Assembly: GCF_036321535.1 (NCBI RefSeq)
Contig: NC_087444.1
Span: forward strand, 14,384,001 to 14,448,000
Source of the DNA: Camelus dromedarius
Lineage: Eukaryota
Reading direction: 5' to 3'
DNA: 64,000 nucleotides
The first letter of the stretch is position 1. The number at the start of each line of letters is the position of its first letter. Positions 1 through 64,000 of this stretch are shown piece by piece. The notes under the pieces are model-generated. The model saw nothing but the letters and a program-made list of their open reading frames with translations. It had not been told where the DNA came from and ran no database searches. The translations under genes were made by a program, and so were the position numbers.

Positions 1-5
1 AGGAG

Positions 6-20
6 CTATTCCAGGAGGTC
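6..20 (-). CDS. SORT1: SORT1 exon 20 coding part (DLLE*, dileucine motif); 3' UTR runs off the window
   Basis: cttttcag|GAC CTC CTG GAA TAG. Confidence 0.95.
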   Translation of the reverse strand, partial: DLLE

Positions 21-3000
21 CTGAAAAGAAAGACATACCCCATATTATTTACAGACCAAAAAGTCCTTATTTTTGGAAGCCATTACTTAGTTTCCAGACC
101 GGCCAAGTCTTACAGTCATTAAGTTGCTGCTTCTAGCTTATACCATCCTTTGCTTCAATCAAATCTTAATCATGAGTAAGAATAGAATCACTCTTTTTAA
201 AATTTCTGGACCACCCTTNNNNNNNNNNNNNNNNNNNNNNNNNNNNNNNNNNNNNNNNNNNNNNNNNNNNNNNNNNNNNNNNNNNNNNNNNNNNNNNNNN
301 NNNNNNNNNNNNNNNNNNNNNNNNNNNNNNNNNNNNNNNNNNNNNNNNNNNNNNNNNNNNNNNNNNNNNNNNNNCCGCCGTTAACCCTCACGCGGTGAGG
401 AAGGATACGTTTTTTAATAAGACTGTGGATTTTCTGAGTTTTATACACTCACAGAATGAGTCACACATAATGGAAGCACTGCCCATAGTTGGCATATGGA
501 AAACATAAGAGAAGACTTCGGCCTGATGCTTCAGGAACATCACTCCAACTTTTGCCAAACCACCTGCCCTTGGCTGACTTTCTGGTTTGATTAACTTCCG
601 TGTTCCTTACCTTCCCCCACAGACGTATTTCTTCACAATGAGCACTCCTGCTACGACTGTGACCAGCATCAATCCCACAGTTGCCAGGATAATTGGAACA
701 GAATTCGACTTGGAATTCTTGATAAATTAAAACACAAACACAAATAATTTTGGGCGTGCATATTCCAGGACTGAGTTCAAAAAAGAGGCTACTCATTTCC
801 CTCACTTCTCTGTTGAATGTGTGATCTGCATTCTCTAGGAACTTAGTGATGATACTTTTCCAACCCCCCCATCTCGGTGCTACCAGGAGAGTGTCACAGC
901 TGGCAGAGGACCTCAGCTGCCTTGAAGCTGTCAGAACGGTGCAGACTCAGGGGCTCCAATGTCAAAGTTACACTGAAAGCCTTGGCAACTGCCTAGATCA
1001 AATGGTAACTGTGACTGTTCCCCACTACCACTGTTCATAAGTCCTGGAGCTTTAAAAGGTGGAGCAGGAAAGGGAGACTATGATAATAAGTGGGCTGAAT
1101 GAATCTAGAACAGGGCCATTACCTGGGAAGAGGCTGTGCCAATGCTATGTCAGGGAGGCCATCCTATGACACCAAGATTTATTTTTTACTTAATTTTTGG
1201 TATATTCTTATATATAAGCTTTTTCATATCATTGTTTGAGTGTGACCTACCTGCTTCTGGGTGGGAGATAGGGAGTGTGTGTTTTCAATGAATCCAAGAG
1301 GAGGCGGAGCTGGATTCTGGGACAAGTTGTGTCCCTGTGGGCGGGAGTCCTGTGCAATCACACACACAAACACTCTGAGGACAGCCACCAGGAGTGCAGG
1401 GCGGGGATGCAGATGAGGAGGAACTTGCCCCCCTGACAAATACACACACCAACACATTCTTCTCCCACTGCCTTCTTAATCCCACCCCTCTTCAGGCCCT
1501 TACCCCTTGGAAGGTTAAATAGGAGGGGACTGCAGATTGTCCACCTCTCAATTCCCAGATTAGGAAACTGGGGCCCACAGTTTACTGCCCCAAGTCACAC
1601 TGCTGGCCCAGTGCTTCTCTATCAAGAGGTCCCCTCTTTACCATATCCCAGCCAGATAGCTCACTGCTACAGATGTGTCATCAGCCCCAAAACTTGCCTC
1701 TAAATCAAAACCAGCCCATTATTACCATAGTTGAGGTTTTCATTCTGAACACACTTGGCATAACTAGGCAGAGATCTGCCCTACCGATGGTCTGCTGCTC
1801 TTCCACATGTGTGAGAAAGACTCCAGGGCTTTACAGCCACACTTCTTGAGTCTTTCCTACATGACTCCGGGTCTCAGAAATTTCCTCAACCCTATGCTTC
1901 TAAGACTTGGAAAAACTTCACTGAATACCATTTTTTTCCACAACAAAAAAGTTTTCAGTAGATGAGCTTATCATCAGGTTATGTGATCCATCCTTCATCC
2001 TAACAGTTTCTGCGTGAAGGGAAGCCTGACAGAGGCAGTCTGGCCACTTGTATTCAGTAATAAGGTTCTTGATGCTGCATCTTGACTACTCCTGGCAGAA
2101 CATGAAACCCCACTGGTACCTAAACCAGACCTACTTTAACATACCTGCTTTTCTGGACTCAGAAAGTTGCTCGTGCATTTCTTTTTCAAGTCTTTTACTT
2201 CCCGAGCTGGACTCACTCCACCCTGGCATCTGTCTCCTGGAATTTTACGGTATCTGAGCGGCAGAGAAAATTTGTTAACAGAATACAAGGATGTACTCCT
2301 GGACTCTTGCTTACTTCCTGAAAATAAGATTTGACAAGCTACAGAAAGGCTTCTGGTCCTTACACTATCTTCCAGGCCTTGGGGGAGATCCACAGGGATG
2401 TTTTGGGGATATTCTGTATAGTTTCAGCCCTTGGACAGACCACACATCCCTTGCCTTGCTGCAGGGACATACTGCCTTTCTGCCTTGAGAAACTGTGCCA
2501 AAGAACTGTGACCTGGGGAAAGCATGTCAACTTGTGGGACAAAAGAGGGAGAGAGGAGTGTTTATGGGGGGCAGGCAGTGAGGCTCCTCTAGAGCAGCAC
2601 TGTCTACTATGGGGGTTATTTACATTTAAATCAATCAAAATTATCTCTGTTCCTCAGTCACACTAGTGTCAGTAGCCACACAGGGTTAGTGGCTACCGTA
2701 ACAGACATAGATTTCAGAACATTTCCACCATCACAAAGGGCTCTATTAGGCAGTATTTTTCTAGCGTGCTCTCCACCGGGGCTCAGATCTGTGTGGAGAG
2801 AAGCAGCTTTCACTGTGCCCGGTGGACACCCAGCCATCTCACCCGTTTGTCGTCAGGTGCTCTTCTCTCCCATACAGACAAAACTCCAGGTCGTGGCCCT
2901 TCAGCTCTGGCTGTTCCACACACTTGGAGTCATTTTCTGGACGGAAGTAGCCAAAATCACTGCAAGAATCAGCAAAGAAGGTATCTTTCAAAGTTGCTAA

Positions 3001-6000
3001 AAGACAGGAAGTGACTAGCAAAGAAGGTTTTATGTGGGACAGTGCATGGTTAATATTCCAGAAGGCAGCTCAGGAAGGCCTGTGACATACAAAGAGGTCT
3101 GTTTAGGAAGAAACACACACATGGAGAGGGCTTAATTGAGGGAACAACAGCTTATGTTTTGGGCCTGGTGGTCTTGACTCAGCAACCAGGAGTGCTGCAC
3201 AGACCGCCCAGGCTCCGGGAAGGGAAAGAGTGCAGCCTGCAGGGGGTGGGGGCCCACAGAACTAAGACACAGAGAAACAGGGCGTCAGCAACAGATCTGA
3301 ACTCAGGGACACTTAGCAATTCTTCTGTTTACCTCCAAATAACTTGTTATGTTACACCCATGAGGTGCGAGTCACCCCTTCCCCATTTCTGTGTCCCTTT
3401 TAGCTTCTCAGATGGTCCCTGCCTCCAATGTGGATGACCTTTCCTGCCCTCCACTCCATCCCATCTCTCCACAGTGCCACCCATCTGCTCTCCTTCCTCT
3501 GCTTTCTGCAGAGTGACATACCGCCTCCTCTCCAAGGCTGAGCCCCCGACAAGAGCAGCCTCAGCCCCATCCTCCTGACTGCCCCAAGGCCTTGCTTCAG
3601 TGACAGTGTGGGAGGGACCCCCAGCCCCACTCACCCAGTGGCTTCTCCTTAGCTGGCATCTATCCTCTTCCTTCACCATCCTCTCCCTTACTGGCCAAAT
3701 TTCTTTAAAAATATTTGTAACTTGTTCTGTTCTACTCATTTACTTTTTATTCTGTGCATTTGAAATTCACCCTACCCCCGCAACCTTGAAAATGAATGTC
3801 TGAGGCACCCCAGGGCTCGCCAGTTATACAACCTAGGGGGCTCTGTCTTGTTCACCTTGACCACCTGGTTCCGGGGCACCCGGCACACTGCTGTGCCCCG
3901 ACCCACCACAGCCCTGCAAAGCTGCACTTGTCTGTTTCTCTGGTCACTGTTTGCTCTGCTCGCTTCCTACCCAACACAGGCAGGTGTTCTCCAAGATCCT
4001 ATAATTCATTTTCTTACTCTATTCTGTTCTCCCTTTGTGAACTTAACTATTTGTTACAACTAAAGCTTCTAGGTTTTACCTCTCTTGAGCTCTACTCCTA
4101 TACTGCCAAATACCTGCTAGACATCATCACCAAAATCTGCTGATAGAACCTCAAATAAATAAAATGTTCAAAACGCATCATGTTTCCTCCTTTGTGCCAG
4201 CCTCTACTGTCATTTTCTTATGTCTGTCCATGACACTACCTTCCTTTCCACCATCTAATTTGGAAACTTAGCCTGAGCATCCCCCTTCTGGACCCACTCA
4301 CTTCTTTATCATGACCACTGTGATTTCCCCTCATGGCCTATCTTCCAGCACACCCTTCCTGATCACACTGTTGGGTGTCGAAACTCACATCAGTCCACTG
4401 GCTTTAATGAACTGCTTGTTCCCAGATGTGCATGGTCAAATCTTACGGCTCATCAGGGCTCAGCTCAAAAGCCACTTCCTTGACAAAGCCTTTGACCCAC
4501 CTCCTTTCAGCTCTGGATGGAATAGCCTCTCCCTTCTCTAAATCCCCAAGGCACTTACCACCTCTGTTTCCAACACAATTATTTGCATCTTACCAGGAGA
4601 GTCTCTAACAAACATCCTGTTATCACTTTTTGTTGCCCTGTGCACAGCAAGTATTCAGTGAATGTTTGGTGAATGTATAGATGCTGCTTGTACTTCAAGG
4701 TTTTCTGGCAAGTATTTAGGGGAGAGGGTAGGGAAAACAAAAAGATACAGGAGACATCATCCTGCCAATAGCAGGGAGAAACTTCCAGTAGGAAGTTTAC
4801 CCGTTCAATCCAAAATTTCAGGGACCGTACCCTTCCCACTCACAAGGTACACATTTCTCAAGCACATGTGCAGAAGCAGCAGCACGTGCAGAGGCATGCG
4901 GCTCTGAAGAAGCACAGCATGCTTGGCCAACGGCAGAAGCTCAGGTAATTAAGACCCTCGCCTCAGTGCAGTTAAGGATCAGAGTTTCACAGTATCAACC
5001 AGCTCTAGCCCTGCTGTGACATCAAAGTAATCTGAGTGATACTTTCCCCTGTGGAAGTACAGGAGGAAGGACCCCTGGCCATTCCACATACAGATATGAG
5101 CCAGACAGGAGGAAACATGCTGGGTCAGACTTGGGGTTTTGCTCAGTCTCATGTTCTCTGTCACCTGCAGTTCAGAAGAATATGATGTGGGAGGACAGGA
5201 CTGCTATTTGCCGGCTCTCTTTTCCAAATCCTTCAGCTTTCTTTTCCAAATCCATTTTTTATCCTTTGCAGGTAACAAGTTCCATAAGATTACTACCTGT
5301 GATGTGAAGAAGCTCCTCTTACTGACACTGCTACCAGGCTACCCAGGGACTCTCTTCCCTTTGCAAAATCAACTAACCCTATGCCAGCCAAGTAACTAAT
5401 CCTTAAGCCTGGATGGTCCTGAACTCTAGGGAGTCCACCATGATGGCCTGTAAGCATTGATGGGACATATGGACCATACACAGTGATGCCATCTCCTCTC
5501 AGGACAGAACCACACGCTCTCTGCTCAGTCTTACAGACAACCCCAAACCTAGCGCCCTACCTGCTGAACTCAGGCTGTCAGGCTGTTTGCTGAAGTCCAG
5601 TTTCCTCTTAGCTCCTGTACCACTTTTCTTGGTGCTTCTGTCCTATCACCTTCTCTCTCTCTACTTTTTTATTCTCTCCTCCTTATATACCTCTCTCCTT
5701 GCCACCATGGCCAAGTCAGGATTTCTGGGGGTTGTTGCTGGTTCTCCACATTAATAAGCTGCCTGACATGATAATATAATCTGTCCAATTATTAACAACT
5801 TTGTTTCCCTTTCTCTGCACCTCAATTTCCTTAACAAGAAAGCAACGGTTCTCCACTCTTGAGCAAGAAGGGGAATAAAAGGATTTAAATGTTTTTCAAC
5901 TGTCTTTCGCCTCCTCCAGCACAGGAAGAGGCTGACAGGGGTCTGAGGGATGCTGGTACCAGAGGAAGTCCTCCAGGGAGCAGGGACAGACGGATGGCTG

Positions 6001-9000
6001 TTTGGTCACAACATAGTCCCGACCATTCTGGCAGACGGATGACTTGCGGAGCCGCAGGTACTGTTCTTTATAGCCTAAAATGCAGCCATCTCCATAATCT
6101 CCAGGGTCTGTGGAGTGAGCCAACCATATGGTATAGTCCTTCTCTTCACCTAAAGGAAAGATAGGCTGTTCAGGAAACTGCATGGCACAGACTCCACCCA
6201 CGTGAGGCAGCTGCCAGGCTACAGGGAGAACAAGGAGAGGGAAAGTGGGGATGTCTGACTTGCTTCCTTTAGGAACTGCTCATGAGAGTTCCATTAGCGG
6301 GAGCCTACTAGCAACTGGCATTTCCTCATGACTAAGAACAAGTTTTTGATCTCGCCATCCATTTGAGTTTTAGGAAAAACCTTATTTATTTTGAAGAGGG
6401 AAGCTGGATAGAAAACCTCTAAGGTTTCTTCCACACTGAGAGGCTGCTGTCTTTAATTCTTATACACCTGTGCCCTCGGTTAGCGGGAGCTGTCAGAGGT
6501 AAGCAATTAGATGTTTGCTCTTAGGACAAGATATCAATTAGCCAAAAGCATGGATTTAATTTCACCATTGGTTAGTTTGCTTCAAACAGAAGGGAACACA
6601 TTCTCTTTCTAGACTTCTAACTCTTGCTGACTGGCTTTCAAATGAAGACTGTTGATGACAGTCAACCTGGCTTAGTATATCATACCATCCACTCCTGGAA
6701 AAATGACTCAAAGACTACGGCCTAAAGATTGTGGATGAGGTTTTTATTCTTCAGGATAGGAATACCAGCACAGAGCCCGTTAAAGAGCAGGTGCTTAACA
6801 AATCTTTTAATGATGTTAAACTTCAGGGATAACTGTAGAGCTGCCTGCTGAGGGGAAAACTCATAGGCCAGCTCCTTTACAGCCTATTTAGGGAATTTAG
6901 ATAATAATGAGGCTCCAGTTTTAAATCATGTTGAAACATCTTGTAGAAGAGTAACGTCCACACTGAGAGCTTCTGCTTCCTGCAGGAGTCACTGAATTGA
7001 CATGCTGAGGAAATAGGGCCCTAATACAGTCTCATAATGGTCAGGACCAAAATTCAAACAAAGCGTCTCGAAACTTTTGGTCTTCTACCGTATTATGCCA
7101 AATAAGAAACTACGGGTCACAGGTAGTCACTTTTTCTCCAGTTTTTTCTTTTATCCTCCATATTTTCAGTACAATGTCAACATCTTTGGTACTGGGCACC
7201 TGGGTTTGCTTGTGATTCTTTAGGAACACCTTGCAATAAATACTTTAACTCCTTTCTGAAGTCATTTTCTGGGCCTTTAACATGTCTTCAAGTTTGAAGT
7301 CACAGCATTCGGAAATGGTCAGTGTGGGCTTCACGCCTGCTCAGTAGCCAGACTAGAGCCTCACCCGTGACTGATGTTCAAGCCAAACTCTGCACGGAAA
7401 CTTCCTCACTTCAACATGTTGATAAGTGGCACAATCAGTTAGATGCTCTTTGCAACACACTTCCCTCTAAAGTTTCCTCTTTACAGTTCTGCTGTTAATC
7501 AAGGGTGAAAAACCCTGAAGTATTTTGAAATAATTTTAGACAAACATAAACATGCATTATCCTTACAAGCAGAATTCTCAGAAAATGTTACAGAGATCTA
7601 ACAGTGCGAAACTATACTCTCCTATATGTCCACATGTGGCTGGTCTGAACTGAGATTTACTATAAGGGTGAGTGTAAAATATGCACTGGATTTGGAGGAC
7701 TTAGAAAAAAAAGAATGTAAAATATTTCATTAATAATTTTAAGAGGGGAGGGTATATAGCTCAGTGGTAGAGTCCACGCTTAGCATGTACAAGGTCCTGG
7801 GTTCAATCCTCAGTACCTCCATCAAAAAAAAAAAAAAAAATAAAAGACTGTTTAAAAAGTAATAATTTAAAAATATTGCTTACATGTGGAAATAGTATTT
7901 TGGCTATATTGAAATAATTTTATTATTAAAATTAATTTTACCTCTTTTACTTTTATAATGTAGCTAGCTGATAGAAGAATTTAAATTATATATGTAGCCC
8001 TCATTTTACTTCTCTTGGACAGGGCTAATCGAAAGAGAGAAGCTGCTTTTCTGATACCATTCCATTGCCTGCTCACCCACGTGGAACATCCTTCAATTCT
8101 CTCTCATATACATGATTTTCTTATTCCAGCTAGAAGAAATTAAACTCAATTGGTTATTTAGGAAATGGGCTTACAAGTTCCTGATAGGAAAGGTCAAAGG
8201 AGACACTCACAGTTCCTTTCAAGGATGTCTTTAAAATCGATGGTGTAGGAGACCCACTGGCGAGTCAGGAAAGATTCTGTGAAACCCCAGATGCTGATGT
8301 TCATGGACCTGGCTCCAGGTTCCGAAGCCAGGCCGGTAAAGTAGATAGGCTCCCTGGTAAACATGTAGGTTTGCCAGCACTGACCTTCGTCTGTGGAGAA
8401 CCTGAAACCACAGTTAGAGAAAGATCATGACAGAGAATCAACACTATGGGAATATCAGGAAACCACTATGGCTGCTTGATCCCAAATCAGAGAAAAACTC
8501 TCATATTTAGGTGGTGGCTTACTGACTGACAGTTATATTAATTGTTAATGCCTATAGTTAACAGGGAAAAGAGAGAAGGAAAGGGAGGAAGGAAGAAAGA
8601 GGGCGAGAGGGAGGGAGGGGCGAGGGGTGGGGGAGGAAGAATGAGTAAGAAGAAAATGCCTTTTTAATAAAAATTCTTCCAAAGGAAAGAGAGGTTGGTG
8701 ACCCATGTAAGACTGGGCTTCTAAGTCAACAAACAGAAATTACTGAGTAAGAACTTATACTTAAGGAATCAGTTCCCATCCAGAGTGCTCACATGCTTCC
8801 ATAATATTCTTGTGGGGAGAGAGAATATTTTTTTAAAGTGACAAGAAGTGCTAGCTAGAGGGAATTGGAGGAAAAAGTGAAGCCATTTAATTTGAGTTGC
8901 TCTAAACACAATTCCTTCAAGAATCTTCCCCACGGCTCTATAGAATGCACAAATCTGAATCACGGTCTCTAACTTTCCCCCAACAAACTGAAAAACATCC

Positions 9001-12000
9001 CACAGTTGCCCTCTATGCAGACAGTGTGGGTGGAGCTGAGCTCATGCATACTTAATCACATTGATAGGATGGCTGCTGTGTTCAATGGCTACAATGATGC
9101 CCCCTGAATCCAGGATGGTGTAATAGTGGGGTCCTTCCAGCATCTTCAGCCAGGAGTAACCCCCATCATCTGAGATGTACACATCTGGGATCATCACTGA
9201 AATGGCATCCCCCACGCTACCTGCAACACAATCGACCATCTCATCAGCACACATCAGCAGTGAAACAGAGAGGACTTACTGTCAAGAGAAAAATTCTGAA
9301 TGTATTTATTCTGGTTATTTCCCATCACGGCTCTTGTAATAGAAAAAAAGGCCACTGACAATTTGGTACAGGGAATCTTGTTGCTCTCGGATGGGAGTCT
9401 GTGAGAAACCCACAGTATCATTATCTTGCAAGAAACTCTACAGAGGATGGTAAAAGCCACGTATGGTGGTTTTCCCACAGGGTTCAGGGTTCAACGCGAA
9501 GACTGAGTCTCAGCATGCTCAACTACTTCTCCCCGCAGAGGTGCGGGCGGGCTGCTCACCGTGGGCGATGACTATGCCGACAGCGTTAGGCTCTGAGAGT
9601 GGGGCCATTGGAACATTTAGCTTCTGGGAGATGCTGTAGGAAGCATGAATATGAAGGCTGCACTGTGGAAAGAAACCAAAGCTTAGATTAAAATCAAACG
9701 TGTACATTTGTTTTACTCATCTCACAGAGCCTTTTAATAAAGGCTTTCAACTTATTAACCCAGACGTCCGCGTGATACTCTTTAAAAAAAANNNNNNNNN
9801 NNNNNNNNNNNNNNNNNNNNNNNNNNNNNNNNNNNNNNNNNNNNNNNNNNNNNNNNNNNNNNNNNNNNNNNNNNNNNNNNNNNNNNNNNNNNNNNNNNNN
9901 NNNNNNNNNNNNNNNNNNNNNNNNNNNNNNNNNNNNNNNNNNNNNNNNNNNNNNNNNNNNNNNNNNNNNNNNNNNNNNNNTATACACTGGCTACCACCAT
10001 TCTACTTTCCATCTCTGTAAATCTGACCNNNNNNNNNNNNNNNNNNNNNNNNNNNNNNNNNNNNNNNNNNNNNNNNNNNNNNNNNNNNNNNNNNNNNNNN
10101 NNNNNNNNNNNNNNNNNNNNNNNNNNNNNNNNNNNNNNNNNNNNNNNNNNNNNNNNNNNNNNNNNNNNNNNNNNNNNNNNNNNNNNNNNNNNNNNNNNNN
10201 NNNNNNNNNNNNNNNNNNNNNNNNNNNNNNNNNNNNNNNNNNNNNNNNNNNNNNNNNNNNNNNNNNNNNNNNNNNNNNNNNNNNNNNNNNCACTTAAGAT
10301 CCTGCTTTCAGTTCTTTGGGATATATACCCAGAAGTGGAGTGGCTGGATCATATGATAGTTTGACATTTANNNNNNNNNNNNNNNNNNNNNNNNNNNNNN
10401 NNNNNNNNNNNNNNNNNNNNNNNNNNNNNNNNNNNNNNNNNNNNNNNNNNNNNNNNNNNNNNNNNNNNNNNNNNNNNNNNNNNNNNNNNNNNNNNNNNNN
10501 NNNNNNNNNNNNNNNNNNNNNNNTCTTGCAAATCACATTTTTTGATTTGCATTTCCCTAATAATTCGTGATACTGAGCATCTTTTCATGTGCTTACTGGC
10601 CATTAGTATATTTTCTTTAGAGAAGGGTCTATTCAAGTCCTTTGCCCATTTTAAATTTGAGTTATTTGGTTTTTTTGTTGACTTACAGGCTCAGTGAGAT
10701 ATTCTTGATTCTGAAATGCATTAGTGTACTTGGAGGAAGCAAATTATGCAATTATCTTCTCATGTGTAATCTGTCTTAGTTAATTTTATTCCTGCATTAC
10801 ACCAAAGCCCCTGATCAATATTTAAAGCATGACTGCACACAAATAAACTTGATGAATGCCTGACATATTTAAGATACTGTACAAGATGTGGTTGTGATTT
10901 AAAATACTACTCAGTCCTGCCTTTAAGAAATATATCTCAGAAACTAGTTGAGGTATAAAGCAGGATGAAAATGAGTGCTTTACAAGACATTCGAATTGGC
11001 TAAAATGTTAATTTTACGTCATGTATATTTTACTGCAATTTAAAAAACTTCAGGCAACTACTAGTGAAATGAAGAGGGATGACTCATTCTAAGTGGAGGT
11101 GGGCACTAAGGGTGGTTAGGATTTCCACTAATCCTAATGAACTGGGGGGAGGGAAGACAGGCACAACTTCCCCAGGAATAACATGGGCAAGTGGCACATG
11201 CAGGGTGTTCAGGAAGCAGCAGAGGTTACCAGGGGGATGTCAGTGATAAAGCGGGCAATGACAATGAAAAGGCAGGAGAGAACCTGACAGGGGAGGAGGG
11301 GGCCTTTATTCACCAGGTCACAGGCAAAGGGGAACCATGGAGAGAGTTGGGGAGGGAGAGGCATGGACGTGTGATGGTGGCAAGCTAGGTAAAGAGGCCA
11401 TGTACCTGCCCAGGCTTAGGGTGAGGAGGGCAGGCGCAGAACAGGGCCAGGGCGGAGGGATGGGGAAAGGGAAGTAGGAGGGAAGAGAGACTCAACAGCA
11501 CTCCTGAGCACAGAGAAGGGAGAGAGCATGTTGGGGGTGGTGTAGGCACATCTATCTCACACTGAGGCTCTTAGAACAAAACAGAAAGCCCAACCTACAC
11601 AGCAGAGTGCACGTCAGCCACAGGACTCAGAGGAGAGCTTGGAACTCCTAATGCTGTCACTTTTGAAGAAGACTCCCTGGGTTCTGCTAAGCTCCTCTCA
11701 AATTCTATAAGAGCCAGACACAAAGCTTGTTTGTTTTTTCTCTTTCCTTTGCCCGTCAAGACCTGTCACTCATGGAATCTGGGATCTCCTGTAGCAATGC
11801 CTTTGTATTTCTACTTCTCGGTCTCTCCGAGGGGTCAGGTCCTGCTCTCACACGCCACACCGGGTCACCTCCCACACCCACCGGCCACGTAAAACCCTGG
11901 CAGAGGGGAAGAGAGGCCACATTCTCCTCCATCTGTTTCTAGCCAGCACAGCTTTGCATTGCTCATGAATAGCTGGCCTATGGCTTTCTGTAGAATTCCT

Positions 12001-15000
12001 AAAGTCTCAGAGCTGCCATGATGACTGCTAGCTAATCACCAGCCCATCTGTCCACTCTGTTTTCACTCAGCAGTTTAGTACAACACAAATTGTTAGCCTT
12101 CAGTTTTGTTTTTCTTTCAAAGACAGATAAGCCATAATATTTTGGCCTTTTTTTTTTTTTTCAGTTCCTATTGCCTACAACCTGGTTAATTTCAACCTCT
12201 CATACCCAAACTTTCCACCTTTAGCTGTGGACCCTCATCGGGCACACAACTTCATTATTCCAAAGCCCAGCGCTAACAAGAGCAGAAAAGAATGGCTGCT
12301 TTGCTCCAAATACATATGACAGTGGAGTAAAAACAAACCTCGTTCTTATTTTTTGCGGTAGCGTCGCATTCACTGTTTTCAGGCTTCCTCAGGTGCTTCC
12401 ACCTTCCTCCTTGGTCAAAAGTGATCATAGTCTGGATGGAATTATCTGAATTGGGAAAGGATGATATTAAGCCTGATAGCTCGAGGCACCCTATTAAATT
12501 CGGCTTCTCATGTGTAACTCTCTCCTAGCAGAGACTATACAACACCCTCAGAACCCCGGGGTCCCACAAGCTTGTGACATCCAACAAAATGGCTCAGGGC
12601 TGGTGAGGAACTGAGCAGAACTCTAACCACGGTATTTGAAAGAGGCTTCCTACCTGCCCAGGACCCAGCTGATTCCAGAAATCATCTAGACTGAGGCTCT
12701 CGGAAAAAGGTACATTTTATCTCCTTACTGACACAAGCAGGATGACGGCTGTTTTTCCTTGCTTGCTTGCTTGCCTTGGAAGTAAAATCTACAATGGGAA
12801 GGCATTCTAATCTTTATGCAGACAAGGCCATGATACCAGGCTTGTTTTAGGGAATCTAAACAACACGATATCAACGAGTTTGCCTAAGTCTCAATAATTC
12901 TTAATTTTTGTCTTTCTACTACTCCATATCCTATCTTCTTATACCTTTTTTTCCCTCATGTGTCTTCTCCATCCTCTGTTTTTAATGATATAAACTGTTG
13001 CAGGTTGAAATTCAGAGATATTATGCCTTGAGTTTTTCAAGGAAAATCAAAGAGAGCAAACAAAAGAAAATTCATTTATTCAATAAATGTTTAGTGCATG
13101 CCCACTATGTAAAAACTGCTGTAAGGCTTTGGGAATACATCAACAAACCAAACAGGAGAAAAACTTTGTAACATATACATTCTAGTTGGGTGAGACAGAC
13201 AAACACTAGACATTGTAAACAGGTAAATTATACAGTATGTTAGAAAGTAAGTGCTATGGAAAAAGCTTGCACAGCTAGAGGCGGACTCAGAGTGTATGTG
13301 TGTGTATGTGTGCGTGTGCAGGGGGAAGCACACTGAAATTTAAAATAAGATAGTCCGGGCAGGTCTCATCAGAAGGTAACATGAACAAAGACTGGGAGGA
13401 GGAAGGTGTCAGCCTTGCAGACATTTCAGGAGAGAGAGAAGACAATCAGTGCAAACCTCTAAGTTACGAGTGTGTGAACCTGGTGTGTTTAAGGACTGGC
13501 GGTGACTTTAGGACTTTAAGGATTGGAGTGACTAGAGGAGAGTGAGCAAAGGGGAGAAGAGTGGGAGGTGAAGTTAGGGAGGAACTCGGGGACCATAGCA
13601 CTTAGACTTTGTAGATGATTGCAAGGTCTTTGCAAAATAAAAACAAACATCACCCACCTCCTACCAAAAAATAAATACACAAATGAACAAAACCTTAAGC
13701 GTCTTTGTACTTTAAAGCACTTATTTGTACAACTAGGCCTGGTGAGCTCTGCAGAACCACTGAAGAAAATACAGGAGGACTCTTTGCTGGCTATTGCTAT
13801 GCCCTCTACAAGGAGAAAAGCAGTAAGTGGTTCAAATCCCTTCCTGTAGGCCTGGACCTCCCAACATAGAAGGGTTATTTTATAAACTAAACAACATAGG
13901 ACACCCCAGATCTTTCTTTCTGCCAGCTGTTGCTATGTTCTTTTTTAGTTCTGTTCACCATAACTTATTTAAAATGGAGCCCCAGAATTTACCTGGACAG
14001 GCTTGCTGGCTAGGCAAGCAACATTACTGGGGGCACAGGACCATCACTTTCCCCAAAAGTCTCAACTCCCAACATGTTCAGCTGAAGGACAGCTATGCCA
14101 AGACCCACCTTCTGAGAGCACACTTGTCATATAGACCCCACGGAGGGAGGTCACGTTGGTAAAGTCCGTTTCACCGCCCGTGGTGGTGTAGAGGTGTCTG
14201 TCCAAGGACTTGGAGTAGACAATGCCTCGATCATCCGAGGTAAATATGGTGCCAAATCCAGTATCTAGAACAGGCAAACAAAGACACTAAGTCTTGGGAG
14301 GGAACAGAGACAAAATATTAGTCTAACCATACACATGACTGACTGACTGTACACATTAGCCAACTGCCTCTCTTCACGATGTAGGCGCAGACCTGAGAAT
14401 CAATCAAGGTTTGATACTCAAGATCTTCGTGGCCATCTTTAATTCTAGTACCTAGTTTAGTACCTGAAATATAGTAGATGCCAAATTTGTTGAATGAATT
14501 AATCAAATGTTATAGAAAAGCTCCCCATTACATTTTGGTAGCAAAGGCACTGTATTTAGCTTCATATCTTACACCTCTTTGAATCTTTACATTCTAGAAT
14601 GATGCTTCTCAAACTCTCTGTGGTGAAGGATCAACTTTAAAATTTCAATTATGTACAAACCAATGCTTCTGTAAAATACGACAAAAATTAATCACTAGAA
14701 AAATGAAATACAAAAGAAAGACAAAATATAATCCTCAACTTTTTTTTATTAGACTCAACAGATATAAAATTACTTTGCCAAATGGCTGTAAGAGTTGCTA
14801 AATGCTTGCTCGTGCTTTCTCTACTTATTTGGTAATAAAGCATTTGCAGACGAGTTCCAGACTTCTGACCCTTCTTTGAGCAGCACTGCTCTGGAACCCT
14901 GTGCCTACCTACAAACCGTGCTGGAGTGGCAAAGCAAGTGGCCTTTTTCACAGAAGCTACATGTCATTTCTAAAAGAGCATGTTCAGTAAGCCACTAATA

Positions 15001-18000
15001 AATTCCTAGGGTTAAGGGGAAGAATCAACATGTAAGAAGGAAAGCTACTCAAAATAGGGTTTGGAGCTTAAATCTCTACACATTCCAGGGTGCAAGAGTG
15101 CCACTGCAAAGCTCTCACCTCCAGGTTCGTCCACGTGCATGAACACCATGTCATCATTAGCTGCCAGAATAGAATAGAACTGTTCCTGCCCCACGGAGGG
15201 GAGCTGGGCCATGCTCCACGTGTCCCCTTGATCTGTTGACACATGAATCCTTCTTGTTGTATCCTGGGAAAAAATGCCAATATTTATCTTTTTAATTTTC
15301 TACCAACCAAGATGCTATGTGCAGGGACATGAATAAAAACATTATTACTAATAATTGTACATATCATTATGCATTTCCTCACTGGATACAATTGTTACAA
15401 ATGAAAGGTCCTGGTACCAGGTACCAAAGCTATTTCTAACCTCTTGCAAAGATCCAGGCAATGGAACAATCCATTCTATTGTAAGTACGGCTACCTTGGC
15501 TTCCTCTTTGACTTCTTTATTCTGGTGTGGCTCTGTAAGATATCCTCCCAACCTCTGACATTCCAATTCCAATTTCCTTCAATAGAACTAAGGGTTTGTT
15601 GGGACCATCATTAGTTTAGTTTTATAGCCGTTTGCATGTGCTTGCTAAGAGAATTCTTAAAATCATGACTCTTAAACAAAAGTTTAGTCCCTTTGAGATA
15701 GTTCTGGCATAATCCAAAGAATTAGATAATTAACAGTCTAGAAAATGGAGATGAAACCCAGACTTGGGAGATCATGAAGAGAGGCAAGATGTGACACACA
15801 TCTCCTCTTTACAGAAGGCCATCAGAACAGCCATAATGAAGGGAACACGCACAGGCTGGGAAGGGGCCAAGGAGAGGCAGACATTAATAGAAGGCAGCCG
15901 ATGAGGAAGTATTTATTTAGCTGTTAAAAGGAGTCTGCTAAGGCAGCAGTTAACACCTACCGTCTGATATGTACTTTAAGGTCGCTACTAGACACAGTTT
16001 AGCCCGGACACAAGAATTAGTCCCAGAGCCGCCTTATGTTAAATACTCTAAAGTTCAGTGACAAGTACATTTAATTTATTTTTCTAACTGACACCTTAGA
16101 TGTTTACTTTAAGTCTTAGTCTCACTGTTATAGGTGGAAACTAGAGTTCAAAGCACACAGTAGAATTTTAGTTTTGCAGATAGCAGCAGTACAGTGTGTA
16201 GGTGACCAGCTCTGGAATCAGACCACCGGGTTTCCACCAAGGTTCCACGTCTGGGTCACCCCGGGCATGTTACACAATTTCTTCAAATAAAAACCGAGAT
16301 AACAGTCGGAGCTTATAGGGTTATTGGGAGGATTATTACAAAACTGCTCGAGGGAGTGATCTGCAGTTAAAGTGCCTACTACCCGTCTCCAATTTGCTCC
16401 GAACCCACTCCAACCAGTCTTTAAACCCAGTGCTCCAAGGAAACTGATTTCATCAGGATCACCAGCAATCTGTACTTTGCCAACTCCAGTGGCTAATTCT
16501 CAGAACTCATCTAACTCCACATCTCAGCTGAACTTGACACAGTTGATCACTCCTTCTTTCTTGAAACATGTCTTTCAGTTGGCTTTCGTGACATCACGCT
16601 GTCCTATTTTCCCCACCTCCCTGGCTCCTCCCTCTCAGTCTTCCCTGCTGGCTTCTCCATCTCCTTCCCACCTTTCTGTGCTGGGGTGCTTCAGGGCACC
16701 AGGTGCTCAGCCCTCCCACCTCTTCTCTACCTACTCATTCTTCCACAAGACATCATCCAATCACATGGCTTTAAATACCATATAATTTGGGGAGATTCAT
16801 ACACCCAAATGCTTATTTGACATCTCCACCTAGATAACTAATAGGTATCTTGCATCCAAAACTGAATTCTTGATTTTCCTCCCACAGACTCGCGTCTCCT
16901 GCAGTCTTTGCCATCTCAGTGAACAGCACCACCATTCACCTAGTTGCTCAGGTCAAACACTAAAGTTACCCCTGATTCATCTCATTCTCTTACAATCCAT
17001 ATCTTACCCATCAGCAAATCCTATTGGCCATACATTTAAAAATACATCCACAATTTTTCCACTTCTCCCTTCATCTACTGTTAACGGCCTGGTCCAACTA
17101 CCGTCTCTCTCACTACTGCTCTTGCTGCTTCCATTCCTGCCCCATCAGGCTACTCCACACACACCTATTCTGTCTAAAGAGAAGGCGAATCATGCCATTC
17201 CCCTCCTCGCAACCCAGCTTCTCAGCACGTGAAGGATGAAAGGCAAGGTCTTAAATGTGGCCTATAAAGAGCCTGTGTGATCTGGCCACTGGCTCCCCGT
17301 CTCTGGATGGCCCTTCTCTGTGCTCAGCCACGCTGCCCTTCTTACTCGTCTTCAGTACTGCAAGCAGGCTGCAGCCCGAGGGCCTGGGCACTCCCTGCTT
17401 CCCCAGCCTCCCGTCCACAAAGCTCTGCCCTCATTTCAGTCAGGTCTCAGAGAGCCCATCTGAACCACCCGATCTGAATTCAACAGGACTGCTCCCACCC
17501 CTGCCACTTCCTATGGATTTACTCTGCTTTCAACTTCTTCAGAGCTTTAATCATTACCTGATATTATATCATATTTATTAATTTAGTATCTATCTCCCTA
17601 CTTGAATGGAAGCTCTGCAAGCAGGACATTTATCTGTTTTGTTAGTTGTCGTATGCCAGGAACCTAGAATAGTACTTGGTATATAGTAGGTACTCACTTA
17701 GTGTTACATATTTCCACTATTATTATTGGAAAATGAGCAAGTGGATTGCCTTTTTTCAGACAGCCATGTCTGAGTAAAGCCCAAACACTGGATTTACATA
17801 TCTCAAAACAGATACCAGAATTCACATGGTGACACAGGCCAAAGTACAGAGTTGCCCAGAAGAGTCAATTGGCCTCTATAAAAAGAATCACTTCCAAGTC
17901 TTACACTGATTAAATATTGTAAAAGGGGAAGAAACTCCATCAGTACACATAATAAAAGCTATCTGAGGCATATTTTACAGAAATATCAGAACTGGAAGAG

Positions 18001-21000
18001 AAGAGGCAAATACCCACCTTATCAGCCATCACAGAGGCAAAAAGGAACCGTCCCCCGAGACCAAATGAGTAGATTTTCACCCCAATGGTCTTAAAGCTTT
18101 TCCCCAAGTCTGAAGTTCTCCGTAATTCCAGTGCCCCAAGGTCAGCTTCTTAAACAAGACAAAGTGTTAATTAAAATTTCACTTACTAGTGAGCCTCTAG
18201 TTCAAAACAACTGTTTTAGAATTCCTCTTAATTTTACAGCAAAAGGATTTTTAATCCTATGCATGTTAATCAAGTGACAATAAAAATGATACAGCGTTAG
18301 ACATAGGAAATTCACATTTGGGTTTTATCTTTATACATGTGAGGTTTAATACTGGACAGAAAGACAGTTTACTTAATTCCAATACAGTGTTGCATAAAAA
18401 CACCAACAACCACAGCATCCTGCTTTACTTTCTTCATGACACAGTTTGAAATTATTCTATTTTAAGTTGTCTTGTTTGAGTTTTGGTTTTCCCGCTGTTC
18501 ATCCAACAACCTTATTTGAATTTAACCTCCATGAAAGGAGGCCTTGGGTGCCTTGTTCTCTCCATCCTTACGATAGTGTTTAGCAGACCACTGCAGGTGT
18601 GCAAACGAATGAATATATGAAATGAATCTGTTGAATGAATAAGTGAAAGATTATGCTTTCTGCTTTGAAACTGTACCACTGACTGGAAAACCAATGGCCA
18701 ACACAAACACAATCCATGTTCTTGGGCAGAAATCACTATGCATTTCAATTTGTTTCTTGTTTGTAGCCCAATATTTACTTTACGTAAATATATTACTAAA
18801 ATTAAGTATACTGTCTCTGTGTATAGCTTGCATTTTTAATTGGATCCCGGCACAGTAATGTAACTTTCAAGATTTTAAAAGTCATTAACAGCTAGTTGAT
18901 AGCGGGGTATATGTATCTTTATAAATGAATTCTTATTCTGTGGTTGGCTTTGTTCCTTTGATAATTATGTAAGTTTAAAAACTAAAGCTCTAAACATTCT
19001 TAGAAATAATGAACAGTACATATCTGTAAATTTTAAAAAATGTGCAGTAAATTGTACATATGTATTTACGTGCAATATATTGTATATATGCAGTCAAACT
19101 GTGACAATTCTACCTAATAAAACTGAAACCTGAAAAAAAAAATCCCAATAAATCTGGCTTTTTGACCCCCCCCCAAAAAAAATCATTAACAGCTGTCTTA
19201 AGCATTAAAATTACAGGATAATGGAAGGAACTTTAATGCTTCTACCTCTTACAACCCAGAATATTCTACCAGGACACTCTTTGCTGGGACTAAAATATAC
19301 TTACTGCAGGAGCCATTCACGTAGGTGGTAAAGAAGATGGTGTTTCCTGATCCCCTACAATGAGGCAAAGACAGGGAAAAGACACGGTTCAGGACTGCTA
19401 ATAGACTGTGTCAACCTTAGTCACTTAGCTCCAAGCAGGTCTAATAAGCTTCATCACTGGGTGCCAGCATCCCTGGTACCAGCTCAAACAGCCTTCTTGG
19501 ATGCTGCACACCTGATTCTTCCACAGCCTTACATCGAGGTTCCCCACAGCCTGGCCCGGGCATTTCCCACAGTCCCCTCCTTTTTTATGTGAGCTCTTCC
19601 AGCCAGTCAAACTAGTCTACTTACACTCTCCAAACCTGGATCTGGTCACAGTGTTTCCTTCTTAAAACGCTTTTCTCTCATGTAACTAAATTTTATGCTC
19701 ACAATCTTCAGGCTCCAGATTAAAATCTAGCTCTTCCATGAAGCTTTCCCTATCACTCTAAATGGGAGTCTCCTTTGCTGCAAACTTCTAGAGCACTGGT
19801 TCTCAATTGGGGCGGTTTTGGTCCCCAAGGGACGTGTCTGGTTGCCACAACTGAGGGAGTTAAACGTCACGCTATGCACAGGACGGCCTCACAACAAGGG
19901 ACCGTCCAGTATGAGCGCCGCTAGTGCTGAGGCTGAGAAACCCTTCTCCGGAGCCCTGTGCTGCTCTGTGTCAGCCACTTGGCGCTCCTCTGTCTCCTGT
20001 TTGGCTATTTTAATTGCAGTGTGTGCCTTATCTCTCCTGCTACACTACGGAGTTCTTCAGGGCAGGTACTAAGTTTAATACTTTATTGTTTTCCCTTAGA
20101 ACCTAAGGAACCTACTGTTTTCCCTTAGAACTTTGCATGCAGTAAATAATTTAGATCTTTCATCTCAAATAGACAACTAGGTCAGAGGCTGAATTATTTA
20201 AATTCTAACTTGGAAAGGGAGTCTGTAGGGAACTGGATTCAGATCCCGATAATACTTAATGATTACCACCAGCAAAAGGTGCTGGGTCTCAGAGAGAACA
20301 AACTAGTGGTTACTTCCAGTGGGGACAGGAAAGGGTGGAGGAGCAAGATAGGGTTAGGAGAGTAAGGCACAAACTACTATGTATAAAATAAATAAGCTAC
20401 AATGATATATTGTACATTAGAGAGAACACAGGCAATATTTTATAATAAGCACAAATGGAGTATAATCTATAAAATTTTTGAATCACTATGTTGTACACCT
20501 GAAACTAATATAGTATTGTAATTCAACCATACTTCAATAAAAAAATGGGTGCTGGGTCTTGAGTATGTTCTTTCAGAACTTTAGGTTGTAAATTTCTACA
20601 AACCAAAGATCTAAAAAGTGAGTAAACAGTTACCAGAAGCCCAGCTGTCTTGTATCTAACTATTCAAAGAAGTAAGTTACAAAAGTAAAAAATCTTGTAT
20701 AGGATACAAAATATGATTTGAAAATAACTTTTTAGTTTTAAAGATGAGTTTTGTTTGTTTCTTTTAGCTTTACTGAGGTATAATTGACAAAATTATAAGA
20801 TATTAAAAGTGCACATTGTGGTGATTTGATATATATACGTAAAGATAAGTTTCAATGATCAAATTTATTATAGTCTTACTTAAACATATCCTACATATTT
20901 TAGGTGCATCAGGAATTAAATAACTGGTTAACTTAGTGACTTTAAAAATTCCTTCCTGATAGGCCATCTAGGATACAAATACAATTAACTAAAATACAAA

Positions 21001-23241
21001 AACAAAAGCAGATGCAGCATGCGTATCCTAGTGGTGCTGTGAAAACCTCATTTAACCAGCATTTTCTAAAAAAGAACACTTTACTTAAGCACCATTTTTT
21101 AATATTTCAGTTAATTTTAGTAGACCTTTTTGGCAATGTCTATATTACACATTTTGCTATCTCCCCAAGTAGAGGACATTAAATATTAAACTCCTCCTTG
21201 GGATTACGGTCCATCCTCGTGAACAACAACCATGTGAAAGTGAAACACAGGGTTCCCACTAGAAGTTACAGAGGCACGTGAGCCCTCCTGAAACCGCACT
21301 GGACACTCTGGTCCTGCTGCGCTCTGCCCCTGCCTGCTCTTAGACTTCTTCTGCCTCCCCGCGGCTCCCAGGCAGCAGACTCTCAGTGTGGCCCGTGCTT
21401 GTTGTTCGCACTCACATGCTCCACCTCTAGCAGCAACCTGCTATCCTCTGGGAAACCAGATAGACAAATTTGCTGAAATTAGTCAAAGAGAAAGAAGATG
21501 GAGGCTCTAAACAAGGGTCTGAGCCTAGTCAGAATTTTGGAGGTATAAAGGCCCTTAATTCAATCTGTGCTCAACCATCCCTCAAATAACCATCCCCCAA
21601 ACAAACCTCCTTTCACAGAAGGGAAAAACCAAAGCCCAGAGAGGTTGAGCCACTGACTAGCAGTGGACCCAGGCTAGAACAAAGGGGACCTGACTCCCAG
21701 GTAAGAGCCTCCTGCACGCTATCATCTTTAAGCAGGCACAGGGGTGGCGGGGAGTGAATGAGCTTTGGGGCACAGACGTGTGACTCTGGCAGCCTGGAAG
21801 CTCTGTGAGCTTTTTCGTGATTCCTCACAACATTCCACGTAACTGAAATGGCTCTCCAGATGAGTACATAAGTCCCCAGATCAAAGCTGTATTTTATCGC
21901 AATTGATGTCATCATTTACATAGAATAAACCTTCTGTAGCCAGCAGCTACTCAGTAATGCGCCTTATTTTATACTTTATATACTAACACTTGGCGAGACT
22001 AAGTCTTCTTTCCCAGCGGAATTAGAAGCTCCTCCAGGTCAAGGTCTGTGTCATACCCCTCTCTCGTATCCCTTACCACATCCTGAAGAGTACTTGGCAC
22101 ATAGTAAGTGCTCAATATTTATTCATGTGACTTTTGGCAGCACCGTCAGGAAAGGTTTAGGGCTCTGCANNNNNNNNNNNNNNNNNNNNNNNNNNNNNNN
22201 NNNNNNNNNNNNNNNNNNNNNNNNNNNNNNNNNNNNNNNNNNNNNNNNNNNNNNNNNNNNNNNNNNNNNNNNNNNNNNNNNNNNNNNNNNNNNNNNNNNN
22301 NNNNNNNNNTGTGCAGCTGCTTGTATGACCTTTAATAATTCGTATCCAATCATTCAGGACAGTAAAAACACACACTGAAGTTCCATCCAAGCCTGAGCTC
22401 CACAGACACACACACGGTTTACAGGGGCCCCTTCAGGGTCTTGGAAATTCAGAATGACAAGTGCTTATGAAGTGCCTACTATGTGCCAGGCACTGTACCA
22501 GACGTTGCATTGGGGATACAAAGATGAATAAGACACACTCCCTGCTCTTAAGGAGCTAACAGTTTAACAAGGGGTACAGATTAGAAGCTTTGATACATGT
22601 GGTAAGTATTATGGCAACGCAGTCTCTGGGGTAAGAGTAAGGAAAGGAGGGACATTGCATCAGAGATGTGAAGAAGACAGCTGAACTGAGTCAAATGACG
22701 AGCAGTGTAGCCAAAAGAAGGCAAATGGGGAGATGAGATGTCCCTGCACAAAGACAGACTGGTATCAGCAGAGGCAGAGACGTAGTGAAACATTGCAGTA
22801 TGTGCAGGGAGCTTTGCCTTCAGACACAGATGGAGCACAAATTCCAAGGAGAGGAGAGGAGGAGCCAAACTGGGGACAGAGGTGGGGCCCGCTCATGGAG
22901 AGCCCTCCTTCTATGCTGTGCTGAGGAACCTGGTCTTTATTTTATATGAGGTCCTTAAAGGAGGAGGGTGCACTAAGTAGCTGAATGACAGGCAGCTTTA
23001 GTTTTCTAAGAGGAATACTTGGATGACAATGGCAAAGATGGATTTCAGAGGGTCCAAACTAGGAGCAGGAAAAACAGTGACTAACTGCTACATTAGCTCA
23101 CTAAGAGTTAGTGAGGCCTGAAACCATAGCTGTGAGGAGCAGGCTCAGGAAGAATTTAGAAGCTAGATTCAGTAGAACTAGATGACTTCCTGTAGGGCAG
23201 GATGGAGAGAGAGAGAGACGGAGAGAGAGAGAGTGTGTGTG

Positions 23242-23278
<37 letters not shown>

Positions 23279-26200
23279 TGAACACTCCAGGATTCTGGCT
23301 GAGTAGTAAGAAGCACTACAGAATCTTTAGTCAGTATAAGGATGATGGGAAGAACAGCATGCCTGAGAGAAGGGCAGGGAGGAAGTCAGTTTTAGACTGA
23401 GTTTGAGGGACCTGTGGGACATCTAGCTAGAGATACATAGGAAGCAACAAGATAGGAATCTGCAGCCCTAGGAAGCCAGGAGATTTGAGATTTGAGAATC
23501 TTATACATTGTAGTGGTACTAAAATGGTAAAAGGGGAAGAGATTACTCAGAGTAAAATCAGTCAGAGCAATTTAAGGGTAGCTTGAAAGGAGTTTAAGAA
23601 AGAGACTAAGAAGCAATAGTTAGAGGATAGGAGAGAACCAAAGGAAATAATGTCCCAGAAGCCAAGCAAGTGGAGTTCCCCAAAGGAGGGACTGGTCAAT
23701 ACTTTCAAACATAGCAGAGACTTTATAAGATAAAGACTGATAATTTTAGTTACATTAGCCACATGAGCCTAGTGGGCTCAGGTTCAGTGGTACAGCTGAA
23801 ATTAAACTGGTGCTGATCTAGGCAGAATTTATCTTCAGTGCTCCCCAACTCTCACCTACCATCTTCCTCCCCGGTAATGTCACCTCCTAGCATTCCTAAT
23901 TTACCCAGTTTCACTTAGAAACACGAAAGGGTCTGATACCACTTATTTGCACTTTAGTACAAATTGGTCCATCTTCTCCAAGATGATTATCTGTACTTCA
24001 AACTTACCCTTAATTGGAAGAAATTTCAGATGTGAAATAGATTGTGCCTGCCTCTTCCTGAGGATAGCCTGTTTTAATAAGCTTAAGATACCTGGTAATG
24101 GCGAAGGGGTGGTCAAAGGCAGATGGATGGTTCTGTCCATTCCTATGGGGGTCTCTTTGTTCTCTTGAAGGGCCTTCAGCTCAAGCTGCTACAGGCCAGT
24201 TTCCAGGAATTGTTGATTTAAGATCTGACGCCTACCCAGCAGGCTAGTTTCCTTCCTCTAGCCTCCTGCAGATAAGCTTAACTCTGACCTTCGCTGAGCC
24301 CTCCAGCCTTTCCTCAATCCAAAGATCTGCCCGCAGAAGGCCCAGAACTCACACCTCTCTTCCAAGTGTCCTTCACCCTCCCTATGTCATCCGTTTGCTC
24401 AGCCCAACTTGTCTATATTTGATGATCCTACTTCCATCCCCAGAATGGTCATTACAACAATGGCTCTCAAATTTTAGCATGCAGATTCTGCTGGGGAGCT
24501 TGTTAAAAACATTAGCCATCTTGCAACCAAGCCACTGACGTACTCTATCTGGATCAGGGCCAAGGAATGTGCATCTTAAACCAGCCTCCCAGGGGTTTCT
24601 ATCTGATGTTGCTGGTCAGTAGACCACACTCTGAGAAATAAGATGAGAGAGAGCCATAGAAACATAAAGTATGAGTATCACAGTCTAGCAACTCAGCCAC
24701 CCTGGGCCTTTAACATCCATGATAAAGGAGACTGGTCCTTCAGGAAAGGAAAAAGCTGAGCTGCTCCTCAGGGAACTTTCAGAAGAGAAGTGGGAGGGGC
24801 AGAGAGGGACACTGGTTTCTGGGGAGAATATAGGAGTGTGGTAGGGGGTGCAGGGCTTCAAGACCCTAGATATTTAATACATGAGTGTCAAAGACAAATC
24901 AACAGGTTTTACATACTAAGGACCTAAAAACAAAAAAATTATAAAGATGTGGTTTGGCCACAGGAAAGGAACACTGACAACATCAGGGGTCTGACAATTT
25001 ATGCTTGTCCCTTGCAGCACAAGGATGATTACAGTAAACTGTTTTCTAGTTCATTACTCTAACAGCGCATATCTATTCACTTAAAAAAAAACTGTAATGA
25101 CAACTAGACATCATACTTATCTGGAACAGAAAGCACATGAAAATCGTGCCCTTTACCAAATAGGGGGGAAAATGCAAAAAAAACAAAAGAAAAAACAAAA
25201 AACATTACTTCATACCATAAGAAATCACCAGAAAACAGTCCAACATAAAGGCATTACCTACAGGGTCCTCTTAGGACAATACAGTTTGAGACTATAAAAA
25301 TGCAAAAGGCAAGACAAGTTCCTCAACTGGACTTACTTCGGTGCTGAGGGCTAAAAGGTAATCAGAATTCTGAGGGCTGTACATCATCTGAGTCAGAGGA
25401 TGAAAAGGGAGATTGGTCTGAATAAAGTTCTTTGCAAAATCTGATGATCTGAAGATTCTGCCTCCATGACTTCCTCCAGACACCTCTGCTGTTAAAATCA
25501 CCTGGTTCGGAAGAAGAAAGTTCAAAATCAGGGTATAATACTATAAAAGCACACAAAGTTCTCACACCATTTGCACCAGACATTTTTCAAGAAAATTTTA
25601 GTTTCAAAAGTAAGAAGAGTTATAAAAACAGATTAGTTGGTACACTCTACTCCTCAAGTATTAGTCTTAATCAAAATACATTATCCTGAATTGAGCTAGT
25701 GCCTCATATCTATAAACTTAAGCCTGGTCAATTTGAGATAAAGCCAGCTTCCCAAAAGACTGAAATGTTGTCTTAAGATGTATACCCTGTAATGCTAAAC
25801 CACCACCATATAATTATGAAGAGCTCTGGTACCTCTTGGACAGGGACTGAGAAAAGAACCTGTGTGCTAAATTCCATTCTTCTGTATCAGTATTAAATTA
25901 CGTTTAATTTTAAAATATAGTAATAGTAAACTAAATACACTGCCGTGTATCACTGGACCATTCCAATATCAACATCTGACAGCCCTGCATATGGTAGCAA
26001 GCCTGGCTTTGTGTATGTATGAATGAGTCTCACCTTCCCAGAGTTCTCAGGACCAATTGCCATGCCAAATTCAGTTCGAATGAAGGTGTTATTGATGAGA
26101 TTTGTAATATCCTTAAAGTTCTTTCCATAGTCCTCACTGAGAGGAAGGGAAAACAAACAAACAAAAGACAAATTTAGAACACAGCAGTCATGGACACTGT

Positions 26201-27816
26201 TGGGTTCCTACCAGCTTCCATCACTCTCTCACCAGCTTTACTGAGGCACTCACCCTCCACAAAAGGTCACAGCTTCAGGGGAGCTGATTCCACACCCCTA
26301 GCCCCAGTGATGGGCCTGATCAGTAGAAGGAAATTCCAACCCTTATGGGTGACGGCATCAGGGATGGAGAAGTGACCCAGGCTGAGCCAGTAAGACAAAA
26401 GGGGGAAACTGGGGTCTATTAGGAAACACATTTAAGACAGCCACCTGAAGAAATGGTCGGTCTTCCTTTAGACCAGTGGGTCTTAAGCAGGGTATTTTTG
26501 CCCCATTCCCCCAACCCACCAAGCAAACATTTGGTAATGTCTGGAGACATTTTTGATTATCACAGCTCAGGGTGCTACTGGCATCTAGTAGGTAGAGGCC
26601 AAGGGTGCTGCTAAACACCCAACAATGCACCTGACAGTCCCCAACAACAAAGAATCATCTGGCCTGAAATGTCAACAGTGCCAAGGTTGAAAAAACCTCA
26701 TGTTGCAGTATGTGAATACAGAACAAAAAAATGCTACAGGCATCTGACACAATGACAGCACAACGTGAAGATGAAGCCAACATAAACGCAGGGAACTGCC
26801 GAGGCAGTTCTGGGATTCCAGGGAAGCAGAGCCTATGACACTGGATTGAATCAACCCTGAAACCCATCCTTCTTCTGTAGTTAGTTATGAACCATTAATT
26901 CCCTTATTATTTAAGCTAGTTTGAATGGGGATCTCCGCTAAATGTAGCCAAAGGCCTCCTAACTAATCTATCAACGCACAGTACTCATGATAAAGCCGTA
27001 AGTTACATAGCAGGATCCTGAAGTCCCCCCACCACCCCAGAAGTTACCATCCCCAGGAGTCTCTTAATGCACGAAGTACACAACAAGGGAAAATAAACTT
27101 AATCTCATCTCTTGGGTTGTTAAAGCTTTTCCCAAATGTTCACTCCAACAATATTTTTGAGAGGTATTAAATTCTGTGTTTAGATTTCAAAAAATAAAAG
27201 CAAAAAACGTCAGTAGCTGTCTACTAATTCTGACAAGTTTAATACTGTGCACAGCTCTATAAGAACAAGACATATAACACTAAATCTTAATATTCATTAA
27301 ATTTCAATGTTCCATGAGTGATGACCACTGTGTATTTAAAGTTAATTGCCCACTGATGAATGCAATGTGCAGTGGTCTTCACTGGTAGAATATATGACTT
27401 AAAAGATGGTACAATTTTGGTAGCAGCCTCAACAATCAGAGAACCACAGGACACGAGAGATGCAAAGGACTGAAGAGAACATCTTGTCTAACTCCCTCAT
27501 TTCACAGATGAGGAGGTTCAAGGGGAAGCACTTCATCAAAAGTCAACCAGTTAATTAAGGGAAAAATTGAAACTACAGTCCAATTCTCTTAACTCTCAGC
27601 CTCAAACTTGAGACAACTTTTAATTATTTGTGAGGAGTTTTTCCCTGGCAACCCGTGATCTTTCCCTTTCTTGCCAGGGCTTGTGGCCTAGCAGTACAGA
27701 TCAGCTAGAGGAAGTTGGAGAGACAGAAGAGAAGTATCTTTGAGTGTCTGGATAAGTCCTTGACAGTACGCTAAAGCAAACTACATGTGACTTTAAGTTG
27801 TCTTCCCATCTCGTAG

Positions 27817-27853
<37 letters not shown>

Positions 27854-30800
27854 ACACAGAGAAAACCCCTAGACTAATAAAAGGAGGATTAGGTGCCACC
27901 CAACAGATTCCTGCATCACTCTTTCTCGGGCTTTGGAGTACGAGAAGAGTTCTGATCTTCTTGACAGCAGGCCAAGAGATACGCGTAAACAAGTCCTCGC
28001 TCTACAGTGTACATGTCATCCACAGCTCAGTCAACTGCCTAAAGGGTTTTGCAGGGGCTTGATTATCAACAGCTTACAAATCTCCCCTCCTCTGACATCC
28101 CAGGGAACCGCCACAAACCTGTTGGCAAGTCTGCTTCCTTTTAAAGAACTTGGCACAACAAATACATGCCTGCCCTTCAGAAAAAGAAAGCAACAGGAGC
28201 AAAACAAAAAATTGTCTGCTACAACGCTCTGGTGCTCTAGCGAGTGAAATAAGTGGAGCACAGTGGACTAGTACCAACCTGCTAGGATATAAGCAAGCTT
28301 CTGTCGAGGCCACGTGGGGCCCAGGGATATATTTTAACAGAACACCTAATTTTAAAGTAGCTTTTTCTGTCAGCATACATCACACATCATGAAGAGGAAA
28401 TCAACGGAACACCTTAAAAATAAATCACTTTTCAAATTCCATATGATAATTACTATTAATTTGAACAGCAGTCAAATGGTAAGTTAACAAAACCCTGTGA
28501 AACCATCTGCTTTAGAAATAAGTCTCTTTAATAACAATTCAATTTATCAACCCTAATATCTGCTCTTTCTGGTTACCAAAAATAAATGATCACTTTTGCA
28601 TATACCTGTGGTATAAACATGGATAAGAATATGTATGTTTATAATAAAAAATAGTGCTAGGATATAAATATTTTTGGAATAGAGCCTAATATTCCCAAAG
28701 AACAAGAAAAATCTAGACATTATTTAAATAAACAGAAAAAAAGAGAAGTAACCATCACATGGATTTCTGGTAAGATATAGCATCAAAATTCCTAGTAAGA
28801 TGGACTCAGAAGGGTGTTTTTCCAGGAGACTCACATGTTGACTAATGCTCAACCCAAATGTCCATAGCCAGGAATTACATCCTTGTTTTTGAGCACTTTT
28901 CATTTACAATATAGAGGAACTTGTGACACCAGGCATTTGACCTGCAGACATTCAATAAAAAGTAACAGTAAAAGAGTCCTACAATAGCTCAGAGAACCTT
29001 CCATTTTGCTTTCCTTAACAATCAAACAAGCACTGATATCCTTGTTTGTTGGCTTTCAGCATAACCATTTCTCTATTCCTTTAGTTCATTATTGCTGTGA
29101 TTAAATCACTAAAAATTGCAACATAAAATGACAAGAATATCAAAAAACTCTTAAAAAAATTATAGTTTTGTAATTTTCACCAATTGGAAAAGATTACACA
29201 GTCGATCCTCCTTATTCACAGATCCTGTATTTGCGAATCTGCCTACTCACTAAGACTTGTAACCCCCAAATCAATGCTTGGAGCACTTTCATAGTCATTT
29301 GCAGATATGCACAGGGCAGCAAAAAAATCTGAGTCCCCCCGGGGAACAAGTTCCCCACTGAGGTCCAACAAGGGGACGCTGCCTTCTTGTTTCAGCTCTT
29401 ACATGACACCTGAGCATCTTCCTCACGGTCTACTTAGTACAATGCATTTTGCACTTTTGTGCCTTTCGTTGGCGCTTTACTGTTTAAAATTACCCCAAGA
29501 ATAGTGTTGAAATGCTGTTTAGTGTTTCTGGAGAAAATACGTAAGTTGGATAAGCTTCTTTCTGGCATGAGTTAGTTTTGAGCTCAGTGTTAATGAGTCA
29601 ACAATATATATAAGGTATCTTTAAGCAGAAATACACATACAACAGGGTATGTACTGATCAACTGATAAAAATGACCATTGTGACCAGAGGTTTGCAGGAA
29701 CCTAATTCTGTACGTCCCTTAGGAGCAATGGTTCAGTGTTCCCTAATTCAGTATTCCTGGAGACTCTGTAGAACATAACTACTATGAATAATGAGAATTG
29801 ACTGTATTGAGATTTCCAGTTAAATGATCAACAGGGAGAATGTAGCTTATTAAAATGTGCCAAAGGAATCACAGACCTGAAATCACTGCCAGGTAAAATT
29901 GGCAGAACTTGAATTCAAATTCAACTGAACTCTCATTACTTTGGTCTCTTTTCTTACCCCAACTGTCTGTTGCTACCTCATGTGTTTTTATTTTAATTAT
30001 TTCATTGTGTTTTATCCTTATTGGAAAAGGCTGTTCTGTAGAAATTTTGAAAATATAAATGGGAAAATAAAGAAACAAAATATTGTAAATAAAATCACAA
30101 AACTTTTTTATCAGATGGAATATGATCATGATATGGGGTCCGTCCTTTGCTCGGATTGACAACTCTAAGAATATGTATTTTCATGGAAATATTTCTTAAG
30201 TGACAAAAACCACTTAGTTTCATGAGTTTTATATGCCCTAAGTTTGTAAAAGTGAAGTTGTAGTAAAATGTCATCATCATATATTTCAAGAGACTTTTCT
30301 TTAAGAAATAAAAGGCAGGAAAATATATTTTGTAAATGGAATTTATGTTAACCTTGTAACTAAAATATGTAGTCATTGTTAATAATCTACTGCAGTAAAA
30401 AATAAATCAAGTATATCATTAAAAAGGCTGTCATGTGAGGTACCTTGGAGAAGTTGGTTCACTGAACTTTGCTTTAATATCTGTTGTATATATTAAAGTT
30501 ACCCTTTTTTAAAATCTCAAGTAACATCCTGAAAAGCTGACATTGACTATGGAATAAAGTTTAATGTGAAAGAGATTCCCTTATTAACTTCCAAAATATG
30601 AACAACTCTCAACAGGAAATAGGAATCACAAATAAAGTAGCCCAGCAGTTTTATGATAAGTTGGTACAGAATTCTGCTGTAGAATAATGCTAACATGTGC
30701 TTCACTAAGTTAAACTTACAATAAAAAGTTAGACTCAAGGGACCATAAAACAAAAAGGTGCAAAACATCTTTTAGTTTCCAAAAAATCAAATCTTCATCT

Positions 30801-33800
30801 TAACTATGGCTAGTTTCTTTTTTAACTTCGTATTTGCAAGTGAGTGGCAAAGGTAACTTACAATCTATTATTATGAATATTCCTTAACAGAGAATCAGAA
30901 TTTATACTATTCAAACATCACTCCTTTAAATTGAAAATATTAATGTATTACTCAACTTTACACAATCCTTAATGCCTAGGGACTTTACTTACTATTTCCA
31001 AAATCTTTCAACAATCCATTGTCACAACCTAATGACCTAAGTATTTGCTGTCTAAGTCCGCACATGCAACAGAGACAATGTCCTTCTCTTCTTGTGAGCC
31101 TCCATGCGGTACTACTCACAGAAGATGGCACGTGATTAGCTGCCTTTTATTTGAATCCCAGATGAAACTCTGACCACATAAGACTTAGCTGAGAAAGATA
31201 ATCCAACAAATAATATAGTCGTTAAAGCTATGAAAAACAGAAGAGTCCTCAGAGCAAATTCTACAGGCTTTTACCTCACTTCTCAGCTGGGCAAGCTCAG
31301 CACACTCAGGACTCACTGCAGTCAAACTGCCCCCTCCCTCTCCCATTTCTGAAGCAACACGTGCCTCTTGGCTGGTGTGTCCAACAACATGAGTCACTTC
31401 AGATCAAGCCAGGCCAGCCCAGCTGGAGAGGCAACAGGCATATTTACAGTTTCCACCGAAATTCTGGGAGAGTTTTCACTTCACAGTAGGGAGGAAGTAA
31501 TTAATATTCAAAATGACCTTGGTAAAAACAAACAAGCCTGCTGTACAACATGAAGAAAAAGAACCTTAGTAACATGATACCATACCAGAAACAAGTAGGA
31601 TGACTCTCTGGTAAAGTATATGTGAGTGATTTCTCACATGACAATACAAATATAGGATGGAAAATGGCTGAGTCAGATGGTGGTAGGTATTTAAATAGTA
31701 ACATAGTGATATCATTTTGTTTTTGATCGTTTCAAAGTAAGCACAAGGATGGGAAAAAATGTGTGAAAACACATTTCACTCCCAATGGGTGTGACTCAGG
31801 AACCTGTCTAGTCCAGTTCTAGACACATGATTAAAGAGCAATATAGAGACTAAGAAAGTGAATTCAGAAGGCAAGCGAAAGTGGCTGAAGCAACAGGTTT
31901 AGAAGATAATTCAACCAGTAGAAGGAGGAGTTTAGTAAGCAGCATTCAAAACATGCAAGGATCAGAGAGGAGGTTTTTATTTGCTACCAGAAGATAAACT
32001 GGAAATTGGCATCTTCTATGACACATATGTGTGATATTCATCACAGCGGCATTAATAATAGTGAAAAAGCTAGCTACAATTTAAGTGTCCAAGAGAATAA
32101 CGATTAAGTACATTCGGTCTGTCTAACAAAAATGATGGATTACTAGCAGAGGGAATGTGAAATGTATTATGGTATGAGCACTAACCAGTCAGAACAGTTA
32201 TAGTTCATAATGCCGGATGTCAGTAACACTTGCATGTTGGCAGGGGCTGGGGGGATGTGTGCATTAGTAGAAGCCATGGAGGCATCTAGGGGCAGGCAAT
32301 CACTTTTCTTCAACTGGTATGGAAGGCTTTCAATTCATTTTAGAAACTGGTACCACAATGCCAGCACACATTGGCTACGTGCCATCCCTGGCCGTTGGCA
32401 AGGCAGTAACTAATAGCACCAAGTTCTTACTCCATGGCAGGCACTGCAAAGCATAACTCACAACAGCTCCAGGGTGGCCATTAACTTTCTTTTACAGATG
32501 ACAAAAAAAGACTCAGGGAGGTTAAATGACTTGCCCAAGTTCATTCTGCTTGCAAATGACAATGCTGAGATTCAATCCCAGGCCTATCTGCCAACAAAAT
32601 CTGGCAACTTTACACTGTACCATGGTTGCTTCCCAAGGCTAGATAGCCATATGACATAACATTAGAGTGGAAAATCAAAATAATAGACTGTAAATAAAAT
32701 AAGATTACTTGTCTTTACGGTGAGTTTTTTCTTTTTCTTTTTAAATCTCCAAATGTTGTATAATATGGTTGTATTGCCTTTTTAATGAAAGGTGAGTTGG
32801 AAAGAAAAAGTGTATCATAAAGAAAGATTTTATGAAAGCAAAGTTTCTTAAACACTAGAAAGAGTTACTAAAGTTACAAAAATTTTTTATGCATTTTTTC
32901 TTCCAAAACAGAATACTTTTCATCCGTCTGAAATGATTTAGCTACTGTTCTAATATCACCTATAAATCAGCTATAATTTATGGTGCCTTCTAGAACAGTA
33001 TCCTATAATACCTTGTCAGTCCTTATCAAACAAACAAAAATATTATTAATCTAAGAGTTACTAGAGAAGCTAAGGCATTCATTCATTCAATCAGTATGTA
33101 CTGCTTGCCTGCTATGTATCAATCGTCTGGCTAGATGCTGGAGAACCCCAAGTTGGTCAAGAGCCTCACCTTCATGGAGCTTACAACAATTCCAAGATGG
33201 CAACTCCTTGCCCTATTTTTAAGCCATTGTCACTGTGTTGAAAGGAAGGGAGCACTGGCTCCAGGCTCAGGAGCAGCAGTCAAGGGTCACACCTATTGGG
33301 GAAGGGAGGTTGAGCTGATCCATCTCAGAGCTTCAACAAGGGTTCATTCCCACCTTGGCCAAGACCAAAAGTCAAATAAAGAACCCTGAGAAAGTATGAA
33401 GGCTCCTGGGAGATCCTTTGGCCCTGACAGTAGTTTCTATGTTATCTCCTGGGATGTCATATTTCTTTAGGTCTCTAGGGGGAAAATGGGATAGACACAA
33501 ATGACTGAGAAAACAATCAGCAACTTCTGAGAGTTAGCTGGTTATGAATCTTATGGGTAAGGGGGAAAAAAAAACCACCTCGATTTAACCAAGCTGTACC
33601 TTTGAGAAGACAACTCTAAAACTCTGTGAATGTCACAGTATAGACTATGGTTCCAGAACATACATTATCACCATTATTATCAGGCACTTTGGTAGGTCTG
33701 ACCTGAGAACTTCCTCCTGATCTAGAAACAATCTATTTGGGGCCCAAAGTGTTAGATAAATAATATTCACTTGGAAGGTCCAGTAAGGATTGCTACTTCA

Positions 33801-36800
33801 GGGGTATAAAAACCATTTTGTGCGCATAATAGAAAGATGGTTAAACTCTATGCTACCTCCCCACAAATAAATATCCATTTAAATTAATAAACACACATCC
33901 TTGTACATTCTTTCTTCATCTCCCTTTACTGTTTTGCTACTCAGTCAGGTCAACCTAATTTCCTTGGAACTCGATCCTTTTTCTAACTTTTTTAGGTTGC
34001 TAGGTAAATATTAAAAAGTGTGCTGAGTGTGAGGGTCTCATGAAAATTTAAGATGACTAGAAGATCTTTTAAATCAACTATTAGACCCCATCATGTCTAG
34101 AAAAGTAGAGAACTTCCATTCACAATGTGTTACTTTATCAAATGTCCCAGTCATATGTTATGAATCTCACCTTCGATACAGCTTGGACTGTCCAAAAGTC
34201 ATAATTACCAGTGGTACATGGAAGGTAGTCAAGACTAGAATGATCTGGAGAGACAAAAAGCATGTGGTCAATAAAAAAGATAGTCCAATTACATGCTTAC
34301 ATGTGATGGCATTAAATCAACATCTGAAAGACTGGCAATAGCCCTGCTTTGTAGTAGCCTAGAGTGTAACACATCTGAAAACCAAGAAAGACCAAGTGAT
34401 TGGGGCTTACTATGATTCAAAATCTCAACTCTTTTTGCTGAGATGGTCCCACCACCTACACCTGAAGCAGTGAGATGGAGCTCAACAACTCCACATTAAA
34501 GTAAGGATTTAACTATTTTGTATCCACATTATTGTGAGATATTGTGATACTGTGAGATACTCCCAGGCAAGAACCATCTCGCTTCCTGCTTATAGAGGCT
34601 AGCAGAGAGTGGGTGCTCCAACAGTGGTCACTATGTCACATCTGTCCTTTTCTTCTGCTCCCTGCTGTTAGTTCTTCATGAAATTAATTTTTTAAATAAG
34701 TACTTTTCTAGAAAAAAATATGCAGGAGGATAAGATTCTGATAGATTAGAACAAGAGGCTAGAGACTCAAAACAGGCATATAACAAGACATTTTGGAGAC
34801 ACCAACTATCTTAGATAAATGGATAAATCATGGAAATTAGGGAACAACTCAAATTCTAGAAGAAAATGAAACATGCTTAAAGAAATCCTACCAGGAGTTT
34901 AAAAATTAATTAAAATAAGATATTTATAACTTGCTCTTCAGCACCAAAATTACATTTCTTTTGGCTCCTGATACAGCCATCATGTGCGTCAATGCTACGA
35001 TACACACGCTACTGGAACACTAGAGGGCATGAGTTGCGGCCCCTGCCCTTGTTCAGGCAGGATAATCAGAGCCAGGTAACAGTCAAGCCCTGATCCAAGA
35101 CTTGAGGCCAGTGAAATCTCCAGCATCCCTCCTCCTGGGAGACGGGCTACAGACTGGGAGGGAGAAGGAAGGAGCAGACTGACTCTTCTTCCATTCCCCC
35201 GATCCAGGTAGCATCTGCTTTGTGGTGGGGAAGGGACAACAGATGGAGCTGAACAACAATGAGACCTGAGCACCACAGTCCTTTAACACTAACTGTGGGA
35301 AAGGACACAGGACCAAAATAGTTTGGAGGGAAAATATCACGCTGTGTAATATGCAGTTTTCCACTTCCACATAGAGGTTTTCCCAAGTATTGTAAGGTTC
35401 CCTTCTTCCTCACACATAGCACTCTCTTTCCTCTTTCTTCTTCTTGTTCATCTTGATGCCAAGTAGCCACTAAGGACTAAAAAAGTGCCTATCTTCCTAT
35501 TATGGAAGAAAGTGGTCACATGCTACTCCCAGTTCTAAAGTAAAACCAAACCAACCACAGCTTTCAGAATGTCTGCCCTGCAAACATGTATTTTCCACGA
35601 TTGAGGTCGGAGACAATTTCACAAAATAGCAACATTCAGTACTTAAACTCCCCAAATCTGCACCACCTTCTTGCTAGGCTCAGTTAACAGACTCAAAATA
35701 TTACTTACCCCAGTAGTATCTCCAACCCAGGACAAGGATACTGAGCCACTGAGATCATCAAACACATGCTATAAGGGAAAAAAAAGATCATTTAGAAACA
35801 ACATCTCCTCTGCAATCTTTGACTTCCTTAAATAATTCAGAACACTATTGCTTTCAAAGTAATTAAGTTTATAATTATAAGGGGACAGGAATTCCTGGAA
35901 CAAAATTTGGAAGAAACAGGATTTAACTACTTAACCTGAATTACAAATAACTTGGAAATTTTAATTCTCTCTCATACAAAGTAAGCCAAGCAGATGAGTT
36001 TTCTTCACTGCACCAGATGGGGAGACGGGATAATCTAACTGCTTTCTCCACCAGAACTAAATATAAAGACATAGAAAGTATTCTTAGGATATTTTAAAAC
36101 AAGAGATCACAGCCCACAATGACAGATATAATTGTAACCCAATCAGCATAATTCCACTTTTTCTAGGCAGCCTTCACAGTATAGCTGAATAGCTAAGAGC
36201 TAGACTCCTTTTGCTTCTAGGCTAACTCACTCAGAATGACAAAGGACAGAAGCAAGAGTAATTGGCTTTGCTCACCTTTTTATTTAATAATAATAATAAT
36301 AATAGTAACAGAACAACCTTAATAGGCTTGCAGTGAGAATGAGGAGACAAAAAAGGGAAAGCTGGTATATTATATCCAAAATGTGGTAAGCATGTTGAAA
36401 TGCAGTTATGATAATTATTGTAGGTGCTTTTGAGTTTTGGTTTTCAAATACTTTCTTACCTATTTGCAAAATAATATATATCCATTGGGGGAAATGTAGA
36501 CGATAATAGAGAGGTATGGTAAGGAAAATGTAAATCATTCATAATCCTATCACACAGAGATATTAAAGGTTAACATTATGTGGATAATCTACTAGTCTCT
36601 ATCACTTTTTTTTTTTAATGGCAGTACTGGGGATTGAACCCAGCCCCATGTGCACGCGCTCTACCACTGAGCTATACCCTCTGCCCTTTATCACTTCTTT
36701 AACTGATGAAGAAATAATACCAAAAGAGGCAATACTGGCATTTGGTAAAAATTTCCAACCAGACAGAAATGTATATGATAAGAAGTGAAGATCCTTTCCC

Positions 36801-39800
36801 TCCCCCGCCACACGCCCCACCACCCAGAGGGGTCAATGGTTTAGTATATATTTCTACTAATGTTGACGATTTTTTGATGCTTGATGCTTTTCTCTTATGA
36901 GACTTATATCTTATTAAGATTTTCAAAATCTTAAATATGCCCTGCCTTTTCTAGTATGAGCAGTTCCCCAGAGCTGAGGATACAGCCTTACATTTGCAGT
37001 CTTCTCTGTGGCTACCAGGATACTGTGCACACTCAATAAGCATTTGTTGAAAATGATTATACATCCTTCCCAAACCACAAACTTGATCTTAAAATAGAAC
37101 ATGTCTATAAATGGTGGGATGCCAGCCGCTTGGTCACTCAAGCCACCATCCTAACAGAGAAGCCTGAAGAAACAGGACTCAAAACACTGACTGCTCTGCT
37201 TATCTTCTAATTTTCTTTTGTGGTCTTCCTAAGTGGGTGGCTGAATTCACCTCTGTTACTTCCTCTGCGGACCATCAGCCCCTTTGAGGTCGGCACAATG
37301 TCTTGGACAGTCCCGGTAAACAGCACAATTGATGCCTCACAGAGGGCCTGCTCAGTAAATGCTGCTTAACTCTCGCCCACTCAGGCAGAGCTTCTCACAG
37401 CCCCTGCAGGACAGAAAGGCTATTCATACATGTACGCTGGCCAAGCGTCTGAGAAAAAGTAGGTCTGCTAGAGACATCTGGAACTAGAAGCTTAAAAACT
37501 GACACAGCAGTGTGTCTTATAAGATACCACACAGAACAAGACAGCATGTTCTCTTGAATGAGGATACACTGTCTGAAAGCACATCAATGAGCTCCCTGCG
37601 GAGAAGCAGGGCTCTCCAGAGCTACCACAGGCACCAGAGAGATCACATGAATTAACGGTTATCTAAACAGAGGCTGTCTTTCCAAGAAAGGTTCTGGTCA
37701 CAACAGCTGACCAGAATAAAAGAAAAAATTCCACCACCGGAGCTCAAGCCCATGGGGACCTGAAGCTTTCACTTTTCAGGCAATGCTCTACGCACCCGGC
37801 CTAGTCAGTGCACACTGGCATTACTCACATCTTCCTATTGCTCAGTCACAGAAAGAGGAGTATTACTGGATGACATAAGCAACCCTCAACTTAATCCAAA
37901 CAAATCAAAGGACAGGTGACCTCACTCATCACCCAAAGGATTCCTTTGGAACAATGTAGGTGAGATGTATTAACTGTAGTTACGGTCTTCTGCTACCCTT
38001 CACCCTCCCTCCTCTTCCCTTCCCAACAACTAATTAAATTTTACTTTTGAAAACGTACGAACTCATTGAAAATACTCATCTACCCACAGAAAATGCAACT
38101 ACTCTTTTATATTTCAGTCTTTCACGTTCTTATACTGGTGAAAGTAAAAGAGAAAAATGAAATCAGATCTAACAACAGACCAAAGCTCAGGTAGGAAGAA
38201 AAGGTCATATGGGAAGAAGATAAATCCAGGATAGCTGGGGAACCAAGACCACAGATACAATCCTCCCCCTTCAATGGGAGGATTATAGACGTCCAGGAAA
38301 GGGTGGACAAACTGGAGACAGTTAGGAGACAGAATTTACAAATGTACATGTCACTCTCCATTGTGGCAGCACCTTAGATATTTAAAAACATATTCTACTT
38401 TTAATTAGAGCAACAAGAACCTTGTCTGTCTTCCTTACTAGACCTGAAGCCCATCTGGTGCAGAGACCAAGCCTATTCATTTTTACAACTAATGTATAGC
38501 ATAACACATGGGAGACACTCAATAAATATTAAATTCATTTCCTATAAGAAGTACTTGCAAAGCTCTGAAAAGGAGGATAATGAAGGGAAACGGTAAAGCC
38601 AGACCCACTTAATTTCCCCATGACAGAAATGAGTATGAGGAGTAAAAGCTCTATTCTGGGAGGACATCTGCTTCTGACCAAGATGGAATAACATGGATAG
38701 ATTTACCTTACCAACTGAAACAAATAAAAAAATACAGACTATATCAAACAACGGTTTTCAAGACATTGGACTTTAGGCAATGAAGGACAATGGTCCGTGA
38801 GAGAGAGGAAACAAAGAAGGCCCTTCATCTGCCCTGGCTTATTATCTCGAGGTAATTTTCAGGCCACGGTGCAGGGAAGGGGAACCCAAGCAGAGCCCAG
38901 GGGTTACCCTCACCTGAAGAGACGAGCTGATAGTCTGAGGAGGCCAAAGAGGCTGGAGTTCACAGTGTAGTGCACTAGAGAGGAGAGGGTGGCACAGAAA
39001 GAGAACAGTGAGATCTATAGATGGGGGCTCCCTAACCATCCTGCCAAGTCTTCAGCTGAGGACTAACCAGCACATGAATGTGAGGAAACCGGCTGAGGCC
39101 AGGGGAGAATCCCCCTTCAGAACTGAAGGAAACAATATTTGGGCCTCACATAGGACCAGAAACAATCCCTGTTCCCAAAAACATATTTCATATTTTACAA
39201 GGAAGTGGAGAGAATACTCAGAAAAGTTTTACCTTAGTAGAAGAAAAATTAGTCCTAGAATAAATGCTCTTCTAGTCTGGCCTAAAAAGCTTAAAAACAA
39301 GATCAAAAAGGATCAAACTATTGCCAAGTAACATAAATACAACCTAGAACAAAGTTCAAGAATATTTATAGGAATATTAAAATATCCAGCACTCAAGAAG
39401 ATAAAATTCACCATGTCCAACATTCAATCAAAAGTAACCAGGCATGCAAAGAAGAAAACAGGACACATAATGAGGAGAAAAATCAATCAGAAATAACACA
39501 GATCATAAGATTAAAGACAGTAAAACAGTTGTAACTGTACTCCATATGTTCATTCAAGAAGTTAGAGAATAGACTGAGCAAAGATAAGCATTAAATAAAG
39601 ATAGAGAAGACATACAAAGACTCACATTGGAGTTCCAGTGATGAGAATTGTAATGTCTGAGACGAAAACTACTTTGGGTAAGATTAACAGGAAATTAGAC
39701 ATTGCAGAAGAGAAGATTAATAAACTGGAAGACATACCTATGGAAATTATCTAAAGAGAAACACACACAAAAAAGAAAAAATTAACAGAACTACAGAACT

Positions 39801-42800
39801 TCAAACAACTTTATATATATATAAATGGAGTCTCTGGAAGATGTGGGGGGTGGGAATAGAAAAAAACTGAAGAAATAGTAGCGAAAATTTCCCCAAATTT
39901 AATGAAAAGTATAAACCCAGAGATCCAAGAAGCTCACAGACCCAAACTCAAGAAACACAATGAAATCTACATCAGGACACATCATATTCAAATCGTTTGA
40001 AACTGGTGATAGATAAAAATGTTAAAAGCATCTGGAAGAAAAGATAATATTACATACAGGTGAACAAAAAATCATAGTAGACTTCTCCTCAGAAACAATG
40101 CAAACCAGTATATCAACATCTTTAAAGAACTGGGGGGAAAACTGTAAAGATAGAATTCTTTACCAAGTGAAAATACTTTTTAAAAATGCAGGTTTTAGAA
40201 AAAGAAAGGTTCTGTTCTGAACTTATACATTGCTCCTCAGCATTATATGGTGGATGTTTCTTTTTCACAGTCATAAGACAGGGACTGTGCAGAAGATCTG
40301 AACATCAGTTGACATCCCATTTTCCCATATAAAACCAACCATTCTAGTTTCTAATTATCACAGCTTGAAGGATCTCTTCCTAGGCATTATTCTCACAGCA
40401 CTTATAGATGTCGCTTATACTATAACTACATATTTGGCTACTTTCTCAAATTATGCTAGGAATTCTTCAATGGCAGACACTACGACCTGGTATTACCTGT
40501 CAGGCCTAGCACAAGGTCTTATACATATTAAGTGCTCCACAAACAACTCCATAAAAGTCTATTCACAAACCCCTGCTACTGAAATTGATCTGTGTGTAAG
40601 TCTTCCTTCTACCAAGGTTACTACTATTTCAATAAATAGTGGCTGAATAGGGTTTCCTCCTATGCTCTTACTGCCAACCAAAACACTGTTTAACACTAGT
40701 ACGTGTTTTTGGGTGTTCACACATGTTATCACTTCTCTCCTTCCCATTGTACTTGCTATCAACTCCATTTCTTCTAGGTTGTCCAATTTGTTGGCATATA
40801 ATTTTTCATAGTATTTATTCTCTTACTTTTTTTGCATTTCCATGGTATTGGTTGTAATTTCTCCTCTTTCATTTCTTACTTTATTTATTTAAGTCCTCTC
40901 TCTTTTCCTCTTGGTGAGCTTGGCCAAAGGTTTGTTGATTTTACTCTTTCAAAAAAACCAGCTCTTGGTTTTATTGATTTTTTTCTGTATTTTAATCTCT
41001 ATTTATTTCTTCCCGGATCTTTATTATTTCTTTCCTTCTGCTGACTTTAGGTTCTGTTTGTCTTCTTTTAGATGGTAGGTTAGGTTGCTTATTTGAGATT
41101 TTTCTTGTTCTTTGAGGAAGGCCTGTAAAGCTATGAACTTCCCTCTTAGGACTGCTTTTGCTGCATCCCATAGATTTTGTGTAGTTGTGTTTTCATTGCC
41201 ATTTGTCTCAAGGTGTTTTTTAATTTCTTCTTTGATTTCATCACTGACCCACTGATTTTTTAGTACCATGTTTTGTCTCTATGCAATTGTTTGCCATCAA
41301 CTCCATACAGTTAAAAATTGGTAAAGATTCCCTAAACACATTAAAGTATTTAGAGGAGTAGACTATACAAAAGAGAAATTCAAATATTTGAGTATGAAGA
41401 AATGAAAGTCTGTATACTGAGATTTAAGCAGGGCTTACTGAGGTGGGAACAGACATAAGCAATAGCAAGATGCAGTAGAAGGCAGGCAGTAGTGCAGACA
41501 GAGCAAACAGGAAGATTTATGCAAGTATTTTGAAAAATTTCAGAGGGTAATGTAAATAAAATATATTAATTTCACCAAATAGTAAAGTGCTGAGTATAAA
41601 GTAGATTCTATTAAGCACTTGTTAGATAAGAATTTCAAGGTCAGGTTAAACACAGTTAAAGGAGGGAACAGAAGGAAAATAAAATTAGAGAAAAGGAAAT
41701 GTGTGTGAAAAGAAAAGCACTTCTGCTTCAAATAGCCAAGGAAAGCTGAGATGAGGCCACATGATCACTTACCCAAACAAGGAAGGTTTCCAGCGGTATA
41801 TACAGCTGAACATAATCAAAAAGTAAGTCATGGTTCAATTGTTCTAATCAAGGCAAAGTAAGATGAATAAAAGAAATAAGAGCAGAGGACAAAGCTTTGT
41901 GGATAGAAAGAACTGAAAGGCAGAATAAGCCCTTTAGGAAGGGAAAACCCCAACCCCCCAATACAATATTTCCAATGAATACCCTACAATATTAAAATAC
42001 TAAACATATCAAAACATTTACGAGTTGAGGAATCCAGCCAACAGAAGGTAGAGTGTCTACCTCAAGCACTGTTACAAAAAAGATGTTAGGTGTTAGCTGT
42101 ATACATGACAACTGAAATGGAGAAGGTGGGGGAGAGATGAAGCCTATTTTATTTGTGGTAAACAATAGTTGTGTTGCTCCAATGTAGTATGCCTAAGAGG
42201 CAGATTACTTAGCACAAAGAGAACATGATCTGGTCACTACATACTGCTAAGCGGTCAGCCAAATGTAGGATCTAGAAGCAGGCCAGAATTAAGGGAACCA
42301 CGTAAATATGCTATTTGTGTGATCAGTATTCCCAAACCAGCATCCAGAGGGGCCACAGAGTAAGTACAGTAATTCAGATGACTTAATCACACCATATGGA
42401 AGGAAGCTCAGAAACCAAGAAGCTTAAGGCTAGCTATGTAAAGTGTCAGCTTGAGTCTATCAGGAGCAGATGAGCATGAAACCTGCCACTTCTAGTGAGA
42501 GATTTATTAATCCCATAGCACAGTTAATGGCACAGGAATATCTGAGACAGATCAGTGGAACAAAACAAAGTCCAAGACTGGACGAGGTTTCTTTTAGGGT
42601 ATGATAAAGCTAGCATTTCAAATCAGTGGTAAAAAAGTGTTGGAAAACCCAGCTATTTGGAAAAAATTAAAAGCTGGATTCCTAACTCCCTTCTTACCCC
42701 TCACTCCTATATAGATTCCACATAGAGCAAAGATTTAAATACAAAAAGTTAAGTCATAAAAATCCTAGAAGTATGAGTGACTATCTTTATAATCTTAGAA

Positions 42801-45800
42801 TGAGAGGACCATTACAAAAAATGACACAAAACCCAGAAAACTTAATACAATACAGGCATTACTCTGACTATAAAAAAATTTTTTTAATGGCAAAATACAA
42901 ACAGAAAGTTGAAAAAAACTGGAAAAAATTATCTGCAACATAACAAAGGGTTAATATAGAAAGTTTTCAAATCATTAAGAAAAAGGGAAAGACCTCAGAA
43001 GGAAATAGGCAAAGGACACAAATAAGCAATTCACAAGAGGACATACAAATGACCGATAACATTTGAAAAGCTATTCAATCTCACTAGTAAAAGAAAATCA
43101 AAGAAACACAGTGTGATAACATTTTCCACTTTTTGGAAAACTTGACAAAGTATATCCAGGGAGGGGTGGAGACCAGAGCACCTGTGTGCACTGTGGGCGG
43201 CGGGAGTATATAAACCACAGGTAACTTTTCTGCTATTTGGTGACGTGAATCAGAACTGAAAATGTCCGTATCGCGTAACCCAAGCAACCCCACTCAGGAA
43301 TTTATTAGCAGGAGATAATTACACAGCTTTACAAAAGACGTTATACACCTGGATGTTTATGGCAGTTAACAACTATTAAGCACTTCCTGCAGGCCATCTA
43401 CTGTGCTAAACGTCTTACACACATTATCATTTAATCCATATAACAACCCCCTATTACTATAGCTGTGTATTCTAAATGAAGAATTGAAGCTTTGTTAAAG
43501 TTACATTATGCAATAAAACAATACAGCAGGTGCTACCGAAAAAAATGTTACAGGTATTTACGGACACTGAAGGATATTCATAACATGTTGAGTAAAAAGC
43601 AGGTTTACAGAATGGCATGTAACATTGTGTGTGTATTTATGATTAAAAACATATCTGGAAGGATGTTCTTCCAAATATTAACAGCAACAGTCTCTAAAGT
43701 GGTAGAATTTATCATGATGTTTCTTCTCTACAGTTTTTCTAGATCAACTGAATTACTCCCACCCTGTCCACCTGTTGAACAGTGAGTTCTAGTGTCCCAC
43801 GTGGCACTGATAGCCATTTACTGTCCCAGTAGAGGAGCTCTGGGCAGGAGGGAGTCATTGGCTGGCATTTACAACCAAATTGGTTTGCAGGGACTCATTA
43901 TGTTAGAAAGTAGGTGACAGCTTGTACAACCCTCTCTGAAATACATCCACCTTGACAGCTGATGATGCAAGGCTCATCCACACATTTATTGCCCACCACT
44001 TTAAAGCCCGAGGTCCACACATTTTAGAGACCATGAATTAACACAAATGTCCATTTCTGTGGTCATATGGCTAAACCCCAGCTCCATCTGGAAAAACAGA
44101 AAGGCCACAAAACACAACCTTCTTCATGGAAATAACTCTGTCTTCACATCTAATTAAACTAGAAGCCTAATTAAATTACTATTACTATAGCTGGGGGAAC
44201 TTAAAGTTGGTCCCGAGAGTCACAGAAGCTTGGAAAAGACTTGGTAATGAGAAACTTCTGCCTATCTGATCAAAAGTAGAACGCTGAAAGAACTAACATG
44301 GGCAAAAGCGAGTGTGGGTCAACTTCACACGACGGCGCCCAGTTTAAAAGCCACCTGCAGATAACCCAACCATCTTGCCATCAGGAACAACCTCTCCGGC
44401 AAGTAAACAGGGAGTGAATTCAATGATGTCATCCTTCACACACATTCCTTTCTTCAACAAACACATGTGCATGCCCGCCATGTGCCGGACCCTGCTGGGG
44501 CACTGGGAAACAGCAGTGCCAACACATGCTCTGTGCTCATGGAGCTTATGCTCTATGAACACACCTCTTACAGAAGTCTAAAAATGAAGACTGAACACAC
44601 TGGATATTTAACCTATAGAAGAGAGCAGGTCATTGTGAAAATAAAACTACGAAAGGGTGTTAAAGTCTGGTCTGGTAACTAACTGGCTGGGAAAGTAGGC
44701 ACAAATCATTTTCTCTTGGGAATCTATTTCCTCAGGAGTAAAACTGAATTATGCTCCTTCACTCACCGGAATAATAAGAATCAAATGAAATAACATACAA
44801 AGGCAAGCACTGTAAGCCCATAAAGCCTGGGCATTTAAGATGCCCTGGGCTTCCAAACCTCAACTAGGGAACACAAGGAGAGACAGGACACAGTGACGTA
44901 CAAAAGAGGTCTGGAACACAGTCTGGGTGAAGCTCTTACAGGCAGAAAGAAAATCTTCAGGGAATACAGTCCTGGTAAATAAAGCACTGCTAGGATCATA
45001 GAACGTGAGCCAAAAATAAGATCAGAAATGTTCCAGTTCTCACGGAGACTATTCTTAGAAATAAAAAGGCTAAACATTAAAATATTATACAAGTTTGCAA
45101 ACCTATTCTATTACTCAAGAGTTTTCTGTGGGGCAGGATGATACAGAGGAAAGCACTAGGCTAATACTAAGTCAACTTGAATTTCATTTCCGGCTCTGTC
45201 AATAGCCCCGTGAACTTGAGTAGCGCAACCTAACTTCACGACCAAGGCAAGGAAGCTGGAACGACAACATTTCTAGTTCCCAGAAGCTTTAAAATTCTGT
45301 GACTCATCAATAATTTCACCAGTTTGCTTTTCCACTGCTCTGTCTTCATTTGGGGGGAAAAAAATCAGCTCCCTGCTCTACAATACTCTAGTGTTAAAAG
45401 GAGAGGGTAACATCAACCTCAATTATCTAGAAACCTTAACAACCTGGACACTCGCTGAAAGGAAGCAAGGGAGAGGCCTCTGATGCACTGTCCAGGCAAT
45501 AAAAATCTACGCATTAGACTACTAAGAGAAACGTGCAGGCCATCACTCTGAATCAGTTTGCTAAACTTGTTAGAACCGCCTAAAATTAGTAATCTGTTTT
45601 CTTAACTTACAGAAGAAGTAAAATTTGGGGGATAGTATATCCAGAGACAGGGACAGCAGCAAGAAGGAACAGGATACTGCAAGCGGACTATCATTTCTAC
45701 AGGAAACAAAGAGTAAACTTCAGCAAGCAGACAATGGCACTAGGCTTATAAATCTGGGCCAGGTGAAATTCGAGATAATAGCCACACATCTCAACAGCCC

Positions 45801-48800
45801 TTGAGGGTATTAAGGCCATCCACGTTAAAGTAATGTGAGTCATGGTATAGCATAACATAATATCTTCTAAATGATTCAGTGTCATACTACTAAGATGGCA
45901 GAGAAACATTTTAGAAAGATGTCCATTGGAAAAACAGCACCTTGGGCACTTAAAAGGGTAGGCTTAATTTTTGAAAAATTCACTTTCATGGGATAATTCA
46001 CTTGTAATTATGTCTAATAAGTGAGTTAAATTCCAAAACTGTTAGCACTTAATTTTTACATCTTAGCTTCAAGGGGAAAAAATAAAAAAGTAAAAGGGAA
46101 AAAGGAAAGCAAAAAAAAAGTAACGAAAAGATATGTGCAATTGCCAGCTGACTGGACCATAAAGGCTCGCCGCTCATCCCCTGGGTGTGGGGACTAGCCC
46201 CTCACTCTCTCCGCTACAATTGCACTGGCCTTCCAGACCTTTGGGTGCACCAAGCTCATTCTAGCCCCAGGCCTTTGAATATGCTGTTTTCTCTGCCTGG
46301 GATACTCTTACTGGAAAAATTCTATTCATCTTCATGTTCCAGTTGAAATAATTTCTCAAGAAGTCCCTCCTAGTGCCCCAGACCAAAAGGACATCTGTCA
46401 ATTATTCTCCAATAATTGCTTTTTCCTACTTACCATATTTATAATTACATATTTGCTAATGTGCATTTTCTTTACTGGTCCATAAAGGCGGGGATCTTAT
46501 CTGCCGTGTTCCATCTCAGTTCCCAGGGCCCAGTACAATGACTAACACATGGTAGGTGCTCAGTAAACAACTGTTGCACCTGAAACTGACACAACACTGT
46601 AAATCAACTATACTTCAATAAAAATTTGTTTTAAATAAACAACTACTGAATTAAAGAATAATAATAATAGTATTGACCTTTCCTGAGCACTCATGATAAT
46701 ATAAAGGACCAGTGCTACTTTATAGATGAAGAAGGAGGGTCCGAAGAAGGAGGGTTAAATTATTTGCCTGAAGTTACACAGCTGGTAAGTGGCAGAGCAA
46801 GGATTCAAACTCATGTCTGTCTGACTCCTCCAGCACTGTGTGAGGCAAAAGCAGTGAAGGACTTGTAGTACAAGCACGGCCCCTACCTTTGAGGAGTTTA
46901 TACTCTGGAAAATAACAGTTGAATAAATGAATGTGAATACAAAACAATACCATAGTAAAGTGCTGGGTTACACGGTGTAGTTAAATGTTGTAGGAGAGGA
47001 AAAAAAAAACAAGCAGAACTAGAAAGGTACTCAGACAGGAGGAATGCCATGAGAACAAAGAAGGAGAAGCAACAGAGCACATGGCAAGCTAAAGGGACTG
47101 GTGAGAAAGCAACTTCAACTAGAATAGAGAGTTAACACAGGCCAGGAAGTGGTGAAATATTAAAGAGATATGCACACAATAAAAAATAATTCCATTGGCA
47201 TTCTGGTCTGCCATGCTTCCAAGCTAAATTCTTGAGGAGTACCTATCACATCTCACTAATATTTCCTAAAACTTCACAGAGGTCCATAGAGCACAAAACT
47301 ATTGGTGGCTGCTCAGTTAATGAATGAGGGTGAAACAGGCAAAGTGCTATTTTAAAGCTGTCAACTTAAAACCACAGAAGGGAAATATTTATTGAATTAT
47401 AAGTAGTCTTTTTTAATAATCGGTAAGTTCTTTAACACTGTAAGTAAATAACTATATACACCTGCAGCTATTATAACCAGATGACCAGGATCTGACAATG
47501 GTGGGATTATTATTTTCTCCTCATCTCCCATAGCTTCAAGAAAGACACTTTGGACAGATGGTCTCTCCCTCACCTTACCCAACTTTTTTTTCAACTCTAA
47601 GTCCAAGGACATAAGTAGTATATATTTCTTAATCCAGATCTGGTTCCTGTGAGTACCCATACTAATTCTCTAGGAATATTACAGCTATGGGGAAAAAAAA
47701 ACCCTTAAATGCATACACAAATATTTGAGCATCTAACTAGTAATGCACCAGAAACCTTGTGATAATCATTTTAAGATACCCTCAATAAAGAATGAATACA
47801 CACCAAATCCTACACTGCCTCATTTAATCTTCATAAGGACCCTAAGAGGTAAGTATTAGTATACCCATTTTATAGAGGAAAAAACTAAGGTTCACTGAAA
47901 TCCATCTGTCCCTGGTCACCAGTGAAGTATGAATCCAGGTCTGACCTGAGATCATGTTCCTTCCTAACCACCGCCTAAAAGAACTCCAATTAATATCACT
48001 TGCTAGTATCACTCATATTAACAAGTTAAATTTTTGATGTAATCATGAAGGTTAAAAAAAGAACACATATGCTTCTTACATTTCTGCCAATCTTGACTCA
48101 CTCTCATTCTTGCCACCCTCGCCCAAGCCTGTCACCCAACCCTGCCAAGTAATAAAATCAAATACATTTATGCCTCATCTGTCTCCTTTTATGCACACGC
48201 TCCTCTGGAGTTGGTATTTATCAGGATCATTTGGCTGACAACTGGGCTCTCCGGATGCAGTAACAGATCAACAAGCTTATCAAGAAATGACATAAATCCT
48301 ACGTATTTAGTACTTCAAGTTTTTCAAAACGTTTTCTCTTCAAAGCCTCATGATAATGCTCCATTTTACATGAGGGTGAACTGAGGTTTTAGAAAGGCTA
48401 ACTGAGCTCTGTTGAGGGAACTATGACCTTAAAGAACAGACAGGAATTCACAATTGTGTGACTTACAACTAGGGTCTATAACCACGCCTTATCCCTAAAG
48501 CAAATGCACTGACTTAAAACATCTCTATGAAATACTTCCAAATGTAGCACCATGTTGGGACATATGTCCCAGCTCTTGGCACATAAACAAGACATTTAGC
48601 CTCCTAGGTAAGAGATCTGACCAGCTAATCAGCCTAACAATTTATAATTCAAACTGTTAAGCACATTATCAGCAAGAGTTCAATCTTATCCTTGTTCACA
48701 AATGTTCAGAAAATCTGTTCATGGGCTTCACTGTCTTAGAGCTCCTGGGTTTCTCATGCCTTGGCTCACATTCCCTTCAATAAGGTCCTGGAGTCTTGGA

Positions 48801-51800
48801 ATGTTCCTTAGAACCTTGAGCACTTCAAGTATAAAAGACAGTCTGTCCTGCCCTCTGTTCTGCTCTCCTATTGGACATACTCTTCCAAGACCACAGTAAT
48901 GCTCAACCTCTAAAAGGGTAACTCTTCTTGACTCCCCATTTTCAGCTCTGGTTTATCCAGCTCTAGCCTCATGTCTACCACTACCTGTTAAAACATTTTC
49001 CCTAGTAAACCCAAGGGAGGGTATGGCTCAGTGGTAGAGTGCGTGCTTAGCATGCATGAGGTCCTGGGTTCAATTCCCAGTACCTCCATTAAAAAAATAT
49101 AATAATAAGCCTGATTACCTCTTCCTCCTCTCAATGAAATTTTTTTTAAGAATTAAAAAACAAACAAACAAACAAACAAAACACTTTCTCTAGTAAATCC
49201 TAACACCACATTCCCTACCCATATCCCCCTTCTCTTTCCAGCTTCCTCAGAGGGCTATCTTTTTTGACTCTTCAATATGTTTTCCTGGAAACCTTAGTCA
49301 TACCTCATGAACTACTTTTTCCCAACATAAACTCTCCATTGACCATTCCCTGAGCATGTCTTGGACTTTCCTACCTTTTCTGCCTTTACAGATCCTCCTA
49401 GGAATTCCCTCCACACCTTGATTCTCTCTTCATCCGTGAGACCTTCCCAGACCACCGCACTGCAGTGTTCATGCATTCTTCAAAAGCTCTCCCAAACTCT
49501 TGGCAACAAAATCCATTTTAAAATGACACCAATTTGGATGTTTTTAATGTTCCACTTTCCTTACACAGAGGCCTGAACCCCAAACGTGTTAAAGTGAATG
49601 ATATCTATACAATACTTTACATTTAACAATACATTTTGATAGAACTTCTCATTTGCTCCTCCAAATAATCCTAAAGTTGATTCTCTAGTTAAAACAAACA
49701 AGCTATAAAGGTCAGAGAAGTTTAGTGTTTGTCCACGATCACACCAACATAACTATGAAGCAGCAGAGCCAAGACTCAAAGCTGGGTATTAAGACATTTC
49801 TTTTGAATTTTGTATACAACATAGTTATGATTTGAATCCCTCTGACAAAGAGCAGGTACCAGATAAACATCTGATATGAACTATCTTGTCTAGGAAGTAG
49901 TAGTTAATTAAAAAGGTCCTTCTCAGTTCAATTTTTCTTGGTCCTTCAGGGTGATCTTATTGTTGAACGAGATTTGCAAACTGGCTCAACTACAATATTA
50001 GAACTTAGTTTTTTAGAACACACAGGAAGAAAAGAATAAAACTCTTAACAAAAGCAAATATAAGAGAGGTACTACTCATAAGCCGTAGCAGGAAAAAAAA
50101 CACATTTTCTTCTAATGAAAATAAATCAAGCCAATTAATCATACCTAAGTTTCTAACTAGCACAGGACTGAGTATATTAACAGTAAGCCAAGCATATATT
50201 TTCAAACACATAGGCAGCCAGGACGAAAAAGAAAAGCCCTGATTTTGGCAGAGTACTATAGGGAAGGAAAAAAAATTTACTGCTAGCTATCTAGCAAATT
50301 TGGTTTGCTGTTGGACTATCCAAGCTAGTAGCTTTGAGTAGCGTTAGATTTTTTTCAGTCAACAAGGAACAATAAAGTATTTCCCAAAAAATAAGAGTCA
50401 AATGTCTTTCATAATTATATGGAAAAAAAAAGTACTCCTGTTATCTTTAAGAACACTCGTATTTCACTGAAGCAAGCTCTGGAGGTGGTAACAAATTACC
50501 CCCAGATGTGAAATTCAGGCTACGTTCAAGTTCAACTGGGAAGCAGAACAGCCACAATTTGCTTCTAAATTTGGAATCAACCAATAAACATTTGTGATCA
50601 CAACCTCTGGCCTCTTCTTACATATGAATCACAAAATTTTTAAAGACATTTTAAATCTAGTCCAAAACTTCTCATGTTGTAGATGAGGAGTTGAGGGCCA
50701 GATACTGAAATGCAAAACAGAAAATAAATTACATTCACAGAAAACTTTCTTAGCAAAACACCACAGGCTCTGAATCAAAGATTTTGTTTTCTCTGTGGTT
50801 TCCTGAGACTTGGGTTGAGGATAGAGCAGGAAAAATAGCCTCAATCTTAAAAAAAAAACAAACAAAAAAAACCCCCACATGCTCAGCATTCAACTAACAA
50901 CCTCTAAATGGATGGAGGTCTTTCATGAAGGTTCATTCAACCCAGCTAGCTCAAAGCCACATTTTACTAACCCAACTTTGTAGTCACCATTACAGTGACA
51001 GTAAAAAGCCTGCCCAGAACTGACTGAAACTGACCATCTTGTTCCTCAAGCCCCATTACTCCTCAAAACCACCTACGTACGGAACAGTGAGGCCACATAC
51101 ACAGTGGGAAGAATAAGTTTTCACCAAGTGTTTAAAAAGAGAAGTAAAAGATGCAATAGAAACATTGGTTACAAAAAGAAAGATAACTAAATTTTTTTTC
51201 AGAAATTTACAAATGCAGTGTCTGTTTTACAGTATTTTGGGAGCCACTGCCACACAGCCTCTTGCCGGAAAAGCTGTAATTTTAATTGCATATCAAATTT
51301 GATAGTCTTGTCTACTTTAATATTAGCTTCTAATTGTATAAAACATCAGAGCATCATTTCTCCAGTCTCAAAGCACAGTTCACTCTCTGCAAAGACAGAA
51401 CTTGAGTGGTAGGGGTGATTAGGAATGGAGGAAGAAAATGAAATGTGACTCTCCTATCGGACCACTACAACCTGGTGTTAAGCACTGCCCTTCCTATGAG
51501 GATCACACAAGGGTAACAGGCCCACTAGAACAAAGCTGGGAGGCACAGTCTCAGCAGTCACCTACTGAGAACGTAACGCTTACCGGCAAGAGCTGACTGG
51601 AAATCGGCACAGTGCAAAAGAGGTTGTTAACAGCTTCTTCGAACCTGACGTGAAACATCAGATTAAAATAGCAGGATGAAGAGCCTATTATTGTTATCGT
51701 TACAAAAAGAAAATAGCCATTAGACACCGACCAGAACATAAGCCTGCTTCCAATTATTTTCACAAACAGATAGGAGATTCACCATACTGATTTTTAATTT

Positions 51801-54800
51801 TCTAATTAAAAATCACTATGTGCAGAGCAAAAATATTTGAGTCAGCAGAGAACCTACCTAACTGTTACACTGCATTCCCTTTGAGCCATTTGTCCTGCTG
51901 GCTAGCTCTCTACCCTCGTCCAACCAAACCTCAGATGAAGATTAACCTTCCCCCAGATAAATACACTTCATCAACTCTGCCAATCCTCCTAACCGAAATC
52001 CCCAACGCAGAAGTCATTTAACATCCCAAAGGGTTAAAGGCCTGACGCACACCGCATGGGTGTGGAATCCTCGGGAGGACTGTGCTCACTCTGCTCAACC
52101 AGGACAGGAGGGAGATCCTACAGAACTCCTATTTCTTGATCCCAAAATAAACAGATGAAACAGGACTCAAGAGAAGAGTAACTAGGGGGTGAGGGTGGGA
52201 GTGCTGGGGAAGGTAGGATGAAGAGGGGCTGGGTACTGAAATAAATAAGGCAGTTAGAAAGTTCCGGGGCAGTTAAAGGCACTGACCTTCAGATTTCCGG
52301 GTGTGACAAAGATCCACAAGAGACTAAGTGCGGCAGCTCCCTGAAGCCTCCAACAGGCACATTCAGTCCTGTGGCCTGGACTCAGCTCTGCCAGCACCAG
52401 CAAACACACACACACATTCTTCTCAGAGCTGACGCCCCGCACAACACGGCCTCATTCAGGGCCTGTTTATTTAAGAAACCAGATGCTTTGATGTTGAGGT
52501 AGAAGTTGGGAAGTTACGTGTAAAGGAGTTAATGACAGACAGGAGGAGAACAGAGAGTGAACAACAACAGCTCCTGGCTTTATTAATCATAAGTTTGAAA
52601 AGCTTTAAGGTAACTGTCAAAAGTTCTGAGTTCAGAAACGAGAAGTAAGGAAATTATGTCAGCCACCACCATAACTCTGGCCAAGGCAGTTCATCTGTTT
52701 CTTTAAGACAGAGTTTCATGCCTAACCTCAAAGGGGTGCTTATAGGAGGAATGTTTTGAAGCAATCCAACTTAGCAACCAACATTAAAAAAATCTTCTAG
52801 GCTTGCTCAACTTCTCTCATGCACAAAGGTCATAAATGTCATGAATACTCCAAACACTTGAAGGAAAGGATCAGTTAAAAGCATGGCATGAAAACAGTCT
52901 GGGGTTAAAGGCAAAAGGAAGGTTATTTATTGAGTCTAAGAAAAAAGCATTTATAAATACACACACGCACTAGTTGGATTTCATGAGTGAAGAAGCCTGA
53001 GTTATAGGTCATTAGGGCACAGGTCTCCTAAAACCAGAAGAATAGAACAGTACTATCATGCTTTAGTTCCCCTTTGCTTTCCTAAGAAGATTAGTTAAGT
53101 GCCAACATACTCTCACAAGCAAAATAAGCCACAGAAACAGGTCTAGGAGATTTGCTAAAACCTTCTGAGGCTTTTCATTCTCCAGTCTGACTTATCTCGT
53201 CTTGGAATCTTGGCACTCCCAGCATCTAGCACATCGTGGACATTTGGAGGGTATTCATGTACTCTGGCTACATGAAGTAATATGGCTTCAGATGAACAGC
53301 AAGTTATAGCAAATAAGAGAACCAAGAATTTTTAATTTTTCTTGGGAATTAAATCCTGTCATCTCATGAAAAACTACTCTAAATGGCACCTTCCCAGCTA
53401 TACAAAAGTATGCCATATTTCTGATAAAAAGTTCTGTCATACTGATTCTTTTATTTCACACTGTTTATAGAGGATCCGCCAATACTAGATCTCTTCAACA
53501 GAGCTCAGGATGATTTATCATGACTCCTAGAAATAAAGAATTGAAAAGCAGAACAGACTACTATGGAACAATTCTTGGTAAAGGGGGTGGACAGCTAAGA
53601 ACTGCTTTAGTCAACCATCTCTAAGGTGATGACTATTAACAGTGGCTCCACTTTTACCATTATAGGCTACAAAATAGGATCTCTGAAGAAGCAACCATGA
53701 ATGATTAAGAAATGCAAAAAAAAAAAAAAGCTCTTTTCTATTAGGTCACTGAAAGGAGACTAAAAAAGTAAGTTTAAAAGAAATCACTGGAAACTGCAGC
53801 TAAATAAAATGAAAGAAAAAGAGGAAGGTTTTTTTTTTTTTTTTTTACATATAGACTTCAATGAATGAGGTTTCAGATCTGCTCTTCAGTAGATATGGCC
53901 TAAGAATCCCCTGAGGCAGCTTTTTCAACCCCTTGCTTTAGAATCAATATATTACAAGTGACATATCAATTCAAAGCAACTAGGGAAGACTCTGACTAAA
54001 GGAATAAATCCAGGTGTAAGCTCAGAGCCTAAAGGTAGGTCAACCAGCAAGAGAAAAATCTGAAATTAGGAATAAGAATGTTGTGTCTAGCTGGCTCAAG
54101 GAAGGAAGCGGCCCCATTATAAATTAGGCACTGGTGTTGTAAAGCCTTTCTCAACTCCCCACTGTGATATGGAAGTCTACACAATTTTTTTTTCTCATCA
54201 AACAGGAAGACTTCCCAGTACTCATTCTACCCTATCTGCACCCAACCTGTCCCACACATCGGCACTAGCTTGGACACCTTTACACAGCTGCTGCTTGGAC
54301 TGCATTAAGCAAGAGTTATCCCTGACTGCTTGTGCTTTGACTGCAATTGTCCTGGGTCCCCATATCAGAGAATTCTGCACAGGTAACAAGTATAGTTTAG
54401 GCAGAGGGAGAAGGACAGTCCAAAGGGAGACAGATTTGGTTTCTACATAATATAGTTCTACAACGACAAGAACAGTTAGCCACTCACCTCTGTCCCCATG
54501 TGCAACTCTCTTTGAAAGAGGAAGGTGTATAAGAGAAAAAATATATTAAATTTGAAAATACATTGTGCAAATATAGGTAGCAACTATCAAATCGTTAGTT
54601 CTAGAAAATACATGGGGAAGATGCCCAAGTTGCACTGGAGCAAGGAGCGGGGCCATTCCTAACAACTGGCTTTGTCAACCCAATAGTGTGCAAAGGTTGA
54701 GGTGCTTGTCCCCAGAGACCGAACTGCCACAATTTTTAAAGTTTTCGACTAGGACCTAGCTCAAAGCAGAATAACTGCAATGTGTTTCTTAACTGCTGGA

Positions 54801-55785
54801 AACCTTGTTACAAAAGGATATACACATCCTGGTCAGAGTCCAATGCCATGATAGAAGGTCAAACTGAAGGCGTAAAAACAGAGATCACGTATATACTGTC
54901 ATCCCATTTCCAAGCTTCTCTCTTTAACTATTAAAATATACACAGTAACCTAACAACTGCTTTGGGATTTCTGAACAGCCGCCTATCCACCCTGAAAGTA
55001 CTGACCCCGAGAGGACGCACCTTCGCTTCTGCGCAGCCCAACTTCCAACCACTTAAGAGGTAATTATTCCTCCAGCTTCCTGGTGGGGTATAGCGTTACT
55101 GGATCCTAATTATTTACACAGACGGAAAACAACGACGCTCGAGAGATTTTGACAACTTAAAAAAAAATGCCGTGAAAGTCTAAGACTGCCTCCCCCTGTG
55201 ACGAAACACAGACGCCCGGGCCGCGGTGTCCAGGAACCGCTCCCCGGGCCAGACTTGACCCGCCCGCCCGCCGCAGTTTCGGGGCCGCAGCCCCAGGGGC
55301 GCGGGCGCCGCGAGGCCGGCGAGCCGCCGGGGTCTCCTCCGCGGGGACGCGAGGCGCGCGGACAGAGACAGAAGGGCCAGCTGCGCGGGCGGGGAGGGCT
55401 GCCGCCAGGGGCCCAGGGGCCCAGGGGCGGCACCTCGCAGTCCGGGCGGTGCCCGGGCCCGGTGCCCGCTCACCTGGTGCGTGTTGTTGGCCAGCCTGGC
55501 GACGAAGTCCTGAACCCCGCCGCAGTCCTCGTCCTCCTCGAACACGCTGCGGCGCCAACGGCCGCCGCGGGGAGCCGGGCCCCCGGGCGCGGCCGCGCGC
55601 AGCCCCCAGCTCACCCCGACGGGGCCAGACCAGCGCGACAGCGGCGCTGCGGGCGGTGGCGGCGCGTCCAGCCGGTCCTGGCCGAAGGTCGCAGGCGGCA
55701 GCAGCTGGAGGAGGAGGAGGAGGAGGAGGCCGAGGCCGTGAGGCCAGCGCGAGAGGTCGTCCGCAGCTCCCCGGGGCCGCTCCAT
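6..55785 (-). CDS. SORT1: Sortilin (VPS10P-domain receptor), multi-exon CDS; 18 exons visible, exons 6 and 19 hidden in N runs
   Basis: Spliced translation matches sortilin from MERPRGAAD to DLLE*. Signal peptide, RWRR furin site, Asp-box repeats, 10CC Cys-rich region, TM helix and C-terminal dileucine are present. Exon sizes match the human 20-exon structure as recalled. Assuming 74 and 124 nt for the hidden exons, the CDS totals 2502 nt (833 aa plus stop). Confidence 0.98.
219..374 (-). other. SORT1: N run (156 nt) expected to contain SORT1 exon 19 (124 nt; YSVL motif, acidic cluster)
   Basis: Exon 18 ends in phase 2 and exon 20 starts in phase 0, so a 3n+1 exon is needed. No match is visible between 21 and 610 outside the N run. 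Confidence 0.82.
611..717 (-). CDS. SORT1: SORT1 exon 18 (107 nt, TM helix and palmitoylation Cys)
   Basis: atcaag|[35 protein letters not shown](R)|gtaagg. Confidence 0.97.
1251..1349 (-). CDS. SORT1: SORT1 alternative exon 17b (99 nt, in-frame, 33 aa)
   Basis: gtgtgtgtgattgcacag|[33 protein letters not shown]|gtaggt. Phase 0-0, no stop codon, in intron 17. Closely resembles the mouse exon 17b peptide as recalled. Confidence 0.85.
2145..2253 (-). CDS. SORT1: SORT1 exon 17 (109 nt)
   Basis: gctcag|(G)[36 protein letters not shown]|gtatgt. Confidence 0.97.
2843..2959 (-). CDS. SORT1: SORT1 exon 16 (117 nt)
   Basis: ttgcag|(C)[38 protein letters not shown](G)|gtgaga. Confidence 0.97.
3560..4680 (+). 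mobile_element. L2 (LINE-2) remnant (boundaries approximate)
   Basis: Pyrimidine-rich L2 ORF2 motifs, ending acagcaagtattcagtgaatgtttggtgaatg. Confidence 0.6.
5960..6149 (-). CDS. SORT1: SORT1 exon 15 (190 nt)
   Basis: ctttag|(C)[62 protein letters not shown](C)|gtacca. Confidence 0.96.
7602..8026 (+). mobile_element. MER33-like hAT-Charlie non-autonomous DNA transposon, split by a SINE
   Basis: Matches the recalled consensus (ccacatgtggct...gtgtaaaata...gaatgtaaaatat.tcattaataattt...ttggacag.gct). Confidence 0.7.
7745..7859 (+). mobile_element. tRNA-derived SINE (camelid vic-1-like), inserted into MER33
   Basis: GGGGAGGGTATATAGCTCAGTGGTAGAG (A box), GGTTCAATCC (B box), then a long A tail. 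TSD taataatttt/aaga at 7731-7744 vs taataattta/aaaa at 7860-7873. Confidence 0.85.
8211..8401 (-). CDS. SORT1: SORT1 exon 14 (191 nt)
   Basis: tttcag|(K)[63 protein letters not shown](C)|gtgagt. Confidence 0.97.
9052..9220 (-). CDS. SORT1: SORT1 exon 13 (169 nt)
   Basis: ttgcag|(G)[55 protein letters not shown](K)|gtatgc. Confidence 0.97.
9560..9662 (-). CDS. SORT1: SORT1 exon 12 (103 nt)
   Basis: ccacag|[34 protein letters not shown](G)|gtgagc. Confidence 0.97.
9792..10680 (-). mobile_element. L1 (LINE-1) ORF2 C-terminus and 3' UTR remnant, partly N-masked
   Basis: Minus frames give [31 protein letters not shown] and [18 protein letters not shown], typical of L1 ORF2p. N runs at 9792-9980, 10029-10290 and 10371-10523. 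Confidence 0.88.
12339..12445 (-). CDS. SORT1: SORT1 exon 11 (107 nt)
   Basis: aattcag|(D)[35 protein letters not shown]|gtttgt. Confidence 0.96.
13070..13620 (-). mobile_element. L2 remnant (boundaries approximate)
   Basis: ttcatttattcaataaatgtttagtg...actatgt, the antisense L2 3' end, then purine-rich L2 body. Confidence 0.65.
14109..14264 (-). CDS. SORT1: SORT1 exon 10 (156 nt)
   Basis: ttctag|(D)[51 protein letters not shown](D)|gtgggt. Confidence 0.97.
15119..15263 (-). CDS. SORT1: SORT1 exon 9 (145 nt)
   Basis: cccag|[48 protein letters not shown](D)|gtgaga. Confidence 0.97.
16185..16350 (+). mobile_element. MIR SINE fragment
   Basis: agctctggaatcagacc...ccccgggcatgttac-like core...cttatagggttattgggaggatta. 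Confidence 0.55.
16480..17700 (+). mobile_element. L2 remnant (boundaries approximate)
   Basis: gacacagttgatcactccttctttcttgaaac...gacatctccacctagata...gaacctagaatagtacttggtatatagtaggtactca. Confidence 0.75.
18018..18148 (-). CDS. SORT1: SORT1 exon 8 (131 nt)
   Basis: tttaag|(K)[43 protein letters not shown]|gtgggt. Confidence 0.96.
18894..19177 (+). mobile_element. Orphan retroposed insertion (AT-rich, 3' UTR-like, two poly(A) modules) of unknown source
   Basis: 17-bp TSD aaaa[g/a]tcattaacagct at 18877-18893 and 19178-19194, with tttt/aaaa at the 5' TSD. AATAAA at 19116-19121 plus A10, then AATAAA at 19147-19152 plus an A tail. Confidence 0.75.
19305..19354 (-). CDS. SORT1: SORT1 exon 7 (50 nt)
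   Basis: attgtag|(W)[16 protein letters not shown](K)|gtaagt. Confidence 0.96.
19794..19944 (+). mobile_element. Degenerate MER20
   Basis: cactggttctcaa...ggttgccacaact...tagtgctgaggctgagaaaccct. Confidence 0.6.
20290..20545 (+). mobile_element. 5'-truncated L1 3' UTR
   Basis: Ends tgtacacctgaaactaatatagtattgtaattcaaccatacttcaataaaaaaa. TSD ggtgctgggtct at 20278-20289 and 20548-20559. Confidence 0.85.
20753..20840 (-). mobile_element. Very short L1 3' end
   Basis: ctttactgaggtataattgac...gtggtgatttgatat (antisense L1 3' terminus). TSD aaagat[g/a]agttt at 20741-20752 and 20841-20852. Confidence 0.72.
22170..22310 (-). other. SORT1: N run (141 nt) expected to contain SORT1 exon 6 (74 nt, NGLWVSKNF...AKW in human)
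   Basis: No exon 6 sequence found elsewhere between exons 5 and 7. Exon 5 ends in phase 0 and exon 7 starts in phase 2, so a 3n+2 exon is needed. The run lies about midway and is long enough. Confidence 0.8.
22460..23760 (-). mobile_element. L2 remnant (boundaries approximate) containing a microsatellite
   Basis: gtgcctactatgtgccaggcactg...ttgagggacctgtgggacatctag...ggactggtcaatac. Confidence 0.7.
23204..23274 (+). repeat. Compound (GA)n(TG)n microsatellite
   Basis: Seen directly in sequence. Confidence 0.95.
24458..24640 (+). mobile_element. MER5A (hAT-Charlie)
   Basis: caatggctctcaaattttagcatgca...cttgttaaaa...ggcccaagg-like core...gaccacactctgagaa. Confidence 0.65.
25337..25501 (-). CDS. 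SORT1: SORT1 exon 5 (165 nt)
   Basis: accag|[55 protein letters not shown]|gtaagt. Confidence 0.97.
26034..26136 (-). CDS. SORT1: SORT1 exon 4 (103 nt)
   Basis: ctctcag|(S)[34 protein letters not shown]|gtgaga. Confidence 0.97.
26474..26699 (+). mobile_element. MER20 (hAT-Charlie)
   Basis: cagtgg...acatttggtaatgtctggagacattttt...gctactggcatctagtaggtagaggcca...aatgtcaacagtgccaaggttgaaaaa. Confidence 0.85.
26740..26968 (+). mobile_element. MLT1-type ERVL-MaLR LTR fragment
   Basis: gtgaagatgaagccaaca...ttcccttattatttaagctagtttga...gtagccaaaggcctcctaactaat. Confidence 0.65.
27817..27858 (+). repeat. (CA)n microsatellite, which reads (UG)n in the SORT1 pre-mRNA
   Basis: About 20 CA units with one CT interruption. 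Confidence 0.95.
29199..29804 (+). mobile_element. MER82-like TcMar-Tigger MITE
   Basis: Terminal inverted repeats cagtcgatcctccttattc and gaataatgagaattgactg, followed by TA. About 600 bp. Confidence 0.72.
34171..34244 (-). CDS. SORT1: SORT1 exon 3 (74 nt)
   Basis: ctccag|[24 protein letters not shown](S)|gtgaga. Confidence 0.97.
35709..35768 (-). CDS. SORT1: SORT1 exon 2 (60 nt)
   Basis: ttatag|[20 protein letters not shown]|gtaagt. Confidence 0.97.
36608..36686 (-). mobile_element. tRNA-derived SINE (vic-1-like, internally shortened)
   Basis: Minus strand GGGTATAGCTCAGTGGTAGAG...GGTTCAATCCCCAGTAC with A tail. TSD tatcactt at 36600-36607 and 36689-36696. Confidence 0.85.
38600..40190 (+). 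mobile_element. Ancient L1M 5' region and ORF1 remnant (boundaries approximate)
   Basis: Degenerate L1MC/L1ME-type motifs (gaccaagatggaataac, ttcaagacattggac, ataaacccagagatccaagaagctca). Confidence 0.6.
40769..41290 (-). mobile_element. Internal L1 ORF2 fragment with no 3' UTR or poly(A), flanked by a 16-bp direct repeat
   Basis: Encodes [46 protein letters not shown] and MDNLEEM. Repeat ttgc[t/c]atcaactccat at 40753-40768 and 41291-41306. Confidence 0.85.
42500..43720 (+). mobile_element. Ancient L1ME ORF2 and 3' remnant (boundaries approximate)
   Basis: Degenerate motifs acagatcagtggaaca, aaagatttaaat, gcaaaggacacaaataagcaattcacaagag. Confidence 0.6.
46573..46635 (+). mobile_element. About 60-bp L1 3' terminus inserted into an L2 tail
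   Basis: cacctgaaactgacacaacactgtaaatcaactatacttcaataaaaa. TSD taaacaact at 46564-46572 and 46636-46644. Confidence 0.75.
49015..49177 (+). mobile_element. tRNA-derived SINE (vic-1-like) with extended tail and (CAAA)n
   Basis: A and B boxes present. 20-bp TSD aaaacattttccctagtaaa (48990-49009) vs aaaacactttctctagtaaa (49178-49197), 2 mismatches. Confidence 0.87.
55474..55785 (-). CDS. SORT1: SORT1 exon 1 coding part (signal peptide, propeptide, furin site)
   Basis: GTGGCG-ATG-G Kozak context. Encodes [27 protein letters not shown]...[31 protein letters not shown] (104 aa). Donor CAG|GTGAGC. Confidence 0.97.
55708..55728 (-). repeat. SORT1: Perfect (CTC)7 coding repeat giving poly-Leu in the signal peptide
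   Basis: Plus strand (gag)7 between ctg and gcc. Confidence 0.93.
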
Positions 55786-55907
55786 CGCCACCGAATGCCG
55801 ACGCCGCCGACACCTGCCGCCCGACGCGCCCGCCCACCCCCGCCGGCGCCGCGCCACACCCCCGAGCCCGAGCCCGGCGCTCCTTGGATACGCGCAGCCG
55901 GGCCTCT

Positions 55908-56023
55908 CCGCCCCCATAGGCTGGCCGGCTGTCCTTCTTCCCCGGCCCACTGCTCATTGGCTCGCGTCGCCTCGGGCTTCGGGGGTCCTGGATTCGGATG
56001 CCAAGATGCGGGACTGATTGGCT
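55908..56023 (-). promoter_or_regulatory. SORT1 core promoter motifs: GC box plus two NF-Y CCAAT boxes
   Basis: Minus-strand GGGCGG at 55908-55913. CCAAT cores at 55956-55960 (AGCCAATGAG) and 56017-56021 (AGCCAATCAG), 61 bp apart. Motif match only. Confidence 0.65.
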
Positions 56024-56550
56024 GAAACGTGCAGAGACGGCTGAGGTCATCACACCCCTCGCCTGGAGTCTCCGAGGCCGGGATTCCAGAGTTAGCGTAG
56101 GAGCTTTCCTCCTTCCAGATAAGTTCCCCCGCTTCGTGGAGTCTCGACCCCTCCGGGTCCCTCTGGCACCCTCAGGTTGGGGCTGGGTTAGTCCCCTCTT
56201 CTCCCTCAGAGGCACCCCTAAAACTCCTTGGGTTGCGGCAGCGCCTGGAAAATCTAAGATTATCCCTTAGCTTGCTCAGCTGGAAAAGGGGGCTCCGTCA
56301 CGAACCGGTGCTTCTGGTTTTTAACCCTCGCACACTGGAGCGCCCATTGTCTACTGAAGCAGCCGCCTTTCTGATAAAAGGTGAATGCGAACTGTGTGGG
56401 CTAAATCCTACGAAGGCAGATAGACATCAGGACATCCCTGACTCACGCAAGCCTGGGGAAAAGTCTCACTCATCTTCTTCTGCAAGGAGTTAGACCAAAG
56501 GAGGAACTGCTTATTGATTTTCCTGGAGTTAGAAAGTAGCTTAGGCATTC

Positions 56551-56598
56551 GGGGCAGGTAAGAGCGGGTAGGGGGCAGGTAAAAGCGGGTAGGGGGCA
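56551..56598 (+). repeat. 21-bp G-rich tandem repeat (about 2.3 copies)
   Basis: ggggcaggtaagagcgggtag / ggggcaggtaaaagcgggtag / ggggca. Confidence 0.9.
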
Positions 56599-59116
56599 AG
56601 AGCATTGCCCAGGACCTATTTTAGACATGATCATTACATAGATGCATATTTATCTTCACCAAAGTGCCTTGACCTGCAATTGAGTGTATTGCACAAGTTT
56701 GGTTTTCAGCATATGGTGTCCCCTAAATTAGCATCCTGCCTCCAATAAATAAAACCCCTACACTGTTCTCTTTATCGCAGAAACTACACACATAACTTCA
56801 TTCTGGAACATGCAATGCAGGTAAAACCAGTTCTGGATATTCTCCCTACTGACTCCAACCTTTCAGAATGCTAGAAGTTGTTCAGTAGAAAAGGTAGCAA
56901 ATAGAAAGATATAAAGAATACAAAATGTTACATCCAAATAAAGAAAGCAACTAGAAATTACTTTTAACTATAAACTGGAGGTAAACCCAAATGAGAATAT
57001 ATTCATTGTAGAGCAAAATGAATGGTGCAATGAACCCAACCCAAGGTTTACATTAAAATCCTTCTAGTTGCACCAATTTGCAAAGATTTACATTTTTTAC
57101 ATTTACAAATTTACATTTTGCCATAACCACCATAGTAAGACATGACAAGTGAAAAAATTTTTAAATGGCATCTGGGAAGTTTGGTAAAATCACTAGAATA
57201 GTCTTCCAAGTTCTCAGCTACTGAAATGACAAGACAGAGCTCCATGAAAACTGGTGAACAATTTGTTCCTTTCTATTAACTACAATGTGTCAGATTACTT
57301 TTTTTAATACAAATTATTTTTAATCTATTGCCAACTATGGAGTAGATCACAAGACAGTCAGTTCCAGTAGCATGTGATTAGCTGGGGAAAGAAGAGGGGC
57401 TATATAGGAATATTTCTTTGTTTGGGTGACACAAAGATGAATGGTCTATTGTCTTACTGTCTGAAAAGAGAAAAAGACAACTCAACAGTGCCATCTCCTG
57501 GAGAAATTACTAAATATACTCTTAAACTCTGTGAAGCTGTTAGAATTACCTGTACCTTCGCTTTTTTAATATATTGCTTTTGGTTATTATTATATGCTTA
57601 CAGAATATGTATTTCCTTCCTCAAACTGTATCAGTCATTGGGGACATGGTACCTTGCATATGGCACTGAGAAAATGTTAGTGAATGAACTATTTTAGTAT
57701 TTCACTTTTGTCTAATGACACAGGCACTAAATACAATAGTTGCACTGTCAGATCTCCTTTGTGAAATACCATACCTAAGGTCTTACCTTATTGGCAGGAC
57801 TAAAATATGTAGATTTGTCTTATTACCAAACCCTTACTCTTCTCCAAGGTAAATTCTGCAGCAGAAAGAATAGAAAGCAGTTACACATCACAAAACTAGC
57901 TTTTGCCAGTAAGATTATTTCTCTGATTCTGTCTAAATGGACACAAGAAGCCTTGTAGAAAAATTTAAAATTCCAAAAAAAACCAAAGTTCTCTTTCAAG
58001 AATGCTATAATTCTATTAAGAATTCTGTAATTGGAATTATAGAGGGTATGAAATTTACTGTTTCACCAGTAAAGCTTGAAGCTAAGAACTATTTTATTCT
58101 GTAGTATTTGTGTTTTCCCTCCATAATACATGTCTCAAACACCTCAGCTCTCCCTAAAGCAGCATGTTTTTTCCATTTCTGCATTAACCAACATTGAGTT
58201 AAATGGGGTATTGTTTATTATTTAGTTCTCCCCACTAGAAACTTCATGGGAGCCACAGACCACACCTGGTATTTTCATAGCTCTATTCCCAATACCTAAT
58301 ACATTACTTGACATACAGTACACAGGTACTCAGATTTGTTAAATCTGAATAAACAGAAGTTGATACGATTTTTCAATGGCATTTTCCACTAGCATTTGGT
58401 AAGAGGTGAACATGAGAGAAATTAATCTCATGATCATGTTATATTTACTAACAGTTAAAATCACCAGGACAGTCTCCAGAACACTGGTGACAATGTAACT
58501 CTAGTCACCTATTTTCCTTATATGTGTGTTTCTCTAGAGCAAAATTCTTTTCTTCCAAACATTTTCCATCATTGCAGATGAATTCATTGTGAATTCAGCC
58601 TATTCAAATAATCAGAATTTGACATCACAGAGTACAACTTCCTACAGATGTTAATGAAGATAATAAAGAAAATTTCGTTCCAAATTGTCTGTTAAGGCAC
58701 AAGGACTAATACAACATTGTAGCTGGTTTATTCCAAACCATCATGGTTTTGGGGAGGACTTCAAAAAAATGTTCTTTTGATGGTCAGTTAGTAGCATCTC
58801 CTTCATATAAGGAAAGTAGCAAAAATACCTATTTGCTCAAGAGAAACTACAGAACTGAAATGGGTTTACAGTGGTATTAGTATCTGTAACACATGAGGAA
58901 GAGCCAAACTAGTCTGAGTTCCTCTGTCAACACCAAGGAATTCATGATATAGCCGATTCTGTGTAAAGAGCCACTAAAATAATTTTAGAATAGGCACTCT
59001 GATAGGATAGGGAAATTATTTAACATCACTATCCTTTTTGCCCTAGTCTAACATAAGCATTTTGTACAAAAGACTGCATTAGAAGAGAATAGTCTATTAA
59101 ATATTTTAAATTTTTC

Positions 59117-59122
59117 TTTATT
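59117..59122 (-). terminator. PSMA5: PSMA5 proximal polyadenylation signal AATAAA
   Basis: First AATAAA on the minus strand after the stop, about 143 nt downstream of it. Confidence 0.7.
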
Positions 59123-59264
59123 CCAGAACTGCCTTTATGTACAGACATCATAAAAAAATGCACATACACTGGAGGATGTCCAAGGAAATGGAGCTGAAAA
59201 TAAAAGTTAAGGGCAATTAGGAGAACTGAAATTGTCCCCGAGAAATTCTGAGGATCACACTTCT

Positions 59265-59399
<135 letters not shown>

Positions 59400-59711
59400 C
59401 TAGCATGGTCAGGAGGAGTTGTTGGTGATGCAGCTGTTCATTAGGAACTGAGGGATCTGCTGTCCCAGGGATATCCTTTCCAGCAGCAGTTTCCAAAAAT
59501 AGCTCTCTGACTCCAAAATAAAAATCTTATTGACCAAATTTTCTATTTTGAGGTCAACCCACCACATAATAGTTAACCAAATGCCTGGCGTCACTGTAAC
59601 TTCTTGAGGTTAGTTCAATGAGGATCACAAAAGCAGCAGCAAATGGAGGCCAGTACTTTTTTCTGTTAAGATCCCTTTAGAAATATATTAAAAGCATATT
59701 CACACACTTGC

Positions 59712-59897
59712 AAGTAGAGCTTGTGTGTGTGACCTTGGGTTACTTGGCCACTTCGTACCTTGATTTCCATTGGTAAAATGGAGATAAAATAACACCCAAC
59801 TCACAGAGTAGTTATGAGGATTAAATGTGTCAATCTATGTAAAGTGCTTAGAACAGTGCCTAGAACATTGTAATAAACACCATATAATTAACTATTA
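59712..59897 (+). mobile_element. MIR SINE
   Basis: tgtgtgaccttggg...gtaaaatggagata...ttatgaggattaaatg...gtaaagtgcttagaacagtgcct. Confidence 0.8.
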
Positions 59898-61009
59898 TTG
59901 TTAGGTATTATTTTCTCTAAAATTGTTCATAAGGTAACTTAGCAAGAAAACAGTTTGCTTTGTTTTCTTTTTTTTTTTTAAAGGATTGGCCATGAAAAGA
60001 TCCCATTAACAATGACAATAGAAAAACAGTTATATGACTAAAGATATTAGTAATAACGAGCAGTCTAGATTATAACCTATTTAAGCAATAAAAGACTAGT
60101 GTCACTAGATGGTTAGTTTCAAATTTAATCAAATTTTCCCCATCATCTCTGCTGACAACACAGTCCCTTGTTTTGGGTAATATGAGAAACAGGTGCCATC
60201 ACGTTTGCCTAAAAAGCTTTTGTGTTTAATTTGTTTAAAATGCCATTTCCTTACATTATCTTTTTTTTAACTTTAAAACTAAACATAGTAGGGCATTTTT
60301 TTGAATAATATTCACTACTGATATTTAGTGTAATTTGAAAAATGTCAGAATTAGCATAATCGAGTTACATGATGTTTATTATTCTCTGCCTCAACTACAG
60401 GTAAAATTTAGAAAAAGACTTATTACTACACATCTTAAAACACCTGAAGATCTGGTCTGGGAACAGACTAAAAAGATGTTCTCTCAAAGCCTGCAGTCAC
60501 CACTCGATTCTCCTTCAAGATCTATCCAATTACATGAAATGATACAAGAGTCCCAAACATATTTCTAAAATATCTGTCAAATAACTTACTGATGTCCACA
60601 TAGACCATGAGTTCTATTCCAAGGAAATTAAAATATATAAATGTTATTACTGCTTTTCTCAAGGACATGAGGACAGAGAGATATAAGGTCAATAAACCAG
60701 GTAAGAGTGAGGGCCTGAAGAATTTTTTGTCAAGTCACCCATGGCTCACAGTCACATCCAAGTTCTCCCAAATCATAATTGGGGCTAAAAACCAGAAACT
60801 GGGCAAATTCTGAATTAGAACAGTCTTATAGAACCAGGCTGCAAATCAATACTAATTAAGACTTTAAATACTACCTTCAGGAAGGTACTCATCACTAGAT
60901 GAGTAAAAATAACCCCTTGCATTTACACGATGAATATGAAAGATATTTTTCTATTTATCTCACCTTACTTTCAAAAAACATCTACGAGGCAGGTAAAACA
61001 TATTTTCTT

Positions 61010-62330
61010 TCATTGATTTGATCAATAATTAATTGCCAAGCACCTGTGTACTAGTTATAGTTGTACTAAGCACAAGAGATCCAAAGATGAAGAGTCTCTG
61101 TCTTATTTACGAAGAGTGCTAGAGGCCAAATGCTTTTAATGTCCAGTAAGTCTTATAAAAAAGCCCAGTGTATGTAGCCTAAAGGCACAAAGGAATAATC
61201 TAGGGGGGATGCAGGATGGCCTCAAGGAGAAGTGACCTTTGAGCTGTGTCTTAAAGCACAGCAAGGATGGGTCTGACAGTTGAGAGGGCAGACTGAACAT
61301 GCAAATGCATAAAAGCATGACACAAGATGCATATTTGCAAAACTGAAAGTAATTCTGAATGGTTAGAGCAGAGGTTGGACATGGGATGAGATGAATTGGA
61401 GAGGTAGTAGTTCAGAGCTCATAGAGAGTATATTAAAATGGTTTAAAGTACAGGACCAAAATCAGACCTCGTTTCTCATCTTGACTCCATTTACCAACCC
61501 TGTTATTTTGGATAAGGTCCTACCCTCTCAAAGCCTCAGTTTCCTCCCTGTAAAATGGAAATAAGAATACCTATCTCATAGGGCTGGTGTGAGAATTAAA
61601 AGATAATTGCATGTAAAATGCTTAGCAAGATACCTAACAGGTTAAACGTATGCCTTAAGAAGTAGTGAATTATTGTGCCATTAAAAGAAGTTTGGAATTT
61701 GTCTTTCAGACAGTAAGAGTCAGAAAAGACTTTTTAAAAGTGGAGAACAATCAAGATTAGATACGCAATTTAGAAAATCCACTTCAGTGGCACACTGGCA
61801 GAGGAAATGGAATGAAAAGGAGGAGAGCAAGGCTACAGGCAGGAAAACTAGTTAGGAAACCTCTGAAAATAGACAAGGCAGGAGAAAAATGAAGTCCTGA
61901 ACAAAAGAAGACCCTGAGAGTAGGGATGAAGAGGAGGCACTGATATGCGAGTTATTTACAAGGAGGTAAAAACACAAATCAGCAAAGACAAGGAAGGTCA
62001 AAGTCTCCCAGGTTTCTGCCATGAATGACAGGTACACTGGTGGTATCAGGATTAGAAATATGGGAAGAGGAAATGGTTTTCAGGAAAGATGATGAGTTTT
62101 GTTTTAGAATTGTCAAAAATTTGAGGTGTCTGCTTCAGAAAAGGTCCAATAATAGGTCTTAAAAATGATCATGAGATCTCATAAACAGGAGTTATCTCAG
62201 CAAGGAGCAGTCTCAGGGGGAATAATAACAGAAACAAATGGCAGTGATTGAGGAATAAATGAGAGGTGAGGCAGTGAAGACAATGAATATAGATTCTGTT
62301 TGGAAGAGGCTCAACGATAAAGGTTTAAAA
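61010..62330 (-). mobile_element. L2 remnant with an embedded MIR (about 61460-61650, + strand); boundaries approximate
   Basis: ttgccaagcacctgtgtac...; MIR core ctcagtttcctccctgtaaaatgg...ctcatagggctggtgtgagaattaaa. Confidence 0.65.
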
Positions 62331-62359
62331 AGAGGATGAATGGAATAGCAATAAAATGT

Positions 62360-62670
62360 AACAGACTCCTGAATCTCAAAATCATGCTAAGTGAAATAAG
62401 TGAGACACAAAAATAATACACACTGTATGATCCATTTATGAGAAATTCTAGAACATGCAAAACAAATCTATAGTGACAAAAAGCAGATCAGTGGGAAGGA
62501 AGTGACTAAAAAGGGGCATGAGGGAACTTTTGGGGATGACAGAAATATTCTCTATCTTGATTGTGGTGGCAGAAACAAGAGTTATACATTTATCAAAATT
62601 CACTGAACTGTAAACTTAAAATACGTGCACATTACAGAATGTACATTATACCTCAACAAAGTTGATCTTT
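62360..62670 (+). mobile_element. L1MB/L1MC-type 3' UTR
   Basis: atgctaagtgaaataag...tgtatgatccattta...ggggatgacagaaatattctctatcttgattgtggtgg...tatacctcaacaaag. Confidence 0.75.
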
Positions 62671-64000
62671 TAAAAAGGGATACTAGGTAGAGAGAAAGAT
62701 TAACAAAGGTGGGTTTTGTTTGTTTTTCTAAAGAAAGATGCAACTTGGAAGTTTTCCCTTTTGAGGGGAAGCAGCTGTAGAGGAGAGGCTGGTGATCCCA
62801 GGACAACTGATGATCAGGGACCTTAAAGAGATGGAGGAGGATGGGCTCCTTCTGGACCAATGCTCCCAAATGCCTGACCTTCTTACACTGACCATCAGAA
62901 TCACCCAAGGAGATTTCAAAAATACAGATTTCTGCTAGACAGCCAAAGACTGATGGACAGCCAGGTTTAGAAACCATGAGTTAGAGCTTGGAAAACTGGA
63001 AGTGCCCCTTTTTTCAAGTGAAGAAAACTCTGGTCAGGTATTAATGCAGTAAGTAGTAGAGCATGGATGAGACACACCTGATCACTTCTTCAAAGCAACA
63101 CTGGAATTGCATTGAAACTGAGTAAGCTGAAAAATATCTTCACAGTTTTAGTTCAACCAAGCAGGCCTTAGAACCTTCACTGTGAAATCAAAAGAGCCAC
63201 ACATGAATTACCCTGAGGTAGCAAGAAGATAGTCTTAGAGGAAATGCCAAGAGCCTATCTCATTCAGTAGCATAGAAAACAAAGTCTGAAAGGAACTGAC
63301 AAAATCCCTCTTAAGGGTCAGGATGGGGTTAGCAAGGCATTTGTTGCACCTCATCATCTCAGAGGCCGGCATGAAGAGGAAGAAGCATTTCCAAATCTTT
63401 GCTAATTAGGTGAAAAAACAACAATTTACAAAGTTTTTCCATTTCCATTCCAAATCCCCCATCTTCCCATTACTGCTCAAAGAGCAAGCCACCCTGCCCT
63501 CCAATCCTCTCTCCAACTCTTCTCAGACCTTCCCAACTTCAGGCCATCCCGTCATTCTGGCATCCAATTTTGCCCTTTTCACTGCAGCCTATGGAACCCG
63601 GCTCTCCTGCTGACAGATGGACCAATACTCTCCAGTACTCTCTCCATTCTTCTGCCCATAACCAGTCAATTCTCTGCCAGAGATTAATCCAATGATACAT
63701 TTTCTCAATCTATGCTGATATAGCTGAAAAGTATCCTGGTAAGTGCTGACTGGTTTAATTACTGATTTGTGATTACAGCTTCCTCAGTTGGCCTTTAATT
63801 TTTTTTAATTAAAACATAAAATACATATATACTATACCTCCAAGGGTAACCACTACCCTGACTTGTTTACAACAATTTGTTTTGTGATTCCAGCCTCAGC
63901 TAGTATTTTAATGTGGCCCAGCAATCTTTTCACTCATCCCTGTTTTCTCTTTTCCCTATCCATATTGACTTTTCCAAATATTTCCCATTCTTAACTGCAC

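Follow-up and report, generated by a model that had tools for sequence, protein, structure and literature searches.

Does the SORT1 gene of the dromedary contain the alternative exon 17b, and would inclusion of that exon lengthen sortilin, as in mouse, or truncate it, as in human? In ALS/FTD research, SORT1 exon 17b serves as a standard read-out of TDP-43 loss; that its inclusion has opposite effects in mouse and human makes animal models harder to use. Mouse Sort1+ex17b was reportedly treated by Polymenidou in 2011 and Prudencio in 2012. TDP-43 represses the exon; inclusion in mouse adds 33 residues to the luminal stalk (PMC6928728, PMC7863940), whereas inclusion in human adds 10 new residues followed by a stop, yielding a truncated soluble sortilin, Sort_T (PMC10531797, PMC6928728). 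An earlier note on the sequence, which had set out this mouse and human background in agreement with the papers (PMC6928728, PMC10531797, PMC7863940), proposed that an intact coding copy lies in a window of 64,000 nt of Camelus dromedarius DNA, the whole stretch analyzed here.

The gene was identified as sortilin by a Pfam Sortilin_C match at 5899-6279 (E 1e-10). SORT1 exons 15-17 were placed by local tblastn with residues 1-92 of P0010, a rodent-like sortilin fragment, as the query. In the same search exon 17 has 86% identity to residues 57-92 of P0010, and the exon 17 open reading frame weakly matches the last part of the Pfam Sortilin_C profile (positions 135-167 of 167). Exon 17b sits in the SORT1 intron between exon 17, where the 10CC module ends, and the transmembrane exon 18, arranged as follows.

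2253 to 2145, minus strand: SORT1 exon 17, 109 nt; closes the 10CC/Sortilin_C module and ends in phase 0 (...SPEKQ, then gtatgt).
1349 to 1251, minus strand: exon 17b, 99 nt, phase 0-0, 33 codons without a stop; cacag/GACTCC...AAGCAG/gtaggt.
717 to 611, minus strand: SORT1 exon 18, 107 nt; starts in phase 0 (aag/AATTCC) with six stalk residues, followed by the transmembrane helix.

Runs of N, either gaps or masked sequence, occupy 219-374, 9792-9980, 10029-10290, 10371-10523 and 22170-22309 of the window.

The anatomy agrees with what had been described. Intron 17 contains the 99-nt, AG/GT-bounded, phase 0-0, stop-free segment, whose frame 0 is the 33-residue peptide that the earlier note quoted, and the junctions it had proposed, 2145 to 1349 and 1251 to 717, are correct. 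Since exon 17 ends and exon 18 starts in phase 0, inclusion of exon 17b preserves the frame. The exon therefore has the properties of the coding, mouse-type form: no in-frame stop, a length that is a multiple of 3 and an in-frame join to exon 18. It is not a poison exon in this genome, as it brings neither a stop nor a frameshift; that definition would apply to human exon 17b and possibly also to L004, one of the copies compared below. The insert consists of 33 Pro/Ser/Gln-rich residues with one N-L-S glycosylation sequon. The sequon occupies insert residues 8-10 (window 1320-1328, minus strand) and is present in the camelid, dolphin and bat copies and in P0001, and absent (N to S) in the rodent-like copies and L004. 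Two more in-frame AGs lie inside exon 17b, at 1334 and 1316 (minus strand), and would define 84-nt and 66-nt versions with the same donor; the AG at 1334 is preceded by a C-rich run and could be an alternative acceptor.

The open frame is not what identifies the exon. In the 1428 nt of intron 17 there are 51 segments of 60-200 nt that are AG..GT-bounded, in phase 0-0 and free of stops. Frame 1 of exon 17b is likewise open, and the frame-0 opening extends beyond the exon into the intron by 126 nt upstream and 24 nt downstream. Given 51 comparable segments and an open frame that spills into the intron, the open AG/GT-bounded state is not beyond chance. Eight of the nine donor consensus positions are matched by only three candidates, all of which share the donor at 1251. 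It could be argued that exon 17b is a chance pseudo-exon, an intronic open AG..GT segment that is spliced in no species, as the 51 similar segments in the same intron and the absence of RNA support for exon 17b in this species would allow. That reading is effectively refuted by three observations: published exon-17b primers match the segment, its conservation far exceeds the intron background, and spliced 17b-containing products are recorded in at least four other taxa. Judged from these comparisons, the reality of exon 17b is established by orthology and conservation, not by its open frame.

The published primers provide the most direct link to the known exon. The human Sort_T primers (PMC10531797) align at offsets 25 (2/22 mismatches) and 74 (1/21 mismatches) of the exon, their best matches in the entire window. 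The mouse exon-17b primer (PMC7863940) matches 19/20 nt of the segment, a single mismatch, again at its best position in the window. The length also agrees, as exon 17b is 99 bp in both the human and the mouse papers (PMC10531797, PMC7863940). The assignment of the segment as the SORT1 exon 17b ortholog, made in the earlier note from the sequence, is thereby confirmed.

Searches for other copies revealed exon 17b in spliced products and in unspliced DNA. A phmmer search with the 33-residue query against 1.84 billion representatives returned six matches, and word-index searches added others. Four of the products join exon 17b to the downstream exons.

P0001: product called on a Logan-assembled contig of 1558 nt; last five exon 17 residues, 17b and exons 18-20 to the natural C-terminus.
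P0008: Logan product, muroid-like; exon 17, 17b and exons 18-20 in frame.
P0005: NCBI 'sortilin 1 [Phyllostomus discolor]', a partial model of 152 residues; exon 17, 17b and exons 18-20.
P0009: 'Sortilin 1 [Molossus molossus]' model; 17b joined to exons 18-20.

P0008 is called muroid-like from its exon-17 peptide, which fits the mouse exon-17 primer, and P0010 is the 17b-skipped form, apparently of the same species. GenBank bat gene models do contain exon 17b. The remaining matches, P0002, P0003, P0004, P0006 and P0007, are unspliced open reading frames on host DNA contigs, and these contigs yielded loci L001-L007. As annotated, they are 'proteins' of 74-129 residues that correspond to the intronic open frame through exon 17b (window 1227-1475, minus strand); such reading frames, called from assembled reads or metagenomes, are host-DNA artefacts in protein collections.

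Six DNA copies were compared: the window, dolphin, a bat-like copy, two rodent-like copies and L004. The dolphin copy, L001, comes from ERR13362599, a PacBio HiFi genomic run of the Atlantic white-sided dolphin (PMC13157609), and has an intact open 99-nt exon 17b. L003 encodes the same 17b peptide as Phyllostomus discolor, L002 and L005 have substitutions in common with the rodent-like P0008, and the window clusters with dolphin in a tree of the intron. The species sample is small and partly biased towards open copies, as most were found via open reading frames. DNA-pattern scans of metagenome contigs found no further copies. Compared with the window, L005 has about 200 nt inserted downstream of exon 17b (L005:864-1070), probably a repeat specific to that lineage; when the relatives' loci, this insertion included, were scanned with Rfam for lineage-specific SINE-like RNAs, no match was obtained.

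Exon 17b and its immediate flanks are conserved above the rest of the intron. Between the window and five other mammals the exon has 87-96% identity; its divergence is 4-7.5%, compared to 11-32% for the remaining intron 17 background, a difference with Fisher p values from 0.048 (dolphin) to 1e-6. The flanking blocks are the following.

1350 to 1399, minus strand: conserved intronic block, the 3' splice site region; 0-3 differences per 50 nt (0-6%) against five mammals.
1226 to 1250, minus strand: donor gtaggt and conserved downstream block; the donor matches 8/9 consensus positions, including the last exon bases 1251-1253.

For the upstream 50 nt, Fisher p values against the intron background range from 0.008 to 7e-5, and the 25 nt downstream of the exon have 0-20% divergence, i.e. 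80-100% identity, across the same five mammals. The acceptor AG and the gtaggt donor are kept in all six copies. Exon 17b has conserved flanks, and its synonymous sites are as constrained as the nonsynonymous ones, which is the general signature of a conserved, regulated alternative exon.

The sequence elements that may be relevant to splicing are listed here.

1359 to 1373, minus strand: UG-rich tract GUGUUUGUGUGUGUG where a polypyrimidine tract would normally lie, 10-24 nt upstream of the acceptor.
1442 to 1455, minus strand: second UG-rich tract GUGUUGGUGUGUGU, about 95 nt upstream of exon 17b; partly conserved.
1275 to 1282, minus strand: exonic CA repeat ACACACAC inside GAAAACACACAC, an hnRNP L-type motif, invariant in 6/6 sequences.

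The tract at 1359-1373 is retained in 6/6 species copies, and (TG)5 occurs at only three sense-strand loci within the 64-kb window. By its motif and position, it is a candidate TDP-43 binding site. Known repressors of exon 17b are TDP-43, hnRNP L, PTB and hnRNP A1/A2 (PMC6928728, PMC10057836), and the control of the exon by TDP-43 and hnRNPs is documented further in PMC10567115. hnRNP L, a binder of CA-rich elements, regulates SORT1 17b splicing (PMC10057836) and may bind the exonic repeat at 1275-1282. Longer (TG)n/(CA)n microsatellites are found in upstream SORT1 introns, at 23246-23273 (plus strand) and 27819-27858 (minus strand). Pairing between the UG tract and the CA repeat, as predicted with RNAalifold, has no compensatory pair and a single-sequence z-score of -1.45, and was rejected as evidence.

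A mechanism consistent with these elements can be proposed. Exon 17b combines a strong donor with a weak 3' splice site, in which the UG-rich tract replaces the polypyrimidine tract. If control is as in mouse and human, binding of TDP-43 to the UG tract and of other hnRNPs, hnRNP L among them, to the CA repeat would keep the exon mostly skipped. Inclusion would extend the luminal juxtamembrane stalk by 33 residues, as a presumably disordered Pro/Ser/Gln-rich segment. The insert would end six residues ahead of the transmembrane helix, with the helix and the cytoplasmic tail kept in frame, so the predicted inclusion product is a full-length membrane receptor, as in mouse, and not the human truncation.

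Why the human product differs can be traced to a single codon.

1317 to 1319, minus strand: codon 11 of exon 17b, CAG (Gln), where the human exon has an in-frame TAG.

Codon 11 is CAG in 6/6 DNA copies, and the human primer (PMC10531797) differs by C>T, reading TTG TCC TAG where the window and the five other DNA copies read TTG TCC CAG. The codon is also open in all ten 17b peptides recovered, and a search for truncated, primate-type open reading frames ending at codon 10 found none. Given CAG in artiodactyls, bats and the rodent-like copies, and the reported read-through of 33 residues in mouse, a single primate-side C>T is the parsimonious history. On this comparison, exon 17b of the boreoeutherian ancestor was open and 99 nt long, and the human stop derives from a single C>T at exon nt 31, which changed CAG to TAG at codon 11. 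This result bears out the suggestion in the earlier note of an ancestral open form and a derived human stop.

One of the copies departs from the open form. L004 (L004:173-264, run SRR23625869), known from one short-read contig, has a 1-nt deletion at the first exon base (cacag/ACTCC) and two 3-nt deletions. With the same splice sites, L004 would have a 92-nt exon that is not in frame. Inclusion would then shift the frame and lead to a stop in exon 18, barring use of an in-frame alternative acceptor 15 nt downstream. Frequent frameshifts or stops in related artiodactyls had been named as grounds for refutation, being signs of neutral drift; a frame-breaking 1-nt deletion was observed once, in L004. 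L004 may represent a second truncating lineage, independent of human, as judged from this one contig. A broader proposal is that exon 17b is a eutherian-wide cassette maintained by constraint on nucleotides and splicing control, and not on its peptide, that was made truncating independently at least twice, by CAG>TAG in human and by the acceptor deletion in L004. We consider this unlikely. If it is true, evolution would have arrived at a soluble, decoy-type sortilin repeatedly, and the human form would be no oddity.

The conservation of exon 17b raises the question of what is being conserved. The earlier note had suggested that the coding form is under selection. The exon is conserved above the intron background, but its non-coding flanks are as well, and selection on the coding form is not borne out. 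The five full-length DNA copies vary at 12 columns, distributed 5/5/2 over codon positions 1/2/3; the changes are nonsynonymous in 10 of these columns and synonymous in 2, and pN/pS between pairs of copies is 0.9-1.6. With site counts of S ~24 and N ~75, the pattern rejects any omega up to 0.2 (P = 0.002) and, at about 5%, an omega of 0.4; omega 1 fits. The absence of stops is not evidence of selection either, since only 9 of the 297 possible single substitutions in exon 17b create a stop and 12 random changes would avoid one with P = 0.69. The constraint looks to be at the nucleotide level and on splicing control, to judge from the UG tract and the invariant CA repeat. The claim of selection is only partly supported: the exon is conserved, and the 33-residue peptide carries no sign of selection at the protein level.

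A rival explanation is that the block would be conserved for RNA-level reasons only and that the peptide would have no selected function. Exon 17b would then be a splicing-control module, comprising the UG tract, the CA repeat and decoy-like splice sites, and its inclusion from time to time would tune sortilin output. The open frame would have survived simply because substitutions have been few. The non-coding flanks, conserved at least as well as the exon, fit this explanation, as do the 5/5/2 codon-position split, the pN/pS values and the rejection of omega below 0.4 at 5%, along with the expected no-stop outcome. A truncating version is also tolerated in human (the stop) and in L004 (the frameshift). 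However, the 17b peptide is about as conserved as the exon 17 peptide, with 4/33 and 5/36 differences, respectively, between the camelid and the bat or rodent-like copies. The length is exactly 99 nt in 5/6 DNA copies, and 2/3 of the indels in L004 are 3 nt. Mouse Sort17b protein is made and binds partners (PMC7863940), and the sample is too small to tell an omega of 1 from one of about 0.5. On balance, a purely RNA-level explanation is possible, but we give it somewhat less than an even chance. The lack of a protein-level selection signature and the frame-broken L004 call for caution in viewing the 33-residue insert as a selected functional module.

Sequencing runs provide little on splicing in the dromedary itself. 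No RNA-recorded run matching exon 17b alone was found. With 600-2270 as the query, RNA runs cover about 90% of the stretch, the intron included, which reflects pre-mRNA or DNA and is uninformative on splicing. The reading preferred here, with a probability of about 0.85, is that 1251-1349 (minus strand) is the SORT1 exon 17b ortholog in its ancestral open form with the mouse-type outcome. It draws on the anatomy, orthology and conservation of the exon, on its continuous frame and on in-frame spliced products of other species, each observed in this analysis. We infer from these that the exon would be included, and repressed by TDP-43, in this species, and that the protein would be altered as proposed above.

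The dromedary exon can be placed among known systems on this basis. Like mouse Sort1 exon 17b (PMC7863940, PMC10567115), it lies in the same intron, is 99 nt long and encodes a 33-residue in-frame insert ahead of the transmembrane helix. TDP-43 repression and the protein have been shown in mouse and are predicted for the dromedary exon. The rodent-like copies differ from the window at about 4/33 residues and have lost the N-L-S sequon through N8S. Human SORT1 exon 17b is likewise an orthologous 99-nt exon, whose primers match 20/22 and 20/21 nt of the window. Unlike in human, where TAG at codon 11 produces a secreted receptor without the transmembrane helix, CAG in the window reads into exon 18. 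Control of CFTR exon 9 acts via a UG repeat at the 3' splice site. Exon 17b would be similar to this TDP-43 target (PMC4605304) in having a UG run directly upstream of the acceptor of a TDP-43-skipped exon. CFTR is another gene, the resemblance is one of mechanism only, and the TDP-43 site here is a candidate.

Finally, the feature is real and ordinary. An alternative exon that is well known from mouse and human has its ortholog here, and the ortholog keeps the ancestral open form. Because the open form is present in artiodactyls, bats and rodents and the human C>T is derived, the truncated decoy would have arisen on the human lineage after the split from rodents. Most mammals would therefore model the mouse outcome.
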